Positions 1 to 64,000 of a DNA stretch of 64,000 nt are shown piece after piece. Source of the DNA: Vicinamibacterales bacterium (lineage in GTDB: Bacteria > Acidobacteriota > Vicinamibacteria > Vicinamibacterales > UBA2999). Location: assembly GCA_050185275.1 (NCBI GenBank), contig JBFWZN010000005.1:202507-266506 (forward strand). Direction: 5' to 3'. Position numbers and translations under genes: made by a program. The notes under the pieces are model-generated. The model ran no database searches and was not told where the DNA came from. It saw only the letters and a program-made list of their open reading frames with translations. How positions within the stretch are numbered: position 1 is the first letter of the stretch; the number at the start of each line of letters is the position of its first letter.

Positions 1-1
1 G

Positions 2-778
2 CGGGTTCTGGTCACCCGTCCGCGCGAGCAGGCGGGCCCGCTGGTGGATCGGCTCGTTGCGCTGGGGGCCGACGCCGTGGAGGCGCCGATGATCCGGATC
101 GAGCCGCCCGAGGATGCGGCGCCACTGCGGGCCGCGGCGGCGCAGGCCTCCGGTTTCGACTGGATCGTGTTCTCGAGTCGGAACGCCGTCGCGTCGTTCA
201 TGGACGCGTTGCTCGGGGAAGGCCGCGACCTGCGCGCCCTGGCCGGCCCCCGGCTATGCGTCGTGGGCACGGGCACGGCCGAGGCCCTCGTCTCGTACGG
301 CATACGGCCGGACCTCCTCCCACGGGTGTTCACCGCAGAAGGCATCGTGGCCGCCATGCTCGAGACCGGTCCCATGGCGGCCGCACGGGTCTTGATCCCG
401 CACGCGAACATCGGCCGCGAGGTGGTGGGCGACGCCCTGCGCCTCGCGGGTGCCGACGTGCTGGACGTCGTGGCGTACCGGACGGTCGAAGAGGAGGGCC
501 AGACGGCGGGGCACCCGGATGTGTATCGCCTGCTCCTGGATCGCCAGATCGACGTGGTCACCTTCACGAGCCCGTCAGCGGTGCGCAGCTTCGTGCGCAG
601 CATCGGTGTCGAACAGGCAGCCGACCTGCTCCAGCAGGTGGCGGTGGCGAGCATCGGCCCCGTGACGACGCACGCAGCCCGGGAGCTCGGCCTCACGGTC
701 GCGATCCAGCCCTCGACCTACTCGGTGCCCGCGCTGGTGGACGCGATCGCCGCGCATTTCGCACGACCGACGCCCTGA
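2..778 (+). CDS. hemD: Uroporphyrinogen-III synthase domain, 5'-truncated by the window edge (possibly the C-terminal half of a CobA-HemD fusion)
   Basis: Frame is open from base 2: [38 protein letters not shown] motifs; lies upstream of hemB/hemL. Confidence 0.9.
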
Positions 779-819
779 GCGCGGTTGCGGGCCGGCCCGG
801 CTTGGGTCAATATCCGGTG

Positions 820-1824
820 ATGGCCAGCGACACCGACAGCGGCACCGGCGCGCGACTCTCCCTCCCGCGGCGGCCCCGGCGACTGCGGCGCACCGAAGCG
901 ATCCGTGGTCTGGTGCGCGAAACGCGTCTGTCGCGTGAGAGCCTGGTCTATCCCCTGTTCGTCTGCGAGGGCGAAGGCGTGCGCCGCGAGGTCGGCTCGA
1001 TGCCGGGCGTGTTCCAGCTGTCGGTGGACGAAGCGGTGAAGGAAGCCTCGGCCGCGCACGTCGAAGGCGTGCCGGGGGTGCTCCTGTTCGGGCTCCCCGG
1101 AACCAAGGATCTCGACGCGTCGGCAGCCGCGGCGCCGGACGCGCCCGTCCAGCGCGCCGTGCGGGCACTGCGGAAGGCCCTGCCCGAGCTGGTCGTGATG
1201 ACCGACGTCTGCCTGTGCGAGTACACCTCGCACGGACACTGCGGCATCCTGCAGGGCGAGGAGATCGTCAACGACGCCACGGTCGTCCTGCTCGCGAAAA
1301 CGGCCGTCTCCCACGCCGAAGCCGGTGCGCACGTGGTGGCCCCCTCCGACATGATGGACGGCCGCGTGGGCGCCATCCGCTCGGCCCTCGACCGGGCCGG
1401 ATTCGATCAGGTGGCGATCATGTCCTACGCAGCCAAGTACTGCTCGGCCTTCTACGGCCCGTTCCGCGAGGCTGCCGATTCGGCGCCGCAGTTCGGCGAT
1501 CGCCGCAGCCACCAGATGGACCCCGCCAACGTGGAGGAAGCGCTGCGCGAGGTCGAACTGGATCTGGCCGAGGGCGCCGACATCGTCATGATCAAGCCGG
1601 CCCTGCCGTATCTCGACGTCATCTCGCGCGTGAAGATGCGGTTCGGCCAGCCCACCGCGGCGTACCACGTGAGCGGCGAGTACGCCATGCTGAAGGCTGC
1701 GGCGGCCAATGGCTGGATCGACGAGCGCCGGGCCATGCTGGAAACGCTCACGAGCCTGTCGAGGGCCGGGGCCGACATCATCATCACCTACTACGCCCGG
1801 GAGGCCGCGCGGGCACTCGCCTGA
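820..1824 (+). CDS. hemB: Delta-aminolevulinic acid dehydratase (Zn-type)
   Basis: [44 protein letters not shown] motifs; ATG at 820. Confidence 0.97.
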
Positions 1825-1855
1825 GCCGCCGCTGCGGCCCGGATCCAACACGCTT

Positions 1856-3154
1856 ATGACCGCACCACGACGGAGCAGGACCCTTTTCGCGCGCGCGCAG
1901 CAGGTGCTGCCTGGCGGTGTGGACAGCCCGGTCCGCGCATTCGCGGCGGTGGGCGGTTCGCCGCTGTTCATAAAGAGAGGCGCCGGCTCCCGGATCGAGG
2001 ACGTGGACGGCAACCGGTACATCGATTACGTGATGTCGTGGGGACCCCTCATCCACGGGCACGCGCCGCGGGGCCTCGTCCGCGCGGTGGGCCGCGCGAC
2101 CGCACGCGGCACCTCCTTTGGCGCCCCCAGCCCCCTCGAGCACGAGCTGGGCGAACTGGTGCGCCGGCTGATGCCCTCGGTGCAGAAGGTCCGGTTCGTG
2201 AGCTCCGGCACCGAGGCGGCGATGAGCGCAATCCGGCTGGCCCGCGCCTTCACGGGCCGCGACCGCATCGTGAAGTTCGAAGGCTGCTATCACGGTCATG
2301 CCGACGCGTTTCTCGTGAAGGCCGGCTCAGGCGCCACGACGCTGGGCACGCCGACGAGCCCCGGAGTTCCGAAGGCGGTCGTGGCCGATACGCTGCTCGC
2401 GCCGTACAACGATCTCGCGGCGGTCGAGCGCCTGTGCCGGCGGCATCGCGACAGGATCGCCGCGATCTGCGTCGAGCCCATTGCCGGCAACATGGGCGTC
2501 GTGCCCCCGGCGGAGGGCTTCCTCGCCGGCCTGCGGGAACTCTGCAACCGGCACGGCATCCTGCTCGTCTTCGACGAGGTGATCTCCGGATTCCGGGCGT
2601 CGGCCGGTGGGGCGCAGGCCGTGTTCGGTGTGCAGCCCGACGTGACGTGCCTGGGCAAGATCATCGGGGGCGGGTTCCCGGTAGGCGCCTACGGCGGGCG
2701 CGCAGACGTCATGGACCTCATCTCACCGGCAGGGCCCGTGTACCAGGCCGGCACCCTGTCAGGCAATCCGGTGGCCATGACGGCCGGCCTGTGGGCACTC
2801 GGGAAGCTCCGGCCTCGCCTGTACCGCGATCTCGCCAGGCGGGGGACGACCCTCGCGCTGGGCCTGGCCGATGCGGCGCGGCACGCCGGCGTCCCGCTCC
2901 GCGTGAACGCCTTCGGGTCGGTGCTGACGCCGTTCTTCACCTCGGCCGCAGTGCGGGATTACACGACGGCGCTCACCGCGGATACCGACGCCTACGGCAC
3001 CTTCTTCAGGGGGATGCTCAAGCGGGGCGTGTACGCCCCGCCCTCACAGTTCGAGGGCTGGTTCCTCTCGGCGGCGCACTCCGACGGCGACATCGAGCGC
3101 ACACTCGCCGCCGCCGGGGGGGCCATGCGCGAGGTCGCCAGGCGACACGGCTGA
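1856..3154 (+). CDS. hemL: Glutamate-1-semialdehyde 2,1-aminomutase
   Basis: PGGVDSPVRAF, SSGTEAAM, FEGCYHGH, FDEVISGFR, LGKIIGGG motifs. Confidence 0.97.
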   Translation: MTAPRRSRTLFARAQQVLPGGVDSPVRAFAAVGGSPLFIKRGAGSRIEDVDGNRYIDYVMSWGPLIHGHAPRGLVRAVGRATARGTSFGAPSPLEHELGELVRRLMPSVQKVRFVSSGTEAAMSAIRLARAFTGRDRIVKFEGCYHGHADAFLVKAGSGATTLGTPTSPGVPKAVVADTLLAPYNDLAAVERLCRRHRDRIAAICVEPIAGNMGVVPPAEGFLAGLRELCNRHGILLVFDEVISGFRASAGGAQAVFGVQPDVTCLGKIIGGGFPVGAYGGRADVMDLISPAGPVYQAGTLSGNPVAMTAGLWALGKLRPRLYRDLARRGTTLALGLADAARHAGVPLRVNAFGSVLTPFFTSAAVRDYTTALTADTDAYGTFFRGMLKRGVYAPPSQFEGWFLSAAHSDGDIERTLAAAGGAMREVARRHG

Positions 3155-3176
3155 GGGATCGCCCAGCGGAGCACCA

Positions 3177-3215
3177 GGGCGGACGACGGAGCCGTTGAGC
3201 CCCGTCGTCCAGCCC
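3177..3215. terminator. Hairpin between convergent genes, possible bidirectional terminator
   Basis: ggacgacgg...ccgtcgtcc inverted repeat flanked by gggc/gccc; no U-tract. Confidence 0.45.
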
Positions 3216-3222
3216 GAACCCG

Positions 3223-4134
3223 TTACTGCAGCGTGAGCGGCGAGTCGATCCTCACGCGCAGGACCGAGCCCTGGGGCAGGTTGAGGTCCTGGCCCTCGGT
3301 GGCCGCGATGGTGCCGCCCCCACCGATCAGGATGCCCGCCAGGGCGCCCTTGAACCCGCCGAGCAGTCCTCCGATCACCGCGCCCACACCCGCACCGGCG
3401 CCCACGCGCCCCGCTTCACCGCGCAGGCCCTCGCTTTCGAGCGCCTCGGTCACGGTGGCGCGCAGCGGCTGTGCCCGTCCGTTCACGGTGATCCGGTCGA
3501 AGTTCACGGTCATGCTCGCCTGGCGGTTGGTGCGGGTGGCTGGCGTCACCTGGGTGACCATGCCGCGCAGAACCGACCCGGCCGGAATCAGGACACGGCC
3601 GTTCACTTCGAGATCCACGAGGGTCGTCGCCTCGAAGAAGTCCTCGACCTGCGCGGTGGCGGAGTTGAGCGCCTGCGAGAGCCGGACGTCCATCTCGGTG
3701 CCGGCGGGCACCTCATTGGGGTTGGCGGCCGCGGCCGGTCGAGGCGCCGGGGCAGGCCGAGGGGCTGGGGCGGGCGCGGGGGCCGGGGCGGGGGCCGCAG
3801 CCGCCGCGCGCGGCGCGTCCCGGCGGGCATCGGCCCGCAGGTCGTCGATGCGGTCTCGCAGATCGGAATACTCGGCGCGCGCCACCGAAGGCTCCTTCCG
3901 CATCTTCACCTTGAGGTAGGTCACCTCGTCACGGAGTTCATCGAGCGACAACCGGAACTGCGCCGCGCGCGCGGTGTCGCTGGTGCCAAGCACGGTGAGT
4001 TCGCGCTCGGCCTGATAAATGTTGTCCTGCAGGCGCAGGAGATCGTCCTGCGTCATGGTCTGCTGGGCGGCGGCCGGGGCCGGAAGCCCGAGCGCGAAGG
4101 CCGTTACGGCGGCCAGGATGACTGTGCGGAACAT
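3223..4134 (-). CDS. Exported protein: coiled coil, Pro/Ala linker, VirB10/TrbI-like beta domain with glycine zipper
   Basis: GAGGAGG RBS before ATG 4134; signal peptide; VPAGTEMDVRL...IPAGSVLRG...GAGAGVGAVIGGLLGG. Confidence 0.7.
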   Translation of the reverse strand: MFRTVILAAVTAFALGLPAPAAAQQTMTQDDLLRLQDNIYQAERELTVLGTSDTARAAQFRLSLDELRDEVTYLKVKMRKEPSVARAEYSDLRDRIDDLRADARRDAPRAAAAAPAPAPAPAPAPRPAPAPRPAAAANPNEVPAGTEMDVRLSQALNSATAQVEDFFEATTLVDLEVNGRVLIPAGSVLRGMVTQVTPATRTNRQASMTVNFDRITVNGRAQPLRATVTEALESEGLRGEAGRVGAGAGVGAVIGGLLGGFKGALAGILIGGGGTIAATEGQDLNLPQGSVLRVRIDSPLTLQ

Positions 4135-4248
4135 GCTTTCCTCCTCTGCTCTCGTCGAGTGCGTCAACGATCGTCGTGCCACGCGGGCAGGCCGACCGCA
4201 GGGGTCGCGGTCGTACATCCGCCGCACCGAGGGGGAAGGTGCGGGCGG

Positions 4249-5568
4249 TCAGTTGCGCCAGGGCATCAGGCGCTCGATCCACGCCACGCGCGTGAGATCG
4301 TTGTAGATCACGGTCACCATCAGCAGCATCAGGACCACGAACCCCGCGAGCAGCATCTTCTCCTTGATCTGCACGCTGAAGTCGCGCCTGGCAATGCCTT
4401 CGAGGGCCATGATCAGGATGTGACCGCCGTCGAGCACGGGCACGGGCATGAGGTTGAGCAGCCCGAGGTTCAGGCTGATCATCGCCATGAGCGAAAACAG
4501 GGCCACCCAGCCAGCCTCCGCGGACTCGCCCGACAGTTGCGCAATGGCCACCGGCCCCATCAGCTGGCGGGGCGAGGTCTCACCGACGAACAGCCCGCCG
4601 AGCGTGCGGAAGATGAGGCCGCTGTACTTGATGTTCTCCTGGATGCTCAGCTGCACGGCCTCGAGGGGGCCCGGCGTGAACGACTTGGTCGCCTCGCTGA
4701 TGGTGATGCCCACCATGCCACGATCGCCGCGAGGCGCCGGCGTGACCGGCAACCGCAGTTCCTCACCGTCGCGCAGGAGGAGAAGCTCGATCTCGCGTCC
4801 GGGCGCGGCGGAAATCGCCTCCGACAGCTGGGAGGCGAACACGACGCGCTTGCCGTCCACGGCAACGACGACGTCACCAGGCCTGACGCCCGCGCGATCG
4901 GCCGGGTCGTCGGGCACGACGCTGCGAACGCTGGGATTCACGTCGGGCAGCACGCCGATGTAGCCGACCTCGAAGCGGCTCTGCGCCTCGGTCTGGACGG
5001 TCACCGAGCGCGACTCGCCTCCGCGCAGGAACGTGACGGCCACCTCGCGATCGGGACGCGTGCCGACGGCCAGGCCGAGCTGCTCCCAGGTGTCCACCTC
5101 TTCACCGGCCACGGTGAGGATGCGGTCGCCGCGCTGGATGCCGGCCCGTTCGGCGGGTGAGCCCTCCACGACCTCACCCACCACGGGCGCTTCATCCTGG
5201 TACGCCGGCACGTCGGCGCCCTGGGCCATCACCACGGCGGTGACGACCACGGCGAGGATGATGTTCATGGCGGGGCCCATGATGAGCACCTGGAAGCGCT
5301 CCCACTTGCTCCGGGACATGAACTCGTCGGGGTGCCCGGTCCGGGCGTCCTCGGGGCTTTCGCCGGCCATCTTCACGTAGCCGCCGAGCGGGATGGCGCT
5401 GACGCAATACTCGGTGTCGCCGCGGCGGAACTTCAGGATCTTGGGGCCGAAGCCCAGGGAGAACGTGAGCACACGAATCCCCAGGCGACGGGCAGCCAGG
5501 AAGTGCCCGAGCTCGTGGACGAAAATCAGGACGCCGAGTACGAACAGGAATGCCAGCAGAGTCTGCAC
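4249..5568 (-). CDS. rseP: RIP metalloprotease RseP with two PDZ domains
   Basis: HELGH, IPLGGYVKM, NLMPVPVLDGGH; follows dxr. Confidence 0.96.
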   Translation of the reverse strand: MQTLLAFLFVLGVLIFVHELGHFLAARRLGIRVLTFSLGFGPKILKFRRGDTEYCVSAIPLGGYVKMAGESPEDARTGHPDEFMSRSKWERFQVLIMGPAMNIILAVVVTAVVMAQGADVPAYQDEAPVVGEVVEGSPAERAGIQRGDRILTVAGEEVDTWEQLGLAVGTRPDREVAVTFLRGGESRSVTVQTEAQSRFEVGYIGVLPDVNPSVRSVVPDDPADRAGVRPGDVVVAVDGKRVVFASQLSEAISAAPGREIELLLLRDGEELRLPVTPAPRGDRGMVGITISEATKSFTPGPLEAVQLSIQENIKYSGLIFRTLGGLFVGETSPRQLMGPVAIAQLSGESAEAGWVALFSLMAMISLNLGLLNLMPVPVLDGGHILIMALEGIARRDFSVQIKEKMLLAGFVVLMLLMVTVIYNDLTRVAWIERLMPWRN

Positions 5569-5578
5569 GCGATGCCCC

Positions 5579-6742
5579 TCACCCCCGCAATTCTACCCCG
5601 CGAGCGAAGGCGGCTGCCCGCTCGCGCGCCCATGCATCCGCGGCCCGCACCTCTTGCAAAGACGCGGCCGGCCCGATCTCGTGGGCGTCGAGCGTGTGCC
5701 CAATTACCTCGGGAATGCCCATGAAGGGGAGATCCCCGGCCAGGAACGCAGCCACCGCGACCTCGTTGGCGGCGTTGAGGACGACCGGAGCCGTCCCACC
5801 CTCGCGCAGGACCCGGTAAGCGAGCGCCAGGCAGGGAAACCGCTCGTGGTCCGGCGCTTCGAATGCCAGCTGCCCGAGCCGCGTGAGGTCCAGGCTGGGA
5901 ATGGACGTCTCCCACCGGTCCGGATATGAGCAGGCGTACTGGATCGGCAGGCGCATGTCGGTGACGCCGAGCTGGGCCATCACCGAGCCGTCGGTGAGCT
6001 CGACCATCGAGTGCACGACCGACTGGGGATGCACCACGACGTCGATCCGGTCGGCGGCCACGTCGAAGAGCCAGCGCGCCTCGATGACCTCCAGCCCCTT
6101 GTTCATGAGCGTCGCCGAGTCGATCGTGATCTTGCGTCCCATGCGCCACGTGGGGTGATCGAGCGCCTGCGCCGGCGTCACCGCGCGCATGGCCTCGCGG
6201 GAGTGGGTCCTGAAGGGACCGCCCGAGGCCGTGAGAACCAGCCGCCGGATCTCGCCCCGGGGGCGCCCGTGGAGACACTGGTGAATCGCGTTGTGCTCGC
6301 TGTCCACGGGCAGGATCGGCACGCCCCGCCGCGCGGCGGCCGCGGTCACCACCTCGCCGGCCATGACCAGGATCTCCTTGTTGGCCAGCGCAATCGCCTT
6401 CCCCGCCTCGATCGCCGCCAGCGCGGCCTCGAGCCCGGCCGTGCCGGCAGACGCGCAGAGCACGAGGTCCACGTCGGGATGGGTGGCGGCTGCCACCATG
6501 CCCTCGGCACCCTCGGCCACGGGAACGGCGGTGCCGATGCAGTCCCGGAGACGCGCGGCCGCGCCGGCCGTCGCCATGGCCAGCAGCTGCGGGCGATACC
6601 TGGCCGCCTGCTCGGCCAGCAGATCGGCGTTCTCCCCAGCCGCGAGTGACACCACACGCAGCCTGGCCGGATGCTCGTCCACGACGGCCAGGGCACTCCG
6701 CCCGATCGAACCGGTCGATCCGAGAATCGCCAGGTTCCTCAT
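5579..6742 (-). CDS. dxr: 1-deoxy-D-xylulose-5-phosphate reductoisomerase
   Basis: LGSTGSIG, LANKE, PVDSEH, TASGGPF, NKGLEVIEA; ATG at 6742. Confidence 0.97.
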   Translation of the reverse strand: MRNLAILGSTGSIGRSALAVVDEHPARLRVVSLAAGENADLLAEQAARYRPQLLAMATAGAAARLRDCIGTAVPVAEGAEGMVAAATHPDVDLVLCASAGTAGLEAALAAIEAGKAIALANKEILVMAGEVVTAAAARRGVPILPVDSEHNAIHQCLHGRPRGEIRRLVLTASGGPFRTHSREAMRAVTPAQALDHPTWRMGRKITIDSATLMNKGLEVIEARWLFDVAADRIDVVVHPQSVVHSMVELTDGSVMAQLGVTDMRLPIQYACSYPDRWETSIPSLDLTRLGQLAFEAPDHERFPCLALAYRVLREGGTAPVVLNAANEVAVAAFLAGDLPFMGIPEVIGHTLDAHEIGPAASLQEVRAADAWARERAAAFARGVELRG

Positions 6743-7515
6743 CCCACCCACCGCAGGTAGACGTAGAACGCGGGCGCGGCAAACAGCAAGGCGTCGATGC
6801 GGTCGAGCACACCGCCGTGACCGGGGATCAGCGACGAACTGTCCTTGATGCCGGCCGAGCGCTTCAGTCTCGACTCGAAGAGATCGCCACAGATGCCAAC
6901 CACGACGAGCACGGCGCCGAGCGCCGCCAGCGAGGTCGAGGACGCGGTCGGGATTGCCCATCCACCTGCGAGGGTCACGAAGCCCGTCCCGATCACCACG
7001 CCGCCCACGGCTCCCTCCAGCGTCTTCTTCGGGCTGATGCGTGGCGCGAGCGGGCGACGGCCGAGCGCACGACCGGTGTAGTACTGCCCGGAATCGCTCA
7101 CGACCACCGTCGCCAGGAGCAGCACGGTCGCGCGATACCCCCCCGCGGCGTGCAGGGCCACGAGCAGGCCCAGGGGCAGCCCGATGTACCACGCCGGGAA
7201 GAACGCGGCGACGATGCGCTCGAACGACACTTCCCACATGAGTGTCTCGGCGGCCACTGCCACGAGCATCAGCAGCACCAGCACGAGCAACGTCCCACCC
7301 GTGGCAGCCACGCTGCTCCACCAGCAGGTGACGACGACGAGCGCCAGCGGCAGCAGTCGCTCACGGCCGGCGCCGGTCCTGACCAGGGGCAGATACTCGT
7401 GCGCCGCCAGCAGGGCCACGACGCACGCGAGCACGCGCAGTCCGGCCAGCGGCAGGTACAGGACGGCGGCCAGCGCAGCGGCGCCAAGGACGGCGCCGCT
7501 CACCACCCGGGTCAT
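6739..7515 (-). CDS. cdsA: Phosphatidate cytidylyltransferase
   Basis: ISPKKTLEG, GDLFESRLKR...KDS...PGHGGVLDRID. Confidence 0.95.
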   Translation of the reverse strand: MTRVVSGAVLGAAALAAVLYLPLAGLRVLACVVALLAAHEYLPLVRTGAGRERLLPLALVVVTCWWSSVAATGGTLLVLVLLMLVAVAAETLMWEVSFERIVAAFFPAWYIGLPLGLLVALHAAGGYRATVLLLATVVVSDSGQYYTGRALGRRPLAPRISPKKTLEGAVGGVVIGTGFVTLAGGWAIPTASSTSLAALGAVLVVVGICGDLFESRLKRSAGIKDSSSLIPGHGGVLDRIDALLFAAPAFYVYLRWVG

Positions 7516-7528
7516 CGGGTGCGGCGGC

Positions 7529-8320
<792 letters not shown>

Positions 8321-8331
8321 CGCGTGTCTCT

Positions 8332-9153
8332 TCAGGGTGCAAGCGCTTCATCATAGTCCACCGCGACGAGGAACAGTCCCGCTGGCGGCGCCGTCGCGCC
8401 GGCGGATGCGCGGGGGGCGCCTGCGACCAGCGCGGCCATCGAGTCCGGGGAGCGCCATCCGCGACCAACCTCGACGAGCGTGCCCACGATCGCCCGGACC
8501 ATGTGCCGGAGGAATCCGTCACCGGCCACCTCGTACACGAGAACCGGCTCGCAGACGAGTCCAGCGCCCGTGGTGCTGCCGTCGAACGGTCGCGCACCGC
8601 CCTCTGCGGACACGAGTCGCAGATCGGAACGCACGATCGTCCGCACCGAGGTCGCCACGTCGCTCCCCGTACTCTGGAAGGCCGAGAAGTCGTGCGTGCC
8701 CACGACGAGCGCCGCGGCCGCCCGCATCGCCTCCACGTCGAGCGTCTCCCGCACGTGCCAGGCAAAGGGCGCCTCGAAGGGATTGCCGACGGGCCCGTTC
8801 CAGATGCGGTAACGGTAGGTCTTCGCGACGGCCGAGTACCGGGCATGGAAGTCGTCGGCCACCTCGTCCACGCGGAGGATGCGCACGTCGCGCGGCAACT
8901 GCGCGTTGAGGGCCCGCAGCAACGTGCGGGCATCGTGTGCGGCGTGCACGCGGACGCTGGCGACCTGTCCCAGGGCGTGGACGCCGGCGTCGGTACGACC
9001 GGCGCCGTGCACGTGCACCGGCGCACCTTCGAAGTGAGCCAGGGCGTCCTCGAGCAGACCCTGCACCGAGTCGCCGGAGGCCTGACGCTGCCAGCCGACG
9101 TACCGGGACCCGTCGTAGGCCAGCGTCAGCTTGAGGGTCCGGGGCTGGCCCAT
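8332..9153 (-). CDS. truA: tRNA pseudouridine(38-40) synthase
   Basis: YDGSRYVGWQ, GAGRTDAGVHA, GTHDFSAF, FLRHMVR; ATG at 9153. Confidence 0.95.
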   Translation of the reverse strand: MGQPRTLKLTLAYDGSRYVGWQRQASGDSVQGLLEDALAHFEGAPVHVHGAGRTDAGVHALGQVASVRVHAAHDARTLLRALNAQLPRDVRILRVDEVADDFHARYSAVAKTYRYRIWNGPVGNPFEAPFAWHVRETLDVEAMRAAAALVVGTHDFSAFQSTGSDVATSVRTIVRSDLRLVSAEGGARPFDGSTTGAGLVCEPVLVYEVAGDGFLRHMVRAIVGTLVEVGRGWRSPDSMAALVAGAPRASAGATAPPAGLFLVAVDYDEALAP

Positions 9154-9178
9154 CGGTGTCGGGACCAGGCGACCGGCC

Positions 9179-9769
9179 TCAGGCCTGGCGGGAGCCCGGC
9201 TTGACCGCCTGGGTGCCCTGCGCGCACAGGGGACAGCTGGCCGGCTCGTATGTGGGCAGCCGCACCTGGGCGAGCGCGGAGAACGGCACATCGAGGCCCT
9301 GCACCCCCCCACTGCGGTCGATCACCGCGGCGGCGCCCACCACCTGGGCCCCGGCGGCGCGGGCCACGTCGATCGTCTCGCGCGTGGAGCCGCCGGTGGT
9401 CACGACATCCTCGACCACGAGCACGCGCTCGTCGGCCTGCAGCGAGAACCCTCGCCTGAGCACGAGGGCGCCATTCTGCCGCTCCGCGAACAGGGCGCGC
9501 ACGCCGAGCGCGCGCGCGACTTCCTGGCCGATGACGATGCCCCCGAGGGCCGGCGACAGCACGGCCTCGACCCGGAGGTCCCGCACCAGGGCCCCGAGGG
9601 CGGCGCCGCACGCCTCGGCATCGCGCGGATGCTGCAGCACCAGGGCACACTGGAGATAGCCGGGGCTATGCAGCCCGGAGCTGAGCTGGAAGTGGCCTTC
9701 GAGCAGGGCGCCACGACGGCGGAACGTGTCGAGGACCGCGTCCTCGGTCAGGGTGGGCGTGGTGGGCAT
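9179..9769 (-). CDS. pyrE: Orotate phosphoribosyltransferase
   Basis: GHFQLSSGLHS, PALGG, FAER, VVEDVVTTGGS, C-terminal CPLC and KPGSR. Confidence 0.93.
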   Translation of the reverse strand: MPTTPTLTEDAVLDTFRRRGALLEGHFQLSSGLHSPGYLQCALVLQHPRDAEACGAALGALVRDLRVEAVLSPALGGIVIGQEVARALGVRALFAERQNGALVLRRGFSLQADERVLVVEDVVTTGGSTRETIDVARAAGAQVVGAAAVIDRSGGVQGLDVPFSALAQVRLPTYEPASCPLCAQGTQAVKPGSRQA

Positions 9770-9894
9770 CGGTATCCTTCGCGCGCGGACCCGGCAGGGA
9801 ACCCTCGGGTCGAACTGCTATATTCTGCCCGATCCCGAACATCCGCGCCCTTCCCGCCGTCTCAGTCCCTGGTTTCTGATACCGGAGTGTCCAG

Positions 9895-11505
9895 ATGCAC
9901 GCCCGCCATGCCCCTGTCGTTCACCTCGTCGTGCTCGTACTCCTGCTGCTGTCCACGGCGGTTCACGCCAGCGCGCAGACAGGACAGGCGCCGCCGGGTC
10001 CATCCGGCCCGGTGCGGCAGCTCACGATGGACGAGGCCGTGGCCCTGGCGCTCGAGAACAACCTCGGCGTCCGGGTGGCCCGCATCGAACCGCTCGTGCA
10101 GGATCTGGGCATCCTGCAGGCACGGACGGCCTGGGCCCCCACCATCAGCACGACGGTCGAGGGCACGGGCACCGATTCGCCCAACGTGAGCGTGCTCTCG
10201 GGCGCCGAGGGCACCACGATCACCGACAACCGGCTGGCCACCACCGTCGGCCTGCAGCAGGCCCTGCCGTGGGGGGCGCGCTACAGCGTGGGGTGGGACA
10301 GCTCGCGCGCGACCACCACGAACCTCTTCTCGAACTTCTCCCCGCAGCTGCGCTCGTCGGTGACGTTCTCCTACCGGCAGCCGCTCCTGCGGGATCGCGA
10401 GATCGACACCGCGCGCTGGCAGGTGGCCACGGCCACGCGCGACCGATCGCTGGCTGACCTCGACCTCCGCCAGACGGTGGTCTCCACCGCCCGTTCGGTG
10501 AGGAGCGCGTACTGGAACCTGGCATACGCCATCGCCCTGCTCGACGTGCAGCGGCAGTCGCTCGAGCTCGCCCAGGAGTCGTTGCGGAACACGCGCGCCC
10601 GGATCGAAATCGGCACCCAGCCGCCCATCGACGTCGTGGAGGCCGAGGCCGAGGTCGCGCAGCGGGAGGAGGCCCTGATCCTGGCCGAGGCCCAGATCGA
10701 GCAGGAGCAGGACACGCTGCGCACGCTCGTCTTCGATCCGTCCATGCCCGACTTCTGGACGGTACGGATCGAACCGGCCGCGCTCCCCGCCTTCGAACCG
10801 GCGCCGGTGGATGTCGACGGCGCCGTGCGGCGGGCGATCGCCGAACGGACCGACGTCAGACGATCGCAGCGGGCCATCGAGACCGACGAGGTCGGCCTGC
10901 GCTTCTTCAGGAACCAGACGCTGCCCGACGTGTCGGCGGGCGTGGACTTCGGGGGCACCGGCCTCGGCGGGACGCAGTTCGTCAGGGGCCCGGGCCTGCC
11001 CGGGCCCATCATCGGCCAGACCCAGCGCAGCTTCGGCTCGGTGCTCGGCGACGTCTTCGGAAACGCCTACCCCACGTGGACCGCCTCGCTCAGCGTGAAC
11101 TACCCGCTCGGTACCAGCCAGCAGGAGGCGAGCCTCGCACGGGCGCGGCTGCAGCTCACCCGCACGAGAACGGAGCTGCAGCGTCTGGAACTGCAGGTGA
11201 CCGCCCAGGTGCGGGCCGCGGGACGCCAGGTGACGACGAACCAGCGCCGGGTGGAGACGACGCGGGTCGCGCGCGAACTCGCCGAGCGCCGCCTGGACGC
11301 CGAGCAGCGCAAGCTGGCCGCCGGCACCTCCACCAGCTTCCTGGTGTTCCAGGCACAACGGGACCTCGCCGTGGCCAGGAACAACGAGCTGCGTGCGGTG
11401 CTCGATTACAACCAGTCGGTGGTGGACTTCGAGGCGGTGCAGCAGGCGCCCATAGCCGGAACCGGCACGCAAACCGCGACCCAGACCGCAACTGGCGCGC
11501 AGTGA
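9895..11505 (+). CDS. TolC-family outer membrane efflux protein
   Basis: Signal peptide; LTMDEAVALALENN; two OEP-like helical repeats (AYWNL; GTSTSFLVFQAQ). Confidence 0.88.
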   Translation: MHARHAPVVHLVVLVLLLLSTAVHASAQTGQAPPGPSGPVRQLTMDEAVALALENNLGVRVARIEPLVQDLGILQARTAWAPTISTTVEGTGTDSPNVSVLSGAEGTTITDNRLATTVGLQQALPWGARYSVGWDSSRATTTNLFSNFSPQLRSSVTFSYRQPLLRDREIDTARWQVATATRDRSLADLDLRQTVVSTARSVRSAYWNLAYAIALLDVQRQSLELAQESLRNTRARIEIGTQPPIDVVEAEAEVAQREEALILAEAQIEQEQDTLRTLVFDPSMPDFWTVRIEPAALPAFEPAPVDVDGAVRRAIAERTDVRRSQRAIETDEVGLRFFRNQTLPDVSAGVDFGGTGLGGTQFVRGPGLPGPIIGQTQRSFGSVLGDVFGNAYPTWTASLSVNYPLGTSQQEASLARARLQLTRTRTELQRLELQVTAQVRAAGRQVTTNQRRVETTRVARELAERRLDAEQRKLAAGTSTSFLVFQAQRDLAVARNNELRAVLDYNQSVVDFEAVQQAPIAGTGTQTATQTATGAQ

Positions 11506-11533
11506 GCGGCGGGAAGGCGGGTAGAATCGCGGG

Positions 11534-12292
11534 GTGCCGAAGGTCTCGGTCACCATCATCACGCTCGACGAGGAGGCACACATCGCCGCGGCGATCGCCA
11601 GCGTCGGATGGGCGGACGAGGTCATCGTCGTCGACGCGGAGAGCCGCGACCGTACGCGCGCGATCGCGGAGGCGGCCGGGGCGCGGGTCCTCGTCAGGCC
11701 CTGGACCGGCTACGTCGACCAGAAGAACTTCGCCGCGGCCGAAGCCGCCCACGACTGGATCTTCTCGCTGGACGCCGACGAGCGCGTCCCTCCTGCCCTG
11801 GCGGCCGAGATCGCCCGTACGCTGGCGCGCGAGCCTTCCGCATCGGCCTACCGCATCCCGCGGGTGACCTTCCATCTGGGACGCTGGATGCGGACGACGG
11901 ACTTCTTCCCCGACTTCCAGACCAGGCTGTACGACCGGCGCGCCGCCCGGTGGACGGGCGCGCACGTGCACGAATCCGTCTCCTCGGACGGCCCAGTCCA
12001 CACGATGCACGAGGAACTTCAGCACCTGTCCTATCGCGATCTGCGCGATCACCTCGACCGCATCAACCACTATTCGTCCCTGGCCGCGCGCCAGATGCAC
12101 GAACGGGGAAGGCGGGCCTCGGCGCTGGACCTGCTCGTCCATCCACCGGCGGCGTTCCTTCGGAACTACGTCCTGCGACGGGGCTTCCTCGATGGCACCG
12201 CGGGACTCGTCATCTCGCTGGTGAACGCCTATTCGGTCCTCCTGAAGTTCGCCAAGCTGTGGGAACTGCAGCAGGTCCCGCCCCGGGCATGA
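11534..12292 (+). CDS. GT2 glycosyltransferase (KdtX/WaaE-like)
   Basis: VIVVDAESRDRT, WIFSLDADE, VHE, GFLDG motifs. Confidence 0.88.
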   Translation: MPKVSVTIITLDEEAHIAAAIASVGWADEVIVVDAESRDRTRAIAEAAGARVLVRPWTGYVDQKNFAAAEAAHDWIFSLDADERVPPALAAEIARTLAREPSASAYRIPRVTFHLGRWMRTTDFFPDFQTRLYDRRAARWTGAHVHESVSSDGPVHTMHEELQHLSYRDLRDHLDRINHYSSLAARQMHERGRRASALDLLVHPPAAFLRNYVLRRGFLDGTAGLVISLVNAYSVLLKFAKLWELQQVPPRA

Positions 12293-12322
12293 CGCCTTCA
12301 GAGCCGCGGGGCTGAGCCCCCA

Positions 12323-13450
12323 ATGCCGACCTTCTCGCTCCACATCGACACGGCACGGACCTGGCGCGGAGGCCAGGGACAGGCGATGTACACCGTCACC
12401 GGCCTGCGCGCGGCTGGCCACCGCGCGGTCCTGGTCGCGCATCCCGACGGCGCGCTGCTGACGCGGATGCGTGACGGCCTCGACCTGGTGGCGCTCGCGC
12501 CGCGCAACGAAGTGGACCTCGCCTCGGCCTGGAAGCTGTCCCGCCTGCTCAAGCGGATGCGCCCCGACATCGTGCACGCGCACGACCCGCACGGGGTGGC
12601 GATGGCCGCGCTGGCACTGTCGATGGGGTCGCTGGCCCCGCGCCCCGTGTTCGTGGCCTCGAGGCGCGTGGACTTCCGCCTGGCGAAGAACTCCTTCTCC
12701 CGCTGGAAGTACTCGCTGGTGAACCGCTTCATCGCCAACAGCATGGCAGTGCGCGATCTGCTGGTGGCCGACGGCATTCCGGCGTCCCGCACGTGCGTGG
12801 TCAACGAGGCGGTGGACGTCCACCGGATGGAGCACCTGCCTGCCGCCAACGTGCATGCGGCGTTCTACCTGCCGACACACGCGCCGGTGGTGGGCAACGT
12901 GGCGGCGCTCGTGCCGCACAAGGGCCAGCACCATCTGCTCGACGCCGCCGCCCTCGTGGTGCGCGCAGTACCGGACGCGCGCTTCGTGATCGTGGGCGAC
13001 GGCGAGCTGCGCGAGAGCCTCGAACAGCACATCCGGCACATGCACCTCGAACGGCACGTCTTCCTGGCTGGCTTCCGCGAGGATGCGCTCGAGATGACCA
13101 AGGGCTTCGACGTCTTCGTCATGAGCTCGGTCACGGAGGGGATGGGCACCGCTCTCATCGACGCGATGGCCGCGGGCAAGGCGGCCGTTGGCACCACGGC
13201 CGGCGGCATTCCCGAGCTGATCGTGGAGGGGGTCACCGGATTCCTGGTGCAGCCGCGCGATCACGAGGCGATGGCCGATCGCATCGTGCGGCTGCTCAAG
13301 GACAACGCGCTGCGCACGCGGATGGGGAACGCGGCCCTTGCGCGGGCACGCGAGCATTTCACCGTCGCGCGGATGGTGCAGGAGACCGTGGCGGTCTACG
13401 ATGAGCTGCTCGCGCAGCGCACGGCCCCGCCCGGCGCCCTCACGTCCTGA
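12323..13450 (+). CDS. GT4 glycosyltransferase
   Basis: WRGGQGQ, DIVHAH, HKGQ, EGMGTALIDAMA, GGIPELI. Confidence 0.9.
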   Translation: MPTFSLHIDTARTWRGGQGQAMYTVTGLRAAGHRAVLVAHPDGALLTRMRDGLDLVALAPRNEVDLASAWKLSRLLKRMRPDIVHAHDPHGVAMAALALSMGSLAPRPVFVASRRVDFRLAKNSFSRWKYSLVNRFIANSMAVRDLLVADGIPASRTCVVNEAVDVHRMEHLPAANVHAAFYLPTHAPVVGNVAALVPHKGQHHLLDAAALVVRAVPDARFVIVGDGELRESLEQHIRHMHLERHVFLAGFREDALEMTKGFDVFVMSSVTEGMGTALIDAMAAGKAAVGTTAGGIPELIVEGVTGFLVQPRDHEAMADRIVRLLKDNALRTRMGNAALARAREHFTVARMVQETVAVYDELLAQRTAPPGALTS

Positions 13451-14312
13451 CGCGGCTCGGACGACCCGGGCGGCACGTGCCCCGCAGCGGACACTGGGTG
13501 TCGCGCTGCGCGCGCCCGAAGCCGCACGCGTTCATCATGCCCACGTGGCAGAGCGAGAAGTCGAAGCGGACGGGGTCGTCCGCATCGAGTGCCCGCAGGG
13601 ACTGCGTGATCTCGGCGGCCATCCTCCAGCCGGGGCTGACGCGTGAGGTGAGGCGAAGGCAGCGTCCGAGCCTGATCACGTGCGTATCGAGGGGCACGAC
13701 CAGCCGCGCGGGCGCCACCCGGCTCCACACGCCGAGATCGATGGCATCGCGACGCACCATCCAGCGGAGGAAGAGATTGAGCCGCTTGCAGGCGCTCCCC
13801 CCCGAGGGGCGCGGAAAGAAGTAGGACACGCCGGGCCTGGGCGCCGTGCCGCCATAGACGGCCCGCACGTCCGTCTGGAGCGCCCGTGCGGAAAAGGACT
13901 CGAGCGCGCCCGAGACGTCGGGCGTTCGCGGGTCGTCCCCCGCCGCGAAGAACGCCTCGATCGAACCAGACTCGTCGAGCATCCGTCGCAGGACGAGCAC
14001 GAGCGCCGCCAGGTCCGCGCCACGGATCCAGCGGTGGACCAGAGGCTCGAGGGCGCGACGCTGGCGCCGCGGGTCGAAGTGCCGGACGTAGTCCGCAGGC
14101 GCGGGTCCCATCACGGCCAGCAGCGCCTCGATCGAGTGCATCACGCTCGAGACACGGCCGAAGGCCAGGGCGGCCGCACAGAACGCCACGACCTCGACGT
14201 CGTCGGGGCGCTCGAAACGCCGAACGATGTGCACCGGATCGGTCGCCGACTGAACGTGGTCGAACTGACGGTAGAGGCCGTCCAGTGCACCCCGCAGGAC
14301 CACGGCACCCAT
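13440..14312 (-). CDS. TIGR02757/DUF2400 family protein (HhH-GPD related)
   Basis: DPVHIV, SACKRLNLFLRWMVR, PLDTHV, DPVRFDFSLC; ATG at 14312. Confidence 0.85.
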   Translation of the reverse strand: MGAVVLRGALDGLYRQFDHVQSATDPVHIVRRFERPDDVEVVAFCAAALAFGRVSSVMHSIEALLAVMGPAPADYVRHFDPRRQRRALEPLVHRWIRGADLAALVLVLRRMLDESGSIEAFFAAGDDPRTPDVSGALESFSARALQTDVRAVYGGTAPRPGVSYFFPRPSGGSACKRLNLFLRWMVRRDAIDLGVWSRVAPARLVVPLDTHVIRLGRCLRLTSRVSPGWRMAAEITQSLRALDADDPVRFDFSLCHVGMMNACGFGRAQRDTQCPLRGTCRPGRPSRVRT

Positions 14313-14323
14313 CGCGGTCCCTG

Positions 14324-14944
14324 TCAGAAGGTGGTGAGGGCGACACCCGCGCGGCAGAGCGGGCACGCGTCGGCCGGATAGTTGTCGGGGGCCTTGTACT
14401 CGGCCAGCGCCACGTTCGGCACGCCGACGTCCTCGATGGCCTCGAGACGGTCGAAGATCTCGGCCGTGGCGAGCACCACGCCCCCGGCCTGCCGCACCAG
14501 GTCCGCACACCGCGCGAAGGTCTGCCCCGTGTTGCGCACGTCGTCCACGAGCAGCACGCGCCGGCCGGCGATCTGCTGCCCGTAGAACCGGCTGAGTGTG
14601 AGCCCCGCCGCAGGTGCCGGGGTGAAGGGCGCAAACACCGTGGGCGGCGCAGCCAGGGCCCGGCGGCTGTCGAGCAGTCCCGCCATGGTGTGAGCCAGGA
14701 GCGCACCCCCGGTCACGGGACCCGCCACCACCTCGGCTTCCGCGATCGTCTCCGTGGGCAGCACGTCGAGCAGGTCCTGCGCGAATCGCCAGATCGTGGA
14801 CGGGAAACGGAACAACTGGTGCGGGTTGAGGTAGAGGGGACCGTGAAAGCCGTTGCCGAAGTCGAAATGCCCATCGGTCATCAGCACCGCGTACTTCTGC
14901 AGGCTCTCGAGCGCGGACTGTCGGGCCTCGTCGCGGCGGGTCAC
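14324..14944 (-). CDS. Type I phosphoribosyltransferase, divergent PyrE paralog
   Basis: GHFDFGNG, GPVTGG, PRPP loop LVDDVRNTGQT, C-terminal CPLC. Confidence 0.8.
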   Translation of the reverse strand: MTRRDEARQSALESLQKYAVLMTDGHFDFGNGFHGPLYLNPHQLFRFPSTIWRFAQDLLDVLPTETIAEAEVVAGPVTGGALLAHTMAGLLDSRRALAAPPTVFAPFTPAPAAGLTLSRFYGQQIAGRRVLLVDDVRNTGQTFARCADLVRQAGGVVLATAEIFDRLEAIEDVGVPNVALAEYKAPDNYPADACPLCRAGVALTTF

Positions 14945-16290
14945 CGGCCCTGCCCCGGTCCGCCGGGCGACGGGTCGAGGCCGGCGCGCGCCAGCCCGGC
15001 ATCCGCATGCACGAAGACGGCACGCCCCCCCACCAGCGTCGCCGCCACCCCGCCCCTGAGGGACCAGCCATCGAAGGGTGTGTTCTTCGACAGGGACACC
15101 AGGCGTGACGCCTCGACCCGTACCTCGAGGTCAGGGGCCAGGATCGTGATGTCGGCGGGCGCGCCGACCGAGAGGCTCCCGCCTGGCAGGTTGAGGATCC
15201 GCGCGGGATTGCACGAGAGCAGTTCCACCAGCCTGGGGAGCGTGACCACCCCGGCGTGCACGAGCCGGTCGAGGCACAGGGGAACGGCGGTCTCGAGACC
15301 CACGATGCCGAACGGCGCGCGATCGAACTCGACGTGCTTCTCGTCGGCATGATGCGGCGCGTGGTCGGTGGCGATCACGTCGATGCTGCCATCGGCAAGG
15401 CCGGCGAGCATGGCGTCGCGGTCGGCCGCCTCCCGAAGCGGCGGGTTCATCTTCGTGTTGGTGTCGTAGGCGACCGGCGACCGGAGCGACTCGTCGGTCA
15501 GCGTGAAGTGGTGCGGCGCCACCTCGCACGTGATGCGCACGCCCGCCTCCTTGCCTTTCCGCACCGCCCGCAGCGACTGCCGGGCACTCATGTGCGCGAC
15601 GTGCACGGCAGAACCGGTCAGCTCGGCAAGCAGGACGTCCCGCTCCACCATGATGGCCTCGCACGCGCCGGGAATGCCCCTGAGCCCGAGCGCCGCGGCC
15701 ACCACGCCTTCGTGCGCGACGCCCTCACCCTTGAGCGAGGGATCCTCGCTGTGCTCGATGACGGGCATCCCGAACATCCCGGCGTACTCGAGGGCGCGCC
15801 GCATCAGCAGCGCGGTCTTCACGGGATGGCCGTCGTCGGTGATCGCCACGCAGCCCGCGGCATGGAGTTCGCCGATGTCGGCGAGCTGCTCGCCCTTCTG
15901 GCCACGCGAGACGGCACCGATCGGGTACACCCTGGCCAGACCCGCCTCGGCGGCCTTCGCCAGGATGAACGCCGTGACGTTGGCGTTGTCGTTCACCGGC
16001 GAGGTATTGGGCATGCACGCCACGGCGGTGAAGCCGCCGGCCACCGCGGAGGCGACTCCCGTCGCCACCGTCTCCTTGTGCTCCTGGCCCGGCTCCCGCA
16101 GGTGCACATGGATGTCGATGAGCCCCGGACACACGATGAATCCCTTCGGCACCTCGACGACCACCGCGTCGTCCAGGGGCAGATCGCGCCCCACCCGCGC
16201 GATCCGGTCCCCGTCCACGAGCACATCCATGTCGCCGTCGAGACCGTTGACGGGATCGACGACGCGCCCGCCCCTAAACAACCGCTTCAT
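14941..16290 (-). CDS. pyrC: Dihydroorotase
   Basis: [30 protein letters not shown]; ATG at 16290. Confidence 0.95.
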
Positions 16291-17248
16291 GTTCCGCTCC
16301 GCCCGCCAGCAGGTACAGCACGGCCATCCGCACCGCCACACCGTTGGCCACCTGTTCGAGAATCACCGAGTTGGGACCGTCCGCGACGTCGGAGGCAATC
16401 TCCACGCCGCGATTCATCGGGCCGGGATGCATCACCAGCACGTCGGGCCTGGCCAGGGCCAGCCGCGCGGACGTCATGCCGAAGAGACGGAAGTACTCCC
16501 GCAGCGAAGGGAAGAAGGCGCCCTCCATGCGTTCGAGCTGGATGCGCAGGAGCATGACGACGTCGGCGTCCCGTACCGCCTCGTCCACACGGTGCGTGAC
16601 CCGCACGCCAAGCCCCGGCAGGTCCACGGGCACCAGGGTCGGCGGGCCGCATGCCCAGACACGCGCGCCCATCTTCGTGAGCAGCAGGACGTTCGAGCGG
16701 AGCACCCGGCTGTGCAGGAGGTCGCCGATGATGGCCACCTTCAGATCCGACAGCCGCGCCTTGTGCTCGCGGATGGTGAAGGCGTCGAGCAGGGCCTGCG
16801 TGGGGTGCTCGTGGGTGCCGTCGCCGGCATTGATGACCGCGGACCGGCAGGTGCGGGAGAGCAGGTGGGCAGCGCCCGAGGAGGCATGCCGCACGACGAT
16901 CATGTCGGGCTGCATCGCTTCGAGGGTGCGTACCGTGTCCACCAGTGTCTCGCCCTTCACCACGCTCGACGTGCCGGCTGCGATGCTCAACGTGTCGGCG
17001 CTCAGGCGCTTCTCGGCGATCTCGAACGACGTGCGCGTGCGCGTGCTCGGCTCGAAGAAGAGGTTGACGACGGTCTTGCCCCTGAGCGCCGGCACCTTCT
17101 TGATGGGCCGGCTTCCGATCTCCTTCATGGCCTCGGCGGTGTCGAGGACGAGCGAGATCTCCTCGGGCGTCAGCTCGGACACGCCCAGGAGATCCTTGCC
17201 GCGCAACGCCGTGGCCGGCAGGACGTTCCCGCCCTCGACAGCGCTCAT
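16274..17248 (-). CDS. pyrB: Aspartate carbamoyltransferase catalytic subunit
   Basis: [28 protein letters not shown]. Confidence 0.97.
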
Positions 17249-17787
17249 GCGCCGCCCTCCCGCTCCAGCACGACGGCGTCCTCGCCGTCGCTCTCCATCA
17301 GCCGCACCTGCACGCTCTCACCGCTCGAGGTCGGCAGGTTCTTGCCCACGTAGTCGGCTTTGATCGGCAGCTCGCGGTGGCCGCGATCGACGAGCACCAC
17401 CAGCTGGATGGACTTGGGCCGGCCGAAGTCGATGAGGGCATCGAGGGCCGCGCGCGTGGTGCGGCCGGTGTAGAGGACGTCGTCGACGAGCAGGATCCGG
17501 CGGTCGTCGATCGTGAAGGGAATCTCCGTGCGGCGCACCAGCGGCTGAGGGCCGACGGCATGACGCATCAGGTCGTCGCGGTAGAGCGTGATGTCGAGGG
17601 CTCCGGTCGGGACCTCGCGACCGGCGATCTCGGCAAGGCTGCGTGCCAGGCGGCGCGCGATGTGGACGCCGCGCGTCCGGACGCCGACGATGGCGAGGTT
17701 CTCGACGCCCTTGTTGCGCTCGACGATCTCGTGGGCGATGCGGGTAAGGGTACGGGAGATGCGATCCGCATCCATTACGACAGGCAT
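17245..17787 (-). CDS. pyrR: Pyrimidine operon attenuation protein / uracil PRTase
   Basis: [36 protein letters not shown]; GGAGGT RBS. Confidence 0.96.
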
Positions 17788-17796
17788 GCGGACCTC

Positions 17797-17862
17797 CGGA
17801 CGATGTCAGTGAGTCGCCCGCTCACGCGGACGATGCAGGTGAGTCGTCCGCTCACGCGGACG
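17797..17862. repeat. Two-and-a-bit copies of a 30-bp tandem repeat in the pyrR leader, each forming a GUGA-tetraloop hairpin
   Basis: cggacgatgtcagtgagtcgcccgctcacg / cggacgatgcaggtgagtcgtccgctcacg / cggacg. Confidence 0.85.
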
Positions 17863-17884
17863 GCACGGCGGGATGGGAGCATGG

Positions 17885-17927
17885 ACACCTCTTGGCGGCC
17901 TCGCAGGGCTCGCGATTAAAGAGCGCG
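17885..17927 (-). promoter_or_regulatory. PyrR-binding RNA loop
   Basis: Minus strand reads CUCUUUAA-UCGCG-AGCCCUGCGAGGC-CGCC-AAGAG, close to the CUUUAA...ARUCCNGNGAGGYU...AAG consensus; upstream of pyrR. Confidence 0.8.
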
Positions 17928-17930
17928 ACG

Positions 17931-17970
17931 AGTATAGCGCACCCCCGCCCTGGGGACCGCCTGCTATACT
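17931..17970. promoter_or_regulatory. Back-to-back TATACT -10 elements for the divergent pyr operons
   Basis: agtatagc (17931-38) and gctatact (17963-70) are inverted repeats; the plus copy is an extended TGnTATACT. Confidence 0.55.
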
Positions 17971-17979
17971 GATGCCTCG

Positions 17980-18786
17980 ATGCCCGTCGATGTCGAGGCA
18001 CGGGTCATTCGGAACACCCGCCTCTCTCCCGACTACAACGTGATCGCGCTTGCGGCCCCGGAAATCGCGGCGGTCACGCGTCCCGGCCAGTTCGTGATGG
18101 TCAGGCCCGCCCGCGGTCTCGATCCCCTGCTGCGTCGTCCCTTTTCCGTGTTCGAGATCCTGCGGGACGAAGACCGCCCGATCGGCATCACGATCCTCAG
18201 CAAGCGCATCGGCCCCACCACACGGCTGCTCTTCGAGGCCGCCGAAGGCGACACGATCTCGTGCCTGGGCCCCCTGGGCCAGCCGTTCGCGCTGCCGGAG
18301 CCGAACGCGGAGGCCTGGATGATTGCGGGTGGCGTCGGCCTGGCCCCCTTCGCCACCCTCACCGAGTCGCTGGCCGCGCGGGGCATCCGCTCCACCCTGT
18401 TCTACGGCGCGCGGCGCGCGGACGAACTCTTCTACCGGTCGTGGTTCGAGCAGCGTGGCGTACGCCTGGTCCTCAGCACCGAGGACGGCAGCGCTGGTGC
18501 GCACGGGCGGATCACGGTGCCACTCGCCGCCGCGTTCCAGGCGGCTGACGGCTCGCGCGTGGCCTGCTACGCCTGCGGTCCGGAGCCCATGCTGGCCGCC
18601 GTCTCGGAGCTGGCCGCCGGGTTCGGGCGCGACGTACAGGTGTCGGTCGAACGCGTGATGGGGTGCGGGATGGGCGGCTGCTACAGCTGCGTGGTGCCGA
18701 TGAAGACCCCCGACGGCGGCCACCACTACGTGCGCTCGTGCATCAGCGGGCCCGTCTTTGCCGGCTCCTCGCTCGTATGGGACTGA
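17980..18786 (+). CDS. pyrK: Dihydroorotate dehydrogenase electron transfer subunit
   Basis: PGQFVM, LRRPFS, AGGVGLAP, ACGPEPM, MGCGMGGCYSC...SC [2Fe-2S] motif. Confidence 0.93.
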   Translation: MPVDVEARVIRNTRLSPDYNVIALAAPEIAAVTRPGQFVMVRPARGLDPLLRRPFSVFEILRDEDRPIGITILSKRIGPTTRLLFEAAEGDTISCLGPLGQPFALPEPNAEAWMIAGGVGLAPFATLTESLAARGIRSTLFYGARRADELFYRSWFEQRGVRLVLSTEDGSAGAHGRITVPLAAAFQAADGSRVACYACGPEPMLAAVSELAAGFGRDVQVSVERVMGCGMGGCYSCVVPMKTPDGGHHYVRSCISGPVFAGSSLVWD

Positions 18787-18794
18787 CGACACCC

Positions 18795-19718
18795 GTGGAC
18801 CTCTCCGTGCGGATCGGCTCGCTCCAGCTCGCCAACCCGTTCATCGCGGCGAGCGGGTGTTTCGGGTACGGCGTCGAGTACGCCGAAGCCCTCGACCTGT
18901 CGCGGCTCGGCGGCATCGCCGTGAAGGGCCTCTTCCTGTCGGAGCGGCAGGGCCATCCCCCGGAACGCATCGTCGAGACGCCCGCGGGCATGCTCAACGC
19001 CATCGGGCTGCAGGGCATCGGCGTGCACCGGTTCATCGCCGAGAAGATGCCGGAACTGCGCCGGCTGGGTGCCACGACGATCGTGAACATCTGCGGCAGC
19101 ACGCTCGACGAATACGTGGAGCTGGCGCGGATCCTCTCGGACGTCGAGGGCGTGGCGGCCCTGGAACTCAACATCTCGTGTCCGAACATCAAGGAGGGCG
19201 GCATCCAGTTCGGCTGCAGCCTGCACGGCACCCACGACGTGGTCAGCGCGGTGCGGAAGGTCACGCGATTGCCCGTGATCCCCAAACTCACGCCCAACGT
19301 GACGGACGTGGCGTCCTTCGCCCGCGCAGCCGCCGACGCCGGCGCCGATGCCGTGTCGCTCGTCAACACGTTCCTGGCCATGGCCATCGACGTCGAGACG
19401 CGGCGCCCGCGCCTGTCCAATGTCGTCGGTGGATTGAGCGGTCCGGCGATCCGCCCGATCGCGGTCCGAATGGTGTACGAGTGCCGGCAGGCCGTGACGA
19501 TTCCCATCATCGGCATGGGCGGCATTGCCTCGGCGGAGGACGCGCTCGAGTTCTTCATCGCGGGGGCCACGGCCGTGCAGGTGGGCACGGCCAACTTCGT
19601 GGACCCCTTCATCTGGCAGAAGCTGGTGGATGGCCTGGAGCAGTATCTCGAGCGCCACGCGATCCCGGGCGTCGCGGCCCTCGTCGGCTCGCTCGACACG
19701 ACCGCGGAGCACGCATGA
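18795..19718 (+). CDS. pyrD: Dihydroorotate dehydrogenase, family 1B catalytic subunit (start may be 18777)
   Basis: AASGCFGYG, GMLNAIGLQ, ELNISCPN, KLTPNVTD, GGLSGPAIRP. Confidence 0.95.
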   Translation: MDLSVRIGSLQLANPFIAASGCFGYGVEYAEALDLSRLGGIAVKGLFLSERQGHPPERIVETPAGMLNAIGLQGIGVHRFIAEKMPELRRLGATTIVNICGSTLDEYVELARILSDVEGVAALELNISCPNIKEGGIQFGCSLHGTHDVVSAVRKVTRLPVIPKLTPNVTDVASFARAAADAGADAVSLVNTFLAMAIDVETRRPRLSNVVGGLSGPAIRPIAVRMVYECRQAVTIPIIGMGGIASAEDALEFFIAGATAVQVGTANFVDPFIWQKLVDGLEQYLERHAIPGVAALVGSLDTTAEHA

Positions 19719-20428
19719 ACAGACTGATCGTCGCCCTCGATGTGGACACCGGAACGCGGGCACTGGCGCTCGCCGAGTCGCTGCGCGGGATCGCGGGCGG
19801 TCTCAAGGTCGGGAGCCGGCTGTTCACGCTCGAGGGCCCCTCCCTCGTGCGACAGCTGGCCGACGACGGCCACAAGGTCTTTCTCGATCTCAAGTTCCAC
19901 GACATCCCCAACACCGTGGCGCAGGCGGTGGCCTCGGCCGTGCGCACGGGCGCGTGGATGATCAACGTGCACGCGTCCGGGGGCAGCGCCATGATGCAGG
20001 CGGCCGCGGAGGCCGGTCGTCGAGCGGCGCTCGACACGGGCGTGCCGGCGCCACTGCTCATCGCCGTGACCGTCCTCACCAGCATGGATGAAGACACGCT
20101 GCGGAGCGTAGGCGTCGGGCGGGCGCTGCCCGACCAGGTGGTGACCCTGGCACGGATGGCGCAGGCCGCAGGCCTCGACGGTGTGGTGGCCTCACCGCTC
20201 GAAACCAGTGTCCTGCGCTCCGCGTGCGGGCCGGCGTTCGGAATCGTCACCCCTGGGATCCGGGGGGCGTCCGCGGGCACCACGATGGACGATCAGGCAC
20301 GCACCATGGGTCCGGCCGACGCCGTTCGTGCCGGTGCGAGCTACATCGTGGTGGGGCGGCCGATCATCGGCGCCCCGGATCCGCGCGCGGCGGCCGAGGC
20401 CATCGCCCGGGAACTCGGCACGCCGTAG
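19715..20428 (+). CDS. pyrF: Orotidine-5'-phosphate decarboxylase
   Basis: IVALD, FLDLKFHDIPNTV, VTPGIR, VVGRPI; ATGA overlap with pyrD. Confidence 0.96.
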   Translation: MNRLIVALDVDTGTRALALAESLRGIAGGLKVGSRLFTLEGPSLVRQLADDGHKVFLDLKFHDIPNTVAQAVASAVRTGAWMINVHASGGSAMMQAAAEAGRRAALDTGVPAPLLIAVTVLTSMDEDTLRSVGVGRALPDQVVTLARMAQAAGLDGVVASPLETSVLRSACGPAFGIVTPGIRGASAGTTMDDQARTMGPADAVRAGASYIVVGRPIIGAPDPRAAAEAIARELGTP

Positions 20429-20456
20429 GCCACGATCCGGCCCGCTGCCTCCCTGC

Positions 20457-21383
20457 TCAGGCGGGATACGCGCAGCGAAAGCCGACGAATGCCACCGCGT
20501 TCGACACCTCGTGGCTGTCGCGCCACCGGGTTCGCAGGTTCACGACGCTTCCTGCGTAGCTCCCACCCCGAATGACACGCCGGCCCCTCACCAGGGCAGC
20601 CGCGGCGTCATCCACGGCCCCCCCGGCCACCGGATCCCTGACGGGTTCCTCGCCGGGCCGCTCCTCCCACGCGTCGAGGGTCCACTCCCACACATTGCCG
20701 GCCAGGTCGTAGAGCCCGGGCCCGGTGGGTGGATACCGTCCGACCGTCGCTGTAGTCCCGAGCCCTGCGGCGGCGAAGTTCGCCAGGGCGGGCGTCGGCG
20801 GCGCCTCGCCCCACGGAAACTCCCGGCCATCGCCATCCGTGGCCGCGTACTCCCACTCCGCCTCGCTGGGCAGCCGGCCACCCGCCCAGCGACAGAAGGC
20901 CCGTGCAGCGCCCCACGTGACGAACGTCACCGGGTGCCGCTCGAGTCCCGGCGGCACGCGGCCTCCCGTCCAGTGCCGCAGGTAGCCGCCCGCTGCGCGA
21001 CCCGCCTGCGCGCCTGCGGGCCGCCACCCGGGCTGCGCCTCGACGAAGCGCAGGAAGCGGGCGTTGGTCACCTCGAAGCGATCCATGCGAAAGGCACTGA
21101 CGCTGACGGATCGCACCGGCACCTCGTTCTGGAAGATGCCCGGGAAATCGATGCCGTGGCGGACCTTGGCCGCGTCGACCCCTGAGGGCGGAAGCCCCAT
21201 GCGAAAGGTGCCGCCGGCAAGCGCCACGGCGTCCTGCGCCTGGGCCGGTGCCTGATCCTGAGCTCGGGCGTGCCCCCGGAGGGGTCCCGACCGGAGCCCC
21301 GTGCCGGGTTCCAGCCCGCCCACGATGAGAGCGGCGACCACCAGGCCGAGCCGGATCGCTGCACCACCTGCTCCGCTGCGCAT
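20457..21383 (-). CDS. Exported FGE-sulfatase/SUMF1 domain protein
   Basis: GGTFRMG, FEVTN, RLPSEAEWEYAA, GLYDLAGNVWEW, RGGS, GFRC. Confidence 0.9.
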   Translation of the reverse strand: MRSGAGGAAIRLGLVVAALIVGGLEPGTGLRSGPLRGHARAQDQAPAQAQDAVALAGGTFRMGLPPSGVDAAKVRHGIDFPGIFQNEVPVRSVSVSAFRMDRFEVTNARFLRFVEAQPGWRPAGAQAGRAAGGYLRHWTGGRVPPGLERHPVTFVTWGAARAFCRWAGGRLPSEAEWEYAATDGDGREFPWGEAPPTPALANFAAAGLGTTATVGRYPPTGPGLYDLAGNVWEWTLDAWEERPGEEPVRDPVAGGAVDDAAAALVRGRRVIRGGSYAGSVVNLRTRWRDSHEVSNAVAFVGFRCAYPA

Positions 21384-21488
21384 CTCGCACCTCCCGGGAG
21401 TCGAGGGGACTTCGACCGACCCTCGACGAGGACGCCAGCGTGGATGTTCCCTCGCGCGCCCGCGTTCGGCGCAGAGATCGGGCGCTCC

Positions 21489-21529
21489 AATAAGAACGGG
21501 GCCGGGCCCCGTATGGGTACCCGGCCCCG
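21489..21529 (-). terminator. Rho-independent terminator after pal
   Basis: cggggccggg...cccggccccg stem followed on the minus strand by TTCTTATT. Confidence 0.75.
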
Positions 21530-21556
21530 CGATTGTGCCAGCGACGGCGCGACGGG

Positions 21557-22132
21557 CTACTTCGCGGTGAAGATGAAATGCCCCCGGCGGTTCTGCGACC
21601 AGCAGGACTCGTTGTCCTCCATGCAGACCGGCGTCTCTTCACCCTTGCTGATGGCGAGCATCCGATCCGCCGCGATGCCCAGGCCGACCAGGTAGTCGCG
21701 GACCGTCACCGCGCGGCGTTCGCCGAGCGCGAGGTTGTACTCGTTCGTGCCTCTCGAGTCGGCATGTCCCTCGATCGTCACGCGCGTCGTGGGCCAGCGA
21801 CGCAGGTAGTTCGCGTTGCGCTCGAGCGTAGCGCGCGCGTCGTCCCGCAGGGTCGACATGTCGTAGTCGAAGAACACGTCGCTCAAGGGACGCTCCGCGT
21901 TCAGCTGGTCCAGCGTCTTCTGCTGGAAGAGCTCGTCCTCCGACAACTGCCGCGGCGGCGGCGGCGGTGCGGGGGCGGGCGGCGGCGGAGGAGGCGGTGG
22001 CGGCGCGGGCGCGGCAGGCGGCGGCTCCGGGGGAGGCGGCGCAGGCGGAGGCACGTTTCGCGCGCACCCGGTGACGACCATCGCCACGAGCAGCATGGCA
22101 ACGGCGGGGGGGATCAAGCGGCGCACATTCAT
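21557..22132 (-). CDS. pal: Peptidoglycan-associated lipoprotein (OmpA-like domain)
   Basis: VTGC lipobox, Pro-rich linker, FFDYD, IEGHADSRGTNEYNLALGERRA, SKGEE, NRR. Confidence 0.92.
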   Translation of the reverse strand: MNVRRLIPPAVAMLLVAMVVTGCARNVPPPAPPPPEPPPAAPAPPPPPPPPPAPAPPPPPRQLSEDELFQQKTLDQLNAERPLSDVFFDYDMSTLRDDARATLERNANYLRRWPTTRVTIEGHADSRGTNEYNLALGERRAVTVRDYLVGLGIAADRMLAISKGEETPVCMEDNESCWSQNRRGHFIFTAK

Positions 22133-22174
22133 CAGCAGACTCTCCGTTCTGAGTGGGTGTGGCTGGCCGGGTCG

Positions 22175-22204
22175 AGCTTAAGCGTCCACCACACCACGTG
22201 TCAA
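22175..22204 (-). promoter_or_regulatory. Sigma70-type promoter for pal
   Basis: Minus strand TTGACA-18 nt-TAAGCT. Confidence 0.6.
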
Positions 22205-22380
22205 CGTCCGAGCAGCGCGATAGTCACGTGCGCGTCGCGGGGGCACGGTCGCGCTGCCGGGACGGACACGGCAGTGCGATCAGCCAGCTCTCCTTCAGAT
22301 CTTCGACCACTGCGCCTGCACACTATAGCCCCTGCAGCAACGCTGACTCGGCGCACAGGGTCGGCTCGGGTGCGGCAGAC

Positions 22381-22518
22381 GGCAGAGACAGTGGCTGCAC
22401 AGAGACGGTGCCTGCACAGAGACGGTGCCTGCACAGAGACGGTGCCTGCACAGAGACGGTGCCTGCACAGAGCACGGTGCCTGCACAGAAACCGCCGGCA
22501 CAGAGACCGCCGGCACAG
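22381..22518. repeat. 17-bp tandem repeat (VNTR)
   Basis: ctgcacagagacggtgc four exact copies (22395-22462), a fifth with a 1-nt insertion, then degenerate 15-bp gcacagaRaccgccg units. Confidence 0.92.
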
Positions 22519-22610
22519 TCAATCGCAGGATGCGGGCCAGATGCACGGCCGCAGCGCACGGCAGACCTGGGTCACGGCCGGCCGTGCCGGGCGCGTGCTC
22601 AGACCGGTCG

Positions 22611-23477
22611 CTATACCGGTCGGAGCATCAGGCCCTCGTTGAGACTGCCCGTCCGGTAGCCACGAGGATCGATCGTCACGGTGGCGTAGCCGGCGGCCAG
22701 CACGGCCTCGACGATCCGCGTGCGCCAGTCCGGCTCGAAGGCCCGGGCCAGATCCTCCTGTCCGATCTCGACGTGTGCCACGGCCGCGTCGTGATGCCGG
22801 ACGCGACAGACACGGAAGCCGATCGCCCGCAGCGAAGCCTCGGCACGCTCGATCATGCGGAGCTTCGCATCGGTCACTTCCGACAGGTAGGGAATGCGCG
22901 AGGAGAGGCACGCGGAGGCGGGCTCGTCCCAGGTCGGCAGGCCCGCCCGGCGGGACAGCTCGCGAATCTCCGCCTTGGAGAGTCCCACGTCATCGAGCGG
23001 GCTGCGCACGCCGTGCTCGCGGGCCGCACCGCGACCCGGACGGTAGTCGCCACGATCGTCGGCGTTGCTGCCATCGACGATGACCCGGTACCCGCGGGCA
23101 GCAGCCAGGGCGGACAGCACCGTGTACAGCTCGCGCTTGCAGAAGTAGCACCGGTTCGTCGGATTGCGCCGGTATTCGTCCTGCTCCAGTTCGCCGGTGG
23201 CCACGGTCTCGTGGAACAGTCCACAGGCGCTCGCCACCTGCCGGGCGAGTTGCCGATGATGATCGGGATAACTGGGGCTCTCGGCCGTGACGCACAAGGC
23301 CGACCGGCCAAGGGTGCGTGTCGCGGCCCACGCCAGATAGGCGCTGTCCACGCCCCCGCTGAAGGCCACGACGACCGATTCGAAGGAGCGAAGGAGGTCG
23401 AAGAGACGGCGCTCGCGATCGGCGGCGCCGCCGCCGGGATCGCTACTCGTCGAGGTCCTCGTCGACCTCGTCGTCAT
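22611..23477 (-). CDS. larE: LarE-family ATP-dependent (PP-loop) sulfur transferase; start uncertain
   Basis: AFSGGVDS PP-loop, RCYFCK, DYRPG, ACLSSRIP, RVRHH, GYRTGSLN. Confidence 0.85.
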   Translation of the reverse strand: MTTRSTRTSTSSDPGGGAADRERRLFDLLRSFESVVVAFSGGVDSAYLAWAATRTLGRSALCVTAESPSYPDHHRQLARQVASACGLFHETVATGELEQDEYRRNPTNRCYFCKRELYTVLSALAAARGYRVIVDGSNADDRGDYRPGRGAAREHGVRSPLDDVGLSKAEIRELSRRAGLPTWDEPASACLSSRIPYLSEVTDAKLRMIERAEASLRAIGFRVCRVRHHDAAVAHVEIGQEDLARAFEPDWRTRIVEAVLAAGYATVTIDPRGYRTGSLNEGLMLRPV

Positions 23478-23676
23478 CGTCGTCGTCCTCGTCTTCCTCG
23501 TCGTCGTCCTCGTCGTCCTCGTCATCGTCGTCGAGGTCGTCGTCGTCCGCGAAGTCGACTTCGTCCGCACCCAGCAGCACCAGGCTGCTTCCGCACTCAG
23601 GACAGCTCACGGGATCGCCCTCCTCGAGGTCCTCTGTGTTGATCTCGTCATAGTCGCATTCGGGGCAGGTCGCCAT
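23443..23676 (-). CDS. LysW-like Zn-ribbon protein with poly-Asp/Glu tail (77 aa)
   Basis: MATCPECD...GDPVSCPECG; 31 of the last 34 residues are D/E; ends EDLDE; GAGGAG RBS. Confidence 0.8.
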   Translation of the reverse strand: MATCPECDYDEINTEDLEEGDPVSCPECGSSLVLLGADEVDFADDDDLDDDDEDDEDDDEEDEDDDDDDEVDEDLDE

Positions 23677-23749
23677 ACGAGCTCCTCGTGTCGATTCGCG
23701 CTCCGCGGCCACCGCCACCTTCGGACGGCGCACTCGCGGCGAGGCTCCG

Positions 23750-23779
23750 ATTATAGCGAGTGGCCATCCCGCATCGCAA
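23750..23779 (-). promoter_or_regulatory. Sigma70-type promoter for the lysW-like/larE pair
   Basis: Minus strand TTGCGA-18 nt-TATAAT. Confidence 0.6.
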
Positions 23780-24202
23780 TGAACCGCCGGTGCACGACGC
23801 GCTCTGCCGTCGCGTGTCACGCGGATGACATGACGGGACCTGGTACCTGTCTGGTGGGCTGCGTCGCGGGCCGCTCGGCACGGCTGTGCACCGTGTCGAA
23901 GGCGCGTGCAGCATCGGTGGTCCGGTCTCCAGGCGCGGGCCCCGCGTCTTTCGGCTCGAACACCAGATGCGCCAGCACGTGCATGGGCAGCGGACCGGGT
24001 GGTCGCGCGGGCGCCACCCGGCCGGCGGGGCCGGCACGACCAAACCGCGTTCCGCTGCGTCCGAGTGGACGTTCGGGAGACGGCAGGCGCTTGCCCGGCG
24101 AACGCCCTTCGACTAGGATGACGGGTTGGCGGGCTGCCGAGAGGCTATAACCGCAATTCTCACCACACGTTACAGGGTTCTCCTGTCGCGGAGGCATCAG
24201 TC

Positions 24203-25172
<970 letters not shown>

Positions 25173-25180
<8 letters not shown>

Positions 25181-25940
25181 CGTCATCGCCATCGCCCAGA
25201 AGGAACTCAAGGGCTACTTCGCCTCGCCGATCGCCTACGTGGTCATCGGCTTCTTCGCCCTGATGTTCGGCTACTTCTATTACGCCCTCCTCGTCTTCTT
25301 CCAGCAGCAGAGCATGCAGGCTGGCGGCTTCGGCGGGCCGGAGGCGCTCGACGTCAACCAGCAGCTCATCCGACCCGTGTTCCTCAACGCCAGCGTCATC
25401 GTGCTCTTCGTCCTGCCCATGGTCACGATGCGCACCTACGCGGAGGAGAAGCGGTCGGGCACGATCGAACTCCTGCTCACCGCGCCGCTCACCGACGTCC
25501 AGATCATCCTCGGCAAGTTCTTCGGCGCCATGGCGCTCTACGCCGCGATGCTCGCGGTCACCGTCGTGCACGTGGCCGTGCTCTTCCTGTTCGGCAATCC
25601 CGAATGGCGGCCGGTCGTCACCGGCTACCTGGGCCTGCTGCTCATGGGCGGATGCTTCGTGGCCACGGGCCTGCTCATCTCGAGCCTCACCAAAAACCAG
25701 ATCGTGGCGGGGATGGTCACATTCGCCGTCTTCCTGATGCTCTGGGTCATCAACTGGGTGGCCTCGTTCCAGGGCCCCACCGCGCAGGCAGTCCTCAACT
25801 ACCTGTCGGTCACCGAGCACCTCGACGACTTCACCAGGGGCATCCTCGACACGAAGCACCTCGTCTACTACCTGAGCTTCATCACCTTTGGCCTGTATCT
25901 CACGGTGCGGGCGGTCGACACCGAGCGCTGGAAGGGTTAG
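25173..25940 (+). CDS. ABC-2 permease (GldF-like)
   Basis: KELKGYFASPIAY, AEEKRSGTIELLLT, SSLTKNQIVA; multiple TM segments. Confidence 0.9.
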
Positions 25941-25952
25941 ACGGAGGCGCAC

Positions 25953-27572
25953 ATGACGCATCGAATCCTCGGCATCGTCGGCTGGCTGGGCGTGGCGCTG
26001 ATCTTCGCCGCCACCATCGTGCGGTTCGTCCGGCCCGAGTGGGACCAGTACGTCATCTACGGGGTCCGGGCGGGCCTCGTGGCCGTCGTCCTCTACACCC
26101 TGGGCCAGTGGCGCGATATCCTCGCGTTCTTCGGCACGCGCAACGCCCGGCACGGCGCGGTGGCCGGTGCCGGCGTCCTCATCACGCTCGGCCTGCTGGT
26201 GGCCGTCAACTACCTCTCGACCCGCCGCAACACACGGTGGGACTTGACCGAGAACCAGCAGTTCAGCCTGTCGGACCAGACCTTGCGGCTGCTGCAGTCG
26301 CTCGAGACGCCGGTGACGTTCCTGGTGTTCGACCAGGAGGGCGGCTTCGACCGGTTCAGGGCGAGGCTCGACGAGTACGCGTATCAGTCCGATCAGGTGC
26401 GCGTGGAGTACATCGACGCCGACCGCCAGCCCGCACGCGCGAGGCAGTATCAGGTGCAGGCGTACGGCACCGTCGTCATCGAGCACGACGGCCGTGTGGA
26501 ACGCGTGACATCCGAGACGGAGCAGGACCTCACCAACGGCCTCATCCGCGTGCTCTCGGACGCCCCGCGCAAGGTGTACTTCGCGCAGGGCCACGGCGAG
26601 CGCACGACGACGGACACCGAGCGCACCGGCTACAGCTCCCTGGCCACCCTGCTCTCGCGCGACAACTACATCGTCGATCTCACGACGCTGGCGCAGCAGG
26701 CAGAGGTTCCCGCCGATGCCTCCGTCGTCGTACTGGCGGGACCGAAGACGGACCTGCTCCCTGGCGAGGCGGACATGCTCCGCCGGTACCTCGACACGGG
26801 TGGCGACCTGCTCGTCCTGCTCGATCCGCCGGAAAGCGACGGCGCGGCCGTCCGCATGCCGGTGCTGGAGGCCCTGCTGCGGGAGTGGTCGATCGAGGTC
26901 GGCAACGACGTCGTGGTCGACGCCAGCGGCGTCGGTCAGCTGATCGGCACGGATGCGTCGGTCCCGGTCGCGGCGAGCTACCCGGCGCATCCCATCACCG
27001 ATCGCTTCAACGTGCTCACCGCGTATCCGTTCGCCCGCTCGGTGAACGTGGCGGCCGAGCCCGCGCCCGGACGGACACCCCAAGCCATCATCGAGACGGG
27101 GCCGCGCAGCTGGGCCGAGACCAGCATCGAACTGCTCGAGTCGCAGGGCGAGACCGCGCTCGACGCCGAGCGCGGCGACCGGCAGGGGCCGATCACCATC
27201 GGCCTGGCCGTGTCGGCGCCCGCCCCGGCTGCCCCCGCGTCCACCCCGCCGGCAGAGGGCGCGGAGGGGACCGCCGGCAATGAGGCGGACGCTCCAGCGG
27301 CACCGGAGTCGCGCGTGGTCGTGGTCGGCGACTCGGACTTCGTCGCCAACTATGCACTGGGCATCCAGGGCAACGGCGATCTCTTCATGAACGCCGTCAA
27401 CTGGCTGGCGCAGCAGGAGAACCTGATCGCCATCCGGCCGAGGGATCCCACCGACCGCCGCGTCACGCTCACCGCGAGCCAGACGCTCGGCGTGTTCCTG
27501 CTGTCGATCGTGGTCGTGCCGGCCACCGTCTTCGGCGCCGGCATCTATGCGTGGTGGCGAAGGAGGCAGTAG
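25953..27572 (+). CDS. GldG-family ABC auxiliary component
   Basis: WDLTENQQFSLSDQT, VYFAQGHGE, VVVGDSDF, NAVNWL, C-terminal TM. Confidence 0.85.
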   Translation: MTHRILGIVGWLGVALIFAATIVRFVRPEWDQYVIYGVRAGLVAVVLYTLGQWRDILAFFGTRNARHGAVAGAGVLITLGLLVAVNYLSTRRNTRWDLTENQQFSLSDQTLRLLQSLETPVTFLVFDQEGGFDRFRARLDEYAYQSDQVRVEYIDADRQPARARQYQVQAYGTVVIEHDGRVERVTSETEQDLTNGLIRVLSDAPRKVYFAQGHGERTTTDTERTGYSSLATLLSRDNYIVDLTTLAQQAEVPADASVVVLAGPKTDLLPGEADMLRRYLDTGGDLLVLLDPPESDGAAVRMPVLEALLREWSIEVGNDVVVDASGVGQLIGTDASVPVAASYPAHPITDRFNVLTAYPFARSVNVAAEPAPGRTPQAIIETGPRSWAETSIELLESQGETALDAERGDRQGPITIGLAVSAPAPAAPASTPPAEGAEGTAGNEADAPAAPESRVVVVGDSDFVANYALGIQGNGDLFMNAVNWLAQQENLIAIRPRDPTDRRVTLTASQTLGVFLLSIVVVPATVFGAGIYAWWRRRQ

Positions 27573-27577
27573 GCGTC

Positions 27578-28888
27578 ATGCGCGGCTTGCGATCCACGGC
27601 GATTCTCGGCCTCGTGCTGGCAGGCGTCGTCGCGTACCTCTACTTCGTGGATGCCGAGCGTCCGCTCGGCGAGGTGGACGTCAAGGAGAAGGCCTTTGCG
27701 GCCGAGGCCGACGCCATCGAGACGCTGACGATCACCAACACCGCCGGCGAGACGACCCGCCTCACCAGGCAGGATGGGGCCTGGCGGATCGTCGAGCCCG
27801 TGGAGGCTGGCGCCGACGAGGCGGAGCTGGCCTCGCTCACCAGCAGCCTGTCGACGCTCGACATCCAGCGCGTGCTCGATGACACGGGTGCCGAGCCGGC
27901 GCAGTTCGGCCTGCAGCCGGCACGGGTGACGGTGGCCTTCACGGTGAGGGACGACCCGTCCACGCACCAGCTGCTGCTCGGCGAGCAGACGCCGACCGGG
28001 GGCGATCTCTATGCGCGCCGGGACGACCAGCCGGGCATCTTCCTGGTCTCCTCGTACCTCGAGGGCACGTTCAATCGGGCCACGTTCGACCTGCGCGACA
28101 AGCGCGTGCTCGCCTTCGACCGCGAGCAGCTCACCGGCCTCGAGATCGACGCGGGCACGGGTCCGGTGCGCCTGGAACTTGCAGACAATGCCTGGCGCCT
28201 GGTGTCGCCCATCGAGGCACGCGGCGACTTCTCCACGGTGGACGGACTCGTCTCGAGCATCGCCGGGGCTCGCATGGAGCGCATCGTGGACGAGGCGGGC
28301 ACGGACCTGGACGCAGCAGGCCTCACGCGGCCCGGGCTGGTCGTCACCCTCATCGAAGGCGACGGCTCGCGTGCCTCGCTGAGCTTCGGCCGTCGGGACG
28401 GTACGACGCAACTGGCGAGGGACTCATCGCGCGCGCCGGTGTTCGCCGTAGAAGCGGCGCTCGCCGACGGCCTGCGGAAGACCGTGGACGACCTGCGACG
28501 GCGCGAGGTGTTCGACACCCGCCCGTTCGAGGCGACGCGAATCGCGCTCGAGGGTGCCGAGAAGACGGTCACGCTCGAGCGCACGACCGGCGACGATGGT
28601 CAGCCCGCGTGGCGCGACGCCGCCGGCGCAGCCGTCGAGGCCACGGTGGTGGACGACCTGCTGCAGAAGCTCACGGCCCTCCGCGCGGAGGCCTTCGAGG
28701 CCGTGCCCTCGGCTGTTCCGCAGGTGCTGACAGCGACCCTCTCAGCCAGTGACGGCACCACCGAGACGGTCCGGGTGCTGCGGAATGCCACTGGCGCCTG
28801 GGCCGTGCGGATGGACGACCCCGGCGCGGCCCGTCTGGACGCGGCCCTGCTCGACGACGTGCTGATGGCGATGGACGCCCTGCAGTGA
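27578..28888 (+). CDS. DUF4340-type membrane-anchored periplasmic protein
   Basis: N-terminal TM; repeated W-x-I/L-x-x-P...AD/GD units, FGL, DLRDK; usual position after GldG. Confidence 0.7.
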   Translation: MRGLRSTAILGLVLAGVVAYLYFVDAERPLGEVDVKEKAFAAEADAIETLTITNTAGETTRLTRQDGAWRIVEPVEAGADEAELASLTSSLSTLDIQRVLDDTGAEPAQFGLQPARVTVAFTVRDDPSTHQLLLGEQTPTGGDLYARRDDQPGIFLVSSYLEGTFNRATFDLRDKRVLAFDREQLTGLEIDAGTGPVRLELADNAWRLVSPIEARGDFSTVDGLVSSIAGARMERIVDEAGTDLDAAGLTRPGLVVTLIEGDGSRASLSFGRRDGTTQLARDSSRAPVFAVEAALADGLRKTVDDLRRREVFDTRPFEATRIALEGAEKTVTLERTTGDDGQPAWRDAAGAAVEATVVDDLLQKLTALRAEAFEAVPSAVPQVLTATLSASDGTTETVRVLRNATGAWAVRMDDPGAARLDAALLDDVLMAMDALQ

Positions 28889-30414
28889 TCGGGTGGGGAC
28901 AGGCGCGCCACGCGAAAGAGTGCGTGGGCCGCCTCACCGGCGGGATCAGCAGCGGCCTTGTCGTCCTGCTGCTCGCGGGCTGTGCCGCCAGACCGACCCG
29001 TGTGGCGGTGACGGCCGTCCCGGACGAGACTCCGGCGACGCGCCTGGCACACGTCATCGACACCGTGACATCCATGCCTGGCGTGGCACGCGGAACGTGG
29101 GGGATCGTGGTCGAGTCGCTGCCCGACCGGACACCGCTCGCCCGGAGACACCCCGAGGCGCTGCTCGTGCCGGCCTCCACCGCCAAGCTGCTCACCCTTG
29201 CCGTGGCCGCCGAGGCGGTTGGCTGGGACTACCGGTTCGACACGAGCCTGTTCACGACGGGACCCATCGTCGACGGGGTGCTGCGCGGCGATCTCGTCGT
29301 GGTGGGGTCGGGAGACCCATCGATTGGGGGTCGTGGCGGAGACGACCTCGGAGACCTGATCGACGCGGTGACCGCGCGCGGCATCCGGCGCGTCGATGGG
29401 CGGGTGGTGGCCGATGACAGTCTCGTGGAGGAGCCCGCGCCTGGCCGCGAGTGGGCCTGGAGCGACCTGGGGCTGGGGTACGGATCGGTTGCCGGCGCGC
29501 TCAACTACCAGGAGAACCGCTTCGACGTCACGATCGCGCCCGCGCGCACGCCTGGTGCGCCCGCGCTCATCAGCGCGTCGGCCGAGGGCCTCGACGCCGT
29601 CGTGAACGAGGTCCTCACCGACATCGCGGGAGCCGAGGCGAGTATCCGCCCGGTGCTGCCGGCGGGCAGCAGCCGGGTGCGCCTGGTGGGCTCGGTGCCT
29701 GCGGGGGCGGCACCCGCCACGCTGTCGGTGGCCGTTGCCAACCCCACCGCGTGGTTCGCCACGTCGCTGCGGCGGCGGCTGCTCGCGGCGGGCGTGGAAG
29801 TGGACGACGCCGCCTACGATGCCGACGCGCTGCCGCTGCCGCTGGACTGGCGCGAGGCCCGCCTGCTCCACACGCACCGCTCGCGCCCGCTGCGCGACCT
29901 GGCGCGGCCACTGATGCAGGAGAGCATCAACCTGTACGGCGAGGCGATCCTGCGTCTCGCCACCGGTCCGTTCGGCGCCCGATCGACTGCGGCCGCCCTC
30001 GACGCCGTGCACCGCCGGCTCGACGCGTGGGGCGTTCCCGCGGGTGCCGTCCAGTTGCTGGACGGTTCGGGCCTGTCACGGCGCGACGTCGTCTCGGCTG
30101 GTGCGCTGGCCACCGTGCTGGCGCGGATGCACGCCGCACCGGAGGCGTCGGACTGGCTGGCGAGTCTTCCGCTCGCCGGGCGGGAGGGCACCCTCCGCGC
30201 GCGCCTGCTGGGGACACCCGCCGAAGGCGTCGCGCGCGCCAAGAGCGGCACGATGTCCAACATCCGGTCCCTGGCGGGATACGTGCCCACGGGTGCGGGA
30301 CGAGCCGTGTCGTTCGCCGTGGTGCTGAACAATCACGAAGGGTCGCCGGCCGAGGCCACCGCTGCCATCGACCGCCTGGTGGCCGAAATCGCCGCGATCG
30401 CCCTGGAGCCGTAG
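28885..30414 (+). CDS. dacB: D-Ala-D-Ala carboxypeptidase/endopeptidase (PBP4, S13)
   Basis: LAGC lipobox, PASTAK (SxxK), SIN, DGSGLSR, AKSG. Confidence 0.9.
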   Translation: MIGWGQARHAKECVGRLTGGISSGLVVLLLAGCAARPTRVAVTAVPDETPATRLAHVIDTVTSMPGVARGTWGIVVESLPDRTPLARRHPEALLVPASTAKLLTLAVAAEAVGWDYRFDTSLFTTGPIVDGVLRGDLVVVGSGDPSIGGRGGDDLGDLIDAVTARGIRRVDGRVVADDSLVEEPAPGREWAWSDLGLGYGSVAGALNYQENRFDVTIAPARTPGAPALISASAEGLDAVVNEVLTDIAGAEASIRPVLPAGSSRVRLVGSVPAGAAPATLSVAVANPTAWFATSLRRRLLAAGVEVDDAAYDADALPLPLDWREARLLHTHRSRPLRDLARPLMQESINLYGEAILRLATGPFGARSTAAALDAVHRRLDAWGVPAGAVQLLDGSGLSRRDVVSAGALATVLARMHAAPEASDWLASLPLAGREGTLRARLLGTPAEGVARAKSGTMSNIRSLAGYVPTGAGRAVSFAVVLNNHEGSPAEATAAIDRLVAEIAAIALEP

Positions 30415-30456
30415 CGCCGGCTCCGCGGCCAGGGCTCGGGTGCGACGCGCGCTGGG

Positions 30457-31722
30457 CTAGGGAGCCGCGGGCTGGACGAGCGTCCTCGCGCGGGCCACGA
30501 TGTCGGCGCCGCCGCCCTCCAAGCCACCGGCCGCGGCCATCTCGGGGCGGCCGCCGCCCCGTCCCCCGAATGTCTCCACCAGCCGCCGCACCACGGCCTG
30601 GGCATCGAGCGGGACGTCGGTCGAACGCGCCACCACCACCGCGGCCGGCGTACCCGAGACGAGCACCGCGAGCCGTGCGGGCGAGGCAACGATGCGCGAC
30701 GCCAGCAGCCGCAGCCCGGCCTGATCCCAGCCCTCGACGACGGTGCAGACGTGGAGCGTGGCGACACCCGGGGCGCCCTCGGCCCGGGCCTCAGCCTGAG
30801 CCCCGGCCTGGGCGGCGGCCACCAGACGCGCGGCTTCTGCGGTGGCCAGCTGTTCCTGCAGGGTCTTAACGGTCTTCTTCTGGTCCCGCAGGTCGGCCGC
30901 CTGCCGCTCGATGGCGCCCGGCAGGTCCACCGGCAACACCGGCAGGGTGCGCAGGCCGGCGGCCACGATCGCGTCCAGGGTGTGCAGCACCCGGAGCACA
31001 CGCCCCCCCGCCACGAACGTGAGGCGAGTGCCGCCCCGCACCTTTTCGGAGCCGACGATGGCGACCGCGCCGACCGCGCCGGTGCGCGGCACGTGCGTGC
31101 CCCCGCACGCGGACAGGTCGAATCCGGGCACCTCCACCAGGCGCAGGGTCCCCTCGCGCCCCGACTCCTTCCGCAGCGGCAAGGCGGCGGCGTCGGCCGC
31201 CGATGCGAAGCGGACCGTGACGGGGTGGTCGCCCCACACGACCTCGTTGGTGAGGAACTCCGCGCTCGCGAGGGCTTCCGGCGCGAGCAGGCGGTCGAGA
31301 TCGATCGTGGACATCTCGGCGCCCATGTGGAAGCCGACGGTGCGCGCACCGTGCTGCCGGTCGAGTGCGGCCGACAACAGGTGCTGCCCGGTATGCTGCT
31401 GCATGTGGTCGAACCGGCGCGGCCAGTCGATGACGCCGCGCACGCGGAGGCCCGCGGGCACGGCGGCCGACAGGACGTGGACCACGTCATCGCCCGCATC
31501 GATCACGTCGAGCACGGTGGCACCCGGGCTGTCCGCACCATGATCGGACACGCCGGGAACGACATCGAGGCGGCCGACGTCGAAGGGCTGTCCTCCGGAG
31601 GTGGGATAGAAGGCGGTGCGGTCGAGCAGCACCGCGGGCCGCCCGTCGTGATCGACCGCGGCCAGGACCGCCGCGTCGAACTCGCGCAGCAGCGGGTCGG
31701 TGTAATAGAGGCGCTCGGTCAT
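30457..31722 (-). CDS. AlaX-type alanyl-tRNA editing protein with C-terminal DHHA1/C-Ala domain
   Basis: [31 protein letters not shown]; no AlaRS catalytic domain. Confidence 0.88.
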
Positions 31723-32408
31723 CGACGTGCCAGCAGCGGATCCGACACGCCGGCGGCCGCAAAGCCCGCCGCGCGGATGCGGCAACTGTCGCAGTGGCCG
31801 CAGGGGCGTCCCTCGGGCGCCGGATCGTAGCAGGAATGCGTCAGGCCGTAGTCGAGGCCGAGGCCCACCCCCGCGCGGATGATGTCGGCCTTGCTCATGT
31901 GCTGGAGCGGCGCCCTGACCCTGAAGGCATCCCCGCCGACGCCGGCGGCGGTGGCCAGACCCGCCAGCCGCTCGAAGGCCGCGACGAACTCCGGCCGGCA
32001 GTCGGGATAGCCGGAGTAGTCCACCGCATTCACGCCGATCACGAGGTCGCGCGCGGGAATCACCTCGGCCCAGGCCAGGGCCAGCGAGAGGAGCACGGTA
32101 TTGCGCGCGGGCACGTAGGTGGACGGGATGCCGGGCGCCCCCTCGGGCCTGTCCTTCGGCACGGGCGCGGCCGAGGTCAACGACGACCCCCCGAAGGCCG
32201 AGAGGTCCACGCCGAGCTCGATATGGCGCTCCACGCCCAGGGCATGGGCGACGGCGCGGGCCGCCGACACTTCGTGCGCGTGTCGCTGCCCGTACCAGAC
32301 GGTGAGCGCGTGCAGGCGGAATCCTTCCGCCGCCATCAGCGCAGCCGCCGTGTACGAGTCGAGACCGCCGCTCAGCAACACCACGGCGGCCGGACGCGGG
32401 TGCGTCAC
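31719..32408 (-). CDS. queC: 7-cyano-7-deazaguanine synthase
   Basis: [32 protein letters not shown]...CGHCDSC. Confidence 0.96.
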
Positions 32409-33046
32409 ACGCCCCTCACGTCGGCGCCCCAGATGTACTTGTGCAGCTGCAGCTGAACGCGCACCGCGAGGCGGTCGGCAAGGACCCACTCCGACAGCAC
32501 ACGCGGGTCGAGGCCGCCGTGCACCGGCGACAGATGCACCGCCGCCGCCCGTTCCAGCAGCCGGTACCGGGCTATCACGTCCGCCGCGTAGTCGTAGTCC
32601 TGTCGATCGGCCACGACGAACTTCACCTCGTCGTGCGGTCGCAGGCGCTCGAGGTTGGACCAGTCCTGCCGTTCCGCCTCGCCACTGCCCGGGCACTTGA
32701 CGTCGAGCACGACGACGACCGGCGCCGGCACCTGGCCGGTGCCCCGGTGGCCGCCGGTCTCGAGCAGGACCGTGTGTCCCCGGGCGAGGAGGGCCTCCAT
32801 CAGCGGGTAGACATCGGCCTGCAGGAGGGGCTCGCCCCCGGTGATCTCGACGAGCGGGCATCCCGTCGCCTCGACTTCGCGGACGACGTCGTCCACCGTC
32901 CGGCGGACGCCCTCGTGAAAGGCGTAGGGCGTATCGCACCAGCGACACCGGAGGTCGCAGCCCGAGAGCCGGACGAAGACACAGGGGCGGCCGGCATGGC
33001 TCGACTCGCCCTGAATCGAATGGAAGATCTCGTTGACGGTCAGCAA
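32405..33046 (-). CDS. queE: 7-carboxy-7-deazaguanine synthase (radical SAM)
   Basis: [31 protein letters not shown]; GTGA overlap with queC. Confidence 0.94.
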
Positions 33047-33081
33047 ACTCCCCTATTATCGACGAGAAGGGAGAATGGCCG

Positions 33082-34059
33082 ATGCGCACGCTCCGGATCG
33101 GCACCTCGGGCTGGAACTACCCGACCGGCCGAGGCACCTGGAACGGCCTGTTCTACCCGCCCACCCGGTCGAAGCGGGACGGCACGCGCGGTTTCGACGA
33201 ACTCGCCTACTACGCGCAGCACTTTGACACCGTGGAAGTGAACGCCACGTTCTACGGCCAGCCCCAGCCGGAGGTGACCCGCGGCTGGGCGATGCGCACG
33301 CCGCCCGGATTCGAATTCAGCGTGAAGCTGTACCAGAAGTTCACGCACCCGAAGATGTTCCGCGACGCGGCGCTGCGACGGGCTCCCGGCAACGAGGGGG
33401 CGCTGCTCGAACTCCTGGCCCAGGTGACGCCCTCCGACATCGACGAGTTCAGGGCCGGCATTGCGCCGCTCGCGGAGGCCGGGAAGCTCGGGCCGGTGCT
33501 GGCGCAGTTTCCGCCCAGCTTCCACAGCCAGCAGGTCTCGCGCGACTATCTCGCGGCCCTGCTGGGAGCGCTGCACGACTACCCCGTGGCCGTGGAGCTG
33601 CGTCACCGGAGCTGGAGCGACGACATGCCGGGGACGCTGGCGCTGCTCGGCAGCCACGGCGCGGCGCTCGTCCAGATCGACGAGCCGAGGTTCCGGTTCT
33701 CCATCCGCCAGAATCAGTTGCCGAACGTGACGTCCTTCCACTACATGCGGCTGCACGGCCGCAATGCGGCCCAGTGGTGGACGCACGACAAGGCCGAGGA
33801 CCGGTACAACTACCTCTACTCGGCGGACGAACTGCAGGAGTTTGCCGACGTGGCGGGGGCGGCGAAGGCCCTCGTGAAGAAGGCGTACCTGTACACGAAC
33901 AACCACTTCGCGTCCAAGTCGGTGGTCAACGCCCTGATGCTCAAAGCGCAGCTGGGCGAGCCGATCGAAGGCGCCTACCCCGCCGCGCTCGTGGAGCGGT
34001 ATCCGGAGATTGCCGGGCTGGTGGTCACCGAGCCGGTTCGCGCACGGTCACCCGCCTGA
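33082..34059 (+). CDS. DUF72 (YecE-like) protein
   Basis: [41 protein letters not shown]. Confidence 0.9.
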
Positions 34060-34615
34060 TCACGTCCGTCTCCTCGAGCATCCGCACGACGTCGAGGCCA
34101 CTCGTCACCTGGCCGAACACGGTGTAATCGCCGTCGAGTCGCGGCGCGGGCGCCAGCATGATGTACATCTGGCTGTCTCCCTGCTTCACGTCGCCGGGAT
34201 GCGCCATCGCCACCGCCCCCAGCTTGTGGGTGCGCAGCTTGCTGAACTCGCCCACGCCAATCGGGCGCCCGCTGCCGGCGCCCAGGCCGCGTCCCCAGAG
34301 ATCCCGCTTGGTCATGTCGCGCGTCTGCGGATCCCCGAACTGCACCACGAACCCCTTTTCCACCCGGTGCACGCGGAGACCGTTGTAGAAGCGGCGGTTG
34401 GCGAGCGTCGTGATGTGGGCGACGGTCTTCGGGGCTTCGTTCGGGTACAGCTCGATCTCGAACGTGCCCTTGACCGTCTCCACGACGAGCACCGGCCCCG
34501 CCGGGCCTGCGGCACGGGCGGCCTGGCCGGCGCGGGCCTGAGCCTCGAGCGCCGCTGGTGCGCCTGCCAGGAGCAGCGCGGCGAGCACGACCGCCATCCG
34601 GAACGTACGCCTCAT
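34025..34615 (-). CDS. Exported cyclophilin-type peptidyl-prolyl isomerase
   Basis: APKTV, FYNG, HRV..GFVVQFGDP, AMA, YTVFGQV; signal peptide. Confidence 0.9.
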   Translation of the reverse strand: MRRTFRMAVVLAALLLAGAPAALEAQARAGQAARAAGPAGPVLVVETVKGTFEIELYPNEAPKTVAHITTLANRRFYNGLRVHRVEKGFVVQFGDPQTRDMTKRDLWGRGLGAGSGRPIGVGEFSKLRTHKLGAVAMAHPGDVKQGDSQMYIMLAPAPRLDGDYTVFGQVTSGLDVVRMLEETDVIRRVTVREPAR

Positions 34616-35406
34616 CGTGCGTCCTCCTGCCGCGCGCGTGGCGCAGCGGTTCTGGGCCTGCCGACCCGGGTGACCCCAATTCTTGGACAATCCCGTGCCA
34701 CGGCGCAATCCCCGCACCGCGGATGCACGGGCCGGCACACGTGCTGTCCCCACGTCACGAGGTACAGGTTCACGTTGGCCCACCAGCGACGGTCGATGGC
34801 CCGGTAGAGCGCCTGCTCGGTCTCCTCTGGCGTCCGGGTCCGCACCCAGCCGAGGCGGTTGGCGATGCGGTGCACGTGTGTGTCCACACAGATGTGGTTG
34901 GCGCTGCGGAAGGCGAGGATCATCACGAGGTTGGCCGTCTTGCGGCCGACGCCCGGCAGCGTGACCATGTCCTCGAGCGTATCGGGCACGGTGCCGCCGA
35001 ACCGCTCGACGAGCGCGTCGCAGCAGTCCTTCACGTAGCGCGCCTTGTTGCGGTAGAAGCTCACCGGGTAGATGAGCGCCTCGATCTCCTTCACGCTCAG
35101 ACGACTCATGGCACGTGGGGTCCGCGCGCGACGGAACAGGCGCAGCGAGGCGGCGTGCGTCGTGGCGTCCTGGGTGCGCGCCGACAGCAGCGTGGCAATG
35201 AGGACCTGAAACGGATCCTCGGCCTGGGCGTCCGAGATCTTCTCGATCGCGGGCAGCTCGAGACCTTCGATCTTCCGGGCCAGCGTCGTCAGCACGCGCC
35301 TGACGAGAGGGGCGGGCGGACGCCGCGGCGAGGAGGAGGAGGCGGGCGATGAAGCGGACGACGAGCCCGTGGCAGCCGATAGCCGCGTGCGTCCGCTCGT
35401 GGTCAT
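34612..35406 (-). CDS. nth: Endonuclease III
   Basis: LLSARTQD, LPGVGRKTAN, VDTHV, C-x6-C-x2-C-x5-C Fe-S motif. Confidence 0.92.
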   Translation of the reverse strand: MTTSGRTRLSAATGSSSASSPASSSSPRRPPAPLVRRVLTTLARKIEGLELPAIEKISDAQAEDPFQVLIATLLSARTQDATTHAASLRLFRRARTPRAMSRLSVKEIEALIYPVSFYRNKARYVKDCCDALVERFGGTVPDTLEDMVTLPGVGRKTANLVMILAFRSANHICVDTHVHRIANRLGWVRTRTPEETEQALYRAIDRRWWANVNLYLVTWGQHVCRPVHPRCGDCAVARDCPRIGVTRVGRPRTAAPRARQEDAR

Positions 35407-36353
35407 GGCACGGGGGTGGGCGCGGGGGCGCCTCCCAGCACGGCCAGGACGTTGCGCACGGCGAGCTCCGACATGGCGGTGCGGGTCTCGACCGTCGCGC
35501 TGCCCAGGTGCGGCAGCACGAGCACGTTGTCGAGGGCCAGCAGGCCGGGTGTGACGGCCGGCTCGCGCTCGAACACATCGAGCGCGGCTCCCGCGATGAT
35601 GCCGCGTTCGAGCGCCCAGACGAGGGCCGCCTCGTCCACCACCGGGCCACGCGACGTGTTCACCAGATAGGCGCTCCGCTTCATGCGGGCGAGCGCCGTC
35701 TGGTCGATGAGATGCGTGGTCTCCGGCGTGAGCGGCACGTGCAGGGACACGACGTCCGAGGTGGCGAGCAGCCGCTCGAGCGGCAGGGAGACGCCTCCAG
35801 GCACCTCGCGACCGTCGCGCGCCGCGAACGCCACGCGCATGCCGAAGGCGGGCGCGACGGCAGCCACCGCCCGACCGATGCGCCCGGCGCCGACGATCCC
35901 GAGCTGGCGGCCGTGCACCTCCGTGCCGAGCAGCTGGTCGAAGGCCCAGCCCGTCCAGGCGCCCCGACGGACCAGCCGTTCGCCTTCGCCCATGCGTCGC
36001 GTGATCCCCAGGATGAGCGCCCAGGTGAGCGTGGCCGTCGCCCCGGTGAGGACATCGGGGGTATGGGTCACCACGATCCCCCGTGCCCTGGCCGCCGCCA
36101 CGTCGATGTTGTTGTAGCCGACGGCAACGGTGGACACGACGCGGAGCCGTGGCGCGGCATCGAGAAGCCGGCGGTCGATCTGATCGGTGAGCATGCAGAC
36201 GAGCCCGTCGTGCTTCGCGATGCGGGTACGCAGCGCGTCGGGGCTGAGCGTGCCGCCGGGCGGGCACTCGACGTCGCACTGCGCCTCGAGGGCGACCATC
36301 GCGGAGGATGGCAGGCGACGGGTGATCAGGACCGAGGGTCTCGAGGCGCTCAA
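35403..36353 (-). CDS. D-2-hydroxyacid dehydrogenase (glyoxylate/hydroxypyruvate reductase-like)
   Basis: VGYNNID, GAGRIG, SLHVPL, NTSRG, LDVFEREP, PHLGSAT; TTG start overlaps the upstream stop. Confidence 0.92.
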   Translation of the reverse strand: MSASRPSVLITRRLPSSAMVALEAQCDVECPPGGTLSPDALRTRIAKHDGLVCMLTDQIDRRLLDAAPRLRVVSTVAVGYNNIDVAAARARGIVVTHTPDVLTGATATLTWALILGITRRMGEGERLVRRGAWTGWAFDQLLGTEVHGRQLGIVGAGRIGRAVAAVAPAFGMRVAFAARDGREVPGGVSLPLERLLATSDVVSLHVPLTPETTHLIDQTALARMKRSAYLVNTSRGPVVDEAALVWALERGIIAGAALDVFEREPAVTPGLLALDNVLVLPHLGSATVETRTAMSELAVRNVLAVLGGAPAPTPVP

Positions 36354-36625
36354 TGTCCGTAGGCGGTGCAGAAACCGCAGTGGGTGCAGGGCACCTCGGG
36401 CTCGACGATGCACTCGCCGTCCCCGTCGGTGCCTGTGACGAGCGTGAGCGTGGCGTGGCTGACGTGTCCGGACACCGTCACCGTGGCCGACGCTGCCGCC
36501 GGCGCCATCGCCGCGCCGCGGGGCGACGGGGCGGCCGTCGCGAGGGGCGCATCGGGAGCCGCGTGCGCGCCCGAGCGCCTCGCGATGGCTTCCCGCACGA
36601 GCGCCCGCAACTGGTCGTCGTTCAC
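36350..36625 (-). CDS. Small protein with N-terminal encapsulation peptide and C-terminal 4-Cys motif (91 aa)
   Basis: MNDDQLRALVREAIARR amphipathic helix, Ala/Pro linker, CIVEPEVPCTHCGFCTAYGH; 4-nt overlaps at both ends. Confidence 0.75.
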   Translation of the reverse strand: MNDDQLRALVREAIARRSGAHAAPDAPLATAAPSPRGAAMAPAAASATVTVSGHVSHATLTLVTGTDGDGECIVEPEVPCTHCGFCTAYGH

Positions 36626-36990
36626 GATGGTCCTCGCGTCTCTGGGCGGGACGGCGTCCCGGCGGACCCCTCCGCCCCGGCGCGCACGCCGCTCCCGCGG
36701 CGCCCGACGCTGGTGTCGTCCTCGATCACGTCGAGTTCGTCCACGATGCCGATGACGGCGGCATCCACGGGCGCGCCCTTCCGGCCAAGCGCCTCGCCCG
36801 CAGCGCGGCCCTCGATGACGATGACCACGCGCTCGTGGACACCGGCGCCCACGGCGTCGACGGCCAGGAGGGGCACGCCCCGGGGCCGGTCGTCGAGCGT
36901 GACCGGCTGCACGAGCAGCAGCTTCGCGCCCTCGAACTTGGGGTGCTTGCGGGTGGCGACGACGGTGCCGACGACGCGCGCAATCTGCAT
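36622..36990 (-). CDS. BMC vertex protein (EutN/CcmL, BMC-P) with C-terminal extension
   Basis: MQIARVVGTVVATRK, AVDAVGAG, PVDAAVIGIVD. Confidence 0.93.
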   Translation of the reverse strand: MQIARVVGTVVATRKHPKFEGAKLLLVQPVTLDDRPRGVPLLAVDAVGAGVHERVVIVIEGRAAGEALGRKGAPVDAAVIGIVDELDVIEDDTSVGRRGSGVRAGAEGSAGTPSRPETRGPS

Positions 36991-37256
36991 CAGCCGAGGG
37001 ACCAGTGATCCACGATGCCCACGACGCCGGCGTCGGCCGGCACCTCCACGGGGGAGAACGGGAAGCTGGCTTCCTTGCCCCGCACGAAGAACACCACCTC
37101 ACCCACGCCGGCGCCCACGGCATCCACGGCCACCAGCGTGCGACCCACCGACGCCCCGCCCGCATCGATGGGCTGGAGCACGAGGAGTGTCACGCCGCCG
37201 AGCGCGGTGTTCTTGACGGTGGAGACGACGTCGCCGACGACCCTGGCGAGTTGCAC
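36990..37256 (-). CDS. BMC vertex protein (EutN/CcmL, BMC-P)
   Basis: ARVVGDVVSTVK, AVDAVGAGVGE, GKEA, DAGVVGIVD. Confidence 0.93.
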   Translation of the reverse strand: MQLARVVGDVVSTVKNTALGGVTLLVLQPIDAGGASVGRTLVAVDAVGAGVGEVVFFVRGKEASFPFSPVEVPADAGVVGIVDHWSLG

Positions 37257-37275
37257 GGGTATGGTCCGGAAGGGG

Positions 37276-37551
37276 TCAATCCCCGGCAGAGACCTCGACG
37301 GCGTCCACGATGCCCACGACGGCCGCGTCCACCGGACAATCCTTCAACCCCGACGCCATGCGCGCCGAGCTTCCGCTGACGATGAGCACCGTCTCGCCGA
37401 CGCCGGCATCGACGGTATCAACGGCCACCAGGTAGTTGCCCTCGCTCTTGCCGTGCGGATCGGTCGCCCGGGCCACCAGCAGCTTGTGGCTCACGAGCCG
37501 CGGATCCTTCCGCGTGGCGACGACGGTGCCGACGATGCGGGCAACGATCAT
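37276..37551 (-). CDS. BMC vertex protein (EutN/CcmL, BMC-P)
   Basis: VGTVVATRKD, AVDTVDAGVGE, GSSAR, PVDAAVVGIVD. Confidence 0.94.
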   Translation of the reverse strand: MIVARIVGTVVATRKDPRLVSHKLLVARATDPHGKSEGNYLVAVDTVDAGVGETVLIVSGSSARMASGLKDCPVDAAVVGIVDAVEVSAGD

Positions 37552-37566
37552 CCGGCCACCGGATGG

Positions 37567-37860
37567 CTACTTGCCGCCCGAGCCGGACTTGCCGATGGGA
37601 AGCGCGTCCTCGAGGTTGGCGTGCGGTCTCGGGATGACGTGCACCGATACCAGCTCGCCGACGCGGCGGGCGGCCGCGGCCCCTGCGTCGGTGGCCGCCT
37701 TCACCGCGGCGACGTCGCCGCGGACGATGGCCGTCACGTACCCGGCCCCGATCTTCTCCCAGCCGACCAGCGTGACCTTCGCGGCCTTCACCATGGCATC
37801 GGCCGCCTCGATCATGGCAACCAGGCCCTTGGTCTCGACCATTCCCAACGCCTCACCCAT
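37567..37860 (-). CDS. BMC hexameric shell protein (EutM/PduA-like, BMC-H)
   Basis: [40 protein letters not shown]. Confidence 0.97.
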
Positions 37861-37889
37861 GCTGTCCTCGTCTCATCCTCGCGCCGTCG

Positions 37890-38747
37890 TCATCGGAGGT
37901 TCCTCACCGCATCCACGATGAGTTCCGTGAGTTCGCCGTATGTTAGCCGAATTTCCTCGTCCCTGCTCGAGCCCGCGGCACGGCCCGACGCATCGGGCAC
38001 GAGCCGCTCGGTGGCCGAGTGCGGAGCCTCGATCACCTGGCACTCTGCCTGGTCGGTGCTGTCGGCGGCCGCAGGGTCCGCGCACATCGGCGCGGGCGAC
38101 GCGATGCCGTACATGCCCCGCAGGCCCTGGAGCCGGCCCACTTCGTCCCTCGACAACAGATTCTCGCCGCCGAGGACCCGCGCCACGAGGCTGATGCGGG
38201 CGAAGTGCTCGATTGTCTCCATCTTGTAGTAGGCGGACATCACCGAGCGGCAGCAGGTGATGGCGCCGTGATTGGCCAGCAGGAGGCCGTCGTGGGCCTT
38301 GATGTACTGCCGGACGGCGGCCGGCAGTTCGGCCGTGGACGGGGTGCCGTATGCCGCGATGGGGATGCTGCCAAGGGTGGTGACGACCTCCGCCAGCACG
38401 GCGCGGGTGAGCGGGATGCCGGCCACGGCGAATCCGGTCGCCACCGGAGGGTGAGCGTGCACCACCGCGTTCACGTCGGGACGGTTCCGGTACACCTCCA
38501 GGTGCATCGGCAACTCCGTCGAGGCCTCCCGCTCGCCGGCGAGCTTGCGGCCCTCCAGGTCCACGACGACCATCATGTCGGGGGTCATGAACCCCTTCGA
38601 GACGCTGCGGGGCGTGGTGATGAACCGCGTCTCGTCGAGCCTGACGCTGATGTTGCCGTCGTTGGAGGCGACGTACGCCCGCTCATAGAGGCGACGGCCC
38701 ACCTCGACGATGTCGGCTCGGATCTGTTCTTCGGCGCGGGTGCTCAT
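37890..38747 (-). CDS. Class II aldolase (FucA-like) with C-terminal encapsulation peptide
   Basis: DGNISVR, TELPMH, VVHAHP, NHGA; ends LTYGELTELIVDAVRNLR. Confidence 0.9.
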   Translation of the reverse strand: MSTRAEEQIRADIVEVGRRLYERAYVASNDGNISVRLDETRFITTPRSVSKGFMTPDMMVVVDLEGRKLAGEREASTELPMHLEVYRNRPDVNAVVHAHPPVATGFAVAGIPLTRAVLAEVVTTLGSIPIAAYGTPSTAELPAAVRQYIKAHDGLLLANHGAITCCRSVMSAYYKMETIEHFARISLVARVLGGENLLSRDEVGRLQGLRGMYGIASPAPMCADPAAADSTDQAECQVIEAPHSATERLVPDASGRAAGSSRDEEIRLTYGELTELIVDAVRNLR

Positions 38748-38763
38748 GGTCGGCGTGGGCGGC

Positions 38764-39030
38764 TCAGGCCCTCTGCTGCTTCAGGAACTCGCTGCGACAG
38801 GTCTCGGAACAGAAATGGTGCGCACGCCCGTCCGCCACGACCTGCAGGGCGCTCGACGGCGCCACGTGGGTGCCGCACACCGGGTCCCGCACGAGTCTCA
38901 CGGCCTGCGGGGTGCGGCGGCTCGAGACCCTGGGCCGGCCGCCCGCGGCCTCGATGACACTGTCGATCACCCGCCAGAAGGCGCGGGCAATCAGGATGAG
39001 CAGGATGCCGAGCAGGACGTACCGCAGCAT
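38764..39030 (-). CDS. Membrane-anchored YHS/TRASH domain protein
   Basis: N-terminal hydrophobic helix; RDPVCG...HFCSETC. Confidence 0.85.
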   Translation of the reverse strand: MLRYVLLGILLILIARAFWRVIDSVIEAAGGRPRVSSRRTPQAVRLVRDPVCGTHVAPSSALQVVADGRAHHFCSETCRSEFLKQQRA

Positions 39031-39033
39031 CCC

Positions 39034-39645
39034 TCACGGCTCCTGGGTCGTCGGCGTGTCTCCAGCATGGGCCGCCGCCACGCCGTCGAGGGCGCGCTGT
39101 GCGGCCTGGCCCTCGGGCGACGTGGGGGCAATCTCGACGACCCGCTGCCACGACTGGGCGGCGGAGGTGAGGTCCTGCTTGCCGAAGGCCCGCACGATGC
39201 CCTGGTTGAGGAGCGTCTTCGTGTGGTTCGGATCGAGGCGCAGCGACTGCTCGAACTGCTGGAGCGCCTCGTCGGGCCTGTTGGTGTAGTAGTAGGCGAC
39301 GCCCAGGTCGGTGCTGGCGTTGACGTCGGTGGGATCGATCGCGAGGGCCTGCTCGTACCACGACACCGCTTCGTCGAAGCGTTCCGCATCGAAGTAGGCA
39401 TTGGCCAGCTGGACGCGGGCGCCTGCGTTGGCAGGATCGCTCTGCGCCACGGTCATGAGGGCCTGCACCCGGGCTTCGTCGAGGGGTGCCGGCCCCTGCT
39501 GCGCCGCGGCAGGGGCGGCCGCCGGGGCCTGGGCCAGGGCAGCTGGCGACGCAGACCCCGCGCCCTGCTGCACGGCACCCACCCAGCCGAGGATGATCCC
39601 GAAGAACATCCCGGCTACGGCAAAGGCAATCGACTCCGCTTTCAT
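39034..39645 (-). CDS. Membrane-anchored TPR protein
   Basis: N-terminal TM, Ala/Pro linker, TPR repeats (LANAYFD; LGVAYY; WQRVVEIAP). Confidence 0.85.
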   Translation of the reverse strand: MKAESIAFAVAGMFFGIILGWVGAVQQGAGSASPAALAQAPAAAPAAAQQGPAPLDEARVQALMTVAQSDPANAGARVQLANAYFDAERFDEAVSWYEQALAIDPTDVNASTDLGVAYYYTNRPDEALQQFEQSLRLDPNHTKTLLNQGIVRAFGKQDLTSAAQSWQRVVEIAPTSPEGQAAQRALDGVAAAHAGDTPTTQEP

Positions 39646-39653
39646 CGCCCTGG

Positions 39654-39682
39654 ATCTTATTGCAGACGGGGTCGGACGGGAA
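39654..39682 (-). promoter_or_regulatory. Putative promoter at the head of the BMC operon
   Basis: Minus strand TTCCCG-17 nt-TAAGAT, 8 nt before ATG 39645. Confidence 0.4.
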
Positions 39683-39760
39683 CCACCGGCCAGGAGCGGT
39701 CAGGTCTTCGGTGACGGGCGCGCACCGGGGAGCGGGCGCCCGGAGCGGGGGATCTCGCGC

Positions 39761-40498
39761 TCAGGGCCCCGACAACGCGTCGAGGAACGCCCGCACGCTG
39801 GCGGAAAGGCCCACGAAGAGGGCCCGGCTGATCAGGGCGTGGCCAATCGACACCTCGGCCAGGTGCGGCAACCGTCGAAAGACCGCGAGGTTGTCCACAT
39901 CGAGATCGTGCCCGGCGTTGATCGCCAGGCCCAGGCGATCGGCGCACTCGGCGGCCCGCGCATAGTCCGCGAAGGATGCCTCGGCGGCCTGGGGTCCGCG
40001 TTCGAAGGCGCGCGCAAACGGTTCGGTGTACAGCTCGACACGCTCCGCCCCGGTATCGGCCGCCCACCGGATGGCCGGCTCGACCGGGTCCACGAACAGG
40101 CTGACGCGGATGCCCACGGCGTGCAGCCGGCGGACCACGGCGGCCACACCGGCGCCGGACTCGGGTGTCCACCCGGCCTGACTCGTGATTTCTCCGGGCA
40201 GCACCGGCACGAGGGTGCACTGGTGGGGCACCACCTCCAGCACCAGATCCAGGAGATCCGGCCGCGGATCGCCTTCCACGTTGAACTCGACGGGATGCGC
40301 CCGGGTCGCCAGCAGGGCGGCGAGTTGCCGCACGTCCGACGGCGTGATGTGCCTGGCATCGGCCCGCGGGTGCACGGTGATGCCGTGGGCACCGGCATCC
40401 AGGCAGACGCGGGCCGCCTCGAGCACCGAGGGCATGGCGCCGCCCCGCGAGTTGCGAATGGTCGCCACCTTGTTGACGTTGACCGAGAGCGCAATCAT
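39761..40498 (-). CDS. pdxJ: Pyridoxine 5'-phosphate synthase
   Basis: LSVNVNKVATIRN, GITVHPR.D.RHI, ELYT, NAGHDL, EVSIGH. Confidence 0.94.
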   Translation of the reverse strand: MIALSVNVNKVATIRNSRGGAMPSVLEAARVCLDAGAHGITVHPRADARHITPSDVRQLAALLATRAHPVEFNVEGDPRPDLLDLVLEVVPHQCTLVPVLPGEITSQAGWTPESGAGVAAVVRRLHAVGIRVSLFVDPVEPAIRWAADTGAERVELYTEPFARAFERGPQAAEASFADYARAAECADRLGLAINAGHDLDVDNLAVFRRLPHLAEVSIGHALISRALFVGLSASVRAFLDALSGP

Positions 40499-40556
40499 GG
40501 GCGCCGTCCGCGCGTCACCCGACCCCGACCGCGTGGCCGATGCAGGCACCGCACCG

Positions 40557-41903
40557 TTAGACCGGGGCCGCGGCGTGCTGCCGGACCGCGTCCAGAATCT
40601 CTTCGCCCCATTGCCGGATCTGCTCCTGGTCTTCGCCCTCGAGCATCACCCGCAGCAGCGGCTCGGTGCCCGAGTAGCGGACCAGGAGGCGCCCCTTGCC
40701 GGCCAGCCGCGACTGCACCGACTGCATGACGGCGGCAATCGAGGGCACCGAGTCGAGGTCGAACCGCTGGGCCACGCGAAGGTTCAACAGCACCTGCGGA
40801 TAGGTGGTGAGTTCCGACGCCAGGTCCCCGAGTTCACGGCCCGTGGCGGCCATCGTCGCCAGCACGTGGAGCGCGGTGGCGAGGCCATCGCCCGTGAAGA
40901 GGTACTCGCCGAAAATCACGTGTCCGGACTGCTCGCCGCCAATCGCGAGGTCACGCTTCAGCATCTCCTCCATCACGTACTTGTCGCCGACGGCCGTGCG
41001 CACCATGTCGATGCCGGCGTCCCGCAGCGCGAGCTCGAGCCCGAGATTGCTCATGACCGTCGCCACGACACCGTTGCCACGAAGCCGGCCCTGACGCTTC
41101 ATGTCCTTGGCGCACATGAGCATCACCGCGTCGCCGTCCACGGTCCGGCCGGCAGCGTCCACGAACAGGGCACGGTCGCCGTCGCCGTCGAACGCGATGC
41201 CGAGCCGGTAGCCGCCCGCCACCACCGCGTCGGCCAGCCGGCCGAGCGAGGTGGAGCCGCACCCCAGATTGATGTTGCGCCCATCCGGCTCGCAGCCGAT
41301 GAACCGGGCGTCGCAGCCGAGTGTCTCGAAGAGCCTCGGCGCGACGGTCGTGGTGGCACCGTTGGCGCAGTCCACCACCACGCGCCAGCCCGCCACGCTG
41401 ACGCCGGCCGGCAGCACGCCGCCCAGGTGCGCGAGGTAGTCGTCACGATAGTCGCGGGTCTCGATGACCGCAGGCCCGCCGTCGGGCGCCGACCAGGAGA
41501 GATCCGCCATGATCGCCTCGACGCGCTGCTCGTGCATCTCGGTGAACTTCTCACCGGTGCCCGAGAACACCTTGATGCCGTTGTCCTCGAAGGGGTTGTG
41601 CGACGCGGAGATGACGACGCCGGCGGTGAAGCCGTGGCGCGGGGTGAGGAAGGCGATGGCGGGGGTCGGGATGACGCCGGCCGACACCAGGCGCCCGCCC
41701 TGACTGGCCATCCCGTGTGCCAGTTCACGCTCGATCCAGTCGCCCGACTCGCGGGTATCGCGGCCGGCCAGGAACACGGGCGAGCCTTCCGCCGGTCGCA
41801 GGGCGCGGGACAGCGCACCTCCCAGCCGCCGCACCGTCGCCACATCGAGTGGGGCCACACCCGCCCGTCCCCGCACACCGTCCGTACCAAAGAAACGACT
41901 CAT
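40557..41903 (-). CDS. glmM: Phosphoglucosamine mutase
   Basis: FGTDGVRG, SASHNP, FDGDGDR, GGEQSGH, RYSGTEP. Confidence 0.96.
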   Translation of the reverse strand: MSRFFGTDGVRGRAGVAPLDVATVRRLGGALSRALRPAEGSPVFLAGRDTRESGDWIERELAHGMASQGGRLVSAGVIPTPAIAFLTPRHGFTAGVVISASHNPFEDNGIKVFSGTGEKFTEMHEQRVEAIMADLSWSAPDGGPAVIETRDYRDDYLAHLGGVLPAGVSVAGWRVVVDCANGATTTVAPRLFETLGCDARFIGCEPDGRNINLGCGSTSLGRLADAVVAGGYRLGIAFDGDGDRALFVDAAGRTVDGDAVMLMCAKDMKRQGRLRGNGVVATVMSNLGLELALRDAGIDMVRTAVGDKYVMEEMLKRDLAIGGEQSGHVIFGEYLFTGDGLATALHVLATMAATGRELGDLASELTTYPQVLLNLRVAQRFDLDSVPSIAAVMQSVQSRLAGKGRLLVRYSGTEPLLRVMLEGEDQEQIRQWGEEILDAVRQHAAAPV

Positions 41904-42068
41904 GACTCTCCTATCGGTTGCGTCTGCCCGGGTATGAGGGCGTCGGCGCGGCCATCCGGCGACGCGCCCGGCGCCGCACGCGGCTCAGGGCCCGATCCAC
42001 GACTCTCGTGTACCTGCCCCCGGGACCTGGGTGTGGCGACCAGACCCGTGCGCGGTCCGGCTCCAGAC

Positions 42069-42827
42069 TCAGAAGCCGGGCCGGCGCGAGGCATCGCCGG
42101 GCGGGGCGCCACCGGCCGCCCCCCGGCCGCTGGTGGCGTCCGCTCCCGCGTCGTCCTTCGTGTCCTTCGCGTCAGGCGGCTCTGGAGCGGTCGGGACGAT
42201 GACCACGCTCACGCGGGCGGCCTGCGGGGTGACCAGCCTGACGCTGGGATCCGTCACCCCCACGGTTGCCGTATCCAGCACCGTGCTCGTCGCCCCGGCG
42301 ACCGACACCGGCTCGGTGATGGCTTCGGTCACCTCGCGCACCGCCGACGCCGGACCCGTGATGGCGACCATCGCGGGCTCCACGACGAGCGACACCCGCA
42401 TGAAGCCGGTGGCCGGTTCTCCCTCCACCTGGGGCACGACGGGCACGACCTTGTTCTCGGAGAGTTCGAAGACGAGGGGCACCGTCGCCGGCATCAACTG
42501 GACCACCTCGACCCCGAACGGCGTCCGGACATCAGCGCCTGTCAGGTGGAACAGGCGACGGCCCGGCCGCGCCGCCTGCAGATCGAGCACCGCCACGAGC
42601 GCGCCTGGTGCCATGTCGGCCAGCACGGCCGAGCCGCCCCGGACACGCACCTCAACGACATCGGGCGTGTCGCCCACCACCTCGAGTTGCGGGGGCAGGT
42701 TGATCAGTTCCACGGGAATGCGCAGCGCGCGTTCGACACTCTGGTCACTCGACACGGTGAGCCACAGCAGCGCCGCGAGGGCGACGGACACGACCTTCAG
42801 CCCCAGATAGGGAATGCGGATGGTCAT
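42069..42827 (-). CDS. cdaR: YbbR-domain protein CdaR
   Basis: KVVSVALAALLW TM; two YbbR-like repeats (VEVRVRG; VAITGP); between cdaA and glmM. Confidence 0.85.
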   Translation of the reverse strand: MTIRIPYLGLKVVSVALAALLWLTVSSDQSVERALRIPVELINLPPQLEVVGDTPDVVEVRVRGGSAVLADMAPGALVAVLDLQAARPGRRLFHLTGADVRTPFGVEVVQLMPATVPLVFELSENKVVPVVPQVEGEPATGFMRVSLVVEPAMVAITGPASAVREVTEAITEPVSVAGATSTVLDTATVGVTDPSVRLVTPQAARVSVVIVPTAPEPPDAKDTKDDAGADATSGRGAAGGAPPGDASRRPGF

Positions 42828-43648
42828 CGGCCCCCTCCGTCGTCAGCGTCGTCGGCGGGCACCACACGGGCGGGCGCGTTGCGCCGCAGCAAAGCGCGCA
42901 ACCGCTCACGGAGGACATCCGCCGACAGCCCGCGCTCGAGCGAGCCGCCGAGCGCCAGGGAGATGACACCGTTCTCCTCGGACACGACGACGGCCACCGC
43001 GTCGTTCTCCTCGGTGAGGCCAAGGGCGGCGCGGTGCCGCGTGCCGAGTTCGCGGCTCACCAGCGGGTTCACCGACAGCGGCAGGAAGCAGGCGGCCGCC
43101 GCCACGCGATCGGCCTGGATGATCACGGCGCCGTCATGCAGGGGCGACTCCCGCTGGAAGATGCTGAACAGCAGGTCGTAGGTCACGACCGCGTCGAGCG
43201 GGATGCCGCCCTCGATGTAGTTGCGCAACCCGATCTGCCGCTCGATCACGATGATGGCGCCGATCCGCCGGTGGGACAGCGCGGAGGCGGCGGCGACGAC
43301 CTCCTCGATCGCCTCCTTGGTGCTCGTCTGCCGCGCGAAGTACTTCGAGAACGGCGCACGACCGAAGTGCGCGAGCGCCCGACGGATGTCGGCCTGGAAG
43401 AGGACGATCACCGCGAACACGACGTAGCCCGCCATGTTGCGGATCACCCAGTTCACGGTCTCGAGTTCCAGCCAGCGTGACAGGAAGAAGAGGGCGAGCA
43501 GGAACGCGCCACTGAGCGCCATCTGGGCCGCACGGGTGCCCCGGATGAGCAGCAGCAGTTCGTAGATGAGGAAGGAGACCAGCGCGACGTCGAGCAGGTC
43601 CCACCATCCCACTGCTGGCCAGTTGAGGAGATCGGTGAGCAGATTCAT
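42824..43648 (-). CDS. cdaA: Diadenylate cyclase CdaA
   Basis: Three TM helices; LHDGAV, GTRHRAA, VSEE. Confidence 0.93.
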   Translation of the reverse strand: MNLLTDLLNWPAVGWWDLLDVALVSFLIYELLLLIRGTRAAQMALSGAFLLALFFLSRWLELETVNWVIRNMAGYVVFAVIVLFQADIRRALAHFGRAPFSKYFARQTSTKEAIEEVVAAASALSHRRIGAIIVIERQIGLRNYIEGGIPLDAVVTYDLLFSIFQRESPLHDGAVIIQADRVAAAACFLPLSVNPLVSRELGTRHRAALGLTEENDAVAVVVSEENGVISLALGGSLERGLSADVLRERLRALLRRNAPARVVPADDADDGGGR

Positions 43649-43684
43649 GTCCCGGCACGGCCCCGGCGAGGGACCGGGAGAGCG

Positions 43685-44554
43685 TCAGTCGCGATGATAT
43701 CTCCGAATCTCGTCCATCACGCGTACGACCTGCGCCAGCTCCCGCACCGCATGCACCCGCACCACGTGCGCGCCGGCCATCACCGCCGCCGACACGGCAG
43801 CGGCCGTGGCCCAGTCCCGCTCGGCGGGGGGTACCGAGGGGCCGATGGCGCGCGTGAGGAACGACTTGCGCGAGGGCCCCACCACGACCGGCAGGCCGAG
43901 CTCTCCGAACTCGTGCAGCCGGGCCAGCGCCTCGTAGCTGTGCGGGGCCTCCTTGGCGAAGCCGAGCCCGGGGTCCACCAGCAGGCTGTCCCTGGGCACG
44001 CCGGCGTCGGTGGCGAACACGATGCTCTCGCGGAGCTCGTCGAGCACCTCGTCCACCACGTCGAGATAGGTGGCCTGCTGGTACATGTCGCGCGACCGCC
44101 CCCGCGTGTGCATGAGGACCAGCCCGCCGCCGGAGCGGGCCACCACCTCGGCGAGGCGAGGCTCGTAGCGGAGCCCACTGATGTCGTTGACGAGCGTGGC
44201 GCCGACGCCGAACGCCGCCTCGGCCACCCGCGCCTTGTAGGTGTCGACGGAAATCGGCACCGTCACCCGCGACGCGAGGCCCGCGATCACGGGGAGCACG
44301 CGCTCGAGCTCCACGGCCGGATCGAGCGGACGGGCACCAGGTCGCGTGGACTCTCCGCCGACGTCGATGATGTCGGCGCCCTCGGCCTCCATGCGCACGC
44401 CGGCCTCCACGGCCGCGGCCGCGTCGAGCAGGCGCCCACCGTCGGAGAACGAGTCGGGGGTGACGTTGATCGCCCCCATCACGAGCGTGCGCTGGCCCGT
44501 CTCGAGGCGGCGGCCACCGGGGAGCCTGACTGAGAATCGTCGTCGTGGGTACAT
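43685..44554 (-). CDS. folP: Dihydropteroate synthase
   Basis: NVTPDSFSDGG, DVGGESTRPG, DPGLGFAK, SRKSF, RVH. Confidence 0.96.
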   Translation of the reverse strand: MYPRRRFSVRLPGGRRLETGQRTLVMGAINVTPDSFSDGGRLLDAAAAVEAGVRMEAEGADIIDVGGESTRPGARPLDPAVELERVLPVIAGLASRVTVPISVDTYKARVAEAAFGVGATLVNDISGLRYEPRLAEVVARSGGGLVLMHTRGRSRDMYQQATYLDVVDEVLDELRESIVFATDAGVPRDSLLVDPGLGFAKEAPHSYEALARLHEFGELGLPVVVGPSRKSFLTRAIGPSVPPAERDWATAAAVSAAVMAGAHVVRVHAVRELAQVVRVMDEIRRYHRD

Positions 44555-44557
44555 GCA

Positions 44558-44599
44558 GAAAGACGAACGCCCGCCGCGCCTGGAGGCGCCGGCGGGCGT
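44558..44599 (-). terminator. Probable terminator hairpin after ftsH
   Basis: acgcccgccg...cggcgggcgt stem followed on the minus strand by TCGTCTTTC. Confidence 0.5.
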
Positions 44600-44633
44600 G
44601 ATCGTATCCCGAAGGCGGGAAAGAGTCTTCCGA

Positions 44634-46553
<1,920 letters not shown>

Positions 46554-46587
46554 GACTTCCCTCCAGACAGGGTAAGGAACAAGAGTA

Positions 46588-47577
46588 TCACTTCGTCAAA
46601 ATCCCCTGCTGCCGCAAGAGCAGCCTGCCGCGCCGACGCTCCACCCGGCTCCCCGGGGTATCGGCTCCGCGCGCGGTTCCGGCCAGCACCGCCAGCACCA
46701 TCTCCACGTGCTCGAGGCCCACTTCACGCCCGCCAGCCACGGCCCGCAGCCCCCGGAGCACCACACGCCGCCGGACTGGAAGCGCGGCCGCCTGAAGGCC
46801 GGCCACGTCGAGGGACAGGCCGTCGTCGCAGCTGGTGGCCAGCATCGCCATCTGCGCCGCGGCCAGCTCGTCGAGCCATTCCGCGTCCTCGCGCAGGAGC
46901 GCGGCGGCCCTGGCCAGCGCCGACCGGACGTTGCCGCCGCCGGCCTGCCCGAGCGCGTCGAGCACCACATGGCGGACCCGGTTGCGGGGGTTCGACCGGT
47001 CGTCGTTGGTCTCGTCCTCCACCCAGTGCTCGCCGCGTGCACGCAGATACGACCGCAAGTCGCTCCGTGCTACATCAATCAAGGGCCGAATCACACGCTC
47101 CCTGCGCGGATAGATGCCAGCGAGGCCCGTGGTCCCCGCCCCACGCATCAGCTTCAGGAGTACGGTCTCGGCCTGGTCGTCCTCCGTATGCCCCACCGCG
47201 ATCCGGTCAGCTCCCGCCTGGTCAGCCATCTCGCCGAGTGCCGCATACCGCAGCCGGCGCGCCGCGTCCTCGAGTGACAGCCTCTGGCTCTCGGCGAGTC
47301 CGCGGACGTCCACGCGCCGGGTGAGCAGGGGCAGTTCCAGCCGTTCGGCAAGGGCCCGGCAGAAGGCTTCATCCCGTCCGGCCGTCTCCCGGAGACCGTG
47401 ATGCACGTGGCCCAAGGCGACCAGTTGGAACCCGCCGGTACCTGACAGATCGAGGAGGAGCCGGACCAGCGAGACCGAGTCGGACCCTCCCGACACCGCC
47501 GCCAGCACACGCGTCCCGGCCGGACACAGTGCGTGCCGCCGGATCGTGCGCCTGACGCGCTGCTGGAGAGCCTTCAT
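46588..47577 (-). CDS. tilS: tRNA(Ile)-lysidine synthetase (short form)
   Basis: [32 protein letters not shown]; upstream of ftsH. Confidence 0.94.
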
Positions 47578-47673
47578 CGGACCGGTGGCGCACGCCTCAT
47601 GCGGGGCGGATCATGCGTCCGCACCGCCTGCTGCGGCCACGCCCTGATCGCTTTGACTCCGATTCGGGGGAAA

Positions 47674-47750
47674 TGGTGCCGGAGGGCGGACTCGAACCGC
47701 CGACCCCGCGCTTATGAGACGCGTGCTCTAACCGACTGAGCTACTCCGGC
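47674..47750 (-). tRNA. tRNA with CAU anticodon (elongator Met, or Ile2)
   Basis: GCCGGAGTAGCTCAGTCGGTTAGAGCACGCGTCTCATAAGCGCGGGGTCGGCGGTTCGAGTCCGCCCTCCGGCACCA: full cloverleaf, encoded CCA, no initiator features. Confidence 0.96.
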
Positions 47751-47767
47751 ACGAACCGCCGATTTTA

Positions 47768-48811
47768 CTATAGCGACCCGTTATCCGCAGTCCCGGCCGC
47801 CCCGCCCTCCGTTCCCCGGGGCGTGGCCTGCGTGGGAACGCCGGCGGCATCCTCCCCCTCGTGGGCGGCATCCCTGGCGAGGACGGCTGCCGCCAGCAGG
47901 GGGATCAGCAACTCGTGGTGCCCGATGAGCGAGATGCCCCGGCCCCCGGTGCCCGCGACGGGCCGGGTGACGACGTTGGTCTGCGGGCGATACATGCGCA
48001 GGAAGTCGATGTTCACCGTCGTCAGGCCGGTGAGCGCGATGCCGGCGTTGCGCACGATGGCCACGGCCTTGAGGAACACCTCCGGCAGCACGACGGCCGA
48101 GCCGCAGTTGAGGTACACGCCCCCTTCCAGCCTCGACACGCAGCCCGTGAAATAGCGGAAGTCGCGCAGGCTCGTATCACCGATGGCCGCGCCCGACGCC
48201 GACGGGTGCATGTGGATGATGTCGGTGCCGACGGCCACGTGCGCCGTGACCGGAATGCCGAGCCGGCTCGCGGTGGCCGTGAGGCTCTGGTCGGCGAAGG
48301 GTGCAGGCAGCCCGGCCAGGTAATGGCCGACGGCCTGGCCCAGGCCCTGGCCGGCGGCGGACGCCTCGCGGATGACCTCGTTCAGGCGGCCCGTCTCTTC
48401 GGCCATGCCGAACCGACCCGGCCCCAGGGCCTCGTCCACGTCCTCGGATGTCGCGCCGGACAGCGCCACTTCGAAGTCGTGAATGATGCCCGCGCCGTTG
48501 AGCGCCAGCGCCGAGACGTATCCGCGCCGCATCAGGTCGATGAGGACCGGGGACACGCCGGTCTTGATGACGTGGGCGCCCAGGCCCCACACGATGCCCG
48601 CGCCCCGCCGGCGCGCATCGCACACCGCCGCCACCACGCGGCGCAGGTCTTCGGCGCCCAGGATGGCGGGCAGGGAGGCGAACCAGTCGGCGAAGCTCAC
48701 GCCGGGCGCCACGGGGCGCGCGAAGTCGTCGGCCCGTGCCTTGCTGCGGCGCGAGGCGAGCGGATAGGTCCGCACGGCGGACAGGTCGAACTCTTCGTAC
48801 GGGAAGGACAT
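47768..48811 (-). CDS. Conserved hypothetical protein, deoxyhypusine-synthase-like fold (GSU2086-type)
   Basis: GAHVIKTG, NGAGIIHDFE, GTDIIHMHP, GSAVVLPEVFLKA, GHHE. Confidence 0.7.
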   Translation of the reverse strand: MSFPYEEFDLSAVRTYPLASRRSKARADDFARPVAPGVSFADWFASLPAILGAEDLRRVVAAVCDARRRGAGIVWGLGAHVIKTGVSPVLIDLMRRGYVSALALNGAGIIHDFEVALSGATSEDVDEALGPGRFGMAEETGRLNEVIREASAAGQGLGQAVGHYLAGLPAPFADQSLTATASRLGIPVTAHVAVGTDIIHMHPSASGAAIGDTSLRDFRYFTGCVSRLEGGVYLNCGSAVVLPEVFLKAVAIVRNAGIALTGLTTVNIDFLRMYRPQTNVVTRPVAGTGGRGISLIGHHELLIPLLAAAVLARDAAHEGEDAAGVPTQATPRGTEGGAAGTADNGSL

Positions 48812-48907
48812 GGACGATACGGTACGGGCAGGCGTGCGCCGGCACAAGCACGTTGCGAGCGCGGCCCCGCCCGGCCCAGACGCGGTGGACGACGGGGGGC
48901 CCAGAGC

Positions 48908-49115
48908 CGTGTGCGCTTCGATGGAGCGGTCTGGTCAGGTCCGACTTGCGCACGACGCGACTGCGGCAGGCTGGAAAGCGGTGCGAAAGGGCGTGACCGA
49001 GGCATGGGTGACCGGGACCCATGCCGAGCACCGGCAGACGAATTCCCTGGAGCACCGCTTTCCCGCGTCGTCGCGCCGGAGGGCCGGACCAGACCGCTCC
49101 ATCGGAGCGCACACG
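48908..49115. repeat. ~208-nt nested inverted repeat (MITE/REPIN-like element or structured RNA)
   Basis: 35-nt terminal arms (3 mismatches) plus inner pairings ggaaagcggtgc/gcaccgctttcc and ggcatgggt/acccatgcc. Confidence 0.8.
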
Positions 49116-49118
49116 TCG

Positions 49119-50171
49119 CTACAGGACGAGCATCGCGTCGCCGTAGCTGTAGAACCGGTACTCCCGCTCCACGGCCTCCCGGTACGCCGCCAGCACCGCG
49201 TCGCGTCCCGCGAATGCCGCCACCAGCATCAGCAGGGACGACCGCGGCAGGTGGAAGTTGGTGACGAGTGCGTTCACCACGCGGAACTCGTGTCCGGGCC
49301 TGATGAAGAGGCCGGTGTCGCCCGAGGCGGCCAGCACGTCGCCCGACTCGTCGATGGCCAGCGACTCCAGCGCACGCGTGGTGGTGGTGCCGACCGCCAG
49401 CACGCGTCGTCCGAGGCGGCGGGCGCGGTTCAGGGCGAGGGCGGTGGACGGGCTCACGGTGAAGCGCTCGGCCTCGACCTGATGCTCCTCCACCGTGTCG
49501 CTCCGTACCGGCTTGAAGGTGCCGAAGCCGACGTGCAGGGTCAGGTCTGCCCGCTCCACGCCGCGCGCGGCCAGCGACGCCAGCAGCGAGTCGGTCAGGT
49601 GCAGGCCGGCCGTCGGCGCGGCCACCGAGCCGCGTTCCCTGGCAAACACCGTCTGGTACCGCTCGCGGTCGGCAGGGCCGTCGTCCCGCTTGATATAGGG
49701 CGGCAGGGGGATGTGGCCGATGCGGTCGATGGCGGTGGCGACATCCTGGCCGTCCTCGGCCCACAGACGGACCGTGCGGCGACCGTGGAAGTGCCGCTCC
49801 AGTACTTCACCGAACAACCGGCCCGGCTCGCCGGGGCGCTCGAACACGACACGAGCCCCAGGCTTGAGCTTCTGCCCGGGGTGCACGAGCGCGTCCCACG
49901 TGTCGGCCGCGCGGGGCGCGAGGAGGAGGCACTCCACGGCCCCGCCCGACGGCACACGGTGCCCGAGGAGCCGCGCCGGAAACACGCGCGTGTCGTTGAG
50001 CACGACGAGATCGCCGGGCGACAGCAGTGACGGAAGCGCGGCAAACGACTCGTGGCGTACGGTGCCCGCGGCGCGGTCGAGTACCAGCAGGCGCGAGCCG
50101 CCCCGGGTGGGCGCGGGCTCCTGCGCAATGAGGCCCTCGGGGAGGTGGAAGTCGAAATCAGCAACCCGCAC
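49119..50171 (-). CDS. queA: S-adenosylmethionine:tRNA ribosyltransferase-isomerase
   Basis: FDFHLP..LIAQ, PLPPYI, YQTVFA, AAPTAGLH, VGTT, TNFHLP, YSYGDAM. Confidence 0.97.
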   Translation of the reverse strand: MRVADFDFHLPEGLIAQEPAPTRGGSRLLVLDRAAGTVRHESFAALPSLLSPGDLVVLNDTRVFPARLLGHRVPSGGAVECLLLAPRAADTWDALVHPGQKLKPGARVVFERPGEPGRLFGEVLERHFHGRRTVRLWAEDGQDVATAIDRIGHIPLPPYIKRDDGPADRERYQTVFARERGSVAAPTAGLHLTDSLLASLAARGVERADLTLHVGFGTFKPVRSDTVEEHQVEAERFTVSPSTALALNRARRLGRRVLAVGTTTTRALESLAIDESGDVLAASGDTGLFIRPGHEFRVVNALVTNFHLPRSSLLMLVAAFAGRDAVLAAYREAVEREYRFYSYGDAMLVL

Positions 50172-50174
50172 GCA

Positions 50175-51122
50175 TCACCCGCCGAACCAGCGGCCCAGAT
50201 TCACGCGCCCCCGTTGGGCGAGCAACCCCTTCCAGAGATCGCCCTCGCGGGCGATGCGCGCCGGGGCGTTCGCCATCGTGAAGTCCCCGAGATCGACGCC
50301 CGCCTCGACCTCCTCCCAGCGCACCGGCATGGAGACGGTGGCCTGCGGCGTGGGCCGCACCGAATACACGCTCGCCAGCGTGCGGCCCCAGGCATTCTGG
50401 TTGTAGTCCACCAGCACCCGGCCGGGTGGCCGCCGGACGACACGATACTCCGCGGTCAGCAGGGCCTTGTGCCGGCTGGCCATCTCGACGGCGAGCGCCC
50501 GCGCGAACTGCCACACGGTCTTCTGATCGGGCCCACGGACGATCGGCACGTACACGTGCATGCCCTTCGAGCCGCTCGTCTTGACGACCGGTCGCATGCG
50601 CAACGCAACCAGGGCATCCCGCATCACGAGGGCGGCCTCCCGTACACGCGCGAAGGGCACGCCGGCACCCGGATCCAGGTCGAAATGCAGATAGTCGGGC
50701 CGGCTCGTGTCGTCGCACCGGGCGTACCACTGATTGAGGTCGATACATCCGAGGTTGATCACCCACAGCAGCGAGGGCAGGTCGTCGATCACCGGGAAGT
50801 CGATGGTGCCCTTGCTGCCATGCTCGATCGGACACACGCGGAGCCACGACGGGCGCGGCGCCGGCGCCCGCTTCATGAAGAAGTGCGCCCCGGCCGCACC
50901 GTGCGGATAGCGCTTCATCACCATCGCCCGGTCCCGGACGTGCGGCAGCAGGACCGGCGCGACGTCCGCGTAGTACTGCAGGAGGTGTCGCTTGGTCAGG
51001 CCGAGGGCCTCCCAGAAGGGCTTCCGCAGGTTGGTCAGCGCCACCTCACGACCACCCACGTCGAGCCGGACGGCATCGAGGCCCTCGGGGATCACGAGGC
51101 GCGTACGCCGGCCCGCCGTCAT
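50175..51122 (-). CDS. Stand-alone LigD primase-polymerase domain protein
   Basis: LTNLRKPFW, KRYPHG, FFMK, FDLDP, KTSGSKGMHVYVP, DYNQN, YSVR; no ligase domain. Confidence 0.9.
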   Translation of the reverse strand: MTAGRRTRLVIPEGLDAVRLDVGGREVALTNLRKPFWEALGLTKRHLLQYYADVAPVLLPHVRDRAMVMKRYPHGAAGAHFFMKRAPAPRPSWLRVCPIEHGSKGTIDFPVIDDLPSLLWVINLGCIDLNQWYARCDDTSRPDYLHFDLDPGAGVPFARVREAALVMRDALVALRMRPVVKTSGSKGMHVYVPIVRGPDQKTVWQFARALAVEMASRHKALLTAEYRVVRRPPGRVLVDYNQNAWGRTLASVYSVRPTPQATVSMPVRWEEVEAGVDLGDFTMANAPARIAREGDLWKGLLAQRGRVNLGRWFGG

Positions 51123-51571
51123 GTCACCAGCCAGCGCAGGAACCACACCGCGACGAGCACGGGCACCAGGGCCACCGCCGCCACGAGCCCGAAGACGAGC
51201 AGCACGAAGGCCCAGTCCGCAGCCGTGGGCTGGTGCTCCTCGTGCACGTGCGCGGCGAGCAGCGCGTAGTTCCGCTCGCCCGCATGCCACGCCACGTCGA
51301 ACAGGTCGCCCACGCCCGGCACCAGGCCGACGAGCGCATCGACGGCCACGTTGACGAGCATCCGCAGCTGCACGACCTTCGGGACGCCGAGTTCGACCGC
51401 GTGCCACAGGACGGCCAGCGTAAAAGCCGGGGACGCGAGATCGCCCAGACCGGGCACCAGCCCCAGGAGCGGATCGAGACCGATGCGGCGTGTCGTCCCC
51501 GGGACCGGGATCGCGGAGTCGAGCAGGCGCGCCACGCGCCTGAGCAGGTCCAGCCGCCGGACCTGGGACAC
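51119..51571 (-). CDS. DUF4112 membrane protein (start may be 51610)
   Basis: LLDSAIPVPG, IGLDPLLGLVPGLGD, GLVPGVGDLFD. Confidence 0.82.
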   Translation of the reverse strand: MSQVRRLDLLRRVARLLDSAIPVPGTTRRIGLDPLLGLVPGLGDLASPAFTLAVLWHAVELGVPKVVQLRMLVNVAVDALVGLVPGVGDLFDVAWHAGERNYALLAAHVHEEHQPTAADWAFVLLVFGLVAAVALVPVLVAVWFLRWLVT

Positions 51572-51591
51572 CGTGAGCCGGCGCGGGCGCG

Positions 51592-52610
51592 CTACGCCTT
51601 CAGCCCCCATCGCATCAGGATCGCGCTGACGGTGAAGCCGGCACCCACCGACGCCACGAGCAGCAGGTCGCCGGCCTTCAGACGACCCTCGTCCACGGCG
51701 TCGTTGAGGGCCAGCGGGATGGTGCCGGCGGTGGTGTTGCCGAAGCGCTCGATGTTGATCACGACCTTCTCGTCGGGGATGCCGAGCTTCTCGGCCGCCG
51801 AGCGGATGATCCGCTGGTTGGCCTGGTGCGAGACGAAGAGGTCGATGTGGCTGGCGTCGATGCCGTTGCGTTCGAGCAGGCGACGACAGGCATCCTCGGT
51901 GTTGCGCACGGCGAACCTGAACACCGACTGGCCGTCCTGCTTCACGTAGTGGAGCCGGCCCTCGATGGTCTCCTTGGACGCCGGCCTGAGGCTGCCCCCG
52001 GCGGGCATGCACAGGGCGTCGCCGCCGTGGCCATCCACGTAGTTGAGGAAGTCGATGATCCCGGCCTCTCCCTCGCTGGCCTCGACGACCACGGCCCCCG
52101 CGCCGTCGCCGAACAGCACGCAGGTCGTGCGGTCGGTGTAGTCGATGATGCTCGACATCACGTCCGCCCCCACCACCAGCGCGTACCGGCTGGCGCCCGA
52201 TGCCACCATCTGCGACGCGGTCGTCAGCGCGTAGGTGAAGCCCGAACAGGCCGCCAGCAGGTCGTAGCCCCACGCGTGATCGGCGCCGAGCTTGGCCTGG
52301 AGCAGGCAGGCGGTGCTCGGAAAGAGCATGTCGGGCGTCGTCGTGCCCACCACGATGAAGTCGATGTCGGACGGTGTCAGCCCGGCCCTGGCGATCGCCT
52401 CCCGCGACGCGGCGGCGGCCAGGTCGGAGGTTGCCACGCCCGGGTCCACGATGTGGCGTTCGCGGATGCCGGTGCGCTGCCGGATCCACTCGTCCGAGGT
52501 GTCCACCATCTTCTCGAGGTCGGCGTTCGACAGTACCTTGGGCGGCACGTACGTCGCGAGGCTGGCGATGCGCGCCCGGCGAACCGGCCGCGGTGTGAGC
52601 GATGCGTTCA

Positions 52611-52611
<1 letters not shown>
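51592..52611 (-). CDS. fabH: 3-oxoacyl-ACP synthase III
   Basis: DTSDEWI..RTGI, AACSGF, FGDGAG, HQAN, GNT; TAATG overlap with ruvB. Confidence 0.95.
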
Positions 52612-53629
<1,018 letters not shown>

Positions 53630-53633
<4 letters not shown>

Positions 53634-54226
53634 TGCATCAGCTCCCGGAGCGCACCGCGCAACGCGGGCTCGAACGCGCCCTCGCCGTCGGCGAGCGCCG
53701 CCTGCACCGCCCGCTCCGCCAGGTTGCGCGGGTAGCCGAGGTTCTGCAGCGCCGACATCAGGTCCGCGCGCAGGCGGTCGGCGGGCGACACCTCGGGCCG
53801 GCTGGCGGCTGCGGGCAGCGCCAGCTGCGACAGGCGATCCTTCAGCTCGAGGACGAGACGTTCGGCCGTCTTCTTGCCGATGCCGGGGATGAGCGTGAGC
53901 CGGGCCACGTCGGAGCGCTCGATGGCACCGACGAGTTCCGGCGCACCGATGCCCGAGAGCACGCCCACCGCCAGGCGCGGTCCGATGCCGCTCACCGCGA
54001 TCAGGCGCTCGAAGACCTGCTGTTCGAGCTGGGTGATGAAGCCGTACAGCAGGAGCGCATCCTCCCGCACGTGCGTGTGCACGCGCAGGGCGACGTCGGC
54101 GCCTTCGTCACCGATCTCGTAGAAAGTACTGAGCGGGACGTGGACCTCGTACCCGACACCGCTGACGTCCACCACGATGCGGTGCGGCTGCTTGTCGAGG
54201 ACGCGGCCCCGCAGGAAGGCGATCAT
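53630..54226 (-). CDS. ruvA: Holliday junction branch migration protein RuvA
   Basis: [42 protein letters not shown]. Confidence 0.96.
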
Positions 54227-54795
54227 GACGGCGGCCGGTACTGTCGCCAGGTCCGGGGCACCGCGCGGCGTCTGGCGGCCGGCGCCGCCACCGGCACAGC
54301 GACCGCGGTCTCGGTGGCAGGGACCGGCACCTGTGCGTGCAGGTGGCAGATCGCCACCGCCAGGGCGTCGGTGGCATCGAGCGACAGGGGATCGGCCGGC
54401 AGGCCGAGCAGCAGCCGGACCATGTGCTGCACCTGCTGTTTCTCGGCGCGACCGTACCCGACGACGGCGCGCTTGACCTCGGCCGGGGTGTACTCGACCA
54501 CGGGGCATCCGGCCTGCGCGGCAGCCAGCATCGCCACGCCCCTCGCGTGTCCCAGGCGGAGCGCGCTGCGGGCGTTGCGGGCGTGAAAGAGGTTCTCGAT
54601 GGCCACACACCCCGGCCGGCAGGCCTCGAGCTGCGCGGCCAGTTCACGATGGATGCGCACGAGCCGCGCCGGCAGGCCCTCGGCCGCGCGCGCGGTGATC
54701 GTCCCGCAGGTGACCATGCGATGGCGCCGTCCGTCGGTCTCCACGCAGCCGTAGCCGGTGCGCTCGGAGCCGGGGTCGATGCCGAAGATCCTCAC
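54223..54795 (-). CDS. ruvC: Crossover junction endodeoxyribonuclease RuvC
   Basis: GIDPG, IENLF, ARG, EYTP.EVK..V.GYG.A.K.Q, DATDALAVAICH. Confidence 0.96.
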   Translation of the reverse strand: MRIFGIDPGSERTGYGCVETDGRRHRMVTCGTITARAAEGLPARLVRIHRELAAQLEACRPGCVAIENLFHARNARSALRLGHARGVAMLAAAQAGCPVVEYTPAEVKRAVVGYGRAEKQQVQHMVRLLLGLPADPLSLDATDALAVAICHLHAQVPVPATETAVAVPVAAPAARRRAVPRTWRQYRPPS

Positions 54796-55541
54796 GCCAG
54801 GGAGGCCTCGATCTCCTTCTCTTCGATATCGAAGTTGGCCCAGACGCTCTGCACGTCGTCGTGATCCTCGATGGCTTCCATGAGCTTCAGCATCTGCTGG
54901 GCATCCTTGCCGGTGAGCTTCACGAGGTTCTGGGGAATCATGGCGACGGCCGCGCTGGCGGGCTCGACGTCGAGCGCCTTCACCGCATCGCGCACGACGT
55001 CGAGGCTCTCGGGAAGGCAGATGATCTCCCAGGCGCCGCCGTCGTCGTTCACGTCGTCGGCGCCCGCCTCGAGGGCGGCCGTCAGCAGGCGCTCCTCGTC
55101 CACGGTGCCCTTCTCCACGACCACCAGCCCCTTGCGGGAGAACATCCACGCCACGCTGTTCTCGGCGGCCAGGTTGCCGTTGTACTTGCCGAGCAGGAAG
55201 CGGATCTCCCCCACCGTACGGTTCCTGTTGTCCGTGAGGGTCTGGATCATCAGCGCCACCCCGCCAGGGCCATAGCCTTCGTACAGGATCTCGTCGTACG
55301 AAACGCCGGGCTCCTCGCCGGTGCCGCGCCGAATGGCCCGCTCGATGTTCTCGCGGGGCATGTTGTTGGCCTTGGCCTCGGCCACGATCGTGCGCAGGCG
55401 GGGGTTCATGTCGACGTCGCCGCCGCCGTTGCGCGCGGCCACGGTCAACTCCTTGATGATGCGCGTGAACACCTTGCCGCGCTTGGCGTCAGCCGCGCCC
55501 TTCTTGTGCTTGATGGTGTGCCACTTGGAATGGCCTGACAT
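54792..55541 (-). CDS. yebC: YebC/PmpR family protein
   Basis: MSGHSKW..IKHKK, YEGYGPGG, TDNRNRT, DDVQSVWAN. Confidence 0.96.
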   Translation of the reverse strand: MSGHSKWHTIKHKKGAADAKRGKVFTRIIKELTVAARNGGGDVDMNPRLRTIVAEAKANNMPRENIERAIRRGTGEEPGVSYDEILYEGYGPGGVALMIQTLTDNRNRTVGEIRFLLGKYNGNLAAENSVAWMFSRKGLVVVEKGTVDEERLLTAALEAGADDVNDDGGAWEIICLPESLDVVRDAVKALDVEPASAAVAMIPQNLVKLTGKDAQQMLKLMEAIEDHDDVQSVWANFDIEEKEIEASLA

Positions 55542-55586
55542 GCGGAATCTCCAGAAAATCCGACCAAAAACCGACCCGCGATGGTA

Positions 55587-56375
55587 TCACGCGCGCCGGC
55601 GGGGCTTGCGCGCAAGGACCATCCACACCTCGGCCCTGGGGTCCCAGGCTCCGCCCTGATAGTCCCCGAGCAGCGCCGTGATCTCGAAGCCGGCCTTTTC
55701 GAGGCGGCGCGCCATCTGGGGCACCGACAGGGTCCGGAACGTGAGCGAGAAGCGTCGCGTCGTGCTGCGGCGTCCCTGCCGTTCGGTGAAGGCCTGGTCG
55801 AAGATGGTGAAGCGCCGGGCCCGGTCCTGGCGGACGGTCTCGACGAGGGTGACCCGGCTGCCGCCCGGCCCCTTGCCGTCGAGACTCAGGCGCTGGCGGT
55901 ACTCGTCCCAGGACGGCAGGTCCGCGACCAGCTCCAGCCCGAACGCCCCGCCGGGTACCAGGGTGGCGAAGACGGCGTCCAGCGTGGCGGCAAGGTCCCG
56001 CTCCCGCAGCAGCGACTGCAGTACACCGTACGGCGCCATGACGGCGGCAAACGCCCGCCGTCGGAAGGGGAGCGTGCGGATGTCGCCCTGCACCAACGCC
56101 AGATGGCGCAGCAGCCGGGCGCGACGGGCGCGGACCCGGGCCCGCTCCAGCATGGGGCCCGAACGGTCGATCCCGGTCAGCTGCACGCCCGCCCGCGCCA
56201 GGGGCAGCGAGAGACGGCCCGTGCCACAGCCCAGTTCCAGGACGGGCCCCTCGGCGCGCTGTCCGAAGCCTCGCCAGAACGGGACGTCACGACGCCCGAG
56301 GGTCCGCGCGTTCTCCCAGTCGTAATAGGGGGCGTAGTCGTCCCAGCCCTCCCACCCTTCGGGCCGGCTTGTCAT
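55587..56375 (-). CDS. Class I SAM-dependent methyltransferase
   Basis: VLELGCGTGR, GIDRS..ML, QGDIR. Confidence 0.88.
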   Translation of the reverse strand: MTSRPEGWEGWDDYAPYYDWENARTLGRRDVPFWRGFGQRAEGPVLELGCGTGRLSLPLARAGVQLTGIDRSGPMLERARVRARRARLLRHLALVQGDIRTLPFRRRAFAAVMAPYGVLQSLLRERDLAATLDAVFATLVPGGAFGLELVADLPSWDEYRQRLSLDGKGPGGSRVTLVETVRQDRARRFTIFDQAFTERQGRRSTTRRFSLTFRTLSVPQMARRLEKAGFEITALLGDYQGGAWDPRAEVWMVLARKPRRRA

Positions 56376-57259
56376 GCGCCGTGCGTCTCGCCGTGCGTCT
56401 CCCCGTGCTTCTCCCCGTGCTTCTCCCCGACGGTCGCCACGAGCAGGGTGCTCTGGATCTCGACGAACGCGCGGCCCGCCATGCGGGCCGAGATCTCGTA
56501 GGCATCGAGCGACCGGAGATACTCGTGACCCAGTTCGCCAACGGCGCGCGAGGACGTTCGCGCCACGGCCTTGGCGACGCGCGCGCGCCGATCGTCCCAG
56601 GCCTCGGCCGGCGGAGGCCCGAGCTGGACCCTCGTGATGGGAAACAGTCGCACCAGCGTCACCGCGACGTCATGGCGGGTGAACACCGCCGGCAGGCGCG
56701 GACCGACCGCACGATCCTCGGCTTCTCCCCGCGACGCCCCCAGGGCGTCGAAAAAGCGGCGGGCGAGCGTGAAGGAGCGTGTACCGGCTGAGACCGACGA
56801 ATAGGCGTAGCGAGACGCGTTGTCCGGTTCCACGCACACGAGCCGGCCGCCGGGGGCGGTCACCCGGGCCATCTCGGCGACGACCAGGTCTTCATCGGCC
56901 ACGTGCTGGAGCACGCCCACGGTGAAGCTGGCGCTGAACCGCCCGTCCGCAAAGGGCAGCTTCGACGCCTCGGCGGCCGCAAGGCACGGGACGAGGTCGT
57001 GGCCGAGCAAGGCGTCGCGCGCCTCGTGCACGCGCGCGGGCACCAGGTCGATGCCCACCATGCGCACCTGCGCCAGACCGCGACCGAGGGCGGTCTCGGC
57101 AAGACCCGGACCGCAGCCGACGTCGAGCACCACGTCGCCGGGCCTGGGCCGCAGCGTGTCGCGCAGGAAGGACGTGAACTCCTCGTCCCACCATTGCTGT
57201 CGCAGGTACTTCAGCGTCGGGAACTGCAGGGCATCGATGGATGGGTCGGTGATCGGCAC
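56372..57259 (-). CDS. Class I SAM-dependent methyltransferase with C-terminal GE(K/T)H repeats
   Basis: VLDVGCGPG, LPFADG.F, EMARV..PGG; ends GEKHGEKHGETHGETHGA. Confidence 0.85.
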   Translation of the reverse strand: MPITDPSIDALQFPTLKYLRQQWWDEEFTSFLRDTLRPRPGDVVLDVGCGPGLAETALGRGLAQVRMVGIDLVPARVHEARDALLGHDLVPCLAAAEASKLPFADGRFSASFTVGVLQHVADEDLVVAEMARVTAPGGRLVCVEPDNASRYAYSSVSAGTRSFTLARRFFDALGASRGEAEDRAVGPRLPAVFTRHDVAVTLVRLFPITRVQLGPPPAEAWDDRRARVAKAVARTSSRAVGELGHEYLRSLDAYEISARMAGRAFVEIQSTLLVATVGEKHGEKHGETHGETHGA

Positions 57260-57283
57260 GGCAGCAGCCCCTCCGGGCGGAAC

Positions 57284-58015
57284 TCAGTCGGACACCGCCC
57301 ACTCACCGGGCAGGATACGACGCGTGCGCGGGAGCAGGCCGTAGCGCGACATCACACCCACGGCCACCAGCACGCCCGCGAAGACGAGGAGCTTCGCCAG
57401 GTCCGCCGGCCGCCCCGTCGGCAGCAGCTTCCAGAGGAGGCCCAGAATCGGCTGGGCGATGGCAACGGCCCAGACCGACCCGTAGAAGTAGCGCCGCTCG
57501 TGTCCCTCGCCCTTCGTCGAGCGCTTCACGCGCGGCAGCAAGCCGAACGCGCCGAGCGCCCACAGGAAGCCGGCGATGGGAAAATACGCCACGTCGTACA
57601 TCTGGCGGAGTCGCCATTCCCCTGACACGACGGCCCAGGTCAGGCCAGCCAGGTTGAGAACGGCGAACGCCACGACCTCGCCCCACGCGGTGGTGTAGCA
57701 CACCCGTCGGTAGAGCGGATTCGGCCGATCTTCCGTGAAGCGGATGATGTAGGGGCTGGCCTCGCATCCGGGCAGGCGACCGCGCAGGCCCGCGATCCCC
57801 GTGGCCACGAGCACGACACCGAGCCACGCCAGCATGCGCGTGTCGAACCCCCGATCGAACAGGTCGAACGTCAGCGGACCAGGAGCAATGAAGAACACCC
57901 AGATCCACAAGGGCCAGTGCAGGACCCTGTAGTACGTCTTGTTCCGGTGGCGAATCGTGCGGTGAGTATCGAACTCGATCCGAACCGCGTCGGTGTCGAA
58001 CGTGGCGCCGGGCAT
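57284..58015 (-). CDS. Hypothetical multi-pass membrane protein
   Basis: About six hydrophobic segments; fills the gap between the ABC genes and the methyltransferases on the same strand. Confidence 0.7.
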   Translation of the reverse strand: MPGATFDTDAVRIEFDTHRTIRHRNKTYYRVLHWPLWIWVFFIAPGPLTFDLFDRGFDTRMLAWLGVVLVATGIAGLRGRLPGCEASPYIIRFTEDRPNPLYRRVCYTTAWGEVVAFAVLNLAGLTWAVVSGEWRLRQMYDVAYFPIAGFLWALGAFGLLPRVKRSTKGEGHERRYFYGSVWAVAIAQPILGLLWKLLPTGRPADLAKLLVFAGVLVAVGVMSRYGLLPRTRRILPGEWAVSD

Positions 58016-58040
58016 CAGGAGTTCGTAGGATACCGCATCC

Positions 58041-58715
58041 TCAGGCCACCTCGGTGAGGCGTCCCCCCTCGAGCACCGCGCGCCGGCTCGCCACCGTGCG
58101 CGCGAACTCCGTGTCGTGCGTGGCCATCACGATCGCCCGCCCCTCGCCCGCCAGCGCCCGGAGCATGGCGCCGAACTCGCCCCGGCGGGCCGGGTCGAGC
58201 GAGGCGGTGGGTTCGTCCAGGAGCAGGAGTACGGGCCGCATGGCCAGCGCGCGGGCGATGGCCACCCGCTGGGCCTCGCCGCCGGAGAGCGCCTTCGGCC
58301 GCGACGACGCCAGGTGGCCCACGCCGAGCCCGTCGAGCAGCGTCATCGCGCGCTCGACGGCAGAGGCCCGCGGCTCGCGGGCCACGTGGACCGGCGCGAG
58401 CACGACGTTGTCGAGCACGGAGAGGTGCGCGAACAGGTGGTGGAACTGGAACACGAGGCCCACATGGCCGTGAAGCGCGGCGCGGGCACGCCCGCCCGGA
58501 AGTGGACCCGGAGACAGGGTCACCTCACCGACGAGGACCCGACCGGCGAACAGCGGTTCCAGCCCCGCCACCGCGCGCAGCAGCGACGTCTTGCCCGACC
58601 CGGACGGTCCGCCAACGGCCACGATCTCGCCGGCGGCGACGCGCAGGCTCGCGTCCTGCACCACGACGCGGCCGCCGCGGACCACCGATACACCCGCCAG
58701 ATCCAGGACGCTCAT
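58041..58715 (-). CDS. Polar amino acid ABC transporter ATP-binding protein
   Basis: GPSGSGKT, VFQFHHLF, LSGGEAQR, LDEPTASLDP. Confidence 0.9.
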   Translation of the reverse strand: MSVLDLAGVSVVRGGRVVVQDASLRVAAGEIVAVGGPSGSGKTSLLRAVAGLEPLFAGRVLVGEVTLSPGPLPGGRARAALHGHVGLVFQFHHLFAHLSVLDNVVLAPVHVAREPRASAVERAMTLLDGLGVGHLASSRPKALSGGEAQRVAIARALAMRPVLLLLDEPTASLDPARRGEFGAMLRALAGEGRAIVMATHDTEFARTVASRRAVLEGGRLTEVA

Positions 58716-60307
58716 GGCGCCTGCCAGCGGCGTTCGAGCCGGCGGGCGAGCCTTGCGAGTGGCAGCGACAGCGCCAGGTAGAGCCCGGCGCACAGCAGCC
58801 CGGGCAGGAGCCAGCTGCCGGAGTTGGCGGCGAAGATCGAGGTCTGCTTCGTGAGCTCCACGACCGTGATTACGGACACGAGCGAGCTGTCCTTCAGCAG
58901 GGCCACGAAGTCGTTCGTCATCGGGGCCAGCGCGAGGCGCAGGGCCTGGGGGGCGCGTATGAGCCTGAGCACCTGTGTCTCGGTGAGCCCGAGGGCTCGC
59001 GCCGCCTCGAGCTCGCCAGCCGGCACGGCCTCGAGCGCCGAGCGGTAGATCTCGCTCTCGTACGCGCCGTAGTTGAGCCCGAGCCCAATCACGGCGGCCA
59101 GGAAGGCGGGAAGCTGCACGAACGGCGCGAGACCGAAGTACAGGACGAAGAGCTGCAGCAGGAGCGGCGTACCGCGCGTGATCTCCACCCACGTCGTCAG
59201 CGCGGCCCGCAGCGGGCCAGCGCCGTACACCCGCCCGCTGGCCACCACCACGCCGGCCACAACGGCAAGCCCCATGGCGAGGCACGACAGCAGCAGGGTC
59301 TGCCCTGCCGCGCGGACGAGCGCCGGCAGGTAGACGAGGCCCGACGTCACGGCAGGCGTGGTGAGCTCAATCGGTGACGATCCGGCGGAGCCGGCACCCC
59401 GTAGGTCAGCGCCGCTCGGGGCAGAGCTGTTCGGGGCAGAGCTGTTCGGGCCGGCACCGCGCCGGCCCGCCTCACTCCCGGCCGTCGCGAGCACGCGGGC
59501 ATGAAGCGGCGGCTGGTCGTCGTTCCACATGCCCCACCGCCTGAAGATGGCTTCGAGCCGCCCGTCCCGCATCGCAGCGCGCAGCAGGTCGTCCACGCGG
59601 TCCCGCAGCGCGGTCTCGTCGGGATGCAGCAGGCCGACGTAGTAACCGGTGCCGACCGTGGAAGGCTGGTTCACCAGCCCGGGGTGCCGCCTGAGCCCGC
59701 GCTCGGCCAGCACCTCGTCGAGCAGGACCGCGTCCACGCGGCCGAGCAGCAGGTCGGTGTACGGATGTACGTCGTCGTCGTAGATCACGGGCACCACGCC
59801 CGCCGTGGCCGCGGCGCGTGCGAGCAGATCGGCGGCCAGCGTCGCGCCGAGTGTGGCCACGCGACGGCCGCCGAGGTCCTCGAGTGTCCGATACCGGGCC
59901 AGGTCGCCGTCGCGAACGGTGAGGATCTCGCGGAACGCGTAGTAGGGGACGGTGACGGCCAGGCGGCTCCGGCGCGCCGGCGTGTCCTCGATGCCACTCA
60001 GGGCGATGTCGAAGTCTCCGCGCGCCGTGGCGGCGTCGAGCGTGACGAAGCCGGCCTGCACGAAGCGCGGGGTACGCCCGAGGCCGGCCGCCAGCAGGGC
60101 GGCGAGGTCCACGTCGAAGCCGACAACGGTGGCGGGATCCCGGGGATCGGCTTCGACAAACGGCGCCCCGCCCTCGGCGTCACCGCCCCAGCGCAGCGCA
60201 GGGGCCTGACCAGTCGCGGCGCCCTGGCCGGCCAGGGTGGCCGACATCAGCACGGCCGCCACCGACACACCAAGCGCACAGCAGCGGGTGCCCGGGTCAG
60301 CGCGCAT
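58712..60307 (-). CDS. Fused polar amino acid ABC substrate-binding protein and permease; start approximate
   Basis: WGGDAEGGAPF, GFDVDLA, RGTPLLLQL, GAYESEIYR, LLKDSSL. Confidence 0.88.
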   Translation of the reverse strand: MRADPGTRCCALGVSVAAVLMSATLAGQGAATGQAPALRWGGDAEGGAPFVEADPRDPATVVGFDVDLAALLAAGLGRTPRFVQAGFVTLDAATARGDFDIALSGIEDTPARRSRLAVTVPYYAFREILTVRDGDLARYRTLEDLGGRRVATLGATLAADLLARAAATAGVVPVIYDDDVHPYTDLLLGRVDAVLLDEVLAERGLRRHPGLVNQPSTVGTGYYVGLLHPDETALRDRVDDLLRAAMRDGRLEAIFRRWGMWNDDQPPLHARVLATAGSEAGRRGAGPNSSAPNSSAPSGADLRGAGSAGSSPIELTTPAVTSGLVYLPALVRAAGQTLLLSCLAMGLAVVAGVVVASGRVYGAGPLRAALTTWVEITRGTPLLLQLFVLYFGLAPFVQLPAFLAAVIGLGLNYGAYESEIYRSALEAVPAGELEAARALGLTETQVLRLIRAPQALRLALAPMTNDFVALLKDSSLVSVITVVELTKQTSIFAANSGSWLLPGLLCAGLYLALSLPLARLARRLERRWQAP

Positions 60308-60492
60308 CGCGATCGGGTCGGGACATGGCGGGGCGATTGGAAGCCAGGAACCAGTGCCAGGAGCGGGTGCTGAGGGCGGGTATTGTGCCACGGTCCTCGG
60401 AACATGAGGGGCGCCACCGCCCGGCTGGTCGCCTGACGGGATAAGGCCTGCGGTCGAGCCACAGAGAGGGCGCCGTGCGCTACCCTCACGGG

Positions 60493-62178
60493 ATGCGTCG
60501 GATCCTGCTGCTGATACTCGTCGGCGTGCTCGTCCTGGCCGCACTCGCCGCCGCGGCCGCCTACCGGTTCCTCGGCAGCGACAGCCTGCGACAGGCGCTC
60601 GCGCAGCAGGCCACCCGCTACCTGGGGCAACCGGTGCAGATCGGCGCGGCGCAGGCGAGCCTGCTGCCCCGTCCCGCCGTACACCTCACCGACGTGCGGA
60701 TCGGCGACCCCGTGCGTATCGAGCTTGCCGCCGTGGACGTCTCCACCGGGCTGCGGGGCCTGCTCGGCGGACGCATCGTGGACGCGGAACTCCGCGTCCT
60801 CGACAGCACGATCAGCCTGCCGCTCGACCTCTCGCTGGGAACCGCACCCGGCGGCCCCGACGACCGCAGCGGTCCGGGCGGCCCGGTCGCGGATCCGGGT
60901 TCCGTACCGGGCGCCGAGCCCGATGCAGGAAACGTCGGGCCCAACGCCGGGCCCGACGGCATCTCTCCGGCCGTGGAATCCGTCCGGGCGTTGAGCCTGC
61001 GCAACGTGCGCGTCACGAGCCGCGGCCGGTCGGTCGAGTTCGACCTCGACTCGTCCCTCGCCGACGACGTCGCGACGATTGATCGCCTGTCGGTGACGGC
61101 CGATCGCACGTCGCTCGTGGCGACGGGGACAGTGTCGCTCGCCGACGCACGTCGGGCAGACCTCGACGTCGAGGCCGACACCCTCGACCTCGACGACCTG
61201 GCGGCACTGGCGGCCGCATTCGCACCGGAAGCCGACGGGGGGGCGGTCGGGAGTGCCGACGGCGCTCGCGGCGCCAGCCGCACGCGGTCCGCTTCGGGCG
61301 ATTCCGGCGGCGCCCCGGCAACCCCGGGCACGGCCAGTGCCGCGGACGGGATCGTCATCGACGCCCGGGTACACGCGACCTCGGCCACCGCCGGGGGCGT
61401 GCCCGTGGAAGACCTGAACACGACGCTCACGGCCACCGCGGGCGAGGTGTCGGCATCACCGCTGTCGTTCGACGTGTTCGGCGGACGATTCGAGGGGGAG
61501 TTCGATCTGCGCCTGGGCGATGACCTGGGGCTCCAGCTCGAGGCGAACCTCACCGGTCTCGACGTGGCGCAGCTGGCCGCCTTCGGCGATGCGGACGGGA
61601 CGGTCACCGGACGTCTCGACGCCACGGGTACATTCGAGGGGCGCGGCCGGGACTTCGAGGGGGTGCTCACGTCCGCCACGGGAGACGCCACCGTGGCCAT
61701 CGTGGACGGCACGATTCGCCGCCTGAATCTCATCCGGACCATCGTGCTCTTCTTCGGCCGGCCCGAGGCCGACGCGCCGGCGGGAACCGAGGCCTTCCAG
61801 CGGATCGACGCCCGTATCCGCGTGGCCGACGGCGTCGCTACGGCCGACGCGCTCACGATGACGTCGCCCGACGTCGATCTCGAAGCGGAAGGCACGCTGG
61901 ACCTGGGGACGAAGGCGCTCGCCGGCCGGGCCCGGCTCCTGCTCTCCCAATCCCTGTCTGCCCAGGCGGGCACCGATCTTCGCCGGTACACACTGGAGGG
62001 CGACCGCATCGTCCTGCCGGCCACGATCGGCGGCACGCTTGGCGACCCCAGTGTCGGCATCGACGCACGGGCCGCCGTGGGCCGCGCGCTCACCAACGAA
62101 CTGCGACGGCGGCTCGGTGGCGTGCTGGAGCGCCTCCGTCAGCCGCAATCGGCTCCGGAGCCACCACCGACGCCGTGA
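60493..62178 (+). CDS. AsmA-like protein
   Basis: N-terminal TM; beta-rich body; AsmA-like C-terminus (G.G..DL; LP..I.GT...P). Confidence 0.72.
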   Translation: MRRILLLILVGVLVLAALAAAAAYRFLGSDSLRQALAQQATRYLGQPVQIGAAQASLLPRPAVHLTDVRIGDPVRIELAAVDVSTGLRGLLGGRIVDAELRVLDSTISLPLDLSLGTAPGGPDDRSGPGGPVADPGSVPGAEPDAGNVGPNAGPDGISPAVESVRALSLRNVRVTSRGRSVEFDLDSSLADDVATIDRLSVTADRTSLVATGTVSLADARRADLDVEADTLDLDDLAALAAAFAPEADGGAVGSADGARGASRTRSASGDSGGAPATPGTASAADGIVIDARVHATSATAGGVPVEDLNTTLTATAGEVSASPLSFDVFGGRFEGEFDLRLGDDLGLQLEANLTGLDVAQLAAFGDADGTVTGRLDATGTFEGRGRDFEGVLTSATGDATVAIVDGTIRRLNLIRTIVLFFGRPEADAPAGTEAFQRIDARIRVADGVATADALTMTSPDVDLEAEGTLDLGTKALAGRARLLLSQSLSAQAGTDLRRYTLEGDRIVLPATIGGTLGDPSVGIDARAAVGRALTNELRRRLGGVLERLRQPQSAPEPPPTP

Positions 62179-62265
62179 ACGCAGCACTGTGACATCTCGT
62201 GCAGCTCCCCCGGCGTGGCCCGGTTGAGGTCGAAGATCCCGCCGCACAGGAGTATCCTTGGCGGC

Positions 62266-63597
62266 ATGCGTCGTACGACCCCGATGAACCTTGTCGGCGT
62301 ACTCGTGTTCGCGCTGCTGGCCGCGGCCGCTGGCGTGCTCAACGGCGCGCCCGGACCCACTGACGCTCCCGCCCAGGGCAGCACGCTGCAAGCCGTCGCC
62401 CCGCGCGCCGCCGGCCCCGAGGGCCCGCACGAATACTTCGAGCGGCTGGTGGCCAGGCGCGACTTCTGGAAGGGGTTGTCGTTCCGTCCGAGACCCGGCC
62501 ACGACCGCGACTCGGTCTACTACACGAACCAGCTGGCCAAGCCCGAGGACGGCGGCTACGCCGTCAGCAACCGGGAACCGCTCTGGGTCACCTACGCGCC
62601 AGAAGCCGATCGCGACCCGCAGAAGCAGGACGCGGCCCGCGCCGTCATTCCAGCAAGCCGGGCGCTGACCACGCTCGCCGCACCACTCGACGCCGGCGAC
62701 ACCATCGTCGAGCTGACGGCAGCGCCGCCCTCGCCCTTGAGCAACCGCCAGGACCTGAAGATCGGCGATGAGTGGCTCACCGTGGTGCGCGACCGGAACC
62801 CACCGTACGACGAGCGGGGCAAGCTCGTTGGGAACCGCGTGCGCGTCGAGCGCGGCACCCGTGGCACGACGGCGACCCGGCACGAGGCCGGGGCCTCGGT
62901 GCGCGTGGCCAACAACAACCTCCTCAATCAGGTGAGGTTCCCGCTGGGCACGTCGGACGGGCACACCTACCTCTTCACGTGGGATGCCTACTTCACGGAC
63001 TCGTGGGTCGATAGCGGCATCGACAACTACAAGGCCTTTCAGTTCTCGTCCGCCAAACAGGGCGGTGCGCGCGGCGATGCCATCTGGCTCGAGCCGCAGC
63101 TGAACCTGAACGGCGGCGGGGCGTCGAACCGTGCCTCGTGTTTCGGAGGCGCAGCCCTCGCATCGTCACGGATCCGGATGTACAACCGTCCCGGCGGCGA
63201 CGCCGCCTGGGCGGAGACCGACGGCAACCGCCTCGGTCCCGGGCTCACCGGTCAGCCTCTCGGCCCGCACGCCGCAGATGCCTGCGTGTCGCCGGGGCGC
63301 TGGGTGCGGTACTGGGTGTGGATCCGTCAGGACGCCAACGACTACGACCTGCTGCACTACTGGATCGCCGATGAACGTCAGGATCCCGTGCAGGTGTACG
63401 ACGGCATGCGGGTCTCGGTCCGCACGGTGGGTCCGACCCCGAACTCCATCCTTCGCTGGTGGGTCGAGCTGAATACGTCCAATACGGGCCTGGCCCGCGG
63501 TGACGAACGCGACTTCGTCACCTACATCAGAAATTTCGCCGCCCTGGTCGACCCGCCCGCCGACTGGTCGGCGCTGCGCGTCAAGCCCGTACGCTGA
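62266..63597 (+). CDS. Hypothetical exported protein
   Basis: Signal peptide; Trp/Tyr-rich beta-sandwich-like C-terminal half. Confidence 0.75.
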   Translation: MRRTTPMNLVGVLVFALLAAAAGVLNGAPGPTDAPAQGSTLQAVAPRAAGPEGPHEYFERLVARRDFWKGLSFRPRPGHDRDSVYYTNQLAKPEDGGYAVSNREPLWVTYAPEADRDPQKQDAARAVIPASRALTTLAAPLDAGDTIVELTAAPPSPLSNRQDLKIGDEWLTVVRDRNPPYDERGKLVGNRVRVERGTRGTTATRHEAGASVRVANNNLLNQVRFPLGTSDGHTYLFTWDAYFTDSWVDSGIDNYKAFQFSSAKQGGARGDAIWLEPQLNLNGGGASNRASCFGGAALASSRIRMYNRPGGDAAWAETDGNRLGPGLTGQPLGPHAADACVSPGRWVRYWVWIRQDANDYDLLHYWIADERQDPVQVYDGMRVSVRTVGPTPNSILRWWVELNTSNTGLARGDERDFVTYIRNFAALVDPPADWSALRVKPVR

Positions 63598-63605
63598 AGC
63601 GCCTC

Positions 63606-63630
63606 GAACATTCCAGGAACGCGGTCGTAT
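63606..63630 (+). promoter_or_regulatory. Putative ECF sigma promoter
   Basis: GAAC-16 nt-CGTA upstream of the pspC-like gene. Confidence 0.35.
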
Positions 63631-63663
63631 GTAGTGACCGACGTCTTCCCCAGGAGGTTCCGG

Positions 63664-64000
63664 ATGCTGTGTGAACGTTGTGCGAGCGAGTACGCGCCCG
63701 GCGACGGGTACTGTCGTGCGTGCGGCACCCCCACCCGTGAAGCGAGCGAGGCCCGCCGGCTGACGAGGCTCCCGGACGAAGGCCGGGTTGCGGGCATTTG
63801 TGCGGGCATCGCCTCCTACGCGGGCGTGGACGTCGTGCTGGTGCGCCTGCTGGCCATCGTACTGACGGTCCTGCCTGGCGCCATCCTCGGCGGAGCCTTG
63901 GTGTACCTGGTGCTCTGGGCGCTGGTCCCCGCGGCGTCGGGGCCGATCCGCCCACCCGCCGGCCCGCGCCTGTTCCGTCCCCGCGATGATCGGAAGGTGG
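63664..64000 (+). CDS. Zn-ribbon plus PspC domain protein, 3'-truncated (absent from the ORF track)
   Basis: AGGAGG RBS; MLCERC...YCRACG, RRLTR...RVAGICAGIA, YLVLWALVP, second repeat RLFRPRDDRKV. Confidence 0.85.
   Translation, partial: MLCERCASEYAPGDGYCRACGTPTREASEARRLTRLPDEGRVAGICAGIASYAGVDVVLVRLLAIVLTVLPGAILGGALVYLVLWALVPAASGPIRPPAGPRLFRPRDDRKV

Follow-up and report, generated by a model that had tools for sequence, protein, structure and literature searches.

Why should a gene for a small LysW-like protein stand directly in front of the gene for the sulfur insertase LarE, and do the two products work together? LysW-type proteins have, to our knowledge, no described function other than that of amino-group carriers, for which LysX-type ligases supply the load, and accounts of LarE have it acting by itself or drawing its sulfur from IscS. 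The two genes lie side by side on the minus strand, the small gene first and LarE second, in a stretch of 64 000 nt from the genome of a Vicinamibacterales bacterium, the whole of which is referred to here as the window. An original prediction, made from the sequence of this stretch, had proposed a carrier system in which LarE thio-modifies the terminus of the small protein or an intermediate tethered to it, with the fallback that the acidic protein is a partner of LarE. A pairing of LarE with a LysW-like protein, whether described as a zinc ribbon, as an acidic tail or as a carrier protein, was not found in a literature search that covered article texts. We have followed up the prediction by comparing the locus, its two gene products and the remaining lar and lys genes across related genomes.

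Organization of the locus

The two-gene unit that had been predicted, with its 77-aa CPEC...CPEC ribbon, its 34-residue acidic tail ending in EDLDE, its overlap with LarE and its promoter, was recovered on reading the sequence (Table 1). The LarE reading frame opens with an ATG at 23477 and ends with a stop codon at 22611–22613, and because this ATG is the sole in-frame LarE start before the PP-loop, the 3' end of the small gene and the start of LarE must overlap. With the LarE start thus placed inside the small gene, the two genes are translationally coupled. The promoter upstream is of a kind expected 0.1 times in shuffled sequence and found once here, and together with the terminator-like hairpin it brackets the pair. 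We take the small gene and LarE to form one operon as part of the explanation favoured below, to which as a whole we give an even chance.

Table 1. Features of the small gene–LarE locus in window coordinates
Feature	Position	Strand	Remarks
Sigma-70-like promoter, TTGCGA-18 nt-TATAAT	23750..23779	−	Upstream of small gene; 10/12 positions match
LysW-like zinc-ribbon protein with polyacidic tail, 77 aa	23443..23676 (including stop)	−	MATCPEC...CPECG
Globular zinc-ribbon domain, residues 1–44 (C4, C7, C25, C28)	23545..23676	−	LysW globular-domain homology
Acidic tail, residues 45–77	23446..23544	−	Residues 44–77, 34 in all, almost only D/E
Tail tip, E-D-L-D-E	23446–23460	−	Conserved tip
LarE, [4Fe-4S]-type (three-Cys) PP-loop sulfur insertase, 288 aa	22611..23477	−	TIGR00268
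Overlap of small-gene 3' end and LarE start, 35 nt	23443..23477	−	Sequence read
Terminator-like hairpin downstream of LarE	22493..22515	−	Inside 17-nt tandem-repeat array
Pal/OmpA-family lipoprotein gene (context only)	21557..22132	−	Usual downstream neighbour of the pair

The surroundings of the pair have features of their own. The region from the LarE stop codon to the Pal gene contains an array of a 17-nt tandem repeat, CAGAGACGGTGCCTGCA (22383–22507; 7.4 copies, 90 % matches), after which comes a 15-nt repeat at 22479–22518. On the other side, divergent from the pair on the plus strand (24203–27572), the translations alone suggest an ABC ATPase, an ABC-2-type permease and a large GldG-like protein; this ABC ATPase neighbour is common to the genomes G040, G033, G035 and G286.

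The small protein and its relation to LysW

On its own the small protein scores just below the cut-off of the Pfam LysW zinc-ribbon family (PF21344, Zn_ribbon_LysW; 26.6 bits against 27), and 30 of its 32 relatives match this family, with a best E of 1.4e-15. A family profile of the 32 relatives was aligned with LysW chains in the PDB over the whole globular domain (3wwl_A, E 4.7e-9; 5k2m_E, E 2.3e-8). The likeness to LysW noted at the outset is thereby borne out and, to judge by these profile matches, the small protein is genuinely homologous to LysW. The four zinc ligands C4, C7, C25 and C28, along with G29 and L32, are invariant in the 32 relatives. The FYDLN_acid family (PF09538) has the same build of a zinc ribbon with an acidic tail, but it gave weak matches in only two of the 32 relatives (best E 2.3e-4), and the LysW model fits far better. 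More than 2254 database proteins, among 8000 scored candidates, matched at E ≤ 0.001, so the small ORF is real. A fused LarE–LysW form was not found among the longer proteins, where the sole match was a 500-aa protein whose source name is DNA polymerase-1 (weak evidence).

The defining features of LysW are a set of three or four cysteines that bind zinc and an EDWGE motif at the C-terminus, to whose final Glu LysX or ArgX joins the substrate (PMC10433800, in the part available). When set against LysW/ArgW of T. thermophilus (3wwl) and T. kodakarensis (5k2m), the small protein has a homologous zinc ribbon followed by an L-E-V...P-L-E-L strand, and then an acidic C-terminal extension whose position −3 is hydrophobic and whose last residue is usually Glu (EDLDE in the window, and in most of the relatives EDW[DE]E). 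It differs from them in a tail that is about 25–35 residues longer and almost purely Asp and Glu, in the replacement of the Gly of EDWGE, and in the window's clade also of its Trp, so that the exact motif is absent, and in having LarE instead of LysX as its neighbour, no LysX/ArgX ligase being present in the genome.

Other LysW-like genes were also encountered. In genomes G013, G002 and G035 a second, short LysW copy adjoins a LysX gene, with a LysY-type dehydrogenase alongside in two of them, and an exact EDWGE end was seen only in the separate LysX-linked copy of G035. Because these separate LysW–LysX copies coexist in the three genomes, the LarE-linked gene is a distinct paralogue. A third kind, of about 50 aa, ending in GEEE or DEDEE and devoid of Trp, lies between polyprenyl synthetase and STAS-domain genes in a sister order of the same class (L163 in G096, 3074–3226; L164 in G306, 3026–3181). 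In other classes, LysW-like ribbons with acidic tails of varied ends were found away from LarE (L166, L167, L169 and L170), their neighbours including a rhomboid protease, an M28 peptidase with an S1-domain protein, and GTP cyclohydrolase I. Such acidic-tailed zinc ribbons seem to have been put to use again and again within the Acidobacteriota.

LarE and the remaining lar and lys genes

As had been stated originally, the second gene encodes a PP-loop LarE homologue with a CxxC pair and a distal Cys. Its TIGR00268 score of 300.6 bits exceeds the cut-off of 150, and it aligns to L. plantarum LarE (PDB 5udq) with an E of 5.7e-37. Its PP-loop, SGGVDS, occupies residues 40–45, and its cluster cysteines, C110-x-x-C113 and C190, are invariant in 37 relatives, C190 falling one residue past the position of Cys176 of the L. 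plantarum enzyme. Residues S193, R225 and R227, also invariant in the relatives, align to S180, R212 and R214 of that enzyme, which are the proposed binders of the P2CMN phosphate, and in T. maritima LarE three cysteines hold a [4Fe-4S] cluster for which IscS can supply sulfur (both from the available part of PMC9283937). Set beside the [4Fe-4S]-dependent LarE of T. maritima and the sacrificial LarE of L. plantarum, the window LarE has the PP-loop, the CxxC...C cluster ligands and the P2CMN Ser/Arg/Arg set, and LarB and LarC are present in its genome. The part of PMC9283937 available mentions no small partner of LarE; here a small gene precedes LarE, the lar genes are dispersed over different contigs and no LarA turned up.

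The window belongs to contig C5 of a genome rated 100 % complete by marker genes, and a search of this whole genome returned a single LarE, LarB on contig C8 (290 bits) and LarC on contig C1 (442 bits); the LarA domain, Lar_N, was not found anywhere in it. LarE had been called an orphan, a description that does not hold, since LarB and LarC are present on other contigs and the client enzyme alone is missing. The companion statement that no lysX/argX or larA/B/C gene lies in the window proved accurate, the LarB, LarC and RimK-family genes being on C8, C1 and C7. Given the retained P2CMN-binding residues and the presence of LarB and LarC elsewhere in the genome, the window LarE is most likely an ordinary three-Cys LarE with the standard P2CMN function. 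Among the 41 relatives, LarC was found in 39, and Lar_N in 15, leaving 26 without it.

Two observations on LarC may be recorded here. Genomes G028 and G029 have the LysW-like/LarE pair, and LarC (PF01969) was not found in them at E ≤ 1e-10, G028 being 99 % complete. In G020 (C9:80633–81840) and G026 (C10:64885–66088), LarC is encoded in two consecutive pieces (profile positions 1–235/238 and 237/240–374), an arrangement that we take to resemble the split larC1/larC2 of L. plantarum.

A whole-genome search for RimK-family genes found no LysX-type ligase. The sole member over its cut-off, on contig C7, is MptN-like (233.6 bits), adjoins mch and reaches 160.6 bits on LysX_arch against a cut-off of 275.6. 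In a genome without a LysX-type ligase the small protein is not a working LysW, and a lysX-based pathway using it, which would have spoken against the original prediction, is not encoded there. In G000 (C7:222606–226310, L029), the mch gene for methenyl-tetrahydromethanopterin cyclohydrolase (360 bits), the MptN-like glutamate ligase and an adjoining triphosphoribosyl-dephospho-CoA synthase-like gene constitute an H4MPT-type one-carbon gene cluster in an acidobacterial genome.

Conservation of the gene pair

Of 41 genomes of the order, 40 have LarE, and in all of these but G033 and G035, 38 in number, the small gene immediately precedes it on the same strand. A scan of one genome per species, made with a close 10-row alignment that reaches close relatives only, gave at least 369 relatives among the 600 matched stretches listed. 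In the best 80 of these, all from Acidobacteriota and many labelled Vicinamibacterales, LarE lies downstream of the small gene in 78, the remaining two being a locus without LarE in the 831 nt at hand and an incomplete locus. The neighbourhood conservation by which the pairing was to be judged is thus evident in both samples. The intergenic gap is between −27 and about +90 nt in most loci, compared with the 35-nt overlap of the window.

Beyond the order, a sample of 301 genomes of the phylum, whose tallies take in two genomes flagged as unpublished (G186 and G086) on which no particular conclusion depends, contains LysW-like genes in 110 genomes and LarE in 222. Besides the window's class, a single family from a different class, f58, shows the pairing; there the small gene lies within 700 nt of LarE in four of five loci. 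None of 15 LarE loci from the other classes has a small gene upstream, which indicates that in most of the phylum LarE does its work with no such partner. Family f18 (three genomes of one genus) has neither LarE nor the small gene. A joint loss of both genes in G003 was considered and rejected: this genome has LarC and two Lar_N matches and 8 % contamination, and an assembly gap is likelier.

The local gene order is itself widely conserved within the order, running from a P-type ATPase through a divergent PilZ response regulator, the pair and an optional TMEM260-like membrane protein to Pal, and Pal follows LarE even in a distant lineage with a short form of the small protein (see below). Because the synteny is so wide, Pal included, the adjacency of the small gene and LarE is partly plain inheritance and, within the order, weak evidence if taken alone. 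In some loci both flanks have been rearranged and the pair retained.

The tail tip

The terminal residue is Glu in 112 of the 120 nearest homologues of the small protein, as it is in the window (E77), and the last three residues are LDE in 55, FDE in 26 and VDE in 11. At 70 loci parsed from the best 80 of the at least 369 relatives, Trp occupies position −3 in 51 and Glu the terminal position in 61; the tails with a final Glu include 15 ending in EDWEE and 14 in EDWDE, eight other tails end in ED[LF]D and one in RRRR. The tip characteristic of the wider order is W[DE]E, most relatives ending in [ED][DG]W[DE]E and the window protein in EDLDE. The short form of the distant lineage, of 55 aa and ending in DDWEE, DEWEE or EEWQE, likewise precedes LarE. 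The tails of f58 have scattered aromatic residues and a final D, Y or F. These alignments indicate that the tip is selected within a low-complexity tail. A carrier function with a strict requirement for a terminal Glu would be counted against by the eight of 70 relatives that end in Asp and by the D, Y or F ends of f58.

LarE phylogeny and replacement

Phylogenetic analysis of LarE placed the 46 paired sequences of the order in a single clade (SH-aLRT 97), whose sister is formed by those of f58 (89), and the LarEs of G033 and G035, the two exceptions to the pairing, group with LarEs of another class (97). The same foreign-type LarE, 73–82 % identical to that of G033 and 47–52 % identical to that of the window, is found in G110, G146 and G286. 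In all five of these genomes, which belong to families f10 and f12, it lies at another locus, and the old locus, recognizable by Pal, PilZ, the ABC transporter and pyrD, has no LarE. Three of the five retain a small gene at the old locus with an altered tail, ending in ARDG, RNRRNR or EDDWQ, and in the other two the small gene was not found. The altered or missing small gene where LarE is of the foreign type suggests that the typical tail goes with the paired type of LarE, and this link between tree and tail appears to be stronger evidence of a functional tie than adjacency is. The replacement was probably one or two events, not five, and the five genomes evidently run LarE without the typical partner. 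In the three that keep the small gene, the zinc ribbon has remained well conserved (E 1e-17 to 1e-22 when matched to the profile), so a role independent of LarE may exist.

The LarE side of the pair was also compared. Paired LarEs are no more basic than unpaired ones (mean net charge −1.2, n=106, against +0.3, n=15), and an overall electrostatic complementarity with the acidic tail is therefore not seen. Residue 75 of LarE (window about 23253–23255) is Arg in all 115 paired LarEs and in two of 17 unpaired ones, a pattern that may be plain ancestry, since these two unpaired LarEs are the sister group of the paired clade; Arg75 is a candidate contact residue and is offered as a lead only. A predicted complex of the two proteins, computed from an alignment of each and without controls, scored 0.01 and 0.00 against a mark of 0.32 and speaks neither for nor against binding.

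Discussion

The explanation that we favour is that the small protein is an accessory protein dedicated to LarE and descended from LysW, its tail docking on a LarE that carries out standard P2CMN thiolation and its tip lying at or near the active site; we hold this to be about evenly poised between right and wrong. It corresponds to the fallback of the original prediction, in which the acidic protein is a LarE partner, and is favoured over the carrier idea that was put first there. To judge by its conserved residues and by the presence of LarB and LarC, LarE would adenylate P2CMN and, drawing sulfur from its three-Cys [4Fe-4S] cluster, insert it as a step towards the nickel-pincer nucleotide cofactor. 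By analogy with the docking of LysW, the zinc ribbon and the long acidic tail of the partner would dock on LarE, and the tip of hydrophobic residue, acidic residue and Glu would enter the pocket at or near the site of the anionic substrate and the cluster; the partner would carry no lysine or arginine intermediates. More speculatively, it might help LarE by stabilizing or shielding the oxygen-labile open-iron cluster, or by holding LarE to its sulfur supply, and would not be an obligatory catalytic part.

A serious rival, which we nevertheless consider unlikely, is that there is no functional tie at all and that an acidic zinc-ribbon protein with a role of its own, such as that of a general acidic binder or mimic, has hitchhiked next to LarE in a conserved gene order. 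The wide synteny of the order, in which the unrelated Pal gene is linked as faithfully, would fit this well, as would the occurrence of LysW-like acidic proteins in many other contexts within the phylum, the survival of the zinc ribbon in three genomes without a paired LarE and the lack of charge complementarity when paired and unpaired LarEs are compared. Mere hitchhiking does not readily explain, however, why the genes overlap or are very closely spaced at nearly all loci, why the pair outlasts the rearrangement of both its flanks and recurs in a second class (f58), or why the tail and its tip change only where the paired type of LarE has gone.

If the accessory protein we favour does act on LarE, a model for how the pair could work is TtuA–TtuB, in which a three-Cys [4Fe-4S] PP-loop sulfurtransferase is likewise coupled with a small protein. 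The available part of PMC7138817 describes how the flexible C-terminus of TtuB enters the active site of TtuA, where it binds the open iron and stabilizes the cluster. One extension of this analogy, which we regard as improbable, is that the LysW descendant is a third kind of partner for an iron–sulfur PP-loop sulfurtransferase, with its C-terminal carboxylate or thiocarboxylate ligating the open iron in a sulfur relay or as an oxygen shield. A related rival casts the small protein as a sulfur-carrying protein or a ligand of the cluster, on the pattern of TtuA–TtuB, its C-terminal carboxylate or thiocarboxylate binding the unique Fe and delivering sulfur for P2CMN thiolation. This lies close to the original idea that LarE thio-modifies the tail, and we consider it distinctly improbable. 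LarE does belong to the same mechanistic class as TtuA, being a three-Cys [4Fe-4S] PP-loop enzyme (PMC9283937, in the part available), the C-terminus of TtuB provides a precedent for binding the unique Fe and stabilizing the cluster (PMC7138817, likewise in part), the tail tip is conserved and the two genes are translationally coupled. TtuB, however, is a ubiquitin-like beta-grasp protein with a Gly-Gly end and E1-like activation, and the same fold and end mark the sulfur carriers ThiS and MoaD, whereas the small protein is a zinc ribbon with an Asp-Glu end; no gene for an E1-like activating enzyme or a desulfurase lies in the conserved neighbourhood. Moreover, the tip is not uniform, either among the relatives ending in ED[LF]D or in f58, and T. 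maritima LarE is served directly by IscS, according to the part of PMC9283937 available.

It is very unlikely that the small gene is mainly an expression device, an upstream ORF whose translation sets that of LarE through the overlap and whose peptide is itself of minor importance. The 35-nt overlap and the short gaps of most other loci would suit such a device, but a leader ORF needs neither the invariant zinc ligands, G29 and L32 nor a family of more than 2254 homologues. The weakest of the rivals is an amino-group carrier in a LarE-dependent pathway, with an amine compound on the gamma-carboxyl of the terminal Glu and LarE thiolating the carboxylate of that compound in place of LysZ: the homology to LysW, the resemblance of the terminal Glu and the hydrophobic −3 residue to EDWGE (motif as in the available part of PMC10433800) and the position of LarE in the place held by LysX beside canonical LysW are in keeping with it, yet we give it very little credence, as the genome has no LysX-type ligase, this LarE keeps all its P2CMN-binding residues and is the only one to serve LarB and LarC, and some of the relatives end in a residue other than Glu.

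If this reading is right and LarE has a partner descended from LysW, the known uses of the carrier fold would be widened and a new player added to the synthesis of the nickel-pincer cofactor. The bacteria that share the pairing are a large soil-dwelling group, and the majority of them possess LarB, LarC and LarE without LarA; such LarA-less lar sets bear on what else the nickel-pincer cofactor serves. The pairing also bears on how bacteria living in soil and water operate a cluster enzyme that is sensitive to oxygen: were the small protein to act as an oxygen shield, aerobic soil bacteria could run an oxygen-labile step in the synthesis of the nickel-pincer cofactor.

Follow-up and report, generated by a model that had tools for sequence, protein, structure and literature searches.

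The microcompartment operon described here is very probably the main locus for a metabolosome of the ACI type in a Vicinamibacterales (Acidobacteriota) bacterium. The kind has already been catalogued, and the locus is an intact copy of it that adds nothing to the catalogue. A Pfam search of the window, the whole 64,000-nucleotide stretch analysed, located 11 genes in one string spanning 34025..39682, all on the minus strand and each where an earlier sequence-only reading had placed it. The co-oriented inventory given by that reading, from the TPR protein to the PPIase, is borne out by Pfam support:

39034..39645, minus: TPR protein with a single membrane pass, first in the string (TPR_2, 7e-20)
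38764..39030, minus: small membrane protein carrying a metal-binding domain of the YHS/TRASH type (PF04945, 5.8e-9)
37890..38747, minus: class II (metal-dependent) ketose-1-phosphate aldolase, the signature enzyme (PF00596, 1.3e-47)
37893..37958, minus: amphipathic helix at the C-terminus of the aldolase, spanning residues 264-285, a predicted encapsulation peptide (EP) from its conserved terminal helix
37567..37860, minus: BMC-H hexamer shell protein (PF00936, 2.8e-30)
37276..37551, minus: BMC-P pentamer 1, P1 (PF03319, 1.2e-30)
36990..37256, minus: BMC-P pentamer 2, P2 (PF03319, 3.5e-26)
36622..36990, minus: BMC-P pentamer 3, P3, with a C-terminal tail of ~36 residues (PF03319, 3.3e-29)
36350..36625, minus: small Cys protein of 91 aa with no known family (Pfam and NCBIfam both blank)
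35403..36353, minus: D-2-hydroxyacid dehydrogenase of the glyoxylate/hydroxypyruvate reductase group (PF02826, 8e-56; PF00389)
34612..35406, minus: endonuclease III, nth (HhH-GPD, 3.6e-25)
34025..34615, minus: cyclophilin-type PPIase (PF00160, 1e-33)

At five junctions through the distal half, the stop codon of one gene overlaps the start codon of the next, as had been read earlier: P2 and P3 share one base, and the overlaps are GTGA at P3/Cys, TTGA at Cys/dehydrogenase, and ATGA at both dehydrogenase/nth and nth/PPIase. A gap of 115 bases separates the TPR start at 39645 from the PdxJ gene, whose low-coordinate 3' end lies at 39761. While a candidate promoter had been proposed at the head of the string, a consensus scan of 33900-39900, sensitive to canonical promoters only, returned no sigma-70-like promoter and no intrinsic terminator. 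The span holds no gene for an aldehyde dehydrogenase (AldDH), a phosphotransacylase (PTAC) or BMC-T.

The sequence-only reading had mentioned an Acidobacteria-specific BMC type with no assigned function, which corresponds to ACI as presented in the available part of the survey by Sutter, Melnicki, Schulz, Woyke and Kerfeld (2021, Nat Commun 12:3809; PMC8217296). According to that part, ACI loci carry an aldolase with a C-terminal EP, BMC-H, three BMC-P, a 2-hydroxyacid dehydrogenase and unknown proteins, and occur in Acidobacteria, mainly of subdivisions 4 and 6; the AldDH is encoded in a satellite locus and, in phylogenetic terms, is close only to that of MIC3 (PMC8217296). In the present case, we found an acidobacterial host, PF00596 with a C-terminal helix, PF00389/PF02826, a BMC-P triplet with BMC-H, and a satellite PF00171 gene. 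Gene families and their order, the triplet, at least one BMC-H, the EP helix on the aldolase, the hydroxyacid dehydrogenase and the satellite AldDH are all shared with the available ACI description, as is a host of the subdivision 6 lineage (assigned for the window by nearest relatives), and no testable feature differed from that part of the source. The BMC of Haliangium ochraceum (HO) is also alike, as far as its available description goes, in having a BMC-P triplet, an aldolase and no assigned function; however, HO has BMC-T and occurs in Myxobacteria, whereas the genome studied here yielded no tandem BMC domain. We found no experimental study of any ACI locus in the literature.

To describe conservation, we used the best 80 of 530 confirmed relatives and counted only loci with enough flanking DNA (71 evaluable upstream and 60 downstream). 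Seventy-six of these 80 loci belong to MAGs named as Acidobacteria, Acidobacteriota or Vicinamibacter-type, the other four carrying different bin labels, and the nearest relatives reach 98% aldolase identity. Downstream of the aldolase, BMC-H, P1 and P3 are present in all 60 evaluable loci and P2 in 58, followed by the dehydrogenase in 48, the Cys gene in 43 and the PPIase in 31. On the upstream side, the YHS gene was detected in 65/71 loci and the TPR gene in 62/71; in nine distant Acidobacteriota loci, the former was not detected and the latter appeared in two. The YHS gene also persists beside the aldolase in divergent loci without the TPR and PdxJ genes, and the TPR protein is only tentatively linked with the organelle. 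In soil, Acidobacteria rank with the most abundant bacteria, and BMC-P genes, mostly as a triplet, are present in 135 of 251 sampled Acidobacteriota genomes; the role of the ACI organelle is therefore a real question.

The genome-wide absences given here refer to a 100%-complete genome. The earlier statement that no acylating AldDH is present is true of the window but fails for the genome, because contig C1 encodes a 612-aa CoA-acylating AldDH (PF00171), 24 bases behind a satellite BMC-H gene. This pairing recurs in 14 of 15 related loci with BMC-H directly upstream, and the enzyme is present in 31/31 relatives, 29 of them at 67% identity or more, with 23 matches extending to its C-terminal module. 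Its closest relatives of solved structure are 3k9d (5.6e-142) and 5j78, the latter an acetylating enzyme, and TIGR02518, the model for acetylating acetaldehyde dehydrogenase, gave 583 bits, short of its cut-off of 620. The sequence-only reading had also suggested looking for satellite shell, AldDH and PTAC genes in the genome: the BMC-H and AldDH pair was found, whereas PTAC was not, with no match to either PduL (PF06130) or Pta (PF01515), so that its claim of no PduL/PTAC holds genome-wide. Its claim of no BMC-T stands as well, as no tandem BMC-T domains were found and the genome contains three single-domain PF00936 matches, one in the locus and two elsewhere. The genome has no BMC-P genes besides the three in the window.

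By family assignment, the shell would be built from the BMC-H and three BMC-P proteins of the locus together with the two BMC-H proteins encoded elsewhere; the locus BMC-H scored 145 bits with the NCBIfam EutM model (cut-off 133). From their terminal helices, we infer that the aldolase, the Cys4 protein and the AldDH of contig C1 are encapsulated in the lumen. The aldolase consists of a catalytic domain and an extension of about 100 residues, in which a variable linker with a conserved Cys pair precedes the terminal helix, and this helix is kept in Vicinamibacterales and in the nine distant Acidobacteriota loci. The AldDH bears a C-terminal targeting-type extension. The Cys protein has a targeting-type helix at its N-terminus; a disordered linker then leads to C-x8-C-x2-C-x2-C, a C-terminal motif with Gly-His as its last residues. 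Its AlphaFold model shows a helix at residues 3-20 with pLDDT of about 90 and no defined fold in the remainder. Orthologs numbered 55 by tblastn; the four Cys are invariant across 48 aligned rows, comprising the window protein and 47 orthologs, and the ESM Atlas neighbours are Acidobacteriota hypotheticals only. On the tentative DHAP-shunt-like reading set out below, this conserved Cys4 mini-protein would act in the lumen, to which it is targeted, as a metal or iron-sulfur factor and would represent a new family.

Judging from the enzyme families, the aldolase would split a ketose-1-phosphate to give DHAP plus a short aldehyde, and the AldDH would trap the aldehyde as acyl-CoA, generating NADH. 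Since no phosphotransacylase was found in the genome, the acyl-CoA would not be made into acyl-phosphate and would have to exit the shell or be used directly. Against the metabolosome model, it gives no account of how NAD+ and CoA would be recycled with neither alcohol dehydrogenase nor PTAC; a single Fe-ADH gene is present in the genome, far from the BMC loci.

The specificity of the aldolase is not readable from similarity, because its closest solved relatives, fuculose-phosphate-aldolase-type chains, score nearly equally (DrdA-type 6btd, 2.9e-23; FucA 4c24, 1.5e-22) and none of the NCBIfam aldolase models reaches its cut-off. As a tentative lead, the substrate may be a 5-deoxy- or 5-methylthio-pentulose-1-phosphate supplied by MTA/purine nucleoside phosphorylase and MtnA, with the organelle carrying out the aldol cleavage in a DHAP-shunt-like pathway. 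In the cytosol, 5-deoxy- or 5-methylthio-ribulose-1-phosphate would be formed by MtnA together with MTA or purine nucleoside phosphorylase, the shell-enclosed aldolase would cleave it to release acetaldehyde or methylthioacetaldehyde, and the co-encapsulated AldDH would capture this aldehyde as acyl-CoA. The genome encodes MtnA on contig C6 (TIGR00512, 447 bits, cut-off 279) and MTA phosphorylase (MTAP) on contig C7 (TIGR01694, 317.7 bits, cut-off 275), while ARD (MtnD), RuBisCO-like protein (RLP) and MtnB were not found in it. The locus aldolase, the sole PF00596 gene of the genome, is the only known consumer family found for the MtnA product, which suggests such a role. In 13 of 16 related loci, the gene immediately upstream of MtnA codes for a purine nucleoside phosphorylase. 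Co-occurrence of MtnA with BMC genes lends no support, because MtnA is near-universal (248/251 Acidobacteriota genomes) in a sample where 116/251 lack BMC-P and 35/251 lack any PF00596 gene. In addition, salvage flux seems small for an organelle.

The available parts of the literature describe the DHAP shunt, or 5-deoxyribose disposal, as comprising MtnP or MtnK (MtnK together with Pfs), MtnA and Ald2/DrdA, an aldolase with specificity for 5-deoxy- or 5-methylthio-ribulose-1-phosphate (PMC6079011, PMC10986504), and the code 6btd, the best solved aldolase relative, occurs once in the DrdA paper as available. This genome shares with the shunt an MTA phosphorylase, MtnA and one class II aldolase of the FucA-like kind. 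The known operons are clustered, whereas here the three genes lie on separate contigs, the aldolase being on C5; the aldolase here also bears a targeting helix and is encoded within a shell operon, and the aldehyde, reduced in the shunt, would here be oxidised to acyl-CoA. We found no link between the DHAP shunt and a microcompartment in the literature. If the DHAP-shunt-like role is true, ACI would be a vertically inherited, housekeeping-type organelle and not a sugar-catabolic island, handling by-products of S-adenosylmethionine use or scavenged 5'-deoxynucleosides.

A PVM-like organelle for fucose or rhamnose, in which L-fuculose- or L-rhamnulose-1-phosphate is cleaved to DHAP and L-lactaldehyde and the satellite AldDH forms lactyl-CoA, is improbable. 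Solved fuculose-phosphate aldolases are among the top aldolase matches, and in both PVM and this genome an encapsulated class II aldolase making an aldehyde would be followed by an acylating AldDH. However, the PVM locus itself holds AldDH and PTAC, whereas here the AldDH lies outside the locus and PF06130, PF01515, the fucose isomerase FucI (PF02952) and the rhamnose isomerase RhaA (PF06134) all gave 0 matches genome-wide, these being the two isomerase families searched. The sequence-only reading had held that satellite AldDH and PTAC genes would mark a standard PVM type; the former was found and the latter was not. Furthermore, the AldDH is nearest to acetaldehyde-type enzymes, the D-specific hydroxyacid dehydrogenase would not, from what is known of its family, act on L-lactate, and the locus has housekeeping genes as its neighbours, among which no sugar kinase, isomerase or transporter occurs. 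In favour of sugar use, a carbohydrate role was proposed for ACI on the pattern of PVM and GRM5, both of which have aldolases of the PF00596 family (PMC8217296, available part). The genome-wide inventory narrows the options and argues against fucose or rhamnose; it points to pentulose-1-phosphates of the MtnP/MtnA route as candidate substrates, which can be assayed cheaply with enzymes.

It is similarly unlikely that the organelle handles glycolaldehyde, with nucleoside ribose-1-phosphate converted to ribulose-1-phosphate and then to DHAP and glycolaldehyde, and the dehydrogenase performing the glycolate/glyoxylate step. MtnA does lie within a cluster of NupC, purine nucleoside phosphorylase and cytidine deaminase, and the best solved relatives of the dehydrogenase are glyoxylate reductases (6bii, 6.9e-80), with the NCBIfam glyoxylate reductase model at 316 bits, under its cut-off of 455. 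On the other hand, phosphopentomutase DeoB provides an ordinary ribose-1-phosphate route, and MtnA is not known to act on ribose-1-phosphate. A route via ribulose-1-phosphate aldolase has been described in haloarchaea (PMC9700705, as available in part), and the haloarchaeal model scored 100 bits on our aldolase, below its cut-off of 300. The dehydrogenase has no terminal targeting extension and adjoins the aldolase-shell module in 0/9 distant Acidobacteriota loci, so it is weakly supported as core cargo. For the same two reasons, and since the BMC-H and AldDH satellite pair with its C-terminal targeting-type extension is conserved across the order, the model of the sequence-only reading, in which aldol cleavage is coupled directly to 2-keto/2-hydroxy-acid redox by the adjacent dehydrogenase with no aldehyde-oxidising core, is very improbable, despite AldDH and PTAC missing from the window, the translational coupling of the dehydrogenase to the Cys gene and its position after the module in 48/60 related loci.

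Among the co-transcribed neighbours, namely the dehydrogenase, nth and the cyclophilin, the dehydrogenase alone might serve the pathway. The nth product scored 192 bits with TIGR01083, under the cut-off of 211.7; the gene, translationally coupled and with an ATGA overlap on each side, probably has no connection with the organelle. The PPIase has a signal-like hydrophobic N-terminus, as read from its translation, and is probably exported and likewise unrelated to the organelle.

The locus consists of eleven genes in one orientation at 34025-39645 on the minus strand of the window, in a region of about 70% G+C. Genes were picked by combining the ORF list, Pfam and NCBIfam scans and direct reading of the sequence, as follows.

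Gene 1, minus strand: membrane TPR protein
Gene 2, minus strand: small membrane YHS-domain protein
Gene 3, minus strand: class II aldolase
Gene 4, minus strand: bacterial microcompartment (BMC) shell protein BMC-H, single copy
Genes 5-7, minus strand: three BMC-P (BMC-P1 to BMC-P3)
Gene 8, minus strand: 91-aa protein with no family assigned (Cys4 protein)
Gene 9, minus strand: D-2-hydroxyacid dehydrogenase
Gene 10, minus strand: endonuclease III (nth)
Gene 11, minus strand: cyclophilin with a signal-like N-terminus

Stop and start codons overlap at every junction downstream of the start of the second BMC-P gene, where the Cys4 gene, overlapping the BMC-P3 stop, starts with GTG within GTGA, and the dehydrogenase gene starts with TTG within TTGA. 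This inventory, the gene order and the overlapping codons agree with the sequence-only reading. That reading had also placed a candidate promoter at the head of the operon, but our consensus scan of 33900-39900 found neither a sigma-70-type promoter nor an intrinsic terminator. BMC-P3 ends in a tail of about 36 residues (36622-36729) that is rich in Gly, Arg and Pro and is lacking from the other two BMC-P. In endonuclease III, an N-terminal extension rich in Ser, Pro and Arg, about 55 residues long, precedes the HhH-GPD domain (35245-35406). Upstream of the locus on the same strand, a run of housekeeping genes occupies 39761-44554, in which PdxJ was confirmed by Pfam, and GlmM-, YbbR-, CdaA- and FolP-like ORFs were assigned from reading their translations alone.

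In the accessible parts of PMC8217296 (Sutter et al. 2021), the ACI type of BMC is described as having 125 members, confined to Acidobacteria and mainly to subdivisions 4 and 6, and its loci as comprising a PF00596 aldolase that bears an encapsulation peptide at its C-terminus, a hydroxyacid dehydrogenase, a triplet of BMC-P, one or more BMC-H and a number of unknown proteins. All features open to checking against that text are present here, and the locus is an ordinary member of the ACI type, a kind already in print. Our literature search found no later experimental papers on this type. The new elements are the satellite shown in this genome, the anatomy of three putative targeting extensions, a genome-wide inventory of absent families and a DHAP-shunt lead for the ACI organelle.

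In the species-representative genome collection, 530 relatives of the aldolase were confirmed. Of the best 80, 76 come from named Acidobacteria or Vicinamibacter-type MAGs, and the remaining 4 bear other bin labels. Synteny among the related loci is strong. When downstream genes were scored in the 60 loci with at least 4.5 kb beyond the aldolase, BMC-H, BMC-P1 and BMC-P3 were each detected in 60/60, BMC-P2 in 58, the dehydrogenase and nth in 48 each and the cyclophilin in 31. The Cys protein was scored in 43 of the 60, a count to be read knowing that tblastn undercounts short divergent proteins and that a Cys-motif ortholog was visible by eye in some loci scored as negative. Upstream genes were scored in the 71 loci with at least 2 kb, giving YHS and PdxJ in 65 each and TPR in 62. 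We also fetched ten loci from other Acidobacteriota families and set one apart (L116). In all nine remaining distant loci, the aldolase, BMC-H and first BMC-P genes were adjacent, and the full BMC-P triplet was detected in seven. A TPR gene lay upstream in two (L108 and L113), and none of the nine yielded the dehydrogenase or the YHS protein. Flanks were scanned by Pfam in three of the nine (L108, L110 and L112), and all three had unrelated housekeeping genes there, e.g. QueA, FolD and CoaE. Of 251 sampled Acidobacteriota genomes, 135 have BMC-P genes, mostly as three copies, and so do all 24 from the window's class, its own genome counted; these tallies include the unpublished genome G170. 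Given the distant loci, the phylum tallies and these flanks, the aldolase-shell module looks old and vertically inherited, set in housekeeping surroundings rather than in a catabolic island. The locus set apart (G085:C5:15000-33000), from another order of the same class, represents a different BMC type: three BMC-P accompany five BMC-H-like genes, an aldehyde dehydrogenase (AldDH) is encoded within the locus, and a class II aldolase lies at a distance.

The genome as a whole spans 4.4 Mb in 19 contigs, is 100% complete on marker genes and gave three PF00936 and three PF03319 matches. On its contig C1, a 612-aa AldDH lies 24 bases downstream of a 91-aa BMC-H. Among solved structures, this AldDH is closest to 3k9d (5.6e-142), 5j78 (an acetylating enzyme) and the AldDH halves of AdhE proteins. 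Against the NCBIfam acetylating acetaldehyde dehydrogenase model it scored 583 bits, under the cut-off of 620. The AldDH was present in 31/31 related genomes (E <= 1e-50), at an identity of at least 67% in 29 of them, while G019 and G024 gave matches of 42-46% only; the match extended to residue 603 or further in 23 of the 31. BMC-H lay immediately upstream of the AldDH in 14 of 15 loci, L099 being the exception. The absence of an acylating AldDH claimed in the sequence-only reading is thus correct within the window but false of the organism, because the C1 satellite carries the BMC-H and AldDH pair. Two of the other absences it named extend to the whole genome, where neither a PduL-type PTAC (PF06130) nor Pta (PF01515) was found, and where no tandem BMC-T domain was found, every PF00936 match being single-domain.

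Three proteins carry extensions that are putative targeting signals. The aldolase continues for about 100 residues beyond its catalytic domain: a first segment contains two conserved Cys, a variable linker follows, and an amphipathic helix closes the chain. This helix is kept across the order and in the nine distant loci. The AldDH has a C-terminal extension of about 150-158 residues (L008:6375-6851, in the fetched AldDH locus), consisting of a conserved amphipathic helix, a Pro/Ala-rich linker and a terminal module of 46 residues, 11 of which, a Cys among them, are invariant in 14 sequences. The tail had no match in Pfam or the PDB. In the AlphaFold model of the Cys4 protein, an N-terminal helix at residues 3-20 (pLDDT ~90) is followed by a disordered linker, and the model as a whole has no defined fold (pTM 0.30). 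Its C-terminus bears a C-x8-C-x2-C-x2-C motif with Gly-His as the last residues, and all four Cys are invariant among 48 aligned sequences. The protein belongs to no family in Pfam or NCBIfam, and only Acidobacteriota hypotheticals neighbour it in the ESM Atlas. In two distant loci (L109 and L117), the third BMC-P is followed by a related small protein whose Cys spacing is identical. The dehydrogenase has no extension at either terminus.

The 46-residue AldDH module was considered as a portable targeting domain and rejected on the proteins that carry it and on its own genome. Its profile gave 656 matches at E <= 0.001 against 1.84 billion representatives. Pfam analysis of 20 of the 150 listed matches assigned AldDH to 3, no domain to 13 and foreign domains to 4, namely NAT, Macro, NDK and DUF2229 in the metagenome proteins P0004, P0025, P0070 and P0092. 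Since segments of the AldDH extension also occur in three of these four (8 sequences viewed), the foreign-domain proteins are probably chimeric contigs rather than fusions. Among 61,242 six-frame ORFs of its own genome, the module was found nowhere but in the AldDH (next best E 0.21). A likeness of the module to the EutQ N-terminus was considered and set aside.

For the aldolase substrate, similarity does not single out a compound, and the genome inventory is more telling. In alignments, the aldolase retains the residues that we take to be the metal-binding histidines and catalytic glutamate of FucA-type enzymes. Its best solved relative is 6btd (2.9e-23), near-equal to the pneumococcal fuculose-phosphate aldolase 4c24, and every score against the NCBIfam aldolase models fell under its cut-off. 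The code 6btd occurs in a paper solving the structure of DrdA, a 5-deoxyribulose-1-phosphate aldolase. As predicted from their families, the aldolase would cleave a ketose-1-phosphate, releasing DHAP and an aldehyde, which the satellite AldDH would convert with CoA and NAD+ to acyl-CoA and NADH. Because PTAC is absent, the acyl-CoA would stay unconverted to acyl-phosphate.

The accessible parts of PMC10986504 and PMC6079011 describe a DHAP shunt in which MtnP (or Pfs and MtnK), MtnA and the class II aldolase Ald2 yield DHAP and acetaldehyde or methylthioacetaldehyde. MTA phosphorylase (318 bits, cut-off 275) and MtnA (447 bits, cut-off 279) are present here, and the known consumers of the MtnA product are missing from the genome, with no ARD, no RuBisCO-like protein and no MtnB candidate, there being no second class II aldolase-family gene. 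The window aldolase is the only PF00596 gene of the genome, and a single such gene was seen in 17 of the 23 order genomes sampled at phylum level, its own included. For the third step, the encapsulated aldolase is the sole candidate here, and an acetaldehyde-type acylating dehydrogenase would be a sensible next enzyme. At C6:300147-304253 (loci L106 and L120), genes for a NupC transporter, purine nucleoside phosphorylase, cytidine deaminase, MtnA and TsaD are clustered; 13 of 16 related loci have the phosphorylase directly upstream of MtnA. We propose the shunt role of the organelle tentatively, since several points speak against it. MtnA occurs in 248 of 251 Acidobacteriota genomes (G170, G075 and G052 included), organelle present or not, so that finding the two together within the phylum is uninformative as support; 35 of the 251 (a tally with G170 and G075) have no PF00596 gene; the pathway genes are unclustered; and salvage flux seems small for an organelle. 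Our literature search found no papers linking the shunt with microcompartments.

A PVM-like organelle for fucose or rhamnose is unlikely, as neither fucose isomerase nor rhamnose isomerase families were found in the genome and PTAC is missing. We consider an organelle producing glycolaldehyde from ribulose-1-phosphate just as improbable; it would fit the glyoxylate-reductase-like dehydrogenase, but DeoB is present in the genome and the dehydrogenase is only loosely linked to the module. The AldDH-free aldolase/hydroxyacid chemistry of the sequence-only reading is contradicted by the conserved BMC-H and AldDH satellite, and we give it very little credence.

The Fe-ADH family is represented by one gene on contig C11, remote from the BMC loci, whose open frame of 377 residues leaves little space for an extension. 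A third BMC-H stands alone on contig C8 (C8:235838-236065; L007:7830-8099), between genes for a GNAT acetyltransferase and an FAD-dependent oxidoreductase, and its pore-region and edge motifs are unlike those of the other two.
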